This document shows, one piece after another, positions 1 to 64,000 of a stretch of 64,000 nucleotides of DNA. Made by a program: the position numbers and the translations under genes. The DNA comes from Lobosporangium transversale. Lineage: Eukaryota. Each line of letters starts with the position of its first letter. The stretch's first letter is position 1. The stretch covers positions 372,001-436,000 of the forward strand of contig NW_019029014.1 in assembly GCF_002105155.1 (NCBI RefSeq). Direction: 5' to 3'. Under the pieces are notes generated by a model. That model was not told the DNA's origin, made no database searches, and was given only the letters and a program-made list of their open reading frames with translations.

Positions 1-46
1 CTTTTCTTTTTTGTTTCTTTCTTTCTTTCTGTCTCTCTGATAATAG

Positions 47-1377
47 ACATTTTCCCACTTGATAAAGTATATCATCTCTGGGACAAAATACTCGTCGGAC
101 CTTCTTCACTCCCACTTTTTGTTGGTATTGCAATATTACAGCAATTTCGCCAACAGTTACTACGATCTGAGTTCAATGAGGCCATCAGTATTTTCTCTGA
201 ATCCTTCCCAGGAATGGACATCGAAAAGTGTATTGAAACTGCACTGGCAATGTGTCGTGTCACGCCACCATCTACTTGCTGGCTATCGTACGATCAAGAA
301 TCGAGGGAAATACGAGAGCAGCTACACTTGCCAATAACAATATCAACAGCCGCAATCCCTGGAAAAGTAGTTAATGGCGAAGTCGGGGGACAAAAACCAA
401 ACGGTAAAGAAATCAGTCAATCTTCCGCAGGGCCAACAGCCCCTGTAGATCATAATATTTACAGCAGCTCTAAAGCATCCTCGGATCATCAGGAGTTGAA
501 GAGACCGAAAGAAATCGAGAAGCGAATATCAGGTGGTGTAGGGGTCTTGCACTGGTGGGAAGAGCCTCTTTCAATCGAAACAATGGATGCAGAACTTGCT
601 CCGCGAATACATCGTTCTGATTTTGTGAAGCTTCGCCAACAGGCCATGGTGATTGATATTCGGCCTGAAGAAGAGTAAGAAAATGACTCTCTGCTAAATT
701 TTATCTCCTAACTAACTCTACTGTCACGCCACTGTTTAAGTAAACATTGAAGTACAACAATGTCTTCGTTAACCTGATGCGGTTTGGTATCCTGCGTTTG
801 CATTTAGGTTCTGCAATGGCCACTATCCACTTTCAATTCAGATGGTCCCTGGCCAACTGGGGCTATTGGTGCACATTCTAGGGAAACTTAAAAAAAACTA
901 TCTCGTCGTGATCGCCAATAGAGGGGATTCTGGGCCAGAGGTATGCCATGTTTGTGTGGGTGACAAAGAAGAATGGTAGCGAGTTTGCTTTGTCTGGGCA
1001 TTCAACGACTTTCCTTCATTGTTCTTTCGACCAAACCATAGTTTGCCTCGGCATTGGTGCGACACGGCTTTTCAAGAGTCGCACTATTAATGGGTGGCAT
1101 TGATGCCCTTCGAATCACGGAACCTGTGATGTCGTTGACATCTAATTCTGCAATACCAGGGAATCAAGCATCACCGTCCCTTTCTACTGTCAGTACCGCA
1201 TCCACGGCAGTGACAGGTACGACGACAACTACAATAATTACGACACCAACAATCTGTTCTTGTAAACCATTCCGTCAAGCTATTACGGTGCAGAGCAAAA
1301 TCAAAGATGAAGTGGCTGTCCAGAAATGTAAGACACCATTTACTCAAAAGAAGATGCGAACGACGATGGCTGCGTAG
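47..1377 (+). CDS. TBCK: TBC domain-containing kinase-like protein (TBC + rhodanese domains), 3' part; gene starts upstream of the window
   Basis: Exons ~47-674, 808-940 and 1042-1377 with GT-AG introns. They give TBC C-terminal HIFPLDKVYHLWDKILVG...EFNEAISIFSESFPGMDIEKC, then rhodanese-like VIDIRPEEEFCNGHYPLSI...GFSRVALLMGGIDAL. Confidence 0.85.
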
Positions 1378-1512
1378 ACTAGTGTAATACTTATTATCTA
1401 CAACATACTAATAAAAGTTTGAGACTTTCTTGGATTTCCGCATGGGCGAAGCACAATCCCCGTTACTTCATACCACAAATAACTCTAGCTTTATTTATTT
1501 ATTTATTTATTT

Positions 1513-1548
<36 letters not shown>

Positions 1549-2339
1549 TGCATTCTCCCTTGTTACATCTCCATAGTTAGAAAGCTGTCAACAAAGGGTA
1601 AAATTACTGGTAACAAGATCATTCGTGACATTTAAAGCAAGGTCACACTTCGTCAATAATACGTACTTTTGTTGTGCTTGATCCAGTTACTCGTATTTTC
1701 TTATTTTGCTATGCTTGCTTGGACCTTCTTCCATCGTTGGTGTCACAGGAGGTACAGGAATTTTGAACAAGAAGGAAGTGACGCGAGAAGTGAACAGCAT
1801 CGCTGACAGGGAAGTAAAGGACAATTTAATATGATGAAGGTAACATTGTCAACGTCATTGTTGACAAAGCTAGTAGATATATTGAGGATAGAGAGGTGCT
1901 AATCAGAGGGCGACGCTATGAAGGTTACCAGGTTAGTGGAGAAGTATAGCAATGATTAGAATAGGATGTTTTGGGATCGAGAAAACGAACGCTAACTAGC
2001 CTATGAAAAGGAGGAACAAGGCACCGTTTGGCCAAAGTCATCATTTGTGTTGTGGGCCAAGGTCACATTTTGGGGACTAAAATTCTACTGGGCTTAGTTA
2101 TATAATTTATAAACTGGTCATTTGATCCGTCACAGGAATGCCCCCCAAAACCTATTTGAAAATTGGTTTTAGGTCATTACATACATTTCACTTTCGTTCA
2201 TTCTTTTTTTTTTTTTTGTAAATCACTAAATCACTAAAACATTGCTACATCCATCTTTACTTCAATTTTTTTTTCTGTTATTTATTATTTTTATATTTAT
2301 TTTATTTTATTATTTGATTTGTGTCCTAAAATATTTGCT

Positions 2340-4196
2340 ATGCCTCGGCAAAGTAAACTGTCAATTTCCCTTTTGCTGTCCTTAATTCTCTTGGCATTTT
2401 CTCTTGCACTTGCGCATCCACTCTTCGGACCTTTTTCTCGAAAATACAGCATCGCACAGATCTCGCCGGGACAACAACAAGAAGATAGATCGTCATGGAT
2501 GCAACCTATAATCGAATCACAGCTCAGTCATAACCAATATTCCTTCCAACCTCCAATCCCCATTCATCAAAGGCATCCTCCAACCAAACAGCAGATAAAA
2601 AACGATCCTGATGACCTTTTGTTAGCACAGATTGGTCAAGATCGACCAGATGAGGTCTTAACTCTACGCCATGCCCTTCATCATGGTGGCCATCGATTCC
2701 CAAGACTCTTTCGTCGACGTGATTTCTCTCAAGCAGATATTCTAGCCAACGAGTTGCTCACAGGAGAATCTTTGTCTCATCAAGTGAAAGTCAAGACCAC
2801 AACAACGGTTAAACCTAAGGGAGATCGATTCAAGTCATTCAAGAATAAAGGCTTCCGTGCTCTTGGGATGGGCTTACAAGGTCAACAACAATCCTTTGGA
2901 CCCGAAACCTGGACACGTGAACTGGTGGATGCCCCAGATATGACAGATAAAGAGACAATTATATCCTTGTCAAAAATGAATTACAACTCGTATACCGAGG
3001 TAGCCAGTCCAGGATGGTATGATCTTGAAGACAACTGGGCAGTGGTAAGCTTTTTTTTTTAAGGCAATGAACTTTGTATTTACGTTTTTCATGTTGATGC
3101 AATTGTCTGTGCAAATTACATGGCTAGGAGCATGTGAGAAAAAAGCACACAAAATTATATTAGACTGAATTTTACACCTGTTTTTTCTTACATTTAAACA
3201 TGGCTTTAGAACTCGACATTTGGTTGGGAAGAAGATGGTGTTAGAGGCCATGTATTTGCATCCAAGGACAATACAACCTTAATTGTTGCTATCAAAGGTA
3301 CCACGGCCGCACTTTTGGGTGGAGGTGGCCGTACTGCAACGCGTGATAAAATCAACGTAAGTCCTTTTACATAGTGTGCTCCCTAATTCCTGGCCCTGTA
3401 CCCCCCATCCACCCACCTACCTTCTGGTGCAAACGATTTTGACGGGTATGTCATTGTATTACACATTTTATAGGACAACTTATTGTTCTCATGCTGTTGT
3501 GCCAAGGTGGATCGAACATGGCGAGGCGTTTGCGATTGTAATACTGGCGGGTATCAATGCGATCAGACTTGTATCGAGCATAGCGTCAGTTCCGACGACG
3601 TTTATTATAATATAGCGATGGTATTGTACACAACAACCCCCGTAGGCTGTGGATTTTTTTTTATGACCTATGCTTTTTGACATTAACTCCTCTTATCTGC
3701 TATACTTCGCTCTTGTTGTAAGACCGTCTTGTGGACAGTACAGGATATGTACCCGAATGCGAATGTTTGGCTGACGGGGCACAGTTTGGGTGGCGGTCTC
3801 TCAGCATTGCTAGGTCTGACGTTCGGTGTACCTACAGTGACATTTGAAACCCCAGGTGACCGACTCGCAGCGCAGAGACTTCATTTACCTGGACCTCCTG
3901 CGATTAACTGGGATGAGTTTCCGCTCTTCCATGTGGGCCATACGGCAGATCCAATATTCCAAGGGGTTTGTAATGGGCCACGAAGTGCTTGTTATTACTC
4001 GGGATTTGCTTTAGAGAGCAAATGCCACACAGGCAGGACCTGTGTCTATGATCCAGTAGGCGAAGATAACTGGAGGGTAGATATTCGGACACATCGCTTG
4101 GCAGATACGATCGAGGGTGTGCTCAAAGTGAAAGAAGTGCCACAGTGTAAACAGGAGGTCGGATGTGTTGATTGTGGATTATGGAATTATGTGTAA
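2340..4196 (+). CDS. ATG15: Autophagy lipase Atg15 (class 3 lipase), 4 exons
   Basis: N-terminal hydrophobic anchor, NSTFGWEEDGVRGHVF, DNLLFSCCCA, lipase nucleophile motif WLTGHSLGG, HTADPIFQG and ESKCHTG. GT-AG introns after 3044, ~3356 and ~3620. Confidence 0.93.
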
Positions 4197-4298
4197 AACT
4201 ATTTAATGTGTACAAAAATATTTGAATATATATTATAATTATCTATCACTGTCTTCTTTTTGCCTTTTTTTTTATTTTTTTATTTTTATTTTTTGTAC

Positions 4299-7200
4299 TT
4301 AAGTCGCCACATTGGATGTCAGCTCAGCAATCATCAAAAACTCTTGAGCTCGGTACTGGGTGTCAACTACGTATGATGATGAGAAGGAAGAAGAAGTAGT
4401 GTTCCAGCTGAGAATATGCGCTCGTACGACAGCCGCGATATTGGCTGGAATACCATTTTTAGATTTGAGGGTGATCTTGGTTAGAGCAGTGAAAATAAAT
4501 GCTTGAATCAGGGATTCTGCATTCATAAAAAAAAAAAAAGAAAGAAAGAAAGAAAAGCGTGTCAATTCCTTTGCGTAACTTTGGAAGGCATGATTAATCC
4601 CTTATTAAAATTACAATCTTTTCTTTGTTACCTTGATTGATCAAGAGACAACGCACCAGGACTTCAAGGATAGTTGATATGCTTCCATCATCAGCAATAT
4701 CACCATATTCACCTAGGATCCAGGTTGCAAAATAGGCCAGTGGCAGTGTTGAAGTCACCTTATCCTTTTCAGAGGCCAAAGTGGAAGTGGTCAAACTGTA
4801 CTCCTTCTCAGCAAGTAGCTCCATGGTCTTTTGGACAGCTAAGACTCGCAAGTGTATTGTGGTGAAAGCAGGGCTTCTTGCACCTGCCAATCACATGGAC
4901 ACCAGACATCAGACATGGCACGAAACTTTGGAGTCAGGGCAAAAATTTTGCGATAAGCTAAAGTATGCAAACAAAAAGACACAGTTTTGTTTACCTTTTT
5001 CAAAAACTCGCATGACCCTTTCAACAGTCTGCATGGTTATTACTTGTCCTCCTCTTTCTAACAAGTCATAAATTAGCTCAAGGTACCATGCCTCAGATTT
5101 ACCAAACCTTTCTCCTGCATCCAAGATCTGATCCAAAATTTTTTCACGACGGCTTGGATATTGTTCACCCCTAGATCGACCATTGCTGCCATTGTTACTC
5201 TTATTATTTTCGGTCGAAGCATATTCGTCCTGTTCCTGATAAAAGGCATAGACAAGTCTGTCAATAATGTTCTCAGAGTTATCAATGGTCAGCATCCGAT
5301 AGAGCAAGTCGAGTGCCTTTCTTTGGATCGTAGCATCTCGGCTGTCTAAGGCTTGGACGACAGCTGACAGCAAATCTTCATTCCACCAGGTATCTGACCA
5401 GGCATCCGGACGAACCTGACAGAGCATGGAGATGCCCAGATATTTCAGGTTCTGATTCGAAGATGTTGCAAATTTAGTAATAATCAAAAGTGGGTTCCGA
5501 CTCTTTTCCTTGTACTGACACAACTCAAGAATAACCGCTGGTTGAAAGGTGTTCAATGTTCGAATCACCTCAAATAGGATAGCTACGATTGCAGAAAAAT
5601 AATTGCACAAGATCAATTGATGATCTAGATTTTTTTTTTTTTTTTTTTTTCCACGCTAGCGTAGCGTTGTACAAAAAGATAAAGACATGTGTCTCATCTA
5701 AGAAACACACAAAACTTTTTTTTGTGCAGCTGTCTAGCTTTTTCAACAGGTTCCGGCCAATAAACCCATACACTGGGACTGGATATAAGAAATAAGAAAA
5801 ATAAAAAAAGCCTCATTCAAAATACGAAAAGAATTGCTGGATTAGAATTTGACGCCGGCTCCCTAAGGCTGCCCAAAGAGGTAGATTACTATCAATCTAT
5901 AAGATAGCTTCTTCATGGAGTGAGTTCTTGTTATGACTGAGGGAGCAGGGGCCTGTAAATGGAGTGTTTTCTTCCCGACAAAACGAAAAAAAACAAAGGT
6001 GGCGATGTAGAACCTCATTCTTGCATGCATCCATGCAACAAAATACGAATATTAGGACCACAACACAAACACATTGACACATCGACACAAAGGTCGTCAT
6101 CAGCTTATGTGATTCAGGCACAATAACAAGCACAAACACAGTCTTAACCACCACATCAGCAGAGCATTATGAGGAATTCAATATTCTTCTGTTCATCATT
6201 AAATTGACCCAGACTTTGTAGCTAATTAATAAGGCGGACTTACCAAACGCGGTATCAACTCCTTGCCTTGCTTTGTGGAATGCTCCCATGATGACTGGCG
6301 TCATCGCCATACTTGCACTTAGAGAATACCATATCATCCAGTCGTTTTTTTTTTTTTTTTATAAAAAAAAGTTGGGTCCAGTTGAGGAAGAGTCGCAGTT
6401 CGGGTGGAAAATGAAAAAAAAAAAAAAAAAAAAAAAAATTTAGTTCCACAATGGGCAAAAAAACTGGAAACCAGGCATAACATGAATTATTGTTACCCAG
6501 ACCCCCGGAGAATTCATAGAATTTTAAAAAACTATTCCATAAGCATTTTCTGTACCTAAGATCATATTGTCCGAGACGTGCCATTATTTGGAGACAGCGG
6601 ATTTGGATCCATGGTGCAGGAGTTCCATGATAGGAATAACCTTTGGGCAGCTTGCCATCAATCACCTGTTGGAGAATCTTGATGAGTGCTGGTACAAGCC
6701 CAATCATTTCTTTCCCATGGTCCTAATGGATGGCATAAAAAAAAGAGTGTTCATGCATTGCATGTAGACCGCAGGATATTGGAGGGAAAAAAAAAAAAAA
6801 AAAAAAAAAAAACCGCCTACTTGAACAACCACAGCAAAAAAACCAAGGGCAGCAGACATAACACTTGGTTCAGAGTCAAAAAGCGCCTCTTTAATCTGAT
6901 CGAGGTATGGTAGTATCAAGTCTGGATTCTGGATATAAAAGTTTTTCAAAGCAACCAATGCCCGCTTTCGAACTGACTCACTAAGATCAATGAAAGAAAT
7001 GTGGAGATTGACAGCAGTGCGTGTGAGTTAAGAGTCTAATAACCTAATGGCTTTTTTTTTTTTTTTTTTTTTTTTTTTTGCATAATCAGACCGATTTTTT
7101 TTTTTTTTTTTTTTTCAGTGCGTGGTGGTATTACTTTGTGTGCAACATGGCTTTGAGGACATGGCCGACCATAGAAGGGATCACGTCTAACAACGTCATG

Positions 7201-7328
7201 TTGCAGAGTGTCACTAGCGCCACGACAACATGGTGATAGTTGCTGCTTGTCAAATCCTATTTTTTTAAAATTGAATTTTAGAATTTTAGAAGCTCAGAGG
7301 AAAAAGGCTTCACATTTCTCCGAACTTT

Positions 7329-7359
<31 letters not shown>

Positions 7360-8355
7360 TAAAAACCTTTTGAAGCGTGTTCACCAGCATAATATTAAGC
7401 TCGTTGCCTTCTTGAAGCAACAGATAACAAGCAAGGTATCCTATAACAGGCCAAAGGGCCCCAAGTAATAATCAAAGAAATGTCTATCAGAAACATAAAT
7501 GCTGGATTTGAAGCGGCTTAAGAGGGAAAGAATTGAGTGCACAAACCAGCACGCTTTTCTGCCACAGTCTGCCCACTCTGAGCTAGTTTTAACGCATAGA
7601 TGACTCCGAATTGGACATCCTGCCCCATCATTTCTCCGTAAATAAGTCGTATCATGTTCTCTTTCATAACAGCCTAGAATTTGGGTGAAAAAAATATGTC
7701 AGTTGTCATGAAATAGGATGAATCAACCCGATCCAATCTTCCTATGTACTATCATTTGGAATAGCCAGGAGGTAGTTTATTATCGGATGTTTCTTGAAAT
7801 AAGCTAAACAGATACCACTTTTATTACCGTTGATACGTTGGGATTGGAGATGTTAAGCCGTAGAGCCTCCAGCGACTCATCTGAAAAGGCTTTTGCATCT
7901 TCTGTCTAAAAAAGTAAGACAAAGCGGGAGGATGATCAAAAGGATAAATATAAAGCGTACAAGAAAGCCAAAGGTCTGAGGACAAGGGCTACAGAGCCAG
8001 AAAGGGTGGTGTATCTAATTGATTCATTAAAAGATGAAATAAATAAAAAGGAAACATCGACTATCAAGATCGCCGCGTATGCAGCATGTGCATACCACGC
8101 GTCCCGAGTCTGTGCTATGGCTGCCCGTGCCTGTCAGAGTAGAAAGCAACTTTCGTGAAAAGTCCATCGCCAATAAAAAATAAAAAATAAAAAATAAAAA
8201 AGACCCACAGAGCAGAGGTGTGGAATATGCTTTCTCCTTTCTCTGTGACTGAAAGAAGAGATAGTGAGGGTGGTAATAGTGGTGGAATCAAAATTAGTAG
8301 TTGCAGGTATTGCTTTTATTGTAATTGTTGAATCAGAATCAGGCAATGATTGCAT
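4299..8355 (-). CDS. AP4E1: AP-4 adaptor complex subunit epsilon (Adaptin_N trunk), multi-exon; 5' exon uncertain
   Basis: Spliced segments GEMMGQDVQFGVIYALKLAQSGQTVAEKRAG, ILQQVIDGKLPKGYSYHGTPAPWIQIRCLQIM, SSNQNLKYLGI, LDSRDATIQRKALDLLYRM and WILGEYG match epsilon-type large adaptins. Confidence 0.8.
6092..6209 (-). ncRNA. Candidate intronic C/D-box snoRNA in the long AP-4 epsilon intron
   Basis: On the host strand: GGTC, then ATGATGA (box C), an internal CTGA (D'), a terminal CTGA (box D) and GACC closing a stem. No guide target was recognised. Confidence 0.3.
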
Positions 8356-9473
8356 TCAGCCTTGAACAGTAACGAGAACACAGGCGGCTATGCTCTCTCT
8401 GTATCAATTGTGATGGTATATACTGTGAGCGTAGCAGTGCCTTCAAAAAAAAAATAAAATAAAAAAAAATGCAGATACAGAATGCTCTTCACAAGTGCAC
8501 TCTCTTGTATTGATTCCAATTCAGTCAACAATACCAATGGCAAAATAAATGGGATAAAATAAAACAAATGGCTCTTTCGTTGTATAGAGCAGAACAGAGG
8601 CTGCTCTCCTCCTTTTCTTTCCTTCCCTTCCTTCTTTCTTTTTTTTTTTTTCTCTCTCACCTCTCTAGTGCTGTTATCCTATAATCACTCTCACCACCAT
8701 CCCCCTCTTTCTTGCTCTCCATCTCCAGGGGTGTTTACTTGTGTGTGGGTCGTGCCTGGCATAATTAGAAGTATTCAAGCCCTATTTTACTCACGTTCTG
8801 CTCTTGTCTTTAGCAACCACTTCCCCATCTCCCCTCTCACTCTTTCTCTCATCCTACATTCATTCTCGCACAATCACACTCTATTTACCATTCAATACCT
8901 GTCTTCCCTCTCCCACACCCTTACTCGCATACACACACTCTCTCTCTTTCTCTTTCTCTAGTTGCAATCATAACCCATTGCTCAACTCAATTCGTTCATT
9001 CAACACTGGTTTATTATTATCTATAATCATTATTCATATTACACTCTTTATTTTTGTGCATTTCGGATTATTTAGAGCTATTCATTCTTTTTCTCCCTTT
9101 CCCTCCATTTTTTTTTTTTTCTTTTTTTTCTCTCTTCTAATCACCCGACACAGCATCATGTCGGTGATTCTGTAATATTCTTCGAGTTCTTGCTTTCCTA
9201 TTCTTTTTAACAACCAAATATCTTTGTTGTCAATTGGATCTCGATCTTCTTGGCACTCATTCCCCAATTTCACATCATAACCCACTACATAAAACATTCA
9301 CATACATATACACATTCATCCGTACATACACAAATACACATATACATACATTTACGCACACACTCTCTAACTCCCTCACTTGCCTATAATCATCACACGT
9401 CCTGTGACTGCACCGCTCTACTCCTACTGCATCCATCTTATCATTCGCACCTACGTACATTTATCAGGGCAAT

Positions 9474-10971
9474 ATGGGTGGCTCACAACAAGGCGATCAG
9501 ACCAACGAGGCTGACGGAGATACTCCTCTTGAGACTGATCCCACAGGAAGATTTCAGCGCTTAAATGAAATCTTGGGCGAAGGTGCTTACAAACACGTCT
9601 ATAAAGCCTTCGATCAGGAGGAGGGCGTTGAAGTGGCCTGGAATCAGCTTCGTATCGACCATCTTACAAAGAAGGAAGCTCAAAAGATTCTCTCCGAGAT
9701 TGAGATTTTAGAGTCCATCCGTAACGAGCACATTATCAATTTTCTAGCCTCCTGGTCTACCAAGGCTCCAAACGGTGGAGAGCGCGTTGTTTTTGTAACC
9801 GAGCTCATGTCTTCTGGAACACTGAAGCAGTATCTCAAAAAGACACTTAAAGGTCCATTAAAGCCTAAAGTCCTCAAGTCATGGTGTCGTCAAATCCTTC
9901 AGGGCCTTGTCTATCTTCACACCCATGATCCTCCCATCATTCATCGAGATCTTAAATGCGATAATATTTTCATCAATGGCAACAACGGACAGCTTAAAAT
10001 CGGAGACCTTGGACTTGCAGTCGTGCGCCATCGAACCCATGTCTCCTCTGTCCTGGGTACTCCTGAATTTATGGCGCCAGAGCTCTATGATGAAAAGTAT
10101 GACGAGAAAGTTGACATTTATGCCTTTGGCATGTGTGTTCTTGAAATGGCAAGTGCATTTTTTTTTTTTTTTTTTTTTTTTTCTTTTTTGACTCGGATGA
10201 CAAATTGGCCAATATGTTCCAAAAAAAAAAAAAAAAAAAAAAAAAAACAGGAAAAGCAAAGGAAATACGCTTGTGTAAGGATCACAGAGTTGAATGTTAA
10301 TCATTCTTTCTCTGCTCATGGTCTATTTTGCTATTGTGCTGCGGTTTTTGTCTGCACTGCACTAATAGGTCACAAAGGAATATCCGTACTCCGAGTGCAC
10401 AAACCAGGCTCAAATTTATCGCAAGGTCACCAAAGGCATCAAGCCGCAGTCGCTGGATCATGTCCAAGATGAAGAAACTCGTGAGTTCATTAACCGTTGT
10501 CTGGATCATGATGATCGTACTCGTCCGTCTGCCCAGGAACTACTTGACTCGGATTTTTTGAAGCCCTGCGCTGCAGTACCTTCTCTTTGCGGCTCATCCA
10601 CAGGACTTCTTAATTATCCTAACCGAAGCCTCCACGATGGTATGGATACACCAGATGGTCATAGTCCGGCCTCCGCATCAGCCTTGGCTGGAACATCCTC
10701 CCTATCAACTGCAGCCTCGCCTTCATCATCTTTTGCATTACAAAATACATTGCCAGTCATGTTGCCCAAAGCGACTCCTTTACCTGAAAAGGCAGCAGCA
10801 GCAGGCCCTCAACCCATCACTATACCTACTACAGCCTTCACTACCACTACGACCGTTGATGCTGATAATAAGACCTATCATATCCGTTCTAATCTCGTAC
10901 CACAAACACCCACATCCTCTGAGCAATCTGTATCTAGTCTTCTTCAACAACACCAGCAGCTGACACAACAG

Positions 10972-11009
<38 letters not shown>

Positions 11010-12945
11010 ACATTCTCAAGAAAATAAAGCTGCAATACCTCAGCAGGAGCACGCGAAATTGGATATGGAGCCCCCTACACTGCACTCGCATGCAAACTCC
11101 AAGACATGCTCGATTCAAGTGGTGCAGTACGGTGAAGAAAATGGAGAACAACTAAATCTCAAGATGATTTGCACATGCCCCGTGGCTGGTCCTCGGGATG
11201 TGACCATGGCAGCTGGCACGCATGAGATCAAGTTTCCCTTTGACTTGAACGTGGACACGGTCGAGGAGGTCGTGGCTGAAATGATTCGCGAGCAAATCTT
11301 GTCTGGTGATGATCGTGAAGAAGCAACAGCAAAGATTCAGGATTTGATTGACAGCGTTGTCTTGGCCAGAAAAGAACGTGCTCGTGCTGCTAGGGAATTG
11401 CATAGAGCATCAAAAGCCGTAACCGACCATCGTGGACGCGCGTCCTCCAATCATCATCATGGCGTTGATCATACCAATCGATCTACATCGAACAGCCGTA
11501 AAAACGGCCATCATCGTCCGATGAAAAGCCCTTCTCTTTATGATCTACAGCAATACGGTTCCTCGCCTACGGAATCTCAGTACGATCATTACTCATCCGT
11601 GGGTTCCGACTCCATGAATACCTGGAATGATGTTGAGTCTCCCATCGAGTCAGATCAGGGCTACGGAACAGTTCCTCCTCACCCTCCTCAGCAACCTCCC
11701 GTCATTACTGAGTCGACTTTTCCTCCACTCAATAATCTTCATGCTCCATGTAACAAATCTATTGGATCGCCCGATCAGGCTGTGCAGGGACTGACGGATA
11801 AATCTCATCAGGCTACTTATTCTGAGGCTGTACAGCACTCTGTGGGTAACTTTCATCGATCTTTATCCCCCAATGCGATCGAGAGTGATGGATCTTCTAG
11901 AGTGTCAAGACCTCAAGATGACTCTACCTTGGAACAAAAGTCCCCGACAGCTCGGCCAGTAGAAACTAAGGCTACGCTCACAAACGGTGCTTTAACGAAA
12001 CAAACCTTACGGGATTTTGAAGCAGGAAGTGCAGACAAAAAGAAGTTTGATGATTTTGAGGATGTTGGATATACCTCTCCTTATCGCCATGGCGTGTCAA
12101 GTTCGTCAATCAACTATCATCGTCGATCACCTTCTGTGGATGCATCCGTCATCCTTACGTCTCCAGCGCTCACTTCAGCGCCTATAATGCCTTCCTATAC
12201 AGGCACATCGGAGACAGCCGTTGGAGCATCTGTTAGATTGCAAGGAAGCCTGGATCAACAACATTTGGGTGCTGCTGCTCCTACTGCCTCTACGCCTTCA
12301 GCTAGCATTAGTCCTGAGATTTCCCCTGCTCCTTCTCGGGACTCGCCACCGCAAAATATGTCATTGCTGAATTTGAATAGCCCGCCCATTCACACAAATA
12401 CCTCTGTCCAGGCTAGCATGTCGGATCCAGGACATTTGGGCCTAAATTCAAACGAACTTCAAGTGCCCTCTATTTTACCGCATACGATCCATTATGACCA
12501 ACGGGTGCCTTCTTCAACAGAATGGCCCCATCATGACTCTTTACATCCTCATCAATATGCCCTCCACCCGCAACAAAAGTATGCTACGCAACCCTTCCAA
12601 GAGCCCATGTTGACAAGCGAAGCCAAGAAGAGCATTGAGCTTTGGAGTAACAAAGTTCAGCCACCAGATCGTGTGAATAGTGGGGCTGGATACATGAATG
12701 GATCAAATTACTCGAGCTGCCCAGAGATGTCAGATGATGATGAGATACTGGATGAAGATCTTAAAATCTTGAGAGAGAAACAGCGCCAAGAACTCGAGCT
12801 GATGCGACTACAGCACTTACAGCAGTGGGAAATGATGATGAAGCTTAAGGAACAGAAAGGACTGCAAGAGCGGAGTCGGCGCAAGAGCGAAGTCAACGGC
12901 TCAGCCTACTCTCCTATTATGTCATCATCATCCTTTCACCATTAA
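9474..12945 (+). CDS. WNK: WNK (with-no-lysine) family Ser/Thr kinase; exons 9474-10148 and 10369-12945
   Basis: GEGAYKHVYKAFDQEEGVEVAWNQ (Lys in the Gly-loop, none in subdomain II), HRDLKCDNIFING, KIGDLGLA, GTPEFMAPE and EM|VTKEYPYSEC across the intron. Also a CCT/PF2-like EIKFPFDLNVDTVEEVVAEMI and a C-terminal coiled coil. Confidence 0.95.
10946..11010 (+). repeat. CAG/CAA microsatellite encoding polyglutamine in WNK
   Basis: Run of cag/caa codons (QQHQQLTQQQQQQQQQQQQQQQH). Confidence 0.9.
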
Positions 12946-14108
12946 TCACTTCATGGTGTCTCTTCGTTTGCATCCTTTTTTTTCTATTCTTTTTCTTTCT
13001 TAGTTTTGCCGTGATTTTGATTTATCGTCCATTGATAGCTTGCTTTGCGTCCTTGTATCGCCATCATTCTTTAATGCTTCTTGTATTATAGCAATCTCTT
13101 TGTTTCTTTGTTCCTCTCTTTTTTTGAGCTCGTTGTGTATTTATCTTTTCTTTTGCTTCGCTGCATGTAATATAATGAATAATATAATGAATGATAATGA
13201 CAATAATGAATAATATAAAAATGAAAATAAAATAAATTTATAAAAAAAAGCGTAGAAAAACTTTGTGCCCCCTTGAAATTTTAGAAAAACTTTTGTTAAG
13301 GATGCTTAAAGTAGCAATAGCCAGAAGTCTGCCAGAGAGAGGACGTCTTCTGGATGTTTTCGCGTCAAAGGCGAACATTTCTGTACCGGTAGTATTGGTT
13401 ATTTCTACAAGACACTTCCTGATAACCTTCGAGGGATAGTCAGAGCCTTAGTGTCAACTTCATTTCGTCTGCTAAAGTTCAAACACTTTGAGCCCAGGAT
13501 CCTAGAACTGTTGATATTTCTTAAGTTTCGTGTGTCATTTACCAACTGAAGGTAACTTTTTAAATGCTCTTGACAGTATTGTATCATAAGATAATAATTG
13601 ATCTACTGGGAGTATCCTTTAGTCTTCAGAGACGTCAATATAGTAACAGTATCCTCGTGTCCTTGGATGTTAGTAGTAAAATGACGATTATTCATTCTAA
13701 TGTAAGACACTGTTATGCTCGCTGCTAAGATTAGGGCCCAAAGAGACATTTGCAATTGTGAACGTGTTTACTGCCCTTTCCAACCGATTATCTAATAAAA
13801 TTTTGAGGACGCAGTGTGAAGGGATGTTCAATCATGTGATATGAGCAACCTTAAGCCACAATCTGAAAAATTTGTATTTTAACCTGTGCTTTCGCGCAGA
13901 AGAGATTAGTTCCTCCTCTTACACACTCTCAATTTTCGGTGCGTGCAATTTCTGAAATTATAGTACCTCCTTGGATGTCAATTGGATATATTCATCATTC
14001 TATCGATCCATCAATCCATTCATGTCTATGGACTATCATCAGCACGGTTACAGTTACATGGATCATAGTGGAGGCTATTGGGACCACAATTCATGATGTC
14101 TTTTAGGA

Positions 14109-14150
<42 letters not shown>

Positions 14151-14503
14151 CTTTCTCAGGAACATCATTTGTGTGCTTCATTGCATTCAACCGAAAAAAA
14201 ACCAATGTCGGGAATATTGATTGCTCATATTTATGATTTAATGGAACGAGCTACCAAGAAGGCATTCAAAGTGAAGATTACTTTAGCTTGATCTTGCTTC
14301 CTTTTTTTCTTTTCATTTCTGAATCGGTTTATTCAAACAGAGCTACTGTCTGGATTTACACCAATGGTTTCTTATATCGACAATATGCGCGGATCAAGAG
14401 AAACTCTACTGGGGCAACGGATACATTAAATGGCTATCATTGTCTATGAACCTCTAGTTAACACTTTGTCTGTTTTTTGACTGAAATAAATTTCTAGGAC
14501 ACA

Positions 14504-15076
14504 ATGAAGGATATCTACAAGGAAGAGATTCTCCCCGTCCCCGCTAATGTCGAGGTCCAGATCAAGTCCCGCATTGTGACCGTCACCGGTCCTCGCGGTA
14601 CTATCACCAAGAACTTCCGTCACGCTGAGATGGACATTGTCAAGTTGGATACCGCCCGCATCCGCCTTGTTGTCTGGCACGGCAAGCGCAAGCACGTTGC
14701 TTGCCTCCGCACCATCCGTTCATTGATCCATAACATGATCGTTGGTGTTACCAAGGGTTACGAGTACAAGATGCGTTTCGTCTATGCCCATTTCCCCATC
14801 AACGTCATTATTGCTGATGACCAAAAGTCGGTTGAAATCCGTAACTTCGTTGGTCAAAAGATCATCTTGAAGGTTCCCATGTTGGATGGCGTTACCATTT
14901 TCCACTCCAAGGATCAGAAGGATGAGATCACCTTGCAGGGCAACGATGTTGACAACGTTTCTCAGTCTGCTGCCAACATCCAGCAGGCCACCACCGTCAG
15001 AAACAAGGATATCCGTAAGTTCTTGGATGGTATCTACGTCTCCCAAAAGGGTGCCATCAAGGCTGATGACGAATAA
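14504..15076 (+). CDS. RPL9: 60S ribosomal protein L9 (uL6)
   Basis: 190-aa intronless ORF with strong codon bias, GYEYKMRFVYAHFPIN and NKDIRKFLDGIYVS. An AG acceptor just upstream of the ATG suggests a 5' UTR intron. Confidence 0.97.
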   Translation: MKDIYKEEILPVPANVEVQIKSRIVTVTGPRGTITKNFRHAEMDIVKLDTARIRLVVWHGKRKHVACLRTIRSLIHNMIVGVTKGYEYKMRFVYAHFPINVIIADDQKSVEIRNFVGQKIILKVPMLDGVTIFHSKDQKDEITLQGNDVDNVSQSAANIQQATTVRNKDIRKFLDGIYVSQKGAIKADDE

Positions 15077-15740
15077 AAAGGAGGTTTCTCTTTTTCTTTT
15101 TTATCCCTCATTAAAAATCTGGAGTGAAGAATCCAACACATTTTTTCGAAAAAAAAAAATAATAATAATTCGGATCTCAATGGATAATGATAATAAATCG
15201 CACAGTCTAGCGGCCTTGCTTCCCTCCGCTAAGGCAATCTGCGAAATGAATGTGCTGGGATGTATATAAAAGTTGATGGCCATAGAGGCATTGAAAATTT
15301 TAAGTATCATTCAAAATTGAAGAAAGTGAAGATAATGACGGCTACTGTAATTTAAGACCATAATCATTCAACAGGGAGAGAAGAATCAACATGTTATCAA
15401 GGTCTGTTGACGATAGTCTTTATTTTAATCATGCTATTAACGAGAGGTAGGATCGATGTTAATTTAGTCTATTTACAACAATAAAAAAAGCTTTCTGAAT
15501 CATAAACAAATGTGCTGTTAGTAAGCCACATAGTGTTATTATTATTATTTTTTTTATATACCCTGCCAAAGCCTCTGACCTTCATTTTATAAGACATCGA
15601 CTTTCCTTGAAGCTTCATTATTCTTACAGTTGCGCTTTACATTGTTTTTCCTCATCACCTAATACGCGGAAGGATAAAACTTCAACCTGGAGGAGAAAAA
15701 TAAGACACTGTAAGAGAAAATACTACAAAGGAAAGCCAGG

Positions 15741-16170
15741 ATGTCCAAGTCTTTAGCCAACACCAACACGGGACCTTTTGTTAAAGTCTCGACAAAAATA
15801 TATATCCATTTGCCCCCATGCTTTGCTACCAAGCCGATCGAGGGTATTCAGGAACAATTGAATGGATTTCTTATGAGGTATTGTTCGAGTAGCCATATTC
15901 AGCGTACGATACTGCAGATCATGAGGATATATGTGTATATAAAAAGCTTCAAGTTTTTTTTAAAAAAAATGTCCGTGATCAATGGCATCATCCTCCACTC
16001 TATTAGATATATGCCTCAGGTAGATGGCGTTGTGCTAGCACATTCAGATCTGGAGCTACTACAATCAGCAGGAAAAATTATGTATGATTCACCTTACTGT
16101 CACTTCTGGATCTCGGTTAAGCTTTTGGTTTGGAAACCTATCAAAGGGAGTATCCTTCGTACGTCTTTTG

Positions 16171-16216
<46 letters not shown>

Positions 16217-17037
16217 CAGGAAGAAAAAGGATAAACAATTGACATTCGCAGATACCTTTTTCTCACTTTTTCTTTTTTTTTCTTTTTTTTTTTTTTCATG
16301 TCCCTTTTTCCATCAAGACGGAACAATTAATCTGCAATCACCTGATCATATCGGTCTGGTACTTTATGGCACATTTAATGCCTCGATCCCTTCCGAGTTT
16401 ATTCCCAAGGATAAATATGAATTTAATCCCAACAGCAGTTACAACCACCATATCAAACAGCAGCCGCAAGGAGAGGATGCAAACCAAGGCGAGGATTCTT
16501 TAGCTTCTGCTACTGGACTATTGAACGGAGAATGGGTCTTGAAGAGCACAGGCGAGAGCATTGGACACGATGGTGTTATTGAATTTGAAGTTGCAGAGTA
16601 AGTTTCTCATACTTCTTTTTTGTCTAAAAAATTAAGAGTTCAATGCTAATAGCTTCTTTTTTTTTCTTTTGTTGATAAAATTGTCTAGCTTGGTCAGGAC
16701 GAACGATATGCTGGCAGTAACGGGATCTTTGATGGGTGTACCTGTAACAATGCGTCGTCCATCCATGATGATCAAACCTTCGACTTCTTCTGCTATTTCA
16801 TTTTCAGGGAAGGCTAAAGGGGCCTTGTCAGATCCTGTACAAAAGAAAAGATCAGCACCGGAGGACGAAGAATCTACAGCCCAAGAGACAGATCTCAAGA
16901 GGATAAAGAAGGAAAAGAAGGAGAAGAAGAAGAAGAACAAGGAAGGCGAGAGTGAGGAGAAGGAGAAGAAGGAGAAGAAAGAGAAGAAAGAGAAGAAGGA
17001 AAAGAAGGAAAAGAAAGTGAAAAAGGTTGATTCATAG
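15741..17037 (+). CDS. RPA43: RNA polymerase I subunit RPA43, 4 exons, with Lys/Glu-rich tail
   Basis: LMRY(MP)QVDGVVLAHSD, VWKPIKGSIL, GTINLQSPDHIGLVLYGTFNASIP and a C-terminal KKEKKE repeat typical of nucleolar proteins. Confidence 0.9.
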
Positions 17038-17287
17038 GACATTAGCATTTTTTTTGTTTTATTTTATTATTCATCTTAGAAACACAACTTATCCGCATCT
17101 TCCCATTATTATTATCACCACTATTTTTTTTTTCTTCATATAAACATTTCAGCATTGCACTTCCTACTAAGGCAAAGAAAAAAAAAAAAAAAAAAAAAAA
17201 GTTACAATTTGGTGCAGAGTTTTATACTATAACCATTGCTTTGCGCACAAGGATAAGGATACGGAACAAAGAGAGAGAGCGATAAAT

Positions 17288-17646
17288 TGATCTAAGCTGG
17301 AAGCGAAGCAGCAGCGATTTTTGAGAACAAGCACGTGCTGGTTAATTTTTTCAGCATGCTGGTTCAATTTTTCAGCATGCTGGTTCAATTTTCCAGCATG
17401 CTGGTTCGTTTTTCCAGCATGCTGGTTCGATATTTCAGCATACTTGTTAAAATTTATTAAAATTTTTAACTTGCTTAACCAAGTGCTCCTCCATGCACTG
17501 CTACCTCAGACATCATTCGCATTTATTTTAGAATCTCGAGCATCAATAAAAGCTTGATTACTCACAGCTACAGAATGGATAATCCTCATTCAAACATTTG
17601 TCAGTTTTGTATATGCACATGCCTAAAAAAAGATGTCAGCCATAGT
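17288..17646 (+). repeat. Left TIR (~359 bp) with five 21-bp tandem units around the CAGCATGCTG palindrome
   Basis: Reverse complement of 20762-21162 apart from the number and order of repeat units. Confidence 0.95.
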
Positions 17647-17705
17647 TTGGCATCTGTTTTAGAAATTAAGCGTTGCCATAGAAGTCCTTTATTTTAATAA
17701 AAAAG

Positions 17706-20561
17706 TTAGCTGCTACTGCTACAACTCTGTAATTTTTTCAGGGCAGAGACAAAGCTATGATAAAATATGATGTTACGGAAGTTTTGATTGGTCATTCGGT
17801 TTCTGCGTGCAGACAGGATCCATCCGGCTCTGCTGAATAACCTTTCAGAATCATTGGAAGTAGCCTGGACAGAAAGGTATGCTCGTGCAAATGGAGCAAT
17901 ATAATCCATTCCTCTTAATCCCTTGTCCTTTTGCTCCTTCCAGTAAAGCTCAGGAGTAAAAGCAAAACGCGCGATGTCCATCATCGGCGTTCTTGAAATA
18001 GACGCATCATAATATACCATATCGACACTAACTATCGAATGGTAATATTCTTGTTCCAAAAGAGGAAGTTGATCCCAACATGCTCCATCTTGGGTGGCGG
18101 CAAACTTTTTTGCTGCATCTCTGGTCACCTCTAGAGCTTTCTTCCTGAGAGAGTCACCATTGGTTGTCATTATGTCTTTAATGATACTCAAGGTCACCGG
18201 GTTCAGGAATAGCGATATGAGCATAACATCGGGAATGTCATCCACGGCCCACATCGTATTGATAAGCCTGTTAAGGTTTCTCCAGAGCTCCTGTGCCGTC
18301 TCGGTGTCGTATGTGCGAGAGTCCGGTAGCAACTCTTTCAACTTCACATACATTTGTGACAGTTTTGGATGGTCGGTACTGCCCACCCATTCAGTGAATT
18401 TGACTGCATCTGTCATCATATGAATGATTTCACGGAGAGCTTTGACCTCATCACGATCGAGTAGGTTTGGCTCTAATTCCTTTGCTTTCAACCTTATCTC
18501 CCTTTTTTCGGAGGATTCCATGCGATGGTAGGTGCGAGAAATTGCTTGAGAGTAAAGTAGCACTCTATTTGCCATCTTGTACTGGGAGTTCCATCTTGTA
18601 ATGTTCCTCGACAGCAACTTGGCACCCTTGCCTTCCTGTTCTTCCACTAAGATAGACATCGCCGCGGCATTGCCTCTGAAAAAAACTGGCACTTGTCCAA
18701 TAATTTCTTAGCGGGCTCGCATAGCTCCAAAGACTATTGATGCAAAGCTGGATCTTATGTGAGGCGCATGCCAACCAGTGCACCCCCTTGTGATCTTCTT
18801 GGTAGAGAGCTATCGCTTTTTTTATATTAGCACCTTGGTCTGTTGTTGCGCAAATGAGTCTTTCGCTCATATCCATGCTATCAATAGCCTCAGCTGGTAA
18901 ATGAATCAAAAGACCACAAAAAAAAAAAAAAAAAAAAAAAAACGTTAAGAACGTTAAGAACGTTGCAATACTTATGAAAATATAAAGATAAGGGGCAGAT
19001 GTATCAGCATTTCACTTACCAAACTTCCGGTGAGTATTTTGGGATGTTTGCACCCCATAGACTTGTTCCATCCCTATTGCAATAGATACTGGCTCGAAAT
19101 TTGGCGTGAAAAAATGCATTGTAGTCCCCAAGAACTTCCTGTGATCGACGCTTGTCCAGCAATCTGTCGTGACGGCAGCGTAAAGCTTATAATAGGTAAT
19201 GTACTCTTTGATTTCGCGTCTCATCTCTCGAACTCGTCGATCCATCCTGTCTTGCATAGCCATTGTGGTAGGGATATTGAAATAAGGATTGGTCATTTCA
19301 ATGATTGATCTGAAGATCGTCGAATTAACTGCAGTAAAAGCGTATCCTCGAATGCTTCTTGTTCATGAGGGAGCGGCTTCTTGAGGCTCTCATTAACAAT
19401 CTCATCTCGTGCGATGTCGAATTTTGCCTTTCTTGGTGGAGCCACGTCAACTTCTTCCGGATCAGGTGGCAGCATGATACCTTTAACCCTGCTCTGACAA
19501 TTGCGAAATTCTTGGAGGGCACTATATAAATCGCCATGGCACTGAGTTAAGTGAACAGATCTTGAATATCCACTCCGTAGTACCACAGATTACTCCATCT
19601 TTCAGGACCAGACACTGGAATTCTTCCTTGCTTGATTTGAAAAAATGACCAATCACGCTGTTTTTGCGAAAGGATTTTTGATTTGGAATCAGGGCTAATG
19701 CTTTTTGAGAGGGAGGGGCGTCAGAGCATTGTTCTGGCGTAGGAATGGTACCAAAATCCAGTAACTCGTACAAATCATACCATCCGTTTGATGCAAAATG
19801 ACTATCCCTCAGCTCTCTCCGCCGGTTGGCCAATGCTTCAGCATCAATGGCACGTGTAAAGTCAAAAGAGGGAAGATTAATAGATCTTGAACGCGTAAAG
19901 TTAATATTGCGCTGCTGCGTGGAGCTCAATGTAGAAATCGAGGAGACTGAAGATGGGCCTGGTTTTGACTCCCGATATTGGGAGAAGCTGTTGGATGAAC
20001 GGAGAGATGACAGTGGGGGTTGCTGTGCAGCAAGTAGCGTATGATTATAACGTGATGTAGGCAAAGCTGTTGATGATTGAGAACGTCCAAACGTCCTTGG
20101 TCTGGCATGATGAACCGATTGCGCAAATCCACCGGGAGGAGAAGAAGTTTTGATGAACCTCCTCTTTTCGCGACCAATGCTTACCATGGGTCTCATCGTC
20201 TGGGATGAAGACGAGATTGGGTTCGCACCAAGATAGGAGTCTAGTACCTCAAGCTCATCACACGGCATATCTTGCGTCTCGAACGATTCGCCATTGTAGG
20301 CTGCATCACTAGTTTGGGGAGAATCGATTCTATTTGCTGGAAGACTTTCTGGAGTTGCATTCTTCGTTCGATTTGATTTCGGCGAGGTATAAGGGTCTCT
20401 TCCTCGTCCTCGTCCTCGTCCTCGTCACTGGTGTGCTCCTCCTGATACTCATTCCCCTCCTCGTGTCCATCCTCATACTCATCCTCATCTTCATCCTCAT
20501 CCTCATACCCCTGTTCTCCATTCTCATCCTGGTGAAGAGGATCATGTGTATGATTTGCCAT
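17706..20561 (-). pseudogene. Frameshifted hAT transposase (acidic N-terminus, BED-like Zn finger, DDE, dimerisation domain)
   Basis: Motifs in successive, shifted frames: FQCLVLKDGVICG...HLTQCH, VTTDCWTS, TTDQGANIKKA, CASHKIQL, TRWNSQYKM and ATSNDSERLFSRAG. One intron (~19019-18892). Apparent frameshifts near 20395, 19580, 19295 and 18700-18730. Confidence 0.88.
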
Positions 20562-20761
20562 TATTTCTTAAAGATTTTGTGTGAAAGTAAAACGGGTAAC
20601 AATGGAAAGAAGATAAAGAAGATTAAGAAGATAAAGAAGATAAAGGCAACGTTGTAGCATTCAATTGGTGTTTGGTTTTGTATAGCATGAAAACCTTTCT
20701 GTTCCACCAGCTGCAGTTAGCACGCCATTTTTGTTTTTTTGTGAAGAGGCAATGAAGGGTG

Positions 20762-21162
20762 ACTATGGCTGACATCTTTTTTTAGGCATGTGCATATACA
20801 AAACTGACAAATGTTTGAATGAGGATTATCCATTCTGTAGCTGTGAGTAATCAAGCTTTTATTGATGCTCGAGATTCTAAAATAAATGCGAATGATGTCT
20901 GAGGTAGCAGTGCATGGAGGAGCACTTGGTTAAGCAAGTTAAAAATTTTAATAAATTTTAACAAGTATGCTGAAATATCGAACCAGCATGCTGAAATATC
21001 GAACCAGCATGCTGAAATATCGAACCAGCATGCTGAAATATCGAACCAGCATGCTGGAAAATTGAACCAGCATGCTGGAAAAACGAACCAGCATGCTGAA
21101 AAAATTAACCAGCACGTGCTTGTTCTCAAAAATCGCTGCTGCTTCGCTTCCAGCTTAGATCA
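20762..21162 (-). repeat. Right TIR (~401 bp) with seven 21-bp tandem units
   Basis: Inverted copy of the left TIR. It is 42 bp longer because of two extra 21-bp units. Confidence 0.95.
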
Positions 21163-21253
21163 CTCAGAGCGAAGAATTTTGGCATACATGTAGTCCTTCT
21201 CTTGTGCAACAAGCAACAAATATGGAACAAGCCTGGTTGAGCATAGCATGAAC

Positions 21254-21284
<31 letters not shown>

Positions 21285-21476
21285 GCGTCAGCTGATGTAA
21301 TCAAGTAGCACTCAACTCTCCATCAGCATTCAACACTCACATTTGCTTCACAACTCATTGCCGATTCAAAATCAACCAAGAATAGCAGGAATAACACTCG
21401 AGTGCAAAACAAGGATACATCTGAAGCGCTACACCGCTTTTTTTATTTTTTTTTTATTTTTTTGATTCATTCTAAT

Positions 21477-22974
21477 ATGACTGCAGTACCAACGCTTCCG
21501 TTTGTCCTGCTCAAGGCACACAAACCTTACTCTACAAGCGATATTGTAGCCCTCAATGCTGCTGCCGCCACCTCCGCACCATTGACATCAGCAACCATGA
21601 CGGCTACTGGCAGATCTTCCTCATCACACTCATTGATGGATAGCCGACCAGTACTTCGCTCCGCTTCGACAACTGACGCCAGAGCAAGTCCTGGATTAGG
21701 AATTGAAGCTGCGCCCACATCCTCCATATCATCATCCACTGCACCAGCAACAGTTAAGGCTACAGACCCTTCTACTGACTCTAATCCGATATCATCATTA
21801 TCATCCGTGATTCAGACTCGAGCCATCCACCCGCAAGTGCATTATATTTTCGAGGACGATCCTCTTGAGAGTGATATCCTGGAATCCATCCCAAAATCGC
21901 GTTCTATCACCTTGGATCTTGACCCCAAATCGGGTACTATCAGCAATGTGGAATCCTTTATGACCCATTTACAGATCATGGACATAAAACTGGTGCCGCT
22001 CCAAACAACTCTGACCAATGCTACGACAACAGTGATGACAACTACTACTAATGCTGCTACATCAGCTTCCTCGGCATCATTGAACTCCTTGGGGGTAATC
22101 CCATCAGCGGGAAACACAGATACTGGGAGTGAGGGTAGCCATAATAATATCGCCCATACACAGGTGTTTGCAATGACAGATACTACAAGTAGTATAAATA
22201 ATACTAACAACGGCTCTCCTTTAGCTGCTGCTGCTGCTGCTGCACTTTACAGGACAGACTCTTATGGAGCTTCTTCTAATCAATCTTCAATGACAATGTC
22301 GAGTACAAAGATGGCACGAAAGACGTCTGAAAGAAGTTTGATGGGGCAAGCAGGGATAACATTAGCGCCAGCAGCATCACTGACAGCCACTGCAAGAGGA
22401 AATGATATCGAAGATGATCTCAAATCCCACAGAAATGACGATGCAACGCTGCCAACTGCTATTTTAAACGCTTCAATATCAGTATCAGCAGCAGGGGCGT
22501 CATCACCATCGTCATCAATACGGGAGCCCATAATCAAGGATTGGACACTTGTTATTGACGTTGTTGAAGTAGATGAGGAAGATCATGAGAGGTAATTATT
22601 TTTTTTCTTTTTTTCCTTTTTTTCTTCGTCCTTTTCAGTTGACCTATCTGTACATGGAATCATGTAATAATTTTCTTATGTGTGTGCATGTTTTTTTTTT
22701 TTCAGTGATTCTGAGGTGCTGGATCAGTCCATGATCTCAAGCTTAGACACCGACGTGATTCCTGGAAATTATCTCTCTCACTGCGAAGCGCTTCTCAAGT
22801 CATTTAGTGCGAGGTAATTTTTTTTTTTTTTGTTTTGTTTAGTGTGAATTTGCAATGAATCGTTATCAAACAGCCCTCTTTATTAACACGTCATTCCGCC
22901 CTAGAAATCTCTTGGTGCACAAAATGATCGATTTCAATGATATCAGCCCTCCTCTGAAAGGCAATCCTCATTAG
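21477..22974 (+). CDS. Ser/Thr/Ala-rich protein with Atg31-like core; exons 21477-22591, 22706-22813, 22905-22974
   Basis: Clean GT-AG splicing keeps the frame. Conserved-looking blocks IHPQVHYIFEDD, SITLDLDPKSGTISNVES, WTLVIDVVE and EALLKSFSARNLLVHKMI recall the block order of yeast Atg31. The gene itself is well supported; the identity is tentative. Confidence 0.6.
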
Positions 22975-23183
22975 AATATATGGCCACGAACACCAATGGC
23001 TCGGGGCCACAATAGCCTTTTTTTCATTTTGTGCTGTTGGTGTAAATCCTTTTTTCCAATAATACAACTTCATGGGAAACGAGTGAACGATAAAATGAAA
23101 GAATGAATTAAAAAGTCTTCTTTTTTAGATGCAGGAAACAATATGATATAATAAAAAAAGAACGGCCACTTTTTCACTCCTTT

Positions 23184-24120
23184 TTAGGGAGAGGCTTCTC
23201 TGAACCGTGATTTAGTCTGACGAACCCCCGAGAAAGATAGGTTAGGGAATGAGTTTGATGTGTTTAAGCTCGGGGTCGAGCTCAAGGTTAGAGTTGATTC
23301 CGATTTTGTGTACAAGTGCAGCAGCAATGTCACTGCCAAATGAGCCATTGGTATGCAAATAATTGACATCATTGAAAATATGCTAAGTCAAGTCGCTCAT
23401 GGCCATCCACCAAGGTCTTGTTGAAGGATGATGGAGTCGCAGAGCAGCCAATTGTATATTGGGTGAACCATGAGTACGGGGTACAGTTGGACGTTTAGAT
23501 ACCATTGTTGCTGGTGATAGGGCTGACGAGCCCGATCCTAACAGGGTTGCTTCGTTTACTGAAGACATCTCGTCAAAAAGTTGTAAACTCATCTATTTTT
23601 CAAAACTCAAAATCTTAATTTTTTTTCGATCTCGCGTTTTCTGTTGTCAACGATACGCTCCTCCTCAGGCTCACTGTTCTCCACTAAATCAAATACGGTC
23701 CTGATATCTTGGGTGGCCTCTATATCAGGCTCTAGAGTAACGGCTTCTGCTTGCTCTTGATTCATTACTCTATCTAGTTCTATGCCCTACTCGCTGTTAC
23801 CCCTCTATCCGACGTTTGCATATACCGCTCTTGGACCGCTTGTGGTACCTCCTTGGTTATAGCTTTAAAGATATACGCTATCATAACGTATTCGTTATGT
23901 GTATTGGTCGCTTTAATGCGAGTAACTTCATCAGGCCCCTTCTGTAGCCCTGCAGGCTGCTTGTTTGGCAAGCACGGGCTTGAATCGGCAGCAATGGAAG
24001 GTTGCCCAGCTTTTTGGTTTGAAGAAGCATCTTTGAACCCGTGTTTAGGAAGAGTCATATATTTTTAATCTAAAAACGGTAATTGACGTGACGAACTTGC
24101 AAGCCAATTGACTGTCAATA
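23184..24120 (-). pseudogene. Degenerate coding-like segment downstream of Cdc25
   Basis: Collinear minus-strand Ser/Pro-rich ORF fragments (23780-24058, 23383-23592, 23184-23372) separated by stops and frameshifts. Confidence 0.35.
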
Positions 24121-24877
24121 AACTCGAGAGTATTCAAAAAAATATAAGGGATCGCGACCAAATGAAACGGGCATTGAAATAAATATTTCCTCAGAATTCA
24201 ATTGAAAGCGAGTATATTAAAAAATATTAGTTTACGGCTTTTTGGCGAGGACAGCTTGAAGTTTTAGGAATGCAATGAGAAACAAAATGAACCTCGATTG
24301 ATATTTCTCAGCGCTTCTCTCATTGCATGTGTCCTTCATCCCCTTTCATTCCTGACATTACAGATCTTTTCCGCATGATCTGATCTTTATTGATCTTTTC
24401 AAGCCAATCAACATAATGAGTGGCAATGGTGACCGAAAGCACCACTAAGCCCTACTAATCATCGATCTTCATTTCACTCGTATGGGGAAAGAAAAAAAGA
24501 AAGAGAGAGAAATGTACAGCACACGCAACAACATGTATTTTTAGTCTTATCTTTATAAGCAAAAGAAAGTGTATTATGTTCGCAAACTAGAATGCTTTTG
24601 TTCCTGGGGTTCGTGCCTAAATCCTCAATAAAAGGCATATTTCACAGAACGCATTGCCATGTGTAGCATAGACTAAGACTAGTAAAAATAACTAACTAAA
24701 ATTACTAACTAAATTAACACGCTAAAAGTTAGCGGTAGAAATTAGTGGCAATAGTACATGATAGATATGTACCTGGCGCATGCTCTTTACATTAGAAAAT
24801 GGATAAACATCCCATGGGTGTGCCGTACGGACCCACATCTTATTCCCACTTACGTTTCTACCTGTCTACTTGTCTGT

Positions 24878-25142
24878 CTAAAACTTTTTAATTTCTGTCC
24901 CAAGAAATCCCTTTGAGGCTGTCCGTGAAAATTCACGGCTAAAGACACGCATTTGCTGCTCAAATTCCTTGGAGTGTTTCATATTGTTCATCTCAACGTA
25001 GGCTTCGGGCCAACAGTATGACTTATTCTCCTTGAAGAAGCCAGAATAGCCGCCTTGCATCACATACACTTCAGGATAAAAAACTGCGGGGTAATGCATA
25101 GCATTCGCCTCACGGTCTTGATTGCGAAGATGACGAGCCCTA

Positions 25143-25188
<46 letters not shown>

Positions 25189-27408
25189 TAAATGGCAGTC
25201 CTCATTATGGGCTATTAACATGTTCCTACTGCGTAGCTCTTCAATATGCCTGCGATTCATACGTCTCAACAATAGCCTCCTTTATAACTTACATGCGAGG
25301 GCCGCGTTCACAAGAAAATTCACAGTGGAAAATCAAAAGCACACGCTTGTCGGTAATGGCTGGCTGGAGTAATAACTCCTCAAGCTTGTCTGTTGTGTTC
25401 ACATTGACTGCTGACTTGATATGTCCACCCTCAAATTCATATGGAAATCGGCAATCAACAATGTAGAGTAGGTCATATTTGTCCTTGTATTTACCATCCA
25501 AAACATCAACGAGCTAAAATAAAAACAGATCAGACGTATAAGCAAAAATAAAAAAAAAATAAAAAAAAATAAAAGACTCAAAATCGAATTTTCAGGGCAA
25601 ACCAAGGAGTGAATAGAGATAGATAGATTGCAACCAACTCAGCTCAATTGCTATTAATAACATACTGTTTGAGGTGTAATTCGTTTAGTGGTGTCTTCGG
25701 GTTTGGATATGAAGTCGGCACAAGGCAGGATTTGGCAATCTTCTCGTGATGGGTCAGGGACATAACCATCTGGCGCAAAAACTAATGATTTTTTGCCGAC
25801 CCTTGTTAAGGTTGTATTCGACAATCTGGATGATCTACTCGGTTCGAGGGTTCTCATAAACTCGTCTCTATTAGAAATCATTGTTTGGTGACGACGTAGC
25901 AAGCCTGGTCGTGTTGCTCTTGCTGAAGTGCAAACTGCAGTTGGTATTAATGCAGCTGTATTTACTACACTTGACGTTGATGACATGAGTGGGTTAGATG
26001 TTGCCGGTTCGATTGATCTCGATTTCGAAGAGCTCAGACTAGTAAGTGTATTCTGTTCATGAGTGCCTTCATGGTTCTCAGAATCTGAGAAACTGAAGGG
26101 CATGGTATCGGGAATAGGCTGCGAAAGGCTTGTTCGTTCACTGGTGGTGGAAGATCTTCGATCCCGAGTAATGAGACTGTAAGGAGCCATTCTTCTGGTT
26201 GAGAGTGGCAGCGGTATGGGATTTATATTTGCTGCACAGCTCTTCTTCGCTGAGATGGCCGAGGAATCCAGGTCCTTGGGATTAGAATTGCTGCCGCTAT
26301 GATTGCCGGTTATGCCAAGTTTTCCTTTATAGCTCTGTTTATCTGCTGAAATATCCTTTGAAGTACATACAGTAGTGTTGTTGTGTGGCTGGGATAAAGA
26401 CGATTGTAGTGGTTTTTTTGTAGTAAAGGACGTATTTAAAATCGCTTGCCTCAATGTATTTTGTGGTTGATCCAATCGTTTGCCAGCAATGTGATTGTAT
26501 TTTGAAGACAATGACAGAGTTCTGTTCGACGATTTATGCACTGAATCCAAGGCTAGGAAAGGCGATGGCCTCAGGGTTAGGGAAGATGGTCTCAAGTACC
26601 CTTTGCCTAATGCCCCTGCAAATGTACGGGCACGGCCCAGAGGTGGTGGCATCAACTTTGATTTATCTTGATCATTCGAGCTCTCTGATCCTACAGCCCT
26701 TAGTCGAGCAAGAAATGGAGATACAGGAGGAGGGTCTGAATGCGATCGTCCGTCCTTAGCAGTGGATTCTGGACGAAGGCCGAGTGTTGGACGGTTAAGT
26801 TGGGGCTGTTGACGAGGCTCAGAAGGTTCTGTGTGTTCTACATTATCGGATGGCGGTGATTTGGCGCGTTGGTGAAGGATACGAGCGCTTTGAGAAAAGT
26901 GATTTACCGATTTCACGTTACTAATAGAACGGTCGAGAAAATAAAATTAAACAAAATAAAATGAAATGAAATAAAGGTAGTGTAAGGTGTAAGACGTAAA
27001 GTGTGGGATGCAAGATAAACCACACAATCTATTTGTATTATTTGCAATTCAGTACATAGACTGTGCACACACCTCAACTCCAAGAATGTCTTCGCCTTTT
27101 TGTTTGGTTTGAATAGAGTATCCTGATGCCTTTTCTTGAAAAGTTCTGATATTTTAATTTGATCTCCACCGTCTCGACGTCTAATGTGACAGCTACATGT
27201 TAGGCTTTAATGCTAATTAAAACAAAAGAAAGCATGGATTATGTGCATATTTACTAAACCCTAACCTAGACGCGTCCGAAGTACGCCCTGACCCTTTGAA
27301 TGCAGTCTCATCGATGCAAGGCGTACTATGGTAGACATCCTTGACTAATTCAACGCGTCGCTCTTTGTTACATGGTCCCAGCTTAGGTTTGTTTGAATCG
27401 AGTGTCAT
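24878..27408 (-). CDS. CDC25: M-phase inducer dual-specificity phosphatase (Cdc25/Mih1), multi-exon
   Basis: IVDCRFPYEFEGGHIKSAVN, catalytic FHCEFSCERGPRM, RNQDR and YPEVYVMQGGYSGFF, preceded by a long Ser-rich regulatory exon. Confidence 0.92.
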
Positions 27409-28719
27409 CGTACAACGAATAACGTTTACAATTGCAAAAATAAAAAATAAAAAATAAAGCAAAGTGGAAACTAGCAAATAGAGGAGAATTCTTTCTTTTT
27501 TTTTTTTTGGCTGCTTGGAAGTGTGGTATTGTTGTTGAGGTTCTTATGTTAAAATTGAGTCAAGAACAAAAGGAAGAAGCAGTGCACAGACTCAGGTACG
27601 CCACGATGCGTTTTGTATTTTTCTCTTAATGTTTTTGAAAGCGAATCAAAGTAAGGAAGCGACATACATAAAAAGTACAAGCTTGTGAGCCTTTAGTGAA
27701 AGCGATGCATAAGCAAATAGCAATAATAAGCAACAAATTTATGTAATGAATGAAAAAGACCGAGGATAATGGAGGGGAATGATGTGTGCTGGTAAAGAGG
27801 GCAGGACAAAAGAAAAAAAAAATAAAATAAAGTAAAATAAAATAAAGGCGCGCTGTCACGTGGAGTAAACACACAGCCACACTGCATTAACGTCTACATG
27901 ATGATCGTGTGCCATATTTTTCTTATAGGCGAGTCAATGTAACACTGGAATATCCGAGTTCTAGAGCGGAAATGAAAATACCACAATTGCCGCGTGGTAT
28001 TATAAAAAGGAAGTGATCATCCTCCTTTTTTCCGCCAGTTAGCATGCCAATACGTCAACTATAGGCGTACAGTCTAGTAGGTTTGATGAGACACGCCACC
28101 AATCTGGCCACTCCTGGCTGTCGGAATAACAAAGGATCATGCGCCGTCGATTCAATTAGCTCAGACAAACACATGAATCCCCCTTGTCTTCCAACAAACA
28201 CAATTGTGAAAATTAGTAATGCAGCCATTTGATACATTTAAGCATTAAATAGCATGACATGTCAACAAACCTTTATTTGAATTGATACCAAATCAAGCGC
28301 CGCAGTTTAGAGAGAAAAAACAAAACATTTTGGCTCCATTGATCCAACTATTTCTATTTTTCTCTATATGAGCTCCATTGATCCAGCTTTTTTTTTTGTT
28401 GATTTTCCCAGCAAGAAAAGGGAAATGAAAGAAATAAAAGGGCGGGAACTTGCCCTGATTTGGTGTGATTCGAAAAGATTTAAATAGTCCTTCTCAAACC
28501 ATTGTCTCAATTTCTTTTTCTTTCTTTCTTTCTTTTTCTTTATGTTGATTTTCTTTGTCTTCTAACCTCCTCTCTCATTCTCTTATACTCTTACCCTAAT
28601 CTGCACTTGTGCACTAGACAGAGAGTAACGAACTACTTCACTTTACCCTCTTCCTTCCTTCCTCTCTCTTCCTTCACTCTCTCATTCCCCTGTCAACCTC
28701 ACTCGTTTAGTGATCCTAA

Positions 28720-31700
28720 ATGTCACTTGTTCCAGGCTCTATTGCCAGGCTATGTAGAAACGAACCATCTGTATGTCAATTGTTTATTGGCGTAACTGCT
28801 GTTCTGAATGTACTACCACCTTACCCCACAACTAAACTCGGATTCTTTTTCTTGTTTTTATTTCGGGCATGACTTTCTTTAGACACCATGGATGGACAAT
28901 GACTTTACGCCATGTTTCCACCAAAGGTAAGCAAAGACACCAAGAAGATCTTTTCATGTCATAATCAATTGGGGGGAAAATGATGCTCATCATGGAGTGT
29001 GCATCATTAAAGATGAATGTCGCAGGATCTATTTGTCAATGCTCTAAGAGTCTTTTTGAAAGGGAAAAAAGAAAGGAGGGATTGAGAAGAGCAGGCGCCG
29101 TTCTTACTTTCGGCCTCTTCCTATCAGATTGCACTCTTGTGATTGAATGCATCATCGAGGGGAACCTCCGAGTCAACATAGGCATGGGTGACAACACTTT
29201 TTCAACTTCAACCCAAAACAAGGTTTTTCCCATCACCTAATGTTTTCTCGGAAATCTATAGAAGATCAGAGTATTTTCTTCTTAATCATACTTTATTTGC
29301 TGGCTCAGCTAATCATTTCTGTGAAACATTGTTCCTGTGCTGATTCTCAATAGCGTTCTTGATGCTGGTATCCCCCTGTTGTTCGCCATCAGCTCTTTGG
29401 TGATCTTTATTGGCACCGCGATCTACAAGCAAGCGCGCAGGAATCATTCAGGAGATCACTCCGGCTATCTTCCTATCTCGGGTCAGGACGACACAATTGC
29501 TGGACCAGAGGCAGATCTGGATGACCAGGAACATTTAAACCAAATCAACCCCCTCAACTCTACAGATTCAAGCGTTCATCTTGGCCAGGTTGCCTCTGGA
29601 CGTCATATATCTGGACGTGATGCTGTCAAGACATTAGCCTCGGCGGTTTCTCTCGCCGTCTCTGTCGTCTGGTTAATTAGTCGATCAAATGAGGATAAGG
29701 AAACTTATCTTTACATCGCACCGCTGATCTCGATGCTAGTTTGGGTATGTATCTACCCTTTTTCGTATAATCATACTTTGTCGGGATTATTTCGATAATA
29801 TTGGTAACATGGATACCATGGCAAACAGTCTGCTTCGATCAGAGATGACATCGATGGAAAAAAATTTCCAAATTTATATTAAAAAGACAGGATCAGTAGA
29901 ACCGAATAGATGCATATGACGGCCAATGCTACCATTGTTCCTTCATCTCTCATGGACTATCTAATCCATTGGACGCAGAACTGGTTGCAGAGGCCTAACT
30001 GAAAGTAAATGCTATATGCCACAGACTTTTTCTTTAACCAGTCCACCATGACGCCTACTATGTCCACATAGGTATATGTCTTCACTCTCACAGTCATCCA
30101 CCTACTGCGCCCTCTCAACCCGTTGATTTCCTTGACTCCTCACTTTTCGGCCTTCTTCATCGTCAACCTACCTATTGCATTCTTCAGGTTCCGCACTCAG
30201 ATTATCCACAAGACATCTCAAATTGAGCTGATCTTGGCCTCGATCTATTTTGCAAATGCTATTGTCCTTGTGGTGCTCGCTCTTACATCCAGCAAGTCTG
30301 CTCGTACTTTGGTACCCAAGCCTGGTGAACGTGTTCCCTGTCCTGAGACCTACGCTTCCATCTCTGCTCTTGCCTTCTTCTCTTGGGCCGACCCGCTGAT
30401 TGCACTTGGATACAAACAGGTGCTCAATAACGAAGATATCTGGGACTTCCGTCTGAGCGACTATTCTTCTGCTGTGATTCATCACTTCCGTCAGTCAATT
30501 CTTGCTACTCGTAAAAACCATGCGTTTATTGTGCGTCTGATCATCAACTTTAGGAGGCGCATCTCCGTTCAGGCAGTATGGGCTGTTGCATGGGGAGTCC
30601 TGACATTCGTTGGTCCTTTTGCTTTGGAGCGTATCCTCAATTTTGTGGATAATAAGGAAATTTCTACAGAATGGGGATATATTTATGTCTTTGGCATGTT
30701 TTTCGGAATGGCTCTTGGAACAGTCGCTCAATCTCAGATGCTTTGGCATGGCCGCCGTATCTCAATGCAGCTTCGTTCGATTATCGTGGGTGAGGTTTAT
30801 GCAAAAGCTCTACGCCGTAAGGATCGTGCCGGACAGACTCAGAAGGGGGAGAATCATGATTCTGACAATGAAGACGAAGAGAATGAAATGTTTACCCATG
30901 GTGCAATCAACAATATGATCTCCAATGTAAGATTCCATTCATCTTTTCTCCAGGCGTAGAAATATTCGGGATCTTGATGAATGCGGCCCTAATATTAATT
31001 TTTTTATTGCCAAATGTTTATCTGTATATATAGGACACCTCGGAAATCTCGAATGCTAGTGCTTACCTTCAAGACTTGTATATCCTTCCTCTTCAAATTG
31101 CTCTTGCCATCACGTTCTTGTATCGTATCCTTGGTTGGCCTGCATTAACGGGAGTTGTGACCATGGCATGCTTCATTCCTTTCAACTTGTATTTGACTAA
31201 TAAGGTCGAAACCATTCAGGATGAGCTCATGAAAGCTACTGATAAGCGTGCAGAGCTCATGAACGAGCTTTTGCAAGCCATTCGCATCATCAAGTTCTTC
31301 TCATGGGAACGCAACTTTTATGGTAAGGTTGATAAAGCTCGTGAGCTCGAGCTGTACAAACTTCGCCTGCGCTTCACCTGGTGGATTTTCGGCACTGCAT
31401 TGTGGTTTGGAACACCTGTCGTTGTCACCATTACCACTTTCTTTGTCTATACTAAAATCGCTGGTAATACCTTAACGTCGAGTGTCGCCTTTCCGGCTTT
31501 GGCGCTCTTTAACGTGCTCCGCGCGCCCATGGACGCCTTTCCTGAAATGCTGTCTCAGTGTTTGCGTGCCAAGGTCTCCGCTGCCCGTATTGATCGTTTC
31601 TTGGATGAAGAAGAAGTATTGGTCTACGCTAACGCCAATGCCAAGCCTCGCAAAAATTTGCCCACAGACCCTATTATCGGATTCAAGAACGCCACTTTCT

Positions 31701-34700
31701 CGTACGCTAGCAAGGCAGATCAAGACGCTGCTGATGCTGCGCGCGAAGGGGGCCAGAACGTTAGTGGCCATCATTTCGAACTCAAAGACCTGAACCTTGA
31801 ATTCCCAGTCGGCGAATTATCCGTGATTACTGGACCCACTGGAAGCGGGAAAACATCATTGTTGCTCTCTTTACTTGGAGAGATCAATCCCGTCAAGGGG
31901 CAGGCTTTTTTGCCTCGTCGTGATTCTCATGATATCAACCCTGTTACTGGACTGACAAACGGAATTGCCTATGTTGCCCAACAAGCATGGCTCCAGAATA
32001 ACACTGTGCGCAACAATATCTTGTTTGGAACACCATTCGATCAGCGTCGGTATGATCAGGTCATTGAGATGTGCGCCCTTCAGCGTGACTTTGAGATTCT
32101 GGAACATGGTGATCAAACTGAGATTGGTGAGCGTGGCATCACACTGTCAGGTGGCCAAAAGCAGCGCATTGCCCTTGCTCGCGCTATCTACTCGACAGCA
32201 GGCCATATTCTGTTAGATGATTGTCTATCTGCTGTCGATGCACACACGGCGAAATGGCTTTTTGCTAAATGCTTGATGGGTCCTTTGATGCAGGGTCGAA
32301 CACGGATCTTGGTCACCCATGCAGTTTCCTTGACGTTACGTGGTGCTGCTCATGTTGTTGTTCTCAAGAATGGTGTTGTAGTCGCTAATGGTACACCCAA
32401 TCAGGTACTTGAGGCTGGGGTTCTAGGCGATGAGATATACAATGAGGAACAAATTATTGAGGATCACACTACAGATGACCGAACAGTCGCAGGAATCGAA
32501 GAGGTTGAAGATGAAATCGGTTCACATACTCCTGTTGCCTCTTCATCTGCCACATTGACTGCAGCTGGAAAGAAGAGGAGCCCTAACAGTGACGACTCTT
32601 CAACAGATTCGACCATCCCTATCAAGGAAAAGAAGAAGCTGATGGAAGACGAAGAAAAAACGGATGGTTCTGTATCCTGGAGCGTCTACAAACTTTATTT
32701 TGGTTCGATGGGAGGTGTCCCATACTGGATTTTCCTTTTGGGAGCATTTATTTTTATGCAAATCTTCCAAGTTGCAGCTGACACTTGGCTTCGTTTCTGG
32801 GCTGGTGCCTCAGAGCGTCAAGACGATAATGATCCGTACTCGAGTGCATCTTTTGCAATCGCCTCTACTCCTTCGTATGCGACTTCAACATCAAGCATTG
32901 CCACCAATGCCTCGAGTCTTTTGATGTCGTTTGCCTGCCAGTACCGCGGAGACCACAACTACTTTGGCAACAACCCCATCCGTATCTGTCGTCAAGAAAT
33001 CTTTGACAATCGTCAACCTATGAGCCCAATGAGTGCTTTGAGTTATCAGACTTCTGACTCTTCAACTGAATTCTCAACGCTCGCATACAAGCCCTCCAAG
33101 GAGCTCGGTGACCTGAACTATTACCTAGGAATTTATGCCTTACTTTCGGCTTTGTATATTGTCACGATCATGTGCCGCCAAGCCGTTCAGTACAAAGGAT
33201 CATTGGATGCTTCAAGGTCGATTCATCGCCGGCTTCTGTCGCAGATTTTGAACTCACCTGTCCGTTTCTTCGACACGACTCCTTTGGGTCGCATCATGAA
33301 CCGATTTACCAAGGATATTGAGACCGTGGATCAGGAAGTCGCCCCAATCGCCTCTAACTTGATGTTTGATCTCCTGGGGACACTGACTGTTGTCATTGTC
33401 ATTACCTATGTGACACCTCAGTTCTTGTTCCCTGCATTCTTGATCTCAATCTTGTTTGTAATCATGGCCACTCTATATCTTCGTTCATCACGCGAATTGA
33501 AGCGCATTGAATCCATCACAAAATCTCCTATTTTCTCTCATTTTGGCGAGTCTCTCTCAGGAGTTGCTACGATCCGTGCCTATGGTCAAGAGAAGCGCTT
33601 TCAGCATGAGAATCTCGAGCTGCTGGATGACCACAACCGTCCTTTCTTCTATCTCTGGGTCTGTAACCGTTGGCTCTCCATCCGCGTAGACATTCTTAGC
33701 GCCCTGGTCTCATTCTTTGCAGGGCTTTTGATCGTCGTCAACCGCGATAACCTCGACCCTGGCGCTGCTGGTCTCTCCCTCACATATTCACTTACCTTCA
33801 CTGACCATGTTCTCTGGTTAGTTCGTTTGTATTCTAATAATGAAATGAACATGAACTCTGTGGAGCGTGTGCGTGAATACATGGACTTGCCCCAAGAGCC
33901 TCCAGCTATCATTGAGGGCTCACGTCCTCCGCCAGGATGGCCTAACAATGGTGAGATCATGGTCGAGAATTTGGTAATGCAATACTCTCCTGATGATCCA
34001 CCTGTCATTCGCGATGTCTCTTTCCATGTAAACCCGAGAGAAAAGGTCGGCATTGTTGGGCGGACTGGTGCAGGAAAGTCAACATTGGCGGTTGCATTCT
34101 TCCGTTTCATGGAGATGACATCAGGCAAGATCACTGTAGATGGTATCGATATCTCTACACTCGGTGTCCACGACCTCAGATCATCCTTGACTATTATTCC
34201 TCAGGATCCTGTCTTATTTATTGGAACAATTCGTACAAATCTGGATCCATTTAACGAGCACGACGATGCAGCGCTCTGGGCCACATTGAAGCGTGTACAC
34301 TTGGTCTCAGAGGATGGTACGGCGCCCAACACCTTTGGTAATTTAGACAGCGAGGTTCATGAGAACGGCAATAACTTTTCACAAGGCCAGCGTCAGTTGA
34401 TTGGTTTGGCACGTGCATTGCTGAAGCAGAGTAAGATCATCATCTTGGATGAGGCTACGGCCTCTGTGGATCATGAGACGGATGCGCGTATCCAGGCCAC
34501 CATCCGTGAAGAATTTAAAGGGTCGACTCTTTTAACGATTGCACATCGGTTGAGGACTATCATTGACTTTGACAAGGTCCTAGTTATGGATCATGGTCAA
34601 GTTGTACAGTTCGATACACCCTGGAACTTGATTCGTGACGAGGGTATTTTCCGAGGCATGTGTCAGCGCTCAGGCGAATTCGATCTCCTTGTTGAAATGG

Positions 34701-34741
34701 CAGTGACAGCAGAAAAGAGGGCCAACAACAACAGGTCATAG
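28720..34741 (+). CDS. ABCC/MRP-type ABC transporter (Ybt1/Bpt1-like)
   Basis: Exon 1 MSLVPGSIARLCRNEPS and exon 2 TPWMDNDFTPCF, then two TMD-NBD halves. Walker A motifs GPTGSGKT and GRTGAGKS; signatures LSGGQKQR and FSQGQRQ. Confidence 0.93.
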
Positions 34742-34907
34742 GGGAAAATAGACACCAGTGTACTTGTCATTAGCATTCATAACATATAATTCTGCATTGT
34801 TAAAATATTGATCATTGTTACTTCTTTTTATTTATGTTCGTTTTTTGGTTTTTGATATATAAAAAATAAAAAAGTAAAAAAATAATTGCCTTTCTGTTTT
34901 GAACGGG

Positions 34908-36372
34908 TCAGTTAGAAAAAACGCGGAAGGAATTGGAAGCAATGTCCTCTTTGCAAAACCGGTCTTGGTTCACCTGGACGCCAAAAACGTTTGGAAACCC
35001 ATGGCAGACCTCGTCGCCATACCCCATTGTCTTGACCAAGTATGTCAAAGCTGCTTGATCCTGTCGATGGTTCTCACGTGAGGACCCTTCAGGCGCGATA
35101 CACTCCTTTGTCCTAGCACAGTTGACCCATTCCTTCATAATTCCATCTCTGATAGTGGTATTGTGAACATCAAACGCAACGACGGCCCCGTTACAGTTTG
35201 TTTCGTTTTCTGCAAAGCTGCGCCATGAATCATGATAATATTGTAGAAGGCCTTGATGGGTCCAGTCACGCATGGTACCCTGCGATTCAGGAGTCCACAG
35301 TCCGTACCGTTTTAAAAAGGTCGGCAACCAGCGTAGGAAAGCTACGCTGATTCTATTACCAGAATCGAGCCATAGCACAATCTTGGGTTCATAATTTTGA
35401 GGCTGAATAGTAATAGTAGGTGACCCCGGGTAGGTCTTGTCCGATATGTCTGATAGGCCCTGCATCTCTAACTTGGGATTTGGAGTTGAAACTGGTACTG
35501 AAGCTGAACCTGGATTTGCTGCTACTGCTATTACTGGTGGTGCTGGCTGATTCTTGGGTGCTGAAGCTGAGGCTGTTGTCAAGATTCTTTGACTGATCTC
35601 CTCAATCATACCAACTTTCCATCCGTATTGGCCTCTTGTCTCGGCGTCCAGTTGCCAGAATGAAGGGTAATTATTAAACTCAAAATCAATTACCTCATCT
35701 ATAAGCCCAGCCTCGATCAATGCCTTGAACCGTCTCTTTTTTCGCTTGGTTGGACCCATTCCCATATTATAGACAACAATACGAGGTCGAATTTCGTACC
35801 CAGTACTCTGCTTAATTTCACTACCACCACCATCACCGCTATTGAGCCAATCTTCTTTGTATAGCTCTTTACTGTCAGTATTCTGGTCTATGTCATTTTG
35901 TAGGGCAAATTCCAGTTGATCTGCCGTCCTTGATTTGTCATTATCGAGTCCATCCAGATCTACATCCATGCCGAAAGAGCTTTTCTCTTTGTTTTTCTCC
36001 TTGCTGATGGTGTTTGAATGATTAATCTTTTGCTTTGAATTTGGATTTGGGCTTTTTTCTTTTGCCTTTTCTTTCGCTTTTCCTTTTGCTTTTATTTTTG
36101 GACGGATGTCTTCAAGGTCGAGACTTGACTCCACATAGGAAGCTCCTCTAGTGATACGTTGTTCCTTTAACCTGATGTCTTCCTGAATGGATGTGTTTAA
36201 TTGAGCGAATGTGGTATTGAGATCATACAAAAACGCTTCGAGTGCACAGGCATGGTTCGCACTCACGGCAGTGACGATTGTGATTGGCACCTGTAAAGGT
36301 CGACGAGATTCCAGACTTGCCTCTACAGCATTGAATCGTATTCGTCGAGACTGTGGTCTTTCTGAAGAGCAG

Positions 36373-36403
<31 letters not shown>

Positions 36404-36453
36404 GAATGACATGGTACGAGGGCAAGAACAAATATTTTATTCGTTTATCTCTT

Positions 36454-36502
<49 letters not shown>

Positions 36503-36636
36503 AAAAGGAAGAAATATTAATTGAACTAACCTTGTGAATACAAGTAAATTTGGAGGAGACCAAAGAATATGAGGAAAAACCCAAAGATGAGTTGAGATTG
36601 ATGAAGTTGGAGAAGCCTTGTCAGTTGAATGAACAT
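34908..36636 (-). CDS. Type II membrane protein, DUF1647/glycosyltransferase-like
   Basis: First exon MFIQLTRLLQLHQSQLIFGFFLIFFGLLQIYLYSQ is a signal anchor. Downstream motifs: ITIVTAVSANH, IVVYNMG, YGWK, VLWLDSG, WVNCARTKECIAPEGS and NHRQDQAALT. Confidence 0.6.
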
Positions 36637-37478
36637 GGCATAGCTGAGTGGTGAATATCTAGAGAGCAAGAAAGAAAGAGACAAATAGTATATTTATATC
36701 GAAAAGGAAATAAAAAGCAGAAACATTGTAGTCGGTATAGTTCTGAATCCTCAGTTCCACGCGAAATTGCTCCGTGCACGACCGTTCTATAAACAAATAT
36801 ACTTTATGAAGTTACACGTAGATTTATGTCATTTATTACTAAAAGAGAGATGTACACTGTATAATATGCGCACCTTGCTCTTACCGCCTCCCCATATTGA
36901 TTGACAGAACACACTTGTTCATTATAGTTTCCTCCAATTACTTTGCATTTGAGAAAGCTACTTGAAAGCCTAGCAGCCTGAATGGATCTGATGTGTAAAT
37001 TTATAGTTCTTATCGTTCTCCGTGGTAACAGTGTTTAGGTATGGAATGTATATATGTGGGTGGTCTTTCAAATTGTTTAGATAGCTTTTTATCCTATCAG
37101 CGCTGGCCTCGGCCTCAAAGGAAACAAATGAAGATACGGCTTGAAACTCATTCCCTATGATCACATAAAACCTCATTTCAAAAAGAACTGAAAGGATAGA
37201 AAGCTTCCGACGGTATACAAAAGGCAAAGACTTCATTCTATAAAAAGCGTAGACGACTTTTTACGCCAGGTATTACCAATATATAACAGAGACATTAATA
37301 TCTACGAATTGTTGCAGTTGTCTTCACTGTAAAATCACAGTTGCAACTGTTTCCAGCCATGAAAAAAGATATACCCTTGGACAGACTCGCCATTGTAGTT
37401 TGACTGATCAAGTGCAAAAAAAGGTATCAGAAGGTCACAAGTTCCCTTGCTGGTGACAGAATATAGAAGTAAAAGAAT

Positions 37479-37551
37479 CGCCCAATGTGGGGGTCGAACC
37501 CACAACCTTGAGATTAAGAGTCTCACGCTCTACCGATTGAGCTAACCGGGC
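37479..37551 (-). tRNA. tRNA-Lys (CTT), intronless
   Basis: The minus strand reads GCCCGGTTAGCTCAATCGGTAGAGCGTGAGACTCTTAATCTCAAGGTTGTGGGTTCGACCCCCACATTGGGCG, a canonical cloverleaf with anticodon CTT. Confidence 0.97.
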
Positions 37552-37691
37552 ATTCGATACTAGAAGCTCTTGTTGAGATGGACGTTCCTAGAACATATAT
37601 AAATCTATTTCAACATCCCTTATTTACAAGGTCTTATCTTCGTGAACTATCACGAAAATGGAAAACATTGGTCTATAACTGCAAGACATCC

Positions 37692-37920
37692 GAGTCCAAT
37701 GGCTGAGTAGTATACTCGTCAGGGCACCCCCTGTCTAGACTAGGGGCCGGGTTCGAGTCCTGGTTAAGGCATATAAAGTGAAGCAAACATGTGCCAGGTC
37801 AGGGATTTGTCTGAGTTTTTATACTTTCTCTTCGAGACAGCCTAGTGTTCTCCGCTAAGGCTAAGATCGTGGGTGCACTACCCTAAGTCGCCTGGCTGGC
37901 CACACGTCTTAGTTATATAT
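37692..37920 (+). mobile_element. tRNA-derived SINE-like element or tRNA pseudogene
   Basis: A box TGGCTGAGTAG (37700-37710), B box GGTTCGAGTCC (37750-37760) within a T-stem, and an anticodon-like hairpin CCCCT...AGGGG. The D arm is aberrant and the acceptor stem broken. A non-tRNA body follows and ends in (TA)n. Confidence 0.5.
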
Positions 37921-38399
37921 TCCACCCAGCCGAACCAGCGGTACATCTGGCAGCACATCCCCCATCCACCCACTTGACTAGGACAGCGATGATCACAAAG
38001 TTTGACGGAGTCCAAAGTAGAAATTTCAGACCAATCCCGCAAGATTTGGGTCCACATGCCAGTGGATTTGATCGAATAGAAAAAAAATTAAAAGTCGTCC
38101 TTAGCTAGAGTCGGCACGCCAGCCTCCGCGGCTTTTCACGGGCGCAACAGGCCACATCGGAAGGATGGACTTCGAGTACCGATCACGGTGTACATTGGTA
38201 GAGAAAAACATGGATACGAATTGGCTCCACAGCCATACCGTGCGAACTTTGAGAGTTTCACTTGTTTCATAGTTGAGGGCGATATCATTAATTTAGAGCG
38301 AGATTATGAAATAAAATTCCTCACCTCTGTGGGTTCTTGTTAACACGAAAAAAAAAAAAACTGCAAGACGTCCGACTATCCTTATTATCAAGTATCTAT

Positions 38400-38887
38400 A
38401 ATTGCAAGGTGTTTAGGAGGACTACATTTGGAAACTTTGGAGTTGCATATCGATGGTGTATGGGGAAGTACGACCCACCATGGCGATAGGAACGGCGATA
38501 GTGAGAGTGAGGAAGAGATAGGGCTATGGACTTACGCCCAAGTCCATTACTCAGAGTTGGAAAGCCGGTTTCAAGACAACAACAAGAATAATTAACATGG
38601 CCATAGAAGAATTCAGTCATACAGAAATCTGGAACAAACGGTGTAAAGTTACCGTTGAATGGGAAAAGGCTTGTGGGATCACTGCTATGAGCAAACACGT
38701 CGGAGGACGCAACTGTGTTAGGGAGTACAGACGTAGTAGCAATGATTTCCTTGTTCCTTCTCTGAGACAACGGCAGAAACTGAATGTGAGAGAGATCTAC
38801 AAGATCGCAGATGACCGAGTCCGGGGCAGCTACTTTGGGAAAACTAAACTGGACGTGATGGAGCGGCTAGGTGGAATGAAGTTTTGA
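38400..38887 (+). mobile_element. Relic of a non-LTR (LINE-like) retrotransposon ORF2 C-terminus
   Basis: GLTPKSITQSWK...TEIWNKRCKVTVEWEKACGIT resembles the W..RC....EWEK..GIT C-terminal segment of LINE-type polyproteins in early-diverging fungi. Upstream stops are present and no RT core is visible. Confidence 0.45.
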
Positions 38888-39759
38888 TGACTATGGATAG
38901 CGGATAATTTGCCGCGTTGCGTAGCAGGTCACGTCGAAAAGGTGGATTTTGAGTATTAATCACGGCGGTCAGGGTTTATGAAATCATGGTGGTTACGAAG
39001 AGAGCCAGACTTGGAGGCAAATAGATTTGTCCTCGTGAGCCTTAAAAAATAAAAAATAATAATAGTAGTAACTTTGATAAAAAAGTGTCATGATAGAGCC
39101 TGGGGGGGGGGGGGGGGGAAGAAAAGACAAGAGTGGGAAGCGCCAAATTACACTGCACAGCCGAGTCGGATAAAGAGCGCGTAGGTAAAGGAAAGGGTAA
39201 AAAAGTATGAAAGAGAGAAGCGAGCAATTCTCTGAATTCTCGGCGCAGGGTTGATTTTTTTTTTTTTTTTTTTTTTTTGGGTACAAAACAGTTGATCTTC
39301 TGAAGGCTGTCTTTTCCATGCGAACAAGAATTAAAATAAATAAGTGAGTGCCGTCACACTACCGTTGGATATCTCGTGAGCAAACGCGCGCCAAGAGACA
39401 CAGTATTGAGAGGCACAGGCGTAGCAGAGGTGGGTTCTTTGACTCTCACCAGGGACAGTGGCGAGCAGGTTGATGCAGATCAGCAGATGGCGGCAGGCTA
39501 CCAACATCAAGTGGAATTGACGGTTATGGAGCGCCTGGGAAATTGTAAATTTTTGATGCTCGATGACTGCAGCTAAAGGAAAACCTTTGCGCACAACAGG
39601 CTTAGTAGAGAGTAGACCCCTGCCACAGGCCCACAGGGGGCCAGGGAAGTCTGCCTGGTGCTGGTATACTTCGAGGATAGGATGTTGTATTGTGCCAGTA
39701 TGACTATGCGACTACAGTCGCAATGTTGGATACCGCTTCATTTGCGACCACGTGGGTTG

Positions 39760-39795
<36 letters not shown>

Positions 39796-40497
39796 GCTGC
39801 CATAACTTTCTATCAAAGGTTTGTACAGAAATGACGAATCGCGACATCCCTTCCAACCTACCATCTGCTCCCAAGTGCAAGCGGGATCCCTTGAAGGTAT
39901 TAGAAAGCCGTTATAGTGGCACCATATAGTTGGGCTTTGCCCATTTTCCAAATATCTCTTGTATTCAAGAAATGTATTTGCATGATAAAGGATAGTATAG
40001 TACAGTTTTCCCGGAATACAAAACGCCTTTAATCCTTCCCCTTGACCTAAACTTTTACACCTATAATATTTATTTGAACAACGCCACAAATAAAACAACT
40101 GAAAACGCCGGGTGACGACATGTTTAGGTGTGATAACATCAGGAAGGCGAGGCTTCTGTTGCTGTCATATGAAAACCATAGAGAGGCGTTACTTGTGTAC
40201 ATGTACATTTCTGATGGACTTCAAATAGACGACGGCGGTAAGTGTTATTAATTCTACTTCGCCATACACTAACTTAAATATTGACATTATTTACTTTTTA
40301 GAAATGCAGCACTGATTTCTAAAGGCGCTAAAGGGAGTGATGGCGAAGCAGGAAAGGAATGAGTGACTGGACAAAGAAGTTGACAGAAGAAGTATGTAAA
40401 TGACTGGATATAAAATACGATAGGAGTAATGAACAGCTGCACAAAAAAACCACTTTCTCTCGTCCTCTTGCGCTCCAGCAAGCCGCTTTAAAGTAAA

Positions 40498-41244
40498 ATG
40501 CGAAAAACATATCTCTTTGCCTCAGCAATTGTGATCACTGTTACTATTGCAACTCCATTTCAATCGCCATTCTCCAATACGGGCAAGGAACTTGTAACAA
40601 TCCAGGGCAATTTAGATGTTACTGGTAACTTCACTTCTGACAATATTAAATCCTCCGGCTGTATCCATTCCTCTGGCAATATTTATTCTTCTGGCAACAT
40701 TAATTCCTCTGGCAATATCCACTCCTCTGGCAATATTAGCTCCTTCGGCAATATTAGCTCCTTCGGCAATATCCACTCTTCTGGCAGTATCAGTTCCTCA
40801 GAAAACATTGAATCCTATGGCAGTATCATTTCCGCTGATAATATTATCTCTAGCGGCTACATCTCGACTGAAAAATATGTTCATGTTAAAAAAGAATATA
40901 CTATAGGAGAGAATTGCCCTACGAACGGCCTAATCGGAGTGGATAATACCGGTCAAGTTCTTTCTTGCCAAGCCGGGGCATGACGCAAATCATCAACCGT
41001 TCAAACGGGTACGGTCATTCGAGGACATGCTGAGAGAGCATTCCGCTTCCCAGCTGCCTTTGTTTCATGTGAGCCTCATGAGCGTGTGGTTGGTGGAGGA
41101 GGCGCATGCCAACAGCCAGATGGGTATATCTGGCTTATAGCTTCAAAACCAGTTGATAATGGTTGGCTTATTCAGTGTGATGGGGGAATGAAGCAACAGT
41201 GGGGTACTGCAAGTGTATGGGCCATTTGTTTCCACAGTGCATAA
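40498..41244 (+). pseudogene. Secreted shufflon PilV-like adhesin gene (bacterial-type), intronless, with one in-frame TGA at 40981-40983
   Basis: Signal peptide, then 12 hexapeptide repeats, then GYISTEKYVHV...GENCPTNGLIGVDNTGQVLSCQAGA*. The same frame continues RKSSTVQTG...SCEPHERVVGGGGAC...SKPVDNGWLIQC...ASVWAICFHSA to TAA at 41242-41244. Confidence 0.75.
40651..40866 (+). repeat. Twelve 18-bp tandem coding repeats (S-S-G-N-I-x)
   Basis: SSGCIH SSGNIY SSGNIN SSGNIH SSGNIS SFGNIS SFGNIH SSGSIS SSENIE SYGSII SADNII SSGYIS. Confidence 0.9.
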
Positions 41245-41902
41245 AGGATTCCGACAATAAAATTTTCAGTGCAGTTGGTGCAAAAACACTGATCCATCCT
41301 CTGTTATTACAAAGCGATGAAAGCATGAAATTAAGACTATTCTTATGAGTTTCATTCAAGGAATGAGACTTCGGCACATTAGTATAACACAATGTTGAAC
41401 GAGGCATCAAAAGCAAAAGAGCTTTTAAGAACCAAAGACGCCTATTTAAACTTTGCAGATCATTTACATATCAAAATTGCGGACCAAGCGCATATCTGGA
41501 AATTGTAAATGGCTGGTTTATCGTTGCTTTTTGATCCTTTTACGTGTTCTCCCCATCATCCACATAGACCGTTATAGCATATACGATGACCTAGGATACA
41601 TCTCACACGGTATAGACAACACACACACACACATATATATATATATGTATATAAACGCTTTATTTCGTCTATATTCTATGGCTTTGAAGGGCCATATTAT
41701 ATAAGTTAGTTTAAAAAAGATAAACTGTGGTTTTAGTTGTGGAAGTAATATTTAATACAAAGCAGCACACACACCTTGGCTCAGTTATAAAGTTGACTTT
41801 AAAGGTGATCCATATTTCACGACCGTTATGTTCTTTCACATATTGTCCCCTCTGAATATAAGTATATTTATGCAGGTTAACAAAACAGAATATTAACTTT
41901 AT

Positions 41903-43336
41903 TTAATCTGCTTCTGGTGTTGACTCTCTATCAGAGTGACTATCTGACCCAGATCCAGATCTAGATCCAAAAATATCGAGCGAATCAATGAGTCGGCGCG
42001 TAACTGACTTATTTTTGACTGTTGTCGTTACTCCTGCTGCTTCTGCTTCTGCTCCTGCTTCCGTTGCTGCTCTTGCTTCTGCTCCTGACTTTAAAGATGT
42101 AATTGTTTCAGCCGAGACGCCTTCATGATCCACTATGAGAGGCATCTCCAAAGTATTAGGAGGGAGATTCACATCCATAAAGTAAACAGTGAAGCGGACA
42201 ATATGTGAAATATTCAGCCAATCGAGGCTATGTTCTGAAGGAATCAATTGGAAATTGTCTAGGCGGATATCTAGTTCAAGGGGCTTTTTCCGACCAAAGT
42301 CCAGATCAAAATCCTCATTTTCGACCTTTTTGATCGAAGAAACCAGTCTAGAGCCTTTCACAGTGCATGAAGCTCCTGGCTCCTGACTAATTTTTATTTT
42401 TATTTTTTTTTGTAAAGAGATTATTAATGTTAGCGGCTGCTTTGAACAACACTAGGAACAAAAAGAATAGCAAGGGTAGAAGGAAGTGAGAAAAAAAAAT
42501 GCTTAGAAACAACTTACGCATTCTCGACATTAGGATGACCTCGTTTGGTAGTATAGTTGATATCTTCTGTCTGAACAACAGCAATGTCGATTTCCTTGAT
42601 CATAAAAGACTTGTGACGAGCCTTCATATCGACTGTGGCACGAAGCTTCTCTTGATTCAATGAAATTCGTGAAGGTATTGTCACCTTGCACCGGAACTGT
42701 TTTGGTAAATCTGTGGACGCTGTCAACAATGGTGTGCTTGATTGATCTTCAGAAGCACCAACAGTAGTAGGGATGGGTCGACGAAGGATCAAGTCATGCT
42801 TTACAATTCGTGTGGATGAAAAGATAGAGTCGCGTTGCAAAGTTGCATGGATCTCATATTTCCAGTCAATGTAGTGAGTATCCAGTTTGTTGATTAGGGT
42901 TGGGGGAAGGACATCAGGATGTGGTAGGTCAATACGGAAAGGAAGATATTGTGTGCCTGACTCTGGAACTCTGATTGTGCCATGCCCTTCAGTATCATTG
43001 GCTGCAATCAAATCGAATGTGGATCCTACAAGGCGCTCATGGACAATTACAGGCTTGGTATCGATATTTAATGCCACTCCAACTATTACAAGGCGTTAAA
43101 TTATAAAGATTAAGAATAAATATTGGATCTCTATTTCATATCACCATAAATTTATTCCATGAATAAATAAATAACATACTGTGTCCATGGATGTCCACCT
43201 TTGCCACTTTGAACTTCTCAGGGCTATCCAATTGGAGCACGATATCGCCAGTTAACGTTTGCAACTGGCTCTTTGTATCAAGCTCAACAATGAAGGGCTG
43301 TTCGGTATTGAGAATGATATCAAAAGTGAAACCCAT
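41903..43336 (-). CDS. Arrestin-fold protein (alpha-arrestin-like), 3 exons, copy 1
   Basis: LTGDIVLQL...KVAKVDIHGH, YLPFRIDLP...LPPT, IDWKYEIHATL and LDWLNISHIVRFTVYF. Confidence 0.75.
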
Positions 43337-44634
43337 GTTGAATTATATACGTGCAAAGAATGGATGATAAATGTATGTGGATGGTTAAGGGGGCGTAATG
43401 AACTTCAGAAATGTGTGAGGAAATTAAGAATGGGTATAATAGGAATAGAATATGCTGTGAGAAACGATAGGGAAAAGAGAAAGAAATGCTCCTTTTTATA
43501 CTGTCTTTTAGTAAATCGACCGCGGGCCAAAAGCAGTTCAATTATCCCTTTTTGTATTTTATCTGCACAGTAGTAAGTTTACTTCAAGTGGGCGAAGGCA
43601 TAAAGTGGCAAAAAAAATTCAAACTAATCGTTCCAATACTGCTCTTCAAATTTTTTTTTTTTTTTTTTTTTTTAATACTTTCGTCTGACAAATACATTGT
43701 ACTCTCCAACCCAATTTTACATTGCTTTTTTTTTTTTTTTTTTTTTTTTTTTTTCACTCTTTGAGTCTTGAAGGATTGGTGGGCATCCAAGTTGATTGTC
43801 CTTGATACTTGAATCACAAATAACTTTACCTCCTTCGGACAAAGAACAGAGATGATCATCATGCACCATGACTTAATTGGCATACGCCTCCTACGCCTCC
43901 CATCCCTTTTTTTAAAAAAGGAGCTCAGCCCAACTTGGCAATATTTTTCTAGGTCCTTCTGTTACAGACCAAGCAGGCAGGTAAGATGACGATCGATATA
44001 AAAACATGTATTCATTACCAAGAAAGCCTGTCAGGAGGACAAACACAGCTGCCATCTTTAAATTGTTTCCGCAGTATATACAGTACAAGCTTCGCATGTT
44101 ACAAAAGGAAAAGAAAAAAACTCTATCTGGCTTAGATGATGTGGCAGGGTAAAAAGATATATTTGTACATTTTGCCAGAGGACGTTGAAGCGGCTTTTGG
44201 CTTTAGTTTAGTCAGAGCTTCGGGTCAGATGGATAACATTTAATGGGAGTCTCCATCATGGGTTTATGATGCAAAAAAAGAGAGCTCCTGCATGTGTAAC
44301 TGTTTTCTTTTTCTTTTTTTTTTTTTTTAATGCGGAGTTATCTTGCTTCGCCAACAACTGTACATGTATATATATACAATGTAAGCAAAAACTTTGTTCC
44401 CACCTCGGCAAGACTTTAATTGTCCCTCGCGTGAGGTGGATTTATGCTCCCGAGCTTCCCCTTTTTTTTTTTTTTTTTTTTTTTTTGGCAGGAACATTAA
44501 TAATGCGTGGAAACTTACACGTATCACAAAACTAGAAAAAGATTACAATATCGCGTGGTGCGAAAGGATCGACTAATTGTCTTACAGATTTATAATGTTT
44601 TTTTATGTATAAAAAGGAACAATCTGCACTCTTC

Positions 44635-46155
44635 CTACAAGGTGAGTTTATCAGGAAAAGGTGCTGTGGCTGCTATAAGTCGTTCGCCCTCATAGTTATA
44701 ATCTGGCGGTAAATCATCTGCAAGGTCTGGGACAATGGGCTCCCGTTCCGGATATACTTCACGATAGAGTTGTTGTCGGGTACTCATGCTCATGCGAGTC
44801 GTATTTGAGTCTAGGAGAGTTGAATGGTCATCCTCTGTTCCATAATCTGGAGGCGTCACACCCTCAGGTGCAGGCTGGAATGACCACAATTCCTCTAGTA
44901 TATTGCCGATCTGGAAGGGTGCCATGACTACTAATGGACGGATCGTAGAATCTGCAAACACAATAGTAAAGCGGATCCCATGACTGATTTTGATCCAATC
45001 TAAAGATTCACTTGGCAGTAGCTCGCTTGTTTTAAGCTCCAAATCTAATTCAATCGCAACCTCTCGACCCCATGCGGTCGTGAATTCCTCTTGATCTGGA
45101 TTTTGAACTGTCACTTGTTTGCTCAGTACTCTAGCAGTATCGGTATCGACCTGAACTTCACTTTCGCTATCGCTGCGGAGTATATCCATTGATGGTGAGG
45201 TGGTCTCTATAATCGTTGAATGGCTATTCATTGTATGCAATGGTGAATAAGTTTATTTTTTTTCTGTTGGAGAGAGGAAGCTGGCGGCACATTAGATACT
45301 TTAAAAACAAACTTGCCTTTGACGCATGCGTCGCACAGAATCAGTGATCTTCTTTGCATTAAAAGTCACTTTCTCTATTTGAATGATATGCGCAAGGATC
45401 TCTTTCACTCCATATGTTTGGTGAAACGGATGCAAGTAGATGCTCAGACGGACTGTTGTTTCCTGGCAGCTAATAAATTTGGGAGCATATATTGAACATT
45501 CAAAATTTCCTGGACGCCTGGCGCCATATCGAACATTGGACGTATCCGAAGGTGGGACGTGGACTCGTTTGAGATAAAGAGGCTGCCTTTGAACTTTCCG
45601 TCGAGCAAATAGCCCTGTGGGCACTGCAAGGGTCACTAATTCGTATCCCCAGACAACAGCGCCTGATTTGAGTTTGGAACCTGCAGCTGAACTGGCAAGG
45701 TCGCCTGGAAGGGTAATTCGAAATGGAAAAGAGTATTCACCTGGCAGATAGGGAGTCGTTGCGCTGATGACGTTGAATTCTGAGCGTGAGATCGTAACAG
45801 CTTCACTCTTCATCGTTACCATGGTTGTACTGTAGGTAATGAAAGCTATTATTGTGATCGTTTAAAGTGGGAAAAATCGACGACACCCTGCTAAGTTTTC
45901 TCTTTTCTTGTTCCTCTTTCCCCATTATATTACGATCCTACGATTGTTCCATCATTGACCCCTACATATTGTCATTCATTTTATGATACCTGCTCCAACA
46001 AAGGCCACTAGTAATTGTTTTAGCTGAATAGCTTTTTGAACGCTTAGGCGGAGAGTTCCAGTGATTTCATGTTGGATAACTGTGCTGGGTGGACCAAGGA
46101 ACTCGATTACATTGGGCTCCTTAGTATCCAGGACTGCTTCGATAGTGAACGACAT
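44635..46155 (-). CDS. Arrestin-fold protein (alpha-arrestin-like) with PPxY motifs, 3 exons, copy 2
   Basis: Exon 1 MSFTIEAVLDTKEP...ITGTLRLSV (absent from the ORF track), PGEYSFPFRITLPGDL, LDWIKISHGIRFTIVF and C-terminal PPDY twice. Confidence 0.8.
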
Positions 46156-47031
46156 TGGTTGGTTGAGAAATCTCCTTGCTAAACTATGATTGAAGTGCGA
46201 TGAGCTATGCGCAGCAGGAAAAAAAAAAAAAAAAAAAAAAAAAAAAGACGCGTAAGGTGTGTAGCATCAAAAGTTGGTGGCGGTGGCAAACATAAAAATT
46301 TGGAATTGAGGCTCCTAATGCATTGGAATGAATAAAATGAGGCGAATGAGACAAAAAGAGAGAGAAACCATGCGTTACCAACAGCTCACTGTTCTCATTG
46401 CCCGTTTTTCTTTTCCTTTTTCTTTTTCTTTTCTTTTCTTTTTTTTTTTTTAACGATGATACGAAGATATAAACAACACCCTGTCTGAGTTGAGTCACAA
46501 GAGAGATTTTGGTTTTTCTTGCCTTTCTTTCTTCAGTCGTTATTCACGCACCCAGAGGCATGAGCACACACAAAACATACATGGTACCACCAAATAATGC
46601 CCTAAAAGAAGATTAAGATGATTGCGCGAAAATATAGTGTAAACAGGTACATACACAAATAGATTGTGAATGGGCATTTTACTGTTCTGGCTATTCCTGA
46701 CAGTGTTCTTATCAATTGACTGAGAAAAGCAAGGATAAAAAATGTGTTGCATAAGGAGTTTGCTCCGGACCCAAGCCTTAAATGAGTGCAACAAAACTTG
46801 ATAAACGACAGTACGAAGTTCATGATTGTCCATCAATCCAATTCACTCAATCCTAATCCAATCAAAATGATGCTTCTCAAACAGAAACACAATAAAGCAA
46901 AGTTGCTTTATTTCCTCTGCAGCCATGTGCCATGTGGGTAAGACTTCTCCTTTCATTTCAACGGGCGCTTAAAACGAAAGCATTCATTTTCCGGGATTGG
47001 AGTGTATTGACATTAAGCTAATGAACGTTGC

Positions 47032-47064
<33 letters not shown>

Positions 47065-47258
47065 TGCTAATTTACACAAAAATTAAGAAAAGGCTTTGAC
47101 TTCATTGATGACAAAGTTCTAGTCTAAATGAGGGATGGGCGTTTTTTAGAGTATCATTCATTATCTGTTTCATTCATGTAGTTTTTTTTTATCGTTGAAT
47201 TCAAGCTTTTATTTAAAAAAGGGAATCGTTAAGACAGTTATTCATCATATTTGTTTTA

Positions 47259-48386
47259 TTATATAGCACGCCTTCCATCCCGCCTGTCCACCCCTCTATT
47301 TTTACTGTCCAAACTTCTTCTCCTCCTTTGCAAAGGTGGTGAATTGGGATCTGGTCCTCCAGTAGCGCCTCTCATGTTCGCATCGAGTTCCTCAGGGCTC
47401 GGCCCAGTACCCTTCATATTCCCGAACCCATCTCCAGGATAATAGTCGTACGGGTATCCTGGCATGTTTGCTAGCCGCAATGATGTACTGGCAACTTCAG
47501 GGGGTAGACCACCTTGTGGAACTTTTCCTGTAATCTTGATGTCAGCACAGCTCATATAGTACTCTGGTACCGCTCCCACAGCACCAGTCCAACTCCATGC
47601 TGACGTGACGAAGGGCAAAAAAAAAAAAGACATGGAAAAGGAAAGGGGAGGGCAAAGCGAAAATTAATCACAAATAATTGTCTCACATTTATAAACCATA
47701 TTGTAATCATGCTTTGGTTTGCTTTTTTCGCCTTTTTAATTTACCAAAGATACAGTTATCACAGGAAGGCAAGTTATCTGGTAGCTTGACAGGCCATTCA
47801 TAAAGCAGGTCGGGACAGGATTTGTGGTACCGTGCAAAGACTCCGAAAGTCTTTCCTTGATCATAACTTAAACTAAACTCACACAATCCTCCTGAGTGGC
47901 GTGCCTGATCCGATGTTGGCAACGGAGTTGGTTGTCCAGGCAACCCAAACTCAGAACTAGCAAAACGAACGTTGACAATCTGACCTGCCTCAAACGTTTG
48001 AGTGATTTGTTTGTCTGGAGGGTAGTTTCCACAGGGAAATATTTTCCTGCCACCAGCACACCCATCGTACAAAGGTGCATTGGTACAATCATGATCTAGG
48101 AACTCTCTAACGGATGGTTTTGTTTTTAAATATGATAGTAACAGTAAAGAGGTTCAGTCAAAATATCACGGACTCATTGATAAAGGATCAGAAAAGTTGA
48201 GCAAAAAGAAATTATTTCCTATCATTTCACTTACGCGTTTGGGTTTGCAGGATGTCCTCTTGGTAATGGATATATCATTGTCACATGTGCGTTGACGTGG
48301 TGCAAGAAAGTTGCAACCATCAAACTGCTTGCGAGTACAAGGCTCCACCTGTTGCGGAGCATTAGCTTTTTGTGTTGTGGAAGCAT
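47259..48386 (-). CDS. Secreted AA11-like lytic polysaccharide monooxygenase, 3 exons
   Basis: Signal peptide ending VNA followed by His1 (HVTMIYPLPRG), then FPCG, ARHSGGLCEFSLSYD, CDNCIFAWSW and EYYMSCADIKI (histidine-brace pattern plus Tyr). Confidence 0.8.
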
Positions 48387-48965
48387 ATTTTTGTGTGTGT
48401 ATATGTATATGTATATCAAGTAACAACAAGGGGCTAGTTCGTCAATGATTCTATTAAAGAGAGAAGAAACAAAAAAAAAAAAAAAGAAAATCCATTTTAT
48501 GATTTTCACTGTCCTTTTATGTCAAGACTTGGGCGAAGCCTTATTCTTTATTTCTTTTCGTCATTTGATCAAGATCGCGCTGCTAATGGACATTGTTCTA
48601 TTTACTGTGGTCTTTTTTTTTTTTTTTTTTTTTTTGTTTGGACATAGCCAAAGGCTCCGCCCTGCGTAGAGTCCCGCGGAGTGGTCACTCTCTCAAAATA
48701 GGGGCCTCTTCATTATCTCAGCCCAGCAGCCCAAATCGTGAAAGGGAAACATGCACTCAGGTGCAGCGCATGAATGAAAAACATGTCGATGAGGACAAAA
48801 AAGGACAAAAAAGGACTTGCATGAATAAAGGAAAAACTACCTTTGTATATATACTTATGCGTTGTGTTGTTTATTACGAAGTTCCAAATTCTAGATCGAT
48901 GATTTCCCAAGTTTTATCTAAATCACATAGTATGTACGTACTCAAAACTCGACTCTTTTTCATAG

Positions 48966-51900
48966 TTATGCCTCCTTGGCGCCTTCAGCTTCTTCGAATG
49001 CAATAAGTGACTTGTTCTCTGCAACCATTTCACCAACGTTGAAGTACACATGAGAGATAACACCGTCAATAGGCGACTTGATGACATGCTGAATTTTCGA
49101 GAGATATAAAAAAGATTTGGAAGGTTTGTTAGATATTCAAGCAAAAAGGAAGAAAAGCAAAAAAAACACAAAAGAAAACACTAACAGTAAAAAAATCATT
49201 ACCTCCATCTTCATAGCTTCCAAAATGACCAAATTCTGACCCTTGATGACCTTATCGCCAGGTTTGCACATGACTTGTGAAATCTTGCAGGGCATGGGTG
49301 TGCGTAAACTTCCAGCCTTCTCCTCCTTGCCAACTGTCAAGAATTTGGGCTGAGGAATATCCAATGTGACCTTGCCCTCCTCTGCAAAGACTACGACCTG
49401 ATCACCTTCCTGAACAATACTGGTCTTGTAACGACGATTCTCAATCTCGGCAAGGATACTACTCTCACCGGCTAACTTGGCCATGACCTTATTAAAGACT
49501 GTGGTCTTGTTGGGAGTCTGTACACGAACATTGTAGGTTCCATCTCTGTTGAACTCGACAGCGACTTTTACATCCTGATCCTCGAGTTTGAATGCCAAGT
49601 TCTGCTCGCTCAGTTGATTTAAGCGCAATCCAGAGTTGAGAGTAAATGGTGAGGTTGCGTCCTCAGCAGCCAAGGCAGCCTGCTTTGAAGCCTCTAAATC
49701 CCTCAGCACCATAGACAACGAGGCCTGAGCGACTGTGGCAGGATCAAGGGGAGGAGCCGGCTTGAACATATCGCTCTCGTATTTCTTGATGAATCCAGTC
49801 TCAACATCTCCAGCAATGAATGCAGGATGAGCAGCAAGGGTCTTCAAGAACTCAATGTTGGTGTTCAGTCCTACAACCTCATACTCGCTCAAGGCCTTTC
49901 TTAAGATACGAAGGGCAGCAGTTCTGTTTTCACCATGGACAACCAATTTGGCAATCATGGGGTCGTAGTGAACCGAAATCTCATCTCCTTGCACAAAGCC
50001 AGTTTCCAGACGCACACTCTCAGAAGCATCAGGAGTCTTGACATGCAACAGAGGACCGACATCGGGCAAGAAGTTGTTGGCAGGGTTCTCAGCATAAATA
50101 CGAGCTTCGAAAGCCCAGCCGTCCTTCTTGAGGTCTTCCTGAAGCTTGGGCAACCTGTTTCCGGCAGCGATCTCGAGCTGCCACTGAACAAGATCGGTGT
50201 TTGTAATCATCTCTGTGATAGGATGCTCAACCTGAAGACGTGTATTCATCTCCATAAAGTAGAATTTTTGATCTGTGTTATCCATGATGAACTCGACTGT
50301 CCCTGCACCGACATAGTTGACGGCCTTGGCTGCAGCCACAGCCTTCTCACCCAGCTCACGTCTAAGCTCTTCTGAAAGACCAGGCTAAAAAAAGACAAAG
50401 CAAGGAAGGTTTCTCTTTAGGGTGATGTTTCTTCTCCATCGCCAATGATACAATGCATACCCATAACCCATTTAGGGGGAGATAGTTTTTTCCCCTTCCA
50501 CAATATGGACCTACAGCAGGAGCCTCCTCAAGAATCTTTTGATGTCTTCGCTGAACACTGCAATCGCGCTCAAAGAGGTAGACGGCATTTCCGAGGGTAT
50601 CTGCAAATACTTGGACTTCAACGTGACGAGGAGTGACCAAGTATTTTTCAATGAGACTAAAAATCAAAAAATGGGACAGTTGACATTGAAGAATTAATAC
50701 ATATAAACAATCAAACTATATGAAAGCAAAAGAAAAGGAAAAAAATAAAGAAAAGAAAAAAAAATGTTGACCTTTCATCAACTTACACCTTATCATCACT
50801 AAATGACTTCATGGCCTCACGTCTTGAGCTTTCTAACATGATCTCGAAATCTTCAGGGGTCTCGACGATACGCATACCCTTTCCTCCACCACCCTTGATA
50901 GCTTTGATCAAGACAGGGTATCCGATCTTGTCTGCTTCGGCCTTCAGGAAAGCAACATCCTGGTTATCGCCGTGGTATCCAGGGACAACGGGGACCTTGG
51001 CAGCTTCCATAATGAATTTGGACTCGCTCTTTGATCCCATGGAGGTCATGGCACTGGCAGGGGGTCCAATGAAGGTGATCTTCTCTTGGGCTAGGCGATC
51101 CGCAAATCCAGGGTTCTCGGACAAGAAACCATAGCCAGGATGGATGGCCTACATAGTGTTATGGAATATATGCATACAAAAAAAATAGGGGTTGTGGTTG
51201 TGTATGAGATTCATCGGATGTACAAAAATCAAATGAAATGTGGAGGTGGATTGGTTAAGTGTATAAAGTGTCAATAAGCTCTTTTATGATTTGACTTTTA
51301 TTTTAAGTAGCGTACGAAAAAAAAAAAAAAAAAAAAAAAACCAGTACCTGTGCTCCACTTTTTCTTGCAATCTCAATAATTTTATCAACCTTCAAATAGC
51401 TCTCGGCAGAAGGCGCTGGTCCGATATTGTAGGCCTCATCCGCCTAAATAAGCGAGAAGAAAAAAAAAAAGTGAGAAATCGAAGTATTGAGGATTCCATT
51501 GTTTATTATTATTAATATTATTTTTTTTCCGAGAAAGAAAAAAAAAAGCAATTGAGAGAAAGATAGGGGGTCGTGAGAATTTTTTACCATTTTAACATGA
51601 AGAGCATTCCTGTCAGCATCGCTGAAGACTGCAACTGTCTTGATTCCAAGCTTTTTAGCAGTTTTCATGATTCTGCAAGCGATTTCACCACTAAAGAACA
51701 AAAAACAGATCAAACAAGTTAAAAAAGTGAGCATGCGGGTCAGTTCTTGACCTATACGGCTTTCCTTCTAAAGTGTTAAATATATTTGGATCAGATAAAC
51801 AAAAGACAACCAAACAATGCGTTCAACATACCGGTTGGCAATGAGGATCTTGTCAAATAAAGGCTTGCGCTCTAATGTTCGGAATGAGATGTAAAAAAAA

Positions 51901-52162
51901 AAAAACCATTAGGCGTGCATTATGCATTGTGGAATTAGAGCTGATGAACAGACATCAGATGTCGAATGTCATTAGGCTGATCGCCATGACAAACGCAAAG
52001 ATCCCCCCTGGATAGCCTGAGACATTAATGTAAAGGAGAAAGGGAAAGAGTACCAATTTCTGTAGTGTACCAACGGAAAGGAGTCCTTGAAATTGGGTTG
52101 ACAGATGTTCCCCAGCGCATGCGAAGCGCTGCTCTGTTAGCAGACAGCATGAAGGCAGACAT
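48966..52162 (-). CDS. MCCC1: 3-methylcrotonoyl-CoA carboxylase alpha (biotin-containing) subunit, mitochondrial
   Basis: Mitochondrial-type presequence, [51 protein letters not shown] and biotinylation site EAMKME. The last exon HVIKSP...AKEA* ends at 48966. Confidence 0.88.
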
Positions 52163-52473
52163 GATGTGTAAGTGGATGGAACTGATTGCCAGAAGAGAAG
52201 AGAGAGAGTGGAGAAATAAAATACACAATGGACAGAAAGAGAGAGAGGGGAAGGCAGTGGAGGGTGAGAAAAAAAATGTAAAGTGGGGAAACTTATGGCC
52301 AAATGGTGTTTCGTCTCCAAAATTCCCACGCACCCTAAATGTCCGTAGTCCACGTGATACGTGTTTATTATTATATACATGTATATGTATTTACAAGTTA
52401 GTAAAAATAGCAAATTTTATTAAGGATACGGAACAAATTATAACAAATGGGAGTGGAGCCTTCTTTTTTTCGT

Positions 52474-53271
52474 CTATTCTATCTTCTTGGAAACTGGTTT
52501 TGAAAAGTAAAAGAGGTTGACAGAACGCAACCACTGTTTAGCAAGGATGAGCCACCAAGCGACATTCATAAGAAACATGGTAGTTGTAGTGATTGTATAT
52601 TTCTTGCCGATGTGAAAAGGAGCCTGGTACCAGGACATGCCCAACTTTGCGCCAATTGCAACACCCATCCACCAGTTCCCAAAGATTCTGCACCAAAAGT
52701 AAGTCACCAACAAAGCTGTGTCAATAAAACGCTTCAATTTTGAATTGTTAAATGTACGACCTCGACTCTGAAGAACCCAACGGAAGTGCAGGATTGGCGT
52801 GCTCATGTTCATAAGGGAGAGCATTCCGATGAAGTAGGGTCCTGGATTGTCGATCGTGAGTGCATACAGATAATAGACAGATCCAAGAATGACAGAGATA
52901 TGATGAAATAGAATCAAATTGCTCCCCACACCGAAACGTATACGTTGATAAAACTCAAATGCTGTATCTTGTGTAAGATAACCAAGTTCCAATCCAACTA
53001 AAAAGGGTGTCAATGGGGTCTTGTAAGTCGAGAGGTCGTTCTTGGTCCAGTCTACGGTCAAGAGGAGATAAAGGCCAGTGAAGGTCATGATGGTTGAATG
53101 TACAGAGGCAACAATCTTGTTGTACAAATGGTAGTGCTTTTGTGTATCAGCCTTGGGAGGCAGAATGTTCTTGACCCACCGTAGTCTGCCAAGGATAGTG
53201 AACAACAGCGGGTAGAGCGTCAGAGCTCCGATAAGTGATGGCGGAACATGTGGTGAAGTGAGAATGTCCAT
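52474..53271 (-). CDS. TLC-domain multi-pass membrane protein (TMEM56/TLCD-like)
   Basis: 265-aa intronless hydrophobic ORF with VASVHS, GYLTQD, LILFHH, MSTPILHFRW, TYFWCRI and LMNVAWW. Confidence 0.8.
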   Translation of the reverse strand: MDILTSPHVPPSLIGALTLYPLLFTILGRLRWVKNILPPKADTQKHYHLYNKIVASVHSTIMTFTGLYLLLTVDWTKNDLSTYKTPLTPFLVGLELGYLTQDTAFEFYQRIRFGVGSNLILFHHISVILGSVYYLYALTIDNPGPYFIGMLSLMNMSTPILHFRWVLQSRGRTFNNSKLKRFIDTALLVTYFWCRIFGNWWMGVAIGAKLGMSWYQAPFHIGKKYTITTTTMFLMNVAWWLILAKQWLRSVNLFYFSKPVSKKIE

Positions 53272-54308
53272 AGTTCCTAATCCAACAAGCGAAACAAACT
53301 AAGAGAAGTGTATTGTTATGAGAATAGGGTTGTTTGAGGAAGGGAAAAGAAGGAAGAAAGAAAGAAAGAGATGAAAGGAGAATGAAGGGTGTTAAAAAAA
53401 GAAACAAAGTAATGAAAGTGGAATGAGGTGATGCCGACAATGATGTTGATGAGATTTCTTAGGATAGTATCTTTTTGTGGAAAAAGACCAGCAAGTGGAG
53501 TCCAAGTAATCTGTTGACAATTAATATTTCAGTATTTTAGCTTACCAATTTGCAAAAATAATTTTTCTTTTGTAGTGGCGGACAAGCCATTTATCCGTTG
53601 AACAAGAACTCCGCCGTGTCCACAGCCTGAACCCCTTGGCATTCCACACATGGATATATAAATATATCTTGCACCTGCGGAATGATTTACTATTCTACCC
53701 TTTACCAGACAGAAAGGAATCTCAGATCGATGTCGTATCGCAGAAGATACAGTGAGGTCTTAATGAGAATCCATCTGATTGATGAATAAAAACAAGCGCA
53801 CCACCCCTTGTCTGTCCATTTTTCATGATGGCCAATGCCCCTTATTTGTTCCTTCCTTTGTTTTATTTTCTTTTTCCTCACAGATCAATCTTCTTCCCTT
53901 TTACCCCAATATATATTTGGGTTAAAAAAAATGCCTTGCGAGCCGATAAACTTTATTATAACGAAGTTATACACATTCCTCCTACATGTACGCAGTAGGG
54001 ATTGATTGATTACTTCTCTTCTCTCTCGATTAAACTGCCCTTTGGGTTTAGTTGTTACCGTCTATTGACAACTATACACTTCGCCTCTTGTTGAGAGGTC
54101 AAAATTCTTGAACATTGCCCTCGCAAGATCTTTTTCTTTATCGGGTTAATCACGTGAGTACAGACGTATATAAATAAGATTCAGATGCATCCAATGCGTT
54201 TCAAGTTTCAAGCTGCGCGGATCAATTCTTTTCTCCTTTGAGAAACTAATTCATCCACTTTGCTGTTGCATTTATACATCTCATTGTTTTATTTTATTTT
54301 ATCTTATA

Positions 54309-54607
54309 ATGCCTTCCTTCATTTACTGTTCAGAATGGTAAGGTTTTAGATGAAGTAAAATAATTGGTCAATATGAAGAGATCTGGTCATTTTTATTTAC
54401 TTTTCTATTTTAATTCTTATTGCTCGATTGGTTTAAAAGCAACAACTTGTTGTACCCGAGAGAAGATAGATCAAATCCAGATGTCCGAAGCAGGAGTTTG
54501 ATGTTCGCTTGCAGGAATTGTGACTACCAGGAGAAGGCTGACAATAATTGTGTTTACAGGAATGAAATTCTTCATGCACCAGCGTAATGTCAATATACAC
54601 TTAGCAG

Positions 54608-54640
<33 letters not shown>

Positions 54641-55017
54641 AGCGTGTTGTCAAGGAGGAAAAAAAAAAAAAAAAAAAGGATTCACTCTTTTGTTCTAACA
54701 TTGAAAATGATGAACTTGGGATTTTCTGATAGTGAACAAACTCTTCTCGTTCAGGATTTGAGCACCGATCCAACATTGGTAACCTTTGTTTTCTTTTTGT
54801 TTGACACGTCGTTTTGCATATTGTTCAAGGATAGAGTATTTTAACGCTTTCCTATCCAAACGGGGGGTACATATCCCAGCCACGAACTAGGACGAGATGC
54901 GCAAAATGTGGACACGAGGAAGCAGTGTTTTTCCAGGCTCAGGGCGGAGCAGAAATGAAGATGACATTGTTCTACATCTGTTGTAACAAAGCCTGTGGAC
55001 ATCGTTGGTTCTCATAA
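54309..55017 (+). CDS. RPB9: RNA polymerase II subunit RPB9; exons 54309-54337, 54440-54583, 54733-54778, 54880-55017
   Basis: Manual splicing gives [20 protein letters not shown]...[12 protein letters not shown]...[27 protein letters not shown]...[18 protein letters not shown], with two Zn ribbons and all GT-AG introns. Confidence 0.95.
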
Positions 55018-55449
55018 GCAATTCGAAGAAACTAGAGACAGAACGCAACAACAACAACAAAAAAAGCAAATGGCAGAGGCAGAGATAGAGTCAGAGGTAG
55101 AGGCAAACAGTCATTTTTCAATCCAGCTCGATCACCAAACTCTACTGTAACGGATTTTCTTTAGAAATATCAGAGCCTAAACCACCCACAACATTGATCA
55201 GCAATAATAAAGGGAAAAAAAAAAAAAAAAAAAATCCGTAAGAATATTGCAAACAGGAAAAAAGTCTAGATTGTGAATATAGAAGGGATGAAGAGACGAA
55301 TGGACGTAGTGTTCTCTATAGCAGACAAGTAATGTGCTCCTTGAGAATCCTTTCAAAAGCCTTTTTAGTTCTTTTGTTTTCTAATCATTTAATAGAAAGA
55401 AAACTAACGATATCAAAAAACATATCTAACATGACACACTTCCAGTCAA

Positions 55450-56730
55450 AATAATTTACTTCCTTAAAAGATATTTAATCCTCAGGATTCCATTGACTCT
55501 GAAGAAGTGTATGATGTTCCTTGACCTTATCTTCTCAGTCAACCTCATTTCGCGGTCCAAATTCAAGAAAAACATGGCTGTCTCAGCCGTCAACACTTTT
55601 CATTCTCGTTCACACCCCTCCTTAATGTTGTTGTATACGGCTGAGTCCAGACCTTTAAGCTTGAATTCGGTGTCCCAATATAGTTAATTGCCCTACAAAT
55701 TATACTTGTTAGTAACATGGCGCTCGTTCCATGAGATCATCAGTATGATATATAAACAAGTGCCAATCTACAAGAAGTTGTTTGTGCTCTTGGAAGCCAG
55801 CTTCGTAGTTATATCATTAACAACGCGTGCTGATTGGCACTTGACTTCCAAGAAAAGGCTCCAATATTCACTCCATCTACATCATACTCCTACTTTTCGA
55901 ATGCCTCGGGGTCGATATGAGGAGCTAGAGTGGTTGCCTTTGAGTCCTTGGATACACTAAAAGGAGCTGTGACCATAGATTATGATAGACAATGAGAAAA
56001 GGTCTTTAGCATAAAATGAAACGCAAACTGGAGATAATCGAAGATTGGTGGAACGTAATTAAAGTTTAATACATGCCTTCTTCCAGCATTTGTCGCAGCT
56101 ATGGCTTTGGACAACATTAGCAGCGGTATTGGCAGCGCAATAGGATATAATGCAAAGTAAGAAGAGGAACCAAACATTAAATAGCAGAGTAGTGGTGGAA
56201 GTTGCAGGTAATGCTAATCATGTTTAGTAAAATGCATCTGAAGGAACAGAGTAAATTCTGCTGCAAATCTGAACGTTTTCTGGGGTTAATGGCAATTTGT
56301 TTTTGAGGCGCTCTCCTCTTTTACATCCTAGTTCTACTTGAAACTGCCTGCGTAGCAGCAGCAACGAGCTCGTTTTCGCAGATAGTTGACTGCAAATTCA
56401 ACAAATGCTTATTTTAAATGAAGATGATCTTCTTTTAGTACCTGAAATAGGGTTACTCATAGTACGCAATAATGGCGGCAAATGATAGTATCCTGCCTTG
56501 ATTACAACCTCCTTCATGATGTCCTTTCGTTCTTGTGAGGAGGTTTTTGACAGCCGTTAGAACACGTTCATTTTTACCGACTCGTTTGATTGCCTCAATC
56601 GCTCCAAGACACCATTCTAAAGGCCATAAAGCCGGGCCATATTCAACTCATCAGAGAAGTCGGTCCAAGCCTTTAGCGTAATTTCACAAGTAGGTATTGA
56701 TTTCAAATACTCGGTTTGCTCTGCGTTCAT
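55450..56730 (-). pseudogene. Decayed gene of unknown family, copy A
   Basis: MNAEQTEYLKSIPTCEITLKAWTDFSDELNMARLYGL*NGVLERLRQS... with in-frame stops. Coding-like sequence continues to ~55450. Confidence 0.5.
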
Positions 56731-56999
56731 GATGACTCTAGCACTAAAGATCTAACCGGGTCTTTAGAGCTGTGAAATAGAGTTTTGAGCAAAGTTAGGT
56801 TTAGAAGATCGTGTTGTTGTCAAAGGAACAAAGGAGAGGAACATGAACTGCGCCAGCGCAGTAAAATACGAAAAGTATATAGGCCACGAAGAAAAGGGTG
56901 CTAATTTTTTTTACAAAAATATTTTCAGTTGAAACCACTAGCTCTTATGGGTGCATTCACGCCTTTTTTTTGAAATTTACCATCTTCAACAGTATTTCA

Positions 57000-57344
57000 C
57001 ACCTTATGAGGCTTCCAGACGTCCTTCAAAAGAGATGTAGCCGTCAGAATACCGTTGAATTGGAAGCAACATAAATCTTCAGAGTATTCGATGTTTCCCA
57101 GAAAACCTAGGCATTAGTTATGATCTACATTATAATATGTTTTTATCCTTGTGAAAGTTTTGGGATCCGTCAGAAACCGTCTTTTCTTTCCGGTTTGTCT
57201 GATCACCTCGAACCCTCCAAGATACCATTCCAGAGAGCATAAGGCTAGCTCATATCCAATTCATCAGAAGTTAACCCAAGCTTTGAGCGCAATGTTATGA
57301 GTAGGCGCCGGTTTTAAGTACTGAGCTGTGTCTTCGTCCATCAT
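57000..57344 (-). pseudogene. Decayed 5' fragment paralogous to copy A (copy B)
   Basis: MMDEDTAQYLKPAPTHNIALKAWVNF/DELDMS*PYALWNGILEG aligns by eye with the N-terminus of copy A. Confidence 0.55.
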
Positions 57345-58796
57345 GACTGAAGGAGGTTATGAAGTGAAAAAGTGGATGGTAAGGGAAAGTGAAGAATGAA
57401 GAAGAGTTGAAGGATAGGGGTTGATTTGGGTTTCATTTGGCTGTGCTCAACTGATGTTGAGCTAGTTCTATGTATCCGCCACTGATAGGCTGCTCCAGCA
57501 TGCTGGTCAAGGGATCAGCGCAGTGATTGTGCGTATCTGAAGCTGTACAGTCCATGCACATGTGTTATACGAGACACGCAATTATGATCCATTATTGTTA
57601 TTATATATATTAAAATATACCATTTTTTGGTGGCCTGGCTGCAAGGCTTGGAGCGAGTCGTTGGATAGGGGAATATGGAGTTTTAACGACTAAGTTTGCA
57701 GATAATTTGGGAAATCACAAGGAAAGGTTTAAATGCTGCGGCAGCGCCTATGAATTCGTGTTATATGTTTCATATCAAGTTTCAACAGAATGGCGACCCA
57801 TCTATATTGATCATAATGCCAGGTCAACTCTTTAAATTTCTCCTTTGACTACTATAACCACAGCCTCAACGACAAAAAAATGTCAGCATACCTCCTCCTC
57901 ACTAAGTCCAAGCCTTGTTCTGCGCACTCTTCCAGGGCACCGCTACAATGCTTCGCTTTTCTGATCCCCCATCCCGCAAATATTTCTTTAACTCTTTGGA
58001 CGAATTTATAATACCGGAGATTCGTCAATATATCGGCCGAGCATTGTTTATACCGGATAGTGAGTATGCTAACCATGGGCTTCAGATACAAAGCTTAGTC
58101 AGGAACTGATGAGGTCCGGTCTCGACGCGGCCCTACAGGCCAGAGCCCAGAGCCCCCTCTCTAGCCTCCAGGAGTCAAGAAATTCTACCTTGAATATCAT
58201 GCAGTTATGACACTTCACTGAATCACAAATCTGAAAAATCCTCAAGCCCTCGAAATAAAAGAGGAGGGCGTTTTTCCGGGCCTGGTTTTCTGCCCTGTGA
58301 GGAGGGAGATAGCAGCTCGTCGATTCTTAGCAGTTTTGAAGGCATCTGAATCCTTCCCAGGTCAACTCCTATCCCTGAAGCTGCTTACACAAAACCGGAG
58401 GATGTGAATAAATATACGATATTATTCAAGATGTCTTGCTGAACGAAAAAGCAGACAAAGGGAAAGAGGAAAGCACTCTTTGCATATTTCTGCAATCTAC
58501 GCCCTTTTTCTCATTGTGGATGCCATCATTGCCATGTAATACCATGTTGCACAAATTTCAATTTAAAAGAAATGAATGCAAGACAAATAGCCACAGTTTA
58601 GTGCCTGAAAGTTAAAATTCTTTAATATGTACAAATACATGCAAGCGAACTATGTAAATAAGATATGTATACAAATATAAGATCTATGAGTCTATAACTG
58701 GGGAATGGAGGAATGTGTAGAGGAGGAAGGGTCTCTACTATGGTAGGTCAAGAGGAGACGTAAGGGGATGTCATGTTGGACCAGCAACAGTGCACC

Positions 58797-58831
<35 letters not shown>

Positions 58832-58833
58832 CC

Positions 58834-59673
58834 TTATACTTTGTCCAAGCCGAGGTCGATACCCTTGTCACCAGCCCCTCCACCAAAGGCATAAAATCCA
58901 CTAGTATTTCGCTTCACTTCCTCCCGCTTAGGACCAGGGCCTCTCTCACGACCACCATCACCATCGGCATGAGTATCCTGTTTTTGTCCGCGCTGACGAA
59001 CATTGACAACTGTCATGTCCAGGGTAGGAAGCTTACCGCCGCTGACGCCTCTGATCTCAACATTAGCACAATGATGATAGAACTAAATGATTATAAAAAA
59101 TAAAAAGGAAATGTTAATTCTTCTTTTTTCCTTGTATTATTATTATTGTTATATTTTCCTCAAAAAAATTACCTGGTTGATCCGGTAAGCAGTCCATGAC
59201 ATTGCGAATAGACATTTGTTGGAATCTTTGCATGAGGGCGCGTTGTGGGGAATCTGAACTGGCCATCTGTAGTAGATGTCGGGGCAAGTCTCTGTATACT
59301 GTCCAATGACTTTCCAGGTTTTTCCACCATCGTACGACAATGAGAACTCACAAGCCCCCCCTCCATGACGTGCAGGCTTCACGTTACTGGGAGGAGGGAA
59401 TTTGTCATATGGCATTCCAAATGTCCAGAATTCAACGCCAATGGTTTGACCAGCATTGAGTTTCGTCACAGGTCCCTTCTTGTAACCTCCACAGGGAAAT
59501 TTTTTGCCTTCATAACCGATCCAAGCATGAACAGTGTTGCGGAGATCATCAGTCCAGGGACCAGCCTGACCACGAGGGTATGACATCGCAATATGTGCAG
59601 AAGCCGGTGTAAGAACTGAGAGAAGAGTTGAAGTAGCGATGAGGACGCTACTGAAGAGGGAGATGGCCTTCAT
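58834..59673 (-). CDS. Secreted AA11-like lytic polysaccharide monooxygenase, 2 exons
   Basis: Signal peptide ending ASA followed by His1 (HIAMSYPRG), then FPCGG, ARHGGGACEFSLSYD, CLFAMSW and Q|FYHHCANVEI, with a GPGP tail. Confidence 0.82.
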
Positions 59674-61351
59674 ATTCTCTAGTATGTGAGCCTAAAAAAA
59701 AAGGCAGTGATTTCTTTGTGGAGGAGATTTACTAGAGGAGTAATAGGAGAGGGAGAGATGTGAAGATTTGATGAATAACAGCAACAAAAAGAAAGGAAGA
59801 AAAAGAGGGACATGTCTGGGTTTTTATATGATTGCATCGAAGAAAGAAAAGCTTCCTAGAACGGACGGAACGTGGTAGAGGACAACGCGTTAGTGTGCTT
59901 CATTGTTTAATTTCAAGACAAGACAAGACAATAGACTACTTTTTACCCCTGGTTAGAGAAGTGGTTCTCACCACAATATGAAATAAAACTTTGATTTGGC
60001 GACGGAATCATAATTTTTTCCTTTTTGCATGTGGCTGATCTGATTGGGGCAGGTAACGACAACAGGAAAAAGTTCAACAGATTCAGGAACAGCGCACTTT
60101 ATCATCAAAGAAAAATCATTGGCAAGCGATCAATATCTAGATGCATGATGTATTATATATAATTACAGCTCTACAAATTCAATTTAATGATGGGGGTCCG
60201 AGTCATAGAGTCATAATGTAAACATTTCTCCTTTTCTAACCAAACCCTCTCTTTCTTTCTCCTGGTGCACAGACTTATCAGGCGCCAGAGGGTAAAAAAG
60301 AAATAATAAATTGGTTCATGATGAATGAAAATATAATAGGAAGAAAGAAATGTTCCTCAGCTCGATTTGATGGTTATCGAGTTCATTTCAAGTAGGCCAC
60401 AGTAACTATGGTCGTTCAATGTTGAAAATGACAAAAATATTCATTATTTGCTTTGATAGTTTCAATGCTTTTTTTTTTAAAGAAAAAAAAAGCAATTGCT
60501 TCTTGTAATATGGTTGGAGTGCGAACAAACAGAAATGGAATATAAGCATGAATCAAAACATTCTTCGCCAATTCCGTGATTTCAAAGGTCGGCATCTTCC
60601 TATTATTTGCCTGGAGACGTAAAAGAAGGCTGATTTGCCAAGCCCCCTTCCCCCCAAAAATCATGCCGCATGAATGCAGTGGCTAGCCTAATAGAAAGGC
60701 TTGTTTTACACTTTATTGGGGAGATTGCAGGCTGAAAGTCAAGAAGTGCATGACATGTGGATATTCCTCAACACTGGGGGACTGCATGGACAGATCATTC
60801 AGTTCGGAAAAATTGATTCGGTGGGACAAAAACTAAATGGACGTCCAGCCGCCCTGCATACATGCATAGCGTGGTAATTGCGTCTTGTACATTTTGCAAC
60901 TCTTTCCTTTTTTCCCTATGCTTAATCAAACCATACAACTTCCTCAAATCTTCAATGGCAAAACATCAAGGATGATTTTTTTTTTTTTTAAATTGCTAAT
61001 TAAAATATCTCAAGACCAATTTTCCTTTTTTCCGAACTTGGTCATGCTTACTTATGATCATTGTCTTCAATATATGTCAACAGGGAACCAACTTTGGCTA
61101 GATCAGACTAGACTAAGCAAAGTATATCCTTTCTAAAATTTGACTCAATTGTTAATAGAGATGGAAGTAAACTTCTCTTATCTTGGAACAATATATACAG
61201 TAGTATGCAAATATTATGTTGTATTTACATTACTGAATATGAATTTTCCCCTTTTTTGATTTCTCCTAAACTGTCGAAATGAGAATGGTTGCTCCTTATT
61301 CAAGGGTCCTAAGGTGTAACCCTGCTTTGTGTAGATGTGTGTATGTACAGT

Positions 61352-61548
61352 ATGCTTGCACAGATCCTTTTTCTTTCTTTCTGATGCTTTTACCGCTGCC
61401 TGATGATGCGCATGCAGCTCCAAATGTTCCCGTTGAGGAATGTGGCAATACAAACAACCCATGTACATGTACAACATGGGCGACATGTAATTTTAAACAA
61501 ATTTCGGCAAGGGGAAATGGAATGTGTAACAGATGTAAAGATCGATAG
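61352..61548 (+). other. Candidate small secreted cysteine-rich peptide gene (needs a 1-nt correction near 61375-61381)
   Basis: MLAQILFLS joins FLMLLPLPDDAHA-APNVPVEECGNTNNPCTCTTWATCNFKQISARGNGMCNRCKDR* if one base is added in a T/C-rich tract. Confidence 0.35.
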
Positions 61549-62078
61549 ATGCTCCTCTTAAGCTCTTGAGGTAAAGGATCTGTCCACAGTATAGTCAATG
61601 ACTAGTCATAATTGATCATATACACGTTCTTGCCTTTTAAAAAAACGGCCCTTCTCACATCTGCTTAAAGTTTGGAAACGAGAAGAGAAGGAAAGATTGG
61701 TTAGAGGCCTGCTATAATGCCAATTTATTAGTTAGCGCCTTCTCTTCCTAGATTTTTTGACCTGGGGTCTTGAGATGGATCTTTCCCTTCTTAGCTTTCT
61801 TTTTTATGTAGACTTGTACCTCGTTTACCATTGCACCTATGGTATCTTCTATTGTTCTACTGTATTCATCATATTCTGGTAATCCAATGGACATAAATAC
61901 CTGACATGGCCTTCCTCAGTTGCGCGAAGGAAGTTAGAGTTGACGCCATCACGAGATGTCAAAGCATAGTATAGGGCTGAAGAGGAAATAATAAAAATAG
62001 TAATGAAATATCCACTTTTTTTTATTAGTGATTATCTTTTTTCCATGGATATGAAACAATTTAACAAAGCTTCTTGAT

Positions 62079-63669
62079 TCAATATAATTTGGTGTAGATC
62101 GGCAATAGCGCCGACAATTGTACATGCTGACGGCATAAAGGACACTCAGGCTGATAGTTATTAATCCAAGTAATAAAGGTAAAAAATAAAAGGAAAATTA
62201 GATTATTGTTCTCATATCAATCATCGTATAAATTGTGCTAAACGTGATTTTTAAAAAAAGCCTTAGTTTTTTCTTTTTTTTACCTTGTTTTGACACCATT
62301 CACGAATACAAGTCCAACAAAACAAATGTCCACAGGGAGTTGCTGTCGTATTTGTCCGAGGGTCGAGACATAGTGTACATTTCCGGACATTGATCTCTGA
62401 TGTTGTCTGTGTGAAGTCGTCATTTTCTTCTTCCTCTTCTAATTGGTTTTGTGCTTGTACAGTAGCAGCAGTAGAGCCGGTAGCATTTTTTGAAGCAAGA
62501 GCTGCAGCTGCAGCTTTTTCTTGAGCTTCTGCAGCAATTCGTCTCCGCCATTGGAAGAACTGAATCACGAGTTGGATCACAATCAAGACTCCCAGGACTT
62601 CATAACCGGATCGCTCCTCTCCAGGTGACAACTTTCGATTAAAGATGTATCGGATCCCAGTAATGCGCTTTGAAAAACTGTAGTATGCACCAAAGAAGTA
62701 AAACACTGCCAAATGAGCTGAGTATCCATGGGTTTTGAATAAATTTTGTAAAGTTGGGAGCCAATCGTGAAGTACAGTCTTGAGCCGGGTCATCATAGCA
62801 GATGGTTCTTTCTTCTTTTCCAACTCTGATGAATCTGGTAAAGTCGCATCTAGGCGATGTCCTACTACGTGTCTTTGGTGATGCTGCTGTTGTTGAGGTC
62901 GCGTGCGTCTTCGAAGCTCTTGAGTCCCTTTGGAGTAGATGTATGGAATAAGCACGTGCCAAAAGATAAGAGCCGATCGACGCTGATCGTCAAAAAAAAA
63001 AAAAAAAATGCATATTAGAACTATCTTACATAAGAAGGTGCCTACTACAGATCTTTGTCTCTGCACTCTTCATTATCTTTATGAAGCAACATGAGACCTA
63101 CAGCCAGTGAAGGAAAAGTACCAGTGGAACTGTTGATCTGCATAATATCGCAATATTCCTCGCCCAAAGTCTGTGTTCCAAGAAGCGTCGTTAAAGAGTA
63201 ATAGCACAGATCTGAGAATACTTCGACTTCGGTTTGGTATTTGTGTTGCGTGCGGTTTCCAAATATCTCTCGAAAAGCATCCTTGACTTGATCCTTTAAG
63301 ATCTGTTGATAATAGGCATCTTTTTGGTTGGCGCGGACTTTTATTATATGAGGAGAAGGAGGGCATGCTTTTTTTTTAGTGATCTGGATACGCTGACAGG
63401 CAATGCAATAAAGAAAAGAGAATAAAAATAAAAATAAAAATAAAAAAGTCGTATTTGTTGATCCTTTTTAGCTTACTGATATCCGGTTGCGATGCACTTG
63501 GAAGTGCAAGGTTGAATTTAGGTGCCCGTGATGTGCTAGTATCTCCTTCTGTGGATGTAGGTGCAAGGACAGGTGCAGGTTGGGCAGGTGCAGGTTGGGC
63601 AGGTGCTGCTACTTCGAGCTGTGACCTGTCTGCGGAGTTTACGGGGTTTGACCCATTTGTGCTCGACAT
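62079..63669 (-). CDS. PEX10: Peroxisomal RING-finger peroxin Pex10, 4 exons
   Basis: ASQPDI|IRANQKD, TLGEEYCDI, HLAVFYFFGAYYSFSKRITGIRY and RING CTLCL...TPCGHLFCWTCIREW...PECPLCRQ. Confidence 0.95.
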
Positions 63670-64000
63670 TATGAAATGCTATCTTACAATTGATCTGTTT
63701 AGTGGATGGAGTTAAAGTAGAATGAAAGGATGAGCAAATAAAAGAGGAGACATGTAATAATAATTAATTGTAAAAATGGAGGACAAGCGGACCGGCACAC
63801 CGGAGGTATAATAACTTTCTGAAGAGAACAGTGAACCGTGAGTTGACGGGGAAGTTAAATGCATTGCGTTTATGGAAACTGAATATATTGCAAAAAAAAG
63901 GAATCGTGCAGCAAAAGGAAGGATAAGCCGTTAATAAAGACAGTCATAAAAGAAAATATACCAAAAGCGAGAAGGCCCCAAAGGTTAGTCACTACACTAA

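Follow-up and report, generated by a model that had tools for sequence, protein, structure and literature searches.

A PilV-like gene with an in-frame stop in Lobosporangium transversale and its fungal relatives of probable bacterial origin

How does a gene that resembles the pilus-tip adhesin PilV of conjugative plasmids come to lie in a fungal genome, and what could its product do there? The question is raised by a gene at 40498-41244 of the 64-kb stretch of Lobosporangium transversale DNA analyzed here (the window). An earlier note on this DNA had proposed that a bacterial adhesin module was recast as a secreted fungal protein. With a probability of roughly 0.55, we suggest that the gene belongs to a horizontally transferred family in which no more of PilV survives than its neck and B-type head, that the proteins are secreted and lectin-like for bacterial sugars, and that the copy in the window is a recently inactivated allele.

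The gene runs in a single frame from an ATG at 40498 to a TAA at 41242-41244, has no intron and is interrupted by one internal TGA (Table 1). The encoded protein begins with a hydrophobic stretch; some 12 hexapeptide repeats and a neck come next, and behind the stop follows a head of 86 residues with a net charge of about +2 (own count). What the earlier note had read from the sequence is all present, that is, the hydrophobic N-terminus, the hexapeptide repeats, the block GYISTEKYVHV...GENCPTNGLIGVDNTGQVLSCQAGA and the Cys/Gly-rich C-terminal domain. The "(W)" that it had put in brackets after the block is, however, the in-frame TGA, and this copy is thus broken before the head. The signal-peptide-like N-terminus is borne out as a prediction by conservation and by a hydropathy heuristic (9-residue mean 2.68, n-region +2). 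It is followed by a Thr-Pro start resembling the [ATV]P of the relatives, and over residues 1-49 the identity to the N-terminus of the Haplosporangium relative is 39%. TRF describes the repeats at 40636-40846 with a period of 18, 11.7 copies and 68% matches, and AlphaFold2 models them at a pLDDT of about 90 with a short strand per 6 residues. In the alignment, the repeats are common to the Entomortierella relative, the only other fungal protein with long repeats, and are missing in most others. The exact 161-aa product is absent from the protein collection searched.

Table 1. Features of the PilV-like gene and of its neighbors, in window coordinates
Feature	Position	Strand	Basis
tRNA-Lys(CTT)	37478..37552	-	neighbor of the gene
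Predicted Sec signal peptide (residues 1-18)	40498..40551	+	hydropathy heuristic and conservation
Hexapeptide repeats (SSGNIx type), ~12, predicted beta-solenoid stalk	40636..40846	+	TRF
Neck with Cys pair, from the C-terminal end of the PilV constant region (Shufflon_N)	40834..40980	+	PF04917, R64 PilVA match
In-frame TGA, codon 162 (Trp in relatives)	40981..40983	+	sequence, alignments, DNA runs
PilVB-type head, four Cys, six strands, plus terminal TAA	40984..41244	+	R64 cassette, L005, model
Spliced arrestin-like host gene	41903..43452	-	contigs X3/X4, intron joint in X5

The Pfam family Shufflon_N (PF04917) matches with 30.8 and 31.8 bits against a cut-off of 27.5, at profile positions 193-324 only and partly via the repeats. 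With tblastn we searched 72,556 plasmid records and found matches in 2247 of them; the best 25 rows are all PilV apart from unannotated or hypothetical ones. The Shufflon_N score and the presence of PilV among the best plasmid matches indicate a likeness beyond chance. Residues 309-369 of R64 PilVA match the neck (E = 8e-8), and this is the sole PilVA match in the window. The head matches one of the seven R64 cassettes (41% over 93 aa, E = 2e-13 pairwise), and the other R64 cassettes give no significant match to it. The matching cassette is named "shufflon protein B" in CP029771.1, and we take the label B from this one GenBank annotation. The homology to PilV claimed in the earlier note thus stands, and so does the loss of the type IV prepilin N-terminus, for there is no N_methyl match and PilVA aligns at the residues given above only. 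In the ESM Atlas, the top cluster for the intact relative P0008 is PilV (0.91). No Pfam family matches the head of the window copy alone.

With cassette B of the R64/TP114 PilV the fungal gene has in common the end of the constant region and the B-type head, in identical order and spacing, and the four head cysteines with the GGGG.C, S.P..N.W and A.C motifs. It differs in having a predicted Sec signal and a eukaryotic chromosome as its place, in lacking the prepilin/pilin domain and, in the window copy, in carrying the stop. Of the PilV module that had been proposed, the constant-region end and the head are kept, but the 64-kb window holds no sfx sites, other cassettes or rci; there is no Rci match and no second head in it and, at the gene, no repeat pair.

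Of the 342 profile matches, 150 are listed; among these, a B-type head is also found on other prokaryote-like proteins, and those with both neck and head are mostly PilV-like. Many proteins (P0034, P0036, P0045, P0046, P0062 and others) carry a B-type head without the PilV neck and have hydrophobic N-termini. Phage records gave two partial neck matches only. A peptide scan of the genome contig collection with the window protein and with P0012 revealed no relative in 80 and 42 candidate stretches, respectively. Matches to MinC, FapA, bactofilin and left-handed beta-helix acyltransferases, most with an rmsd of ~11, were rejected as repeat likeness; NCBIfam gave MinC-like repeat matches alone, far under the cut-off.

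For the phylogeny, 49 cores passed the coverage filter (P0013 and P0029 failed). A tree of 45 rows, with four near-duplicates or fragments dropped, unites nine fungal rows and P0049 in one clade (100/97) with P0012 as sister (93/83). A tree of 30 rows was built from 10 fungal-labelled rows (P0049 included) and 20 chosen others; long branches, near-copies and the majority of the head-only proteins were omitted. Here the fungal group is recovered at 91/81, and the successive sisters are L005 (95/87) and P0012 (97/89). A topology that places the fungi with an enterobacterial IncI2 PilV is rejected (p-AU 0.02). The phylogeny that the earlier note had called for is thus in accord with its proposal of a transfer from bacteria: as expected of a xenolog, the fungal sequences are nested among bacterial PilVs, in trees which are unrooted and short (~135 columns), have rough, unsettled bootstraps and contain many "bacterial" rows without a name that were judged by their N-termini.

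The sequence L005 was the one match of a fungal-head motif search in metagenome contigs; viral contigs gave none. Since the motif was derived from fungal proteins, the closeness of L005 is partly selected. At positions 1-1227 it encodes PilV constant-region sequence, the neck and the head, directly followed by a DotI/IcmL gene (47% to a Pseudomonas plasmid DotI). The PilV parts with DotI/IcmL directly behind them indicate that L005 comes from a bacterium and that no cassette array follows its head. Its pilV-dotI order is unlike R64, and the head is fixed. L005 shares only about 36% of its residues with plasmid PilVs, yet 11 of the 12 fungal-clade proteins have it as their best bacterial match; it reaches 62% (45/73) against the head of the window copy and 27% on the neck side. 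L005 and P0012, a JGI protein, are nearest to the fungal proteins in the tree and have the CDGG head motif in common with them (P0012 in part). Unlike the fungal proteins, L005 retains part of the upstream constant region in front of its fixed head, and P0012 retains the prepilin motif. With regard to the endohyphal donor that the earlier note had considered possible, we searched one Mycetohabitans plasmid for a relative and obtained no match. A bacterial origin of the fungal family is in our view very probable, and its source was likely a PilV-bearing conjugative element, with no shufflon DNA accompanying the gene in the 64-kb window.

Ten named fungal proteins belong to the family. They come from seven Mortierellaceae taxa and Jimgerdemannia, thus eight taxa: Gamsiella multidivaricata, Mortierella sp. 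AM989 (two), Entomortierella beljakovae, Linnemannia gamsii, Mortierella sp. GBA30, Haplosporangium sp. Z 27, Mortierella sp. AD094 and Jimgerdemannia flammicorona (two, with adjacent locus tags). Neck and whole head are present in eight of the ten, a hydrophobic N-terminus followed by [ATV]P in seven, and a predicted signal peptide together with a whole head in six; as annotated, the signal or a portion of the core is missing in four. Six of the eight relatives with a full head pass the Shufflon_N cut-off. The automatic UniRef name of the Jimgerdemannia proteins mentions a shufflon domain, and the domain match is thus already in the databases. The fungal heads carry a CDGG..(E/Q)WG motif, unlike R64 PilVB.

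P0013, P0029 and P0049 appear truncated or degenerate. In each of the two trees P0049, a Logan protein with a degenerate tail, falls next to the Jimgerdemannia pair; it is possibly the broken copy of another fungal lineage. The coexistence of intact copies with broken or truncated ones suggests a birth-and-death turnover. The earlier note had also allowed for vertically inherited eukaryotic homologs. A search for longer relatives gave 79 proteins, all of them PilV-like and 78 with PF04917, and none is named as eukaryotic; of the 150 profile matches listed (out of 342), 20 were checked by name, so that other eukaryotic holders are possible. We conclude that the family is real, derived by horizontal transfer and apparently undescribed. 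It would work like a detached PilV tip and is neither a PilV nor a shufflon.

The window itself is a eukaryotic, intron-bearing fungal region. Read by eye, frames of the window look like those of ribosomal protein L9 (a protein also found in NCBI, UniRef and EukProt), of a WNK-type kinase and of an ABC transporter. The neighbors of the gene are eukaryotic and include no pil/tra operon. One contig of run X3 (39888-43641) and one of run X4 (39803-43641), from two studies, carry the gene and its arrestin-like neighbor with zero mismatches. The intron joint of the neighbor (43082-43180) is spliced in X5; Arrestin_C matches it weakly (E = 0.0033, under the cut-off). The physical link to host genes expected of a xenolog is therefore present, and contigs that each carry both the gene and its spliced arrestin-like neighbor argue against contamination. 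We looked for a chimeric join with contaminant DNA and found that the contigs of X3 and X4 run unbroken into the spliced fungal gene. Of the two neighbors to which the earlier note had linked the gene, the arrestin-like gene is confirmed by these contigs, but the join to the tRNA-Lys is unbridged among the contigs listed. A contig of X1 covers the gene and ends at a repeat.

The TGA is seen in the three DNA runs X1, X3 and X4, with no other letter there. These runs are possibly the source of the assembly and not independent strains; the stop and the join are thus real, without implying that the allele is fixed. Runs X6 and X7 differ by C>T and G>A only, as base-converted libraries would, and are uninformative on the stop. 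The position is Trp in all eight fungal rows of alignment A2 and in 61 of the 78 rows of A3. The four remaining Trp codons of the gene are all TGG, and no internal TGA occurs in the three host frames that were checked. The standard code therefore yields a product of 161 aa without the head, and a code with TGA as Trp is ruled out. Nor can an intron rescue the TGA, since all 29 in-frame GT-AG pairs (40-250 nt) around it also remove the conserved C157 and W162. The head behind the stop shows no decay and no frameshift; its mean identity to seven intact relatives is 52%, compared with 47% among those relatives. Such a conserved head beyond the stop fits either a recent mutation or low readthrough. 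Judged from this conservation, which suggests a recent loss, the window copy is probably a recent null. In X5, presumed to be RNA, two contigs of depth 2.7 and 4.5 lie inside the frame and none on its flanks, which is a hint only and does not serve for ranking genes. Among the matches listed for the gene sequence, there is no RNA run.

In the AlphaFold2 model the stalk is a beta-solenoid, the neck is small, the head consists of six strands, and helices are absent (mean pLDDT 86.7; 93.9 for the head modelled alone). Compared by VIA with 48,161 chains, the head has as its top four matches two PCSK9 modules (Z 8.9, rmsd 3.3, 77 aligned; and Z 8.6), RELM-beta (7.2; rmsd 2.3, 65 aligned) and resistin (6.9; rmsd 2.6, 65 aligned). 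Next come apicomplexan perforin-like beta domains, pyocin fiber tips and H-type lectins (Z 3.6-4.7). Foldseek against PDB and BFVD found nothing at E <= 0.001, and the PDB searched by sequence gave weak repeat matches only (E = 0.067 and 0.78). Because Z values of 7-8 are common for unrelated models, the fold likeness to resistin and PCSK9 falls short of demonstrating homology. These best fold matches of the predicted head are likewise secreted and disulfide-bonded. However, they are only 11-18% identical to the head, resistin and the RELM proteins have ten head cysteines as opposed to four, and an N-terminal coiled coil stands where the fungal model has a beta stalk (for the ten cysteines and the coiled coil, see the available part of PMC13647132). 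The same part reports that RELM-beta kills Gram-negative bacteria by acting on membranes, a parallel to the fungal head by analogy only.

We suggest that the family arose and acts as follows. A single old transfer, or perhaps two from related donors, would have brought the module into the Mucoromycota. There a fungal signal peptide would have replaced the pilin anchor, which would release the tip module from the hypha as a soluble, disulfide-stabilized, lectin-like protein. It could form trimers, as other type IVb tip pilins do. It might bind the N-acetylglucosamine-bearing LPS core and tag, agglutinate or sense Gram-negative bacteria on or in the hyphae. The predicted secretion of the intact family members is very probable. 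Binding of bacterial surfaces is, by analogy with the plasmids, the role we somewhat favor. The head of plasmid PilV binds the LPS of the recipient, according to the accessible parts of PMC13729200 and PMC9045228. For PilVB, Table 1 of PMC10654706 gives GlcNAc-alpha-(1-2)-Glc as ligand; the same article, as far as available, mentions an earlier assignment of GlcNAc-Glc to B', and the papers thus disagree on B or B'. With an identity of only about 41% to R64 PilVB, the fungal head may have shifted in specificity. In a bolder and rather unlikely version, the pilus tip would have become a secreted pattern-recognition or antibacterial protein of the RELM-beta/resistin fold that reads the LPS core type and selects, traps or damages Gram-negative bacteria, endosymbionts included. 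If true, RELM-beta and resistin of mammalian host defense would be tied to prokaryotic adhesin tips.

The origin could be the same and the ligand another. The head might then recognize fungal, plant or invertebrate glycans, for example the GlcNAc polymers of wall or cuticle, and serve in adhesion or wall organization. The PilVB ligand is indeed a GlcNAc disaccharide, these fungi have GlcNAc-rich walls, the weaker fold matches take in H-type lectins, and the CDGG..(E/Q)WG motif departs from R64 PilVB. However, the CDGG motif also occurs in the bacterial L005 and partly in P0012 and is therefore older than the transfer, and the head is still 62% identical to a bacterial pilus tip; we consider another ligand unlikely. 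More doubtful is a functional or leaky stop, with UGA read as Trp or edited A-to-I to UGG, by which a little full-length protein would be made beside the head-less stalk. To our knowledge, A-to-I stop editing is known from Sordariomycetes only. The two low-depth X5 contigs inside the frame and the intact state of the head would suit a leaky stop. So would the context UGA-C, which leaks more than any other four-base stop; on readthrough, Trp is the residue most often placed at UGA (both from the available part of PMC4615788). Yet the next codon is Arg in three of eight fungal relatives, so that the C after UGA may be inherited and needs no selection. Moreover, the context CGC is neither the CUA nor the CGG motif, no relative has a stop there as annotated, and X5, presumed RNA, has no other letter at 40983, though this position is 12 bases from the contig end.

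The fungal copies might also be non-functional or near-neutral remnants of bacterial DNA, such as an endosymbiont plasmid, that entered more than once. Besides the broken window copy, the three truncated or degenerate proteins, the patchy distribution and a locus adjoining repeats and a tRNA all point that way. Against this, the start of signal peptide plus [ATV]P is common to the fungi and missing in the bacteria, frames are open with invariant cysteines at ~45-50% identity, no other bacterial pil or tra gene surrounds the gene, and a single clade appears in 92% of the bootstrap trees (30-row tree), which together leave remnants improbable. An assembly chimera or bacterial contamination would agree with the missing intron, with a GC3 of 0.39 compared with 0.42-0.67 in three host frames, with the short contigs (3-4 kb) of some relatives, and with the runs that carry the gene being perhaps from one strain. 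It is nevertheless extremely unlikely, as single contigs from two studies join the gene to a spliced neighbor without mismatch and at a depth like that of adjacent contigs, and as relatives occur in eight fungal taxa, with three of the proteins on contigs of more than 100 kb.

Transfer from bacteria to fungi is known in the Mortierellomycota from Mycoavidus-related NOD-like receptors (PMC11291939, in the parts available). Both cases involve a bacterium-to-fungus transfer and a possible part in bacterial recognition, but the PilV-derived family is predicted to be extracellular and was rebuilt by domain loss. The available portions of the text and two supplements of PMC11291939 do not mention a shufflon or PilV domain. 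The literature searched, with subscription journals and bioRxiv supplements lying outside, holds no account of PilV-derived fungal proteins or of a link between pilin and resistin; the lone fungal paper using the word "shufflon" means recombinases. For the recognition of bacteria hosted or fought by Mortierellaceae and Endogonales, the family offers a small, expressible candidate receptor, together with a ligand hypothesis (GlcNAc-Glc of the LPS core) borrowed from well-mapped plasmid adhesins and, in the window copy, a natural stop allele for comparison. It would also be a case of a eukaryote re-engineering a part of the conjugation pilus by domain loss and addition of a signal peptide. The model moreover suggests a fold for the PilVB head, which has no solved relative by sequence in the PDB.

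Some further features of the window may be noted. At least two tandem arrestin-like genes lie on the minus strand at 41903-45861, with weak Pfam matches under the cut-off, and an arrestin-like paralog elsewhere is visible in X1 and X5. Beside the tRNA-Lys, 37696-38360 is a SINE-like high-copy repeat with an A-box/B-box-like start and a poly-A end; its contig depth in X3 and X4 is about 30 times that of unique DNA, its X5 coverage is strong, and Rfam gives no tRNA match within it. More dispersed repeats, one on either side of the gene, are found at 38630-38990 and 41522-41566. The minus strand encodes at 17706-18707 a hAT transposase C-terminal dimerization domain (28.9 bits, over the cut-off). 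At 59152-59691, also on the minus strand, lies a small Cys-containing, signal-peptide-like protein without a Pfam match; the HIAM that follows its leader is reminiscent of the N-terminal His of copper monooxygenases.
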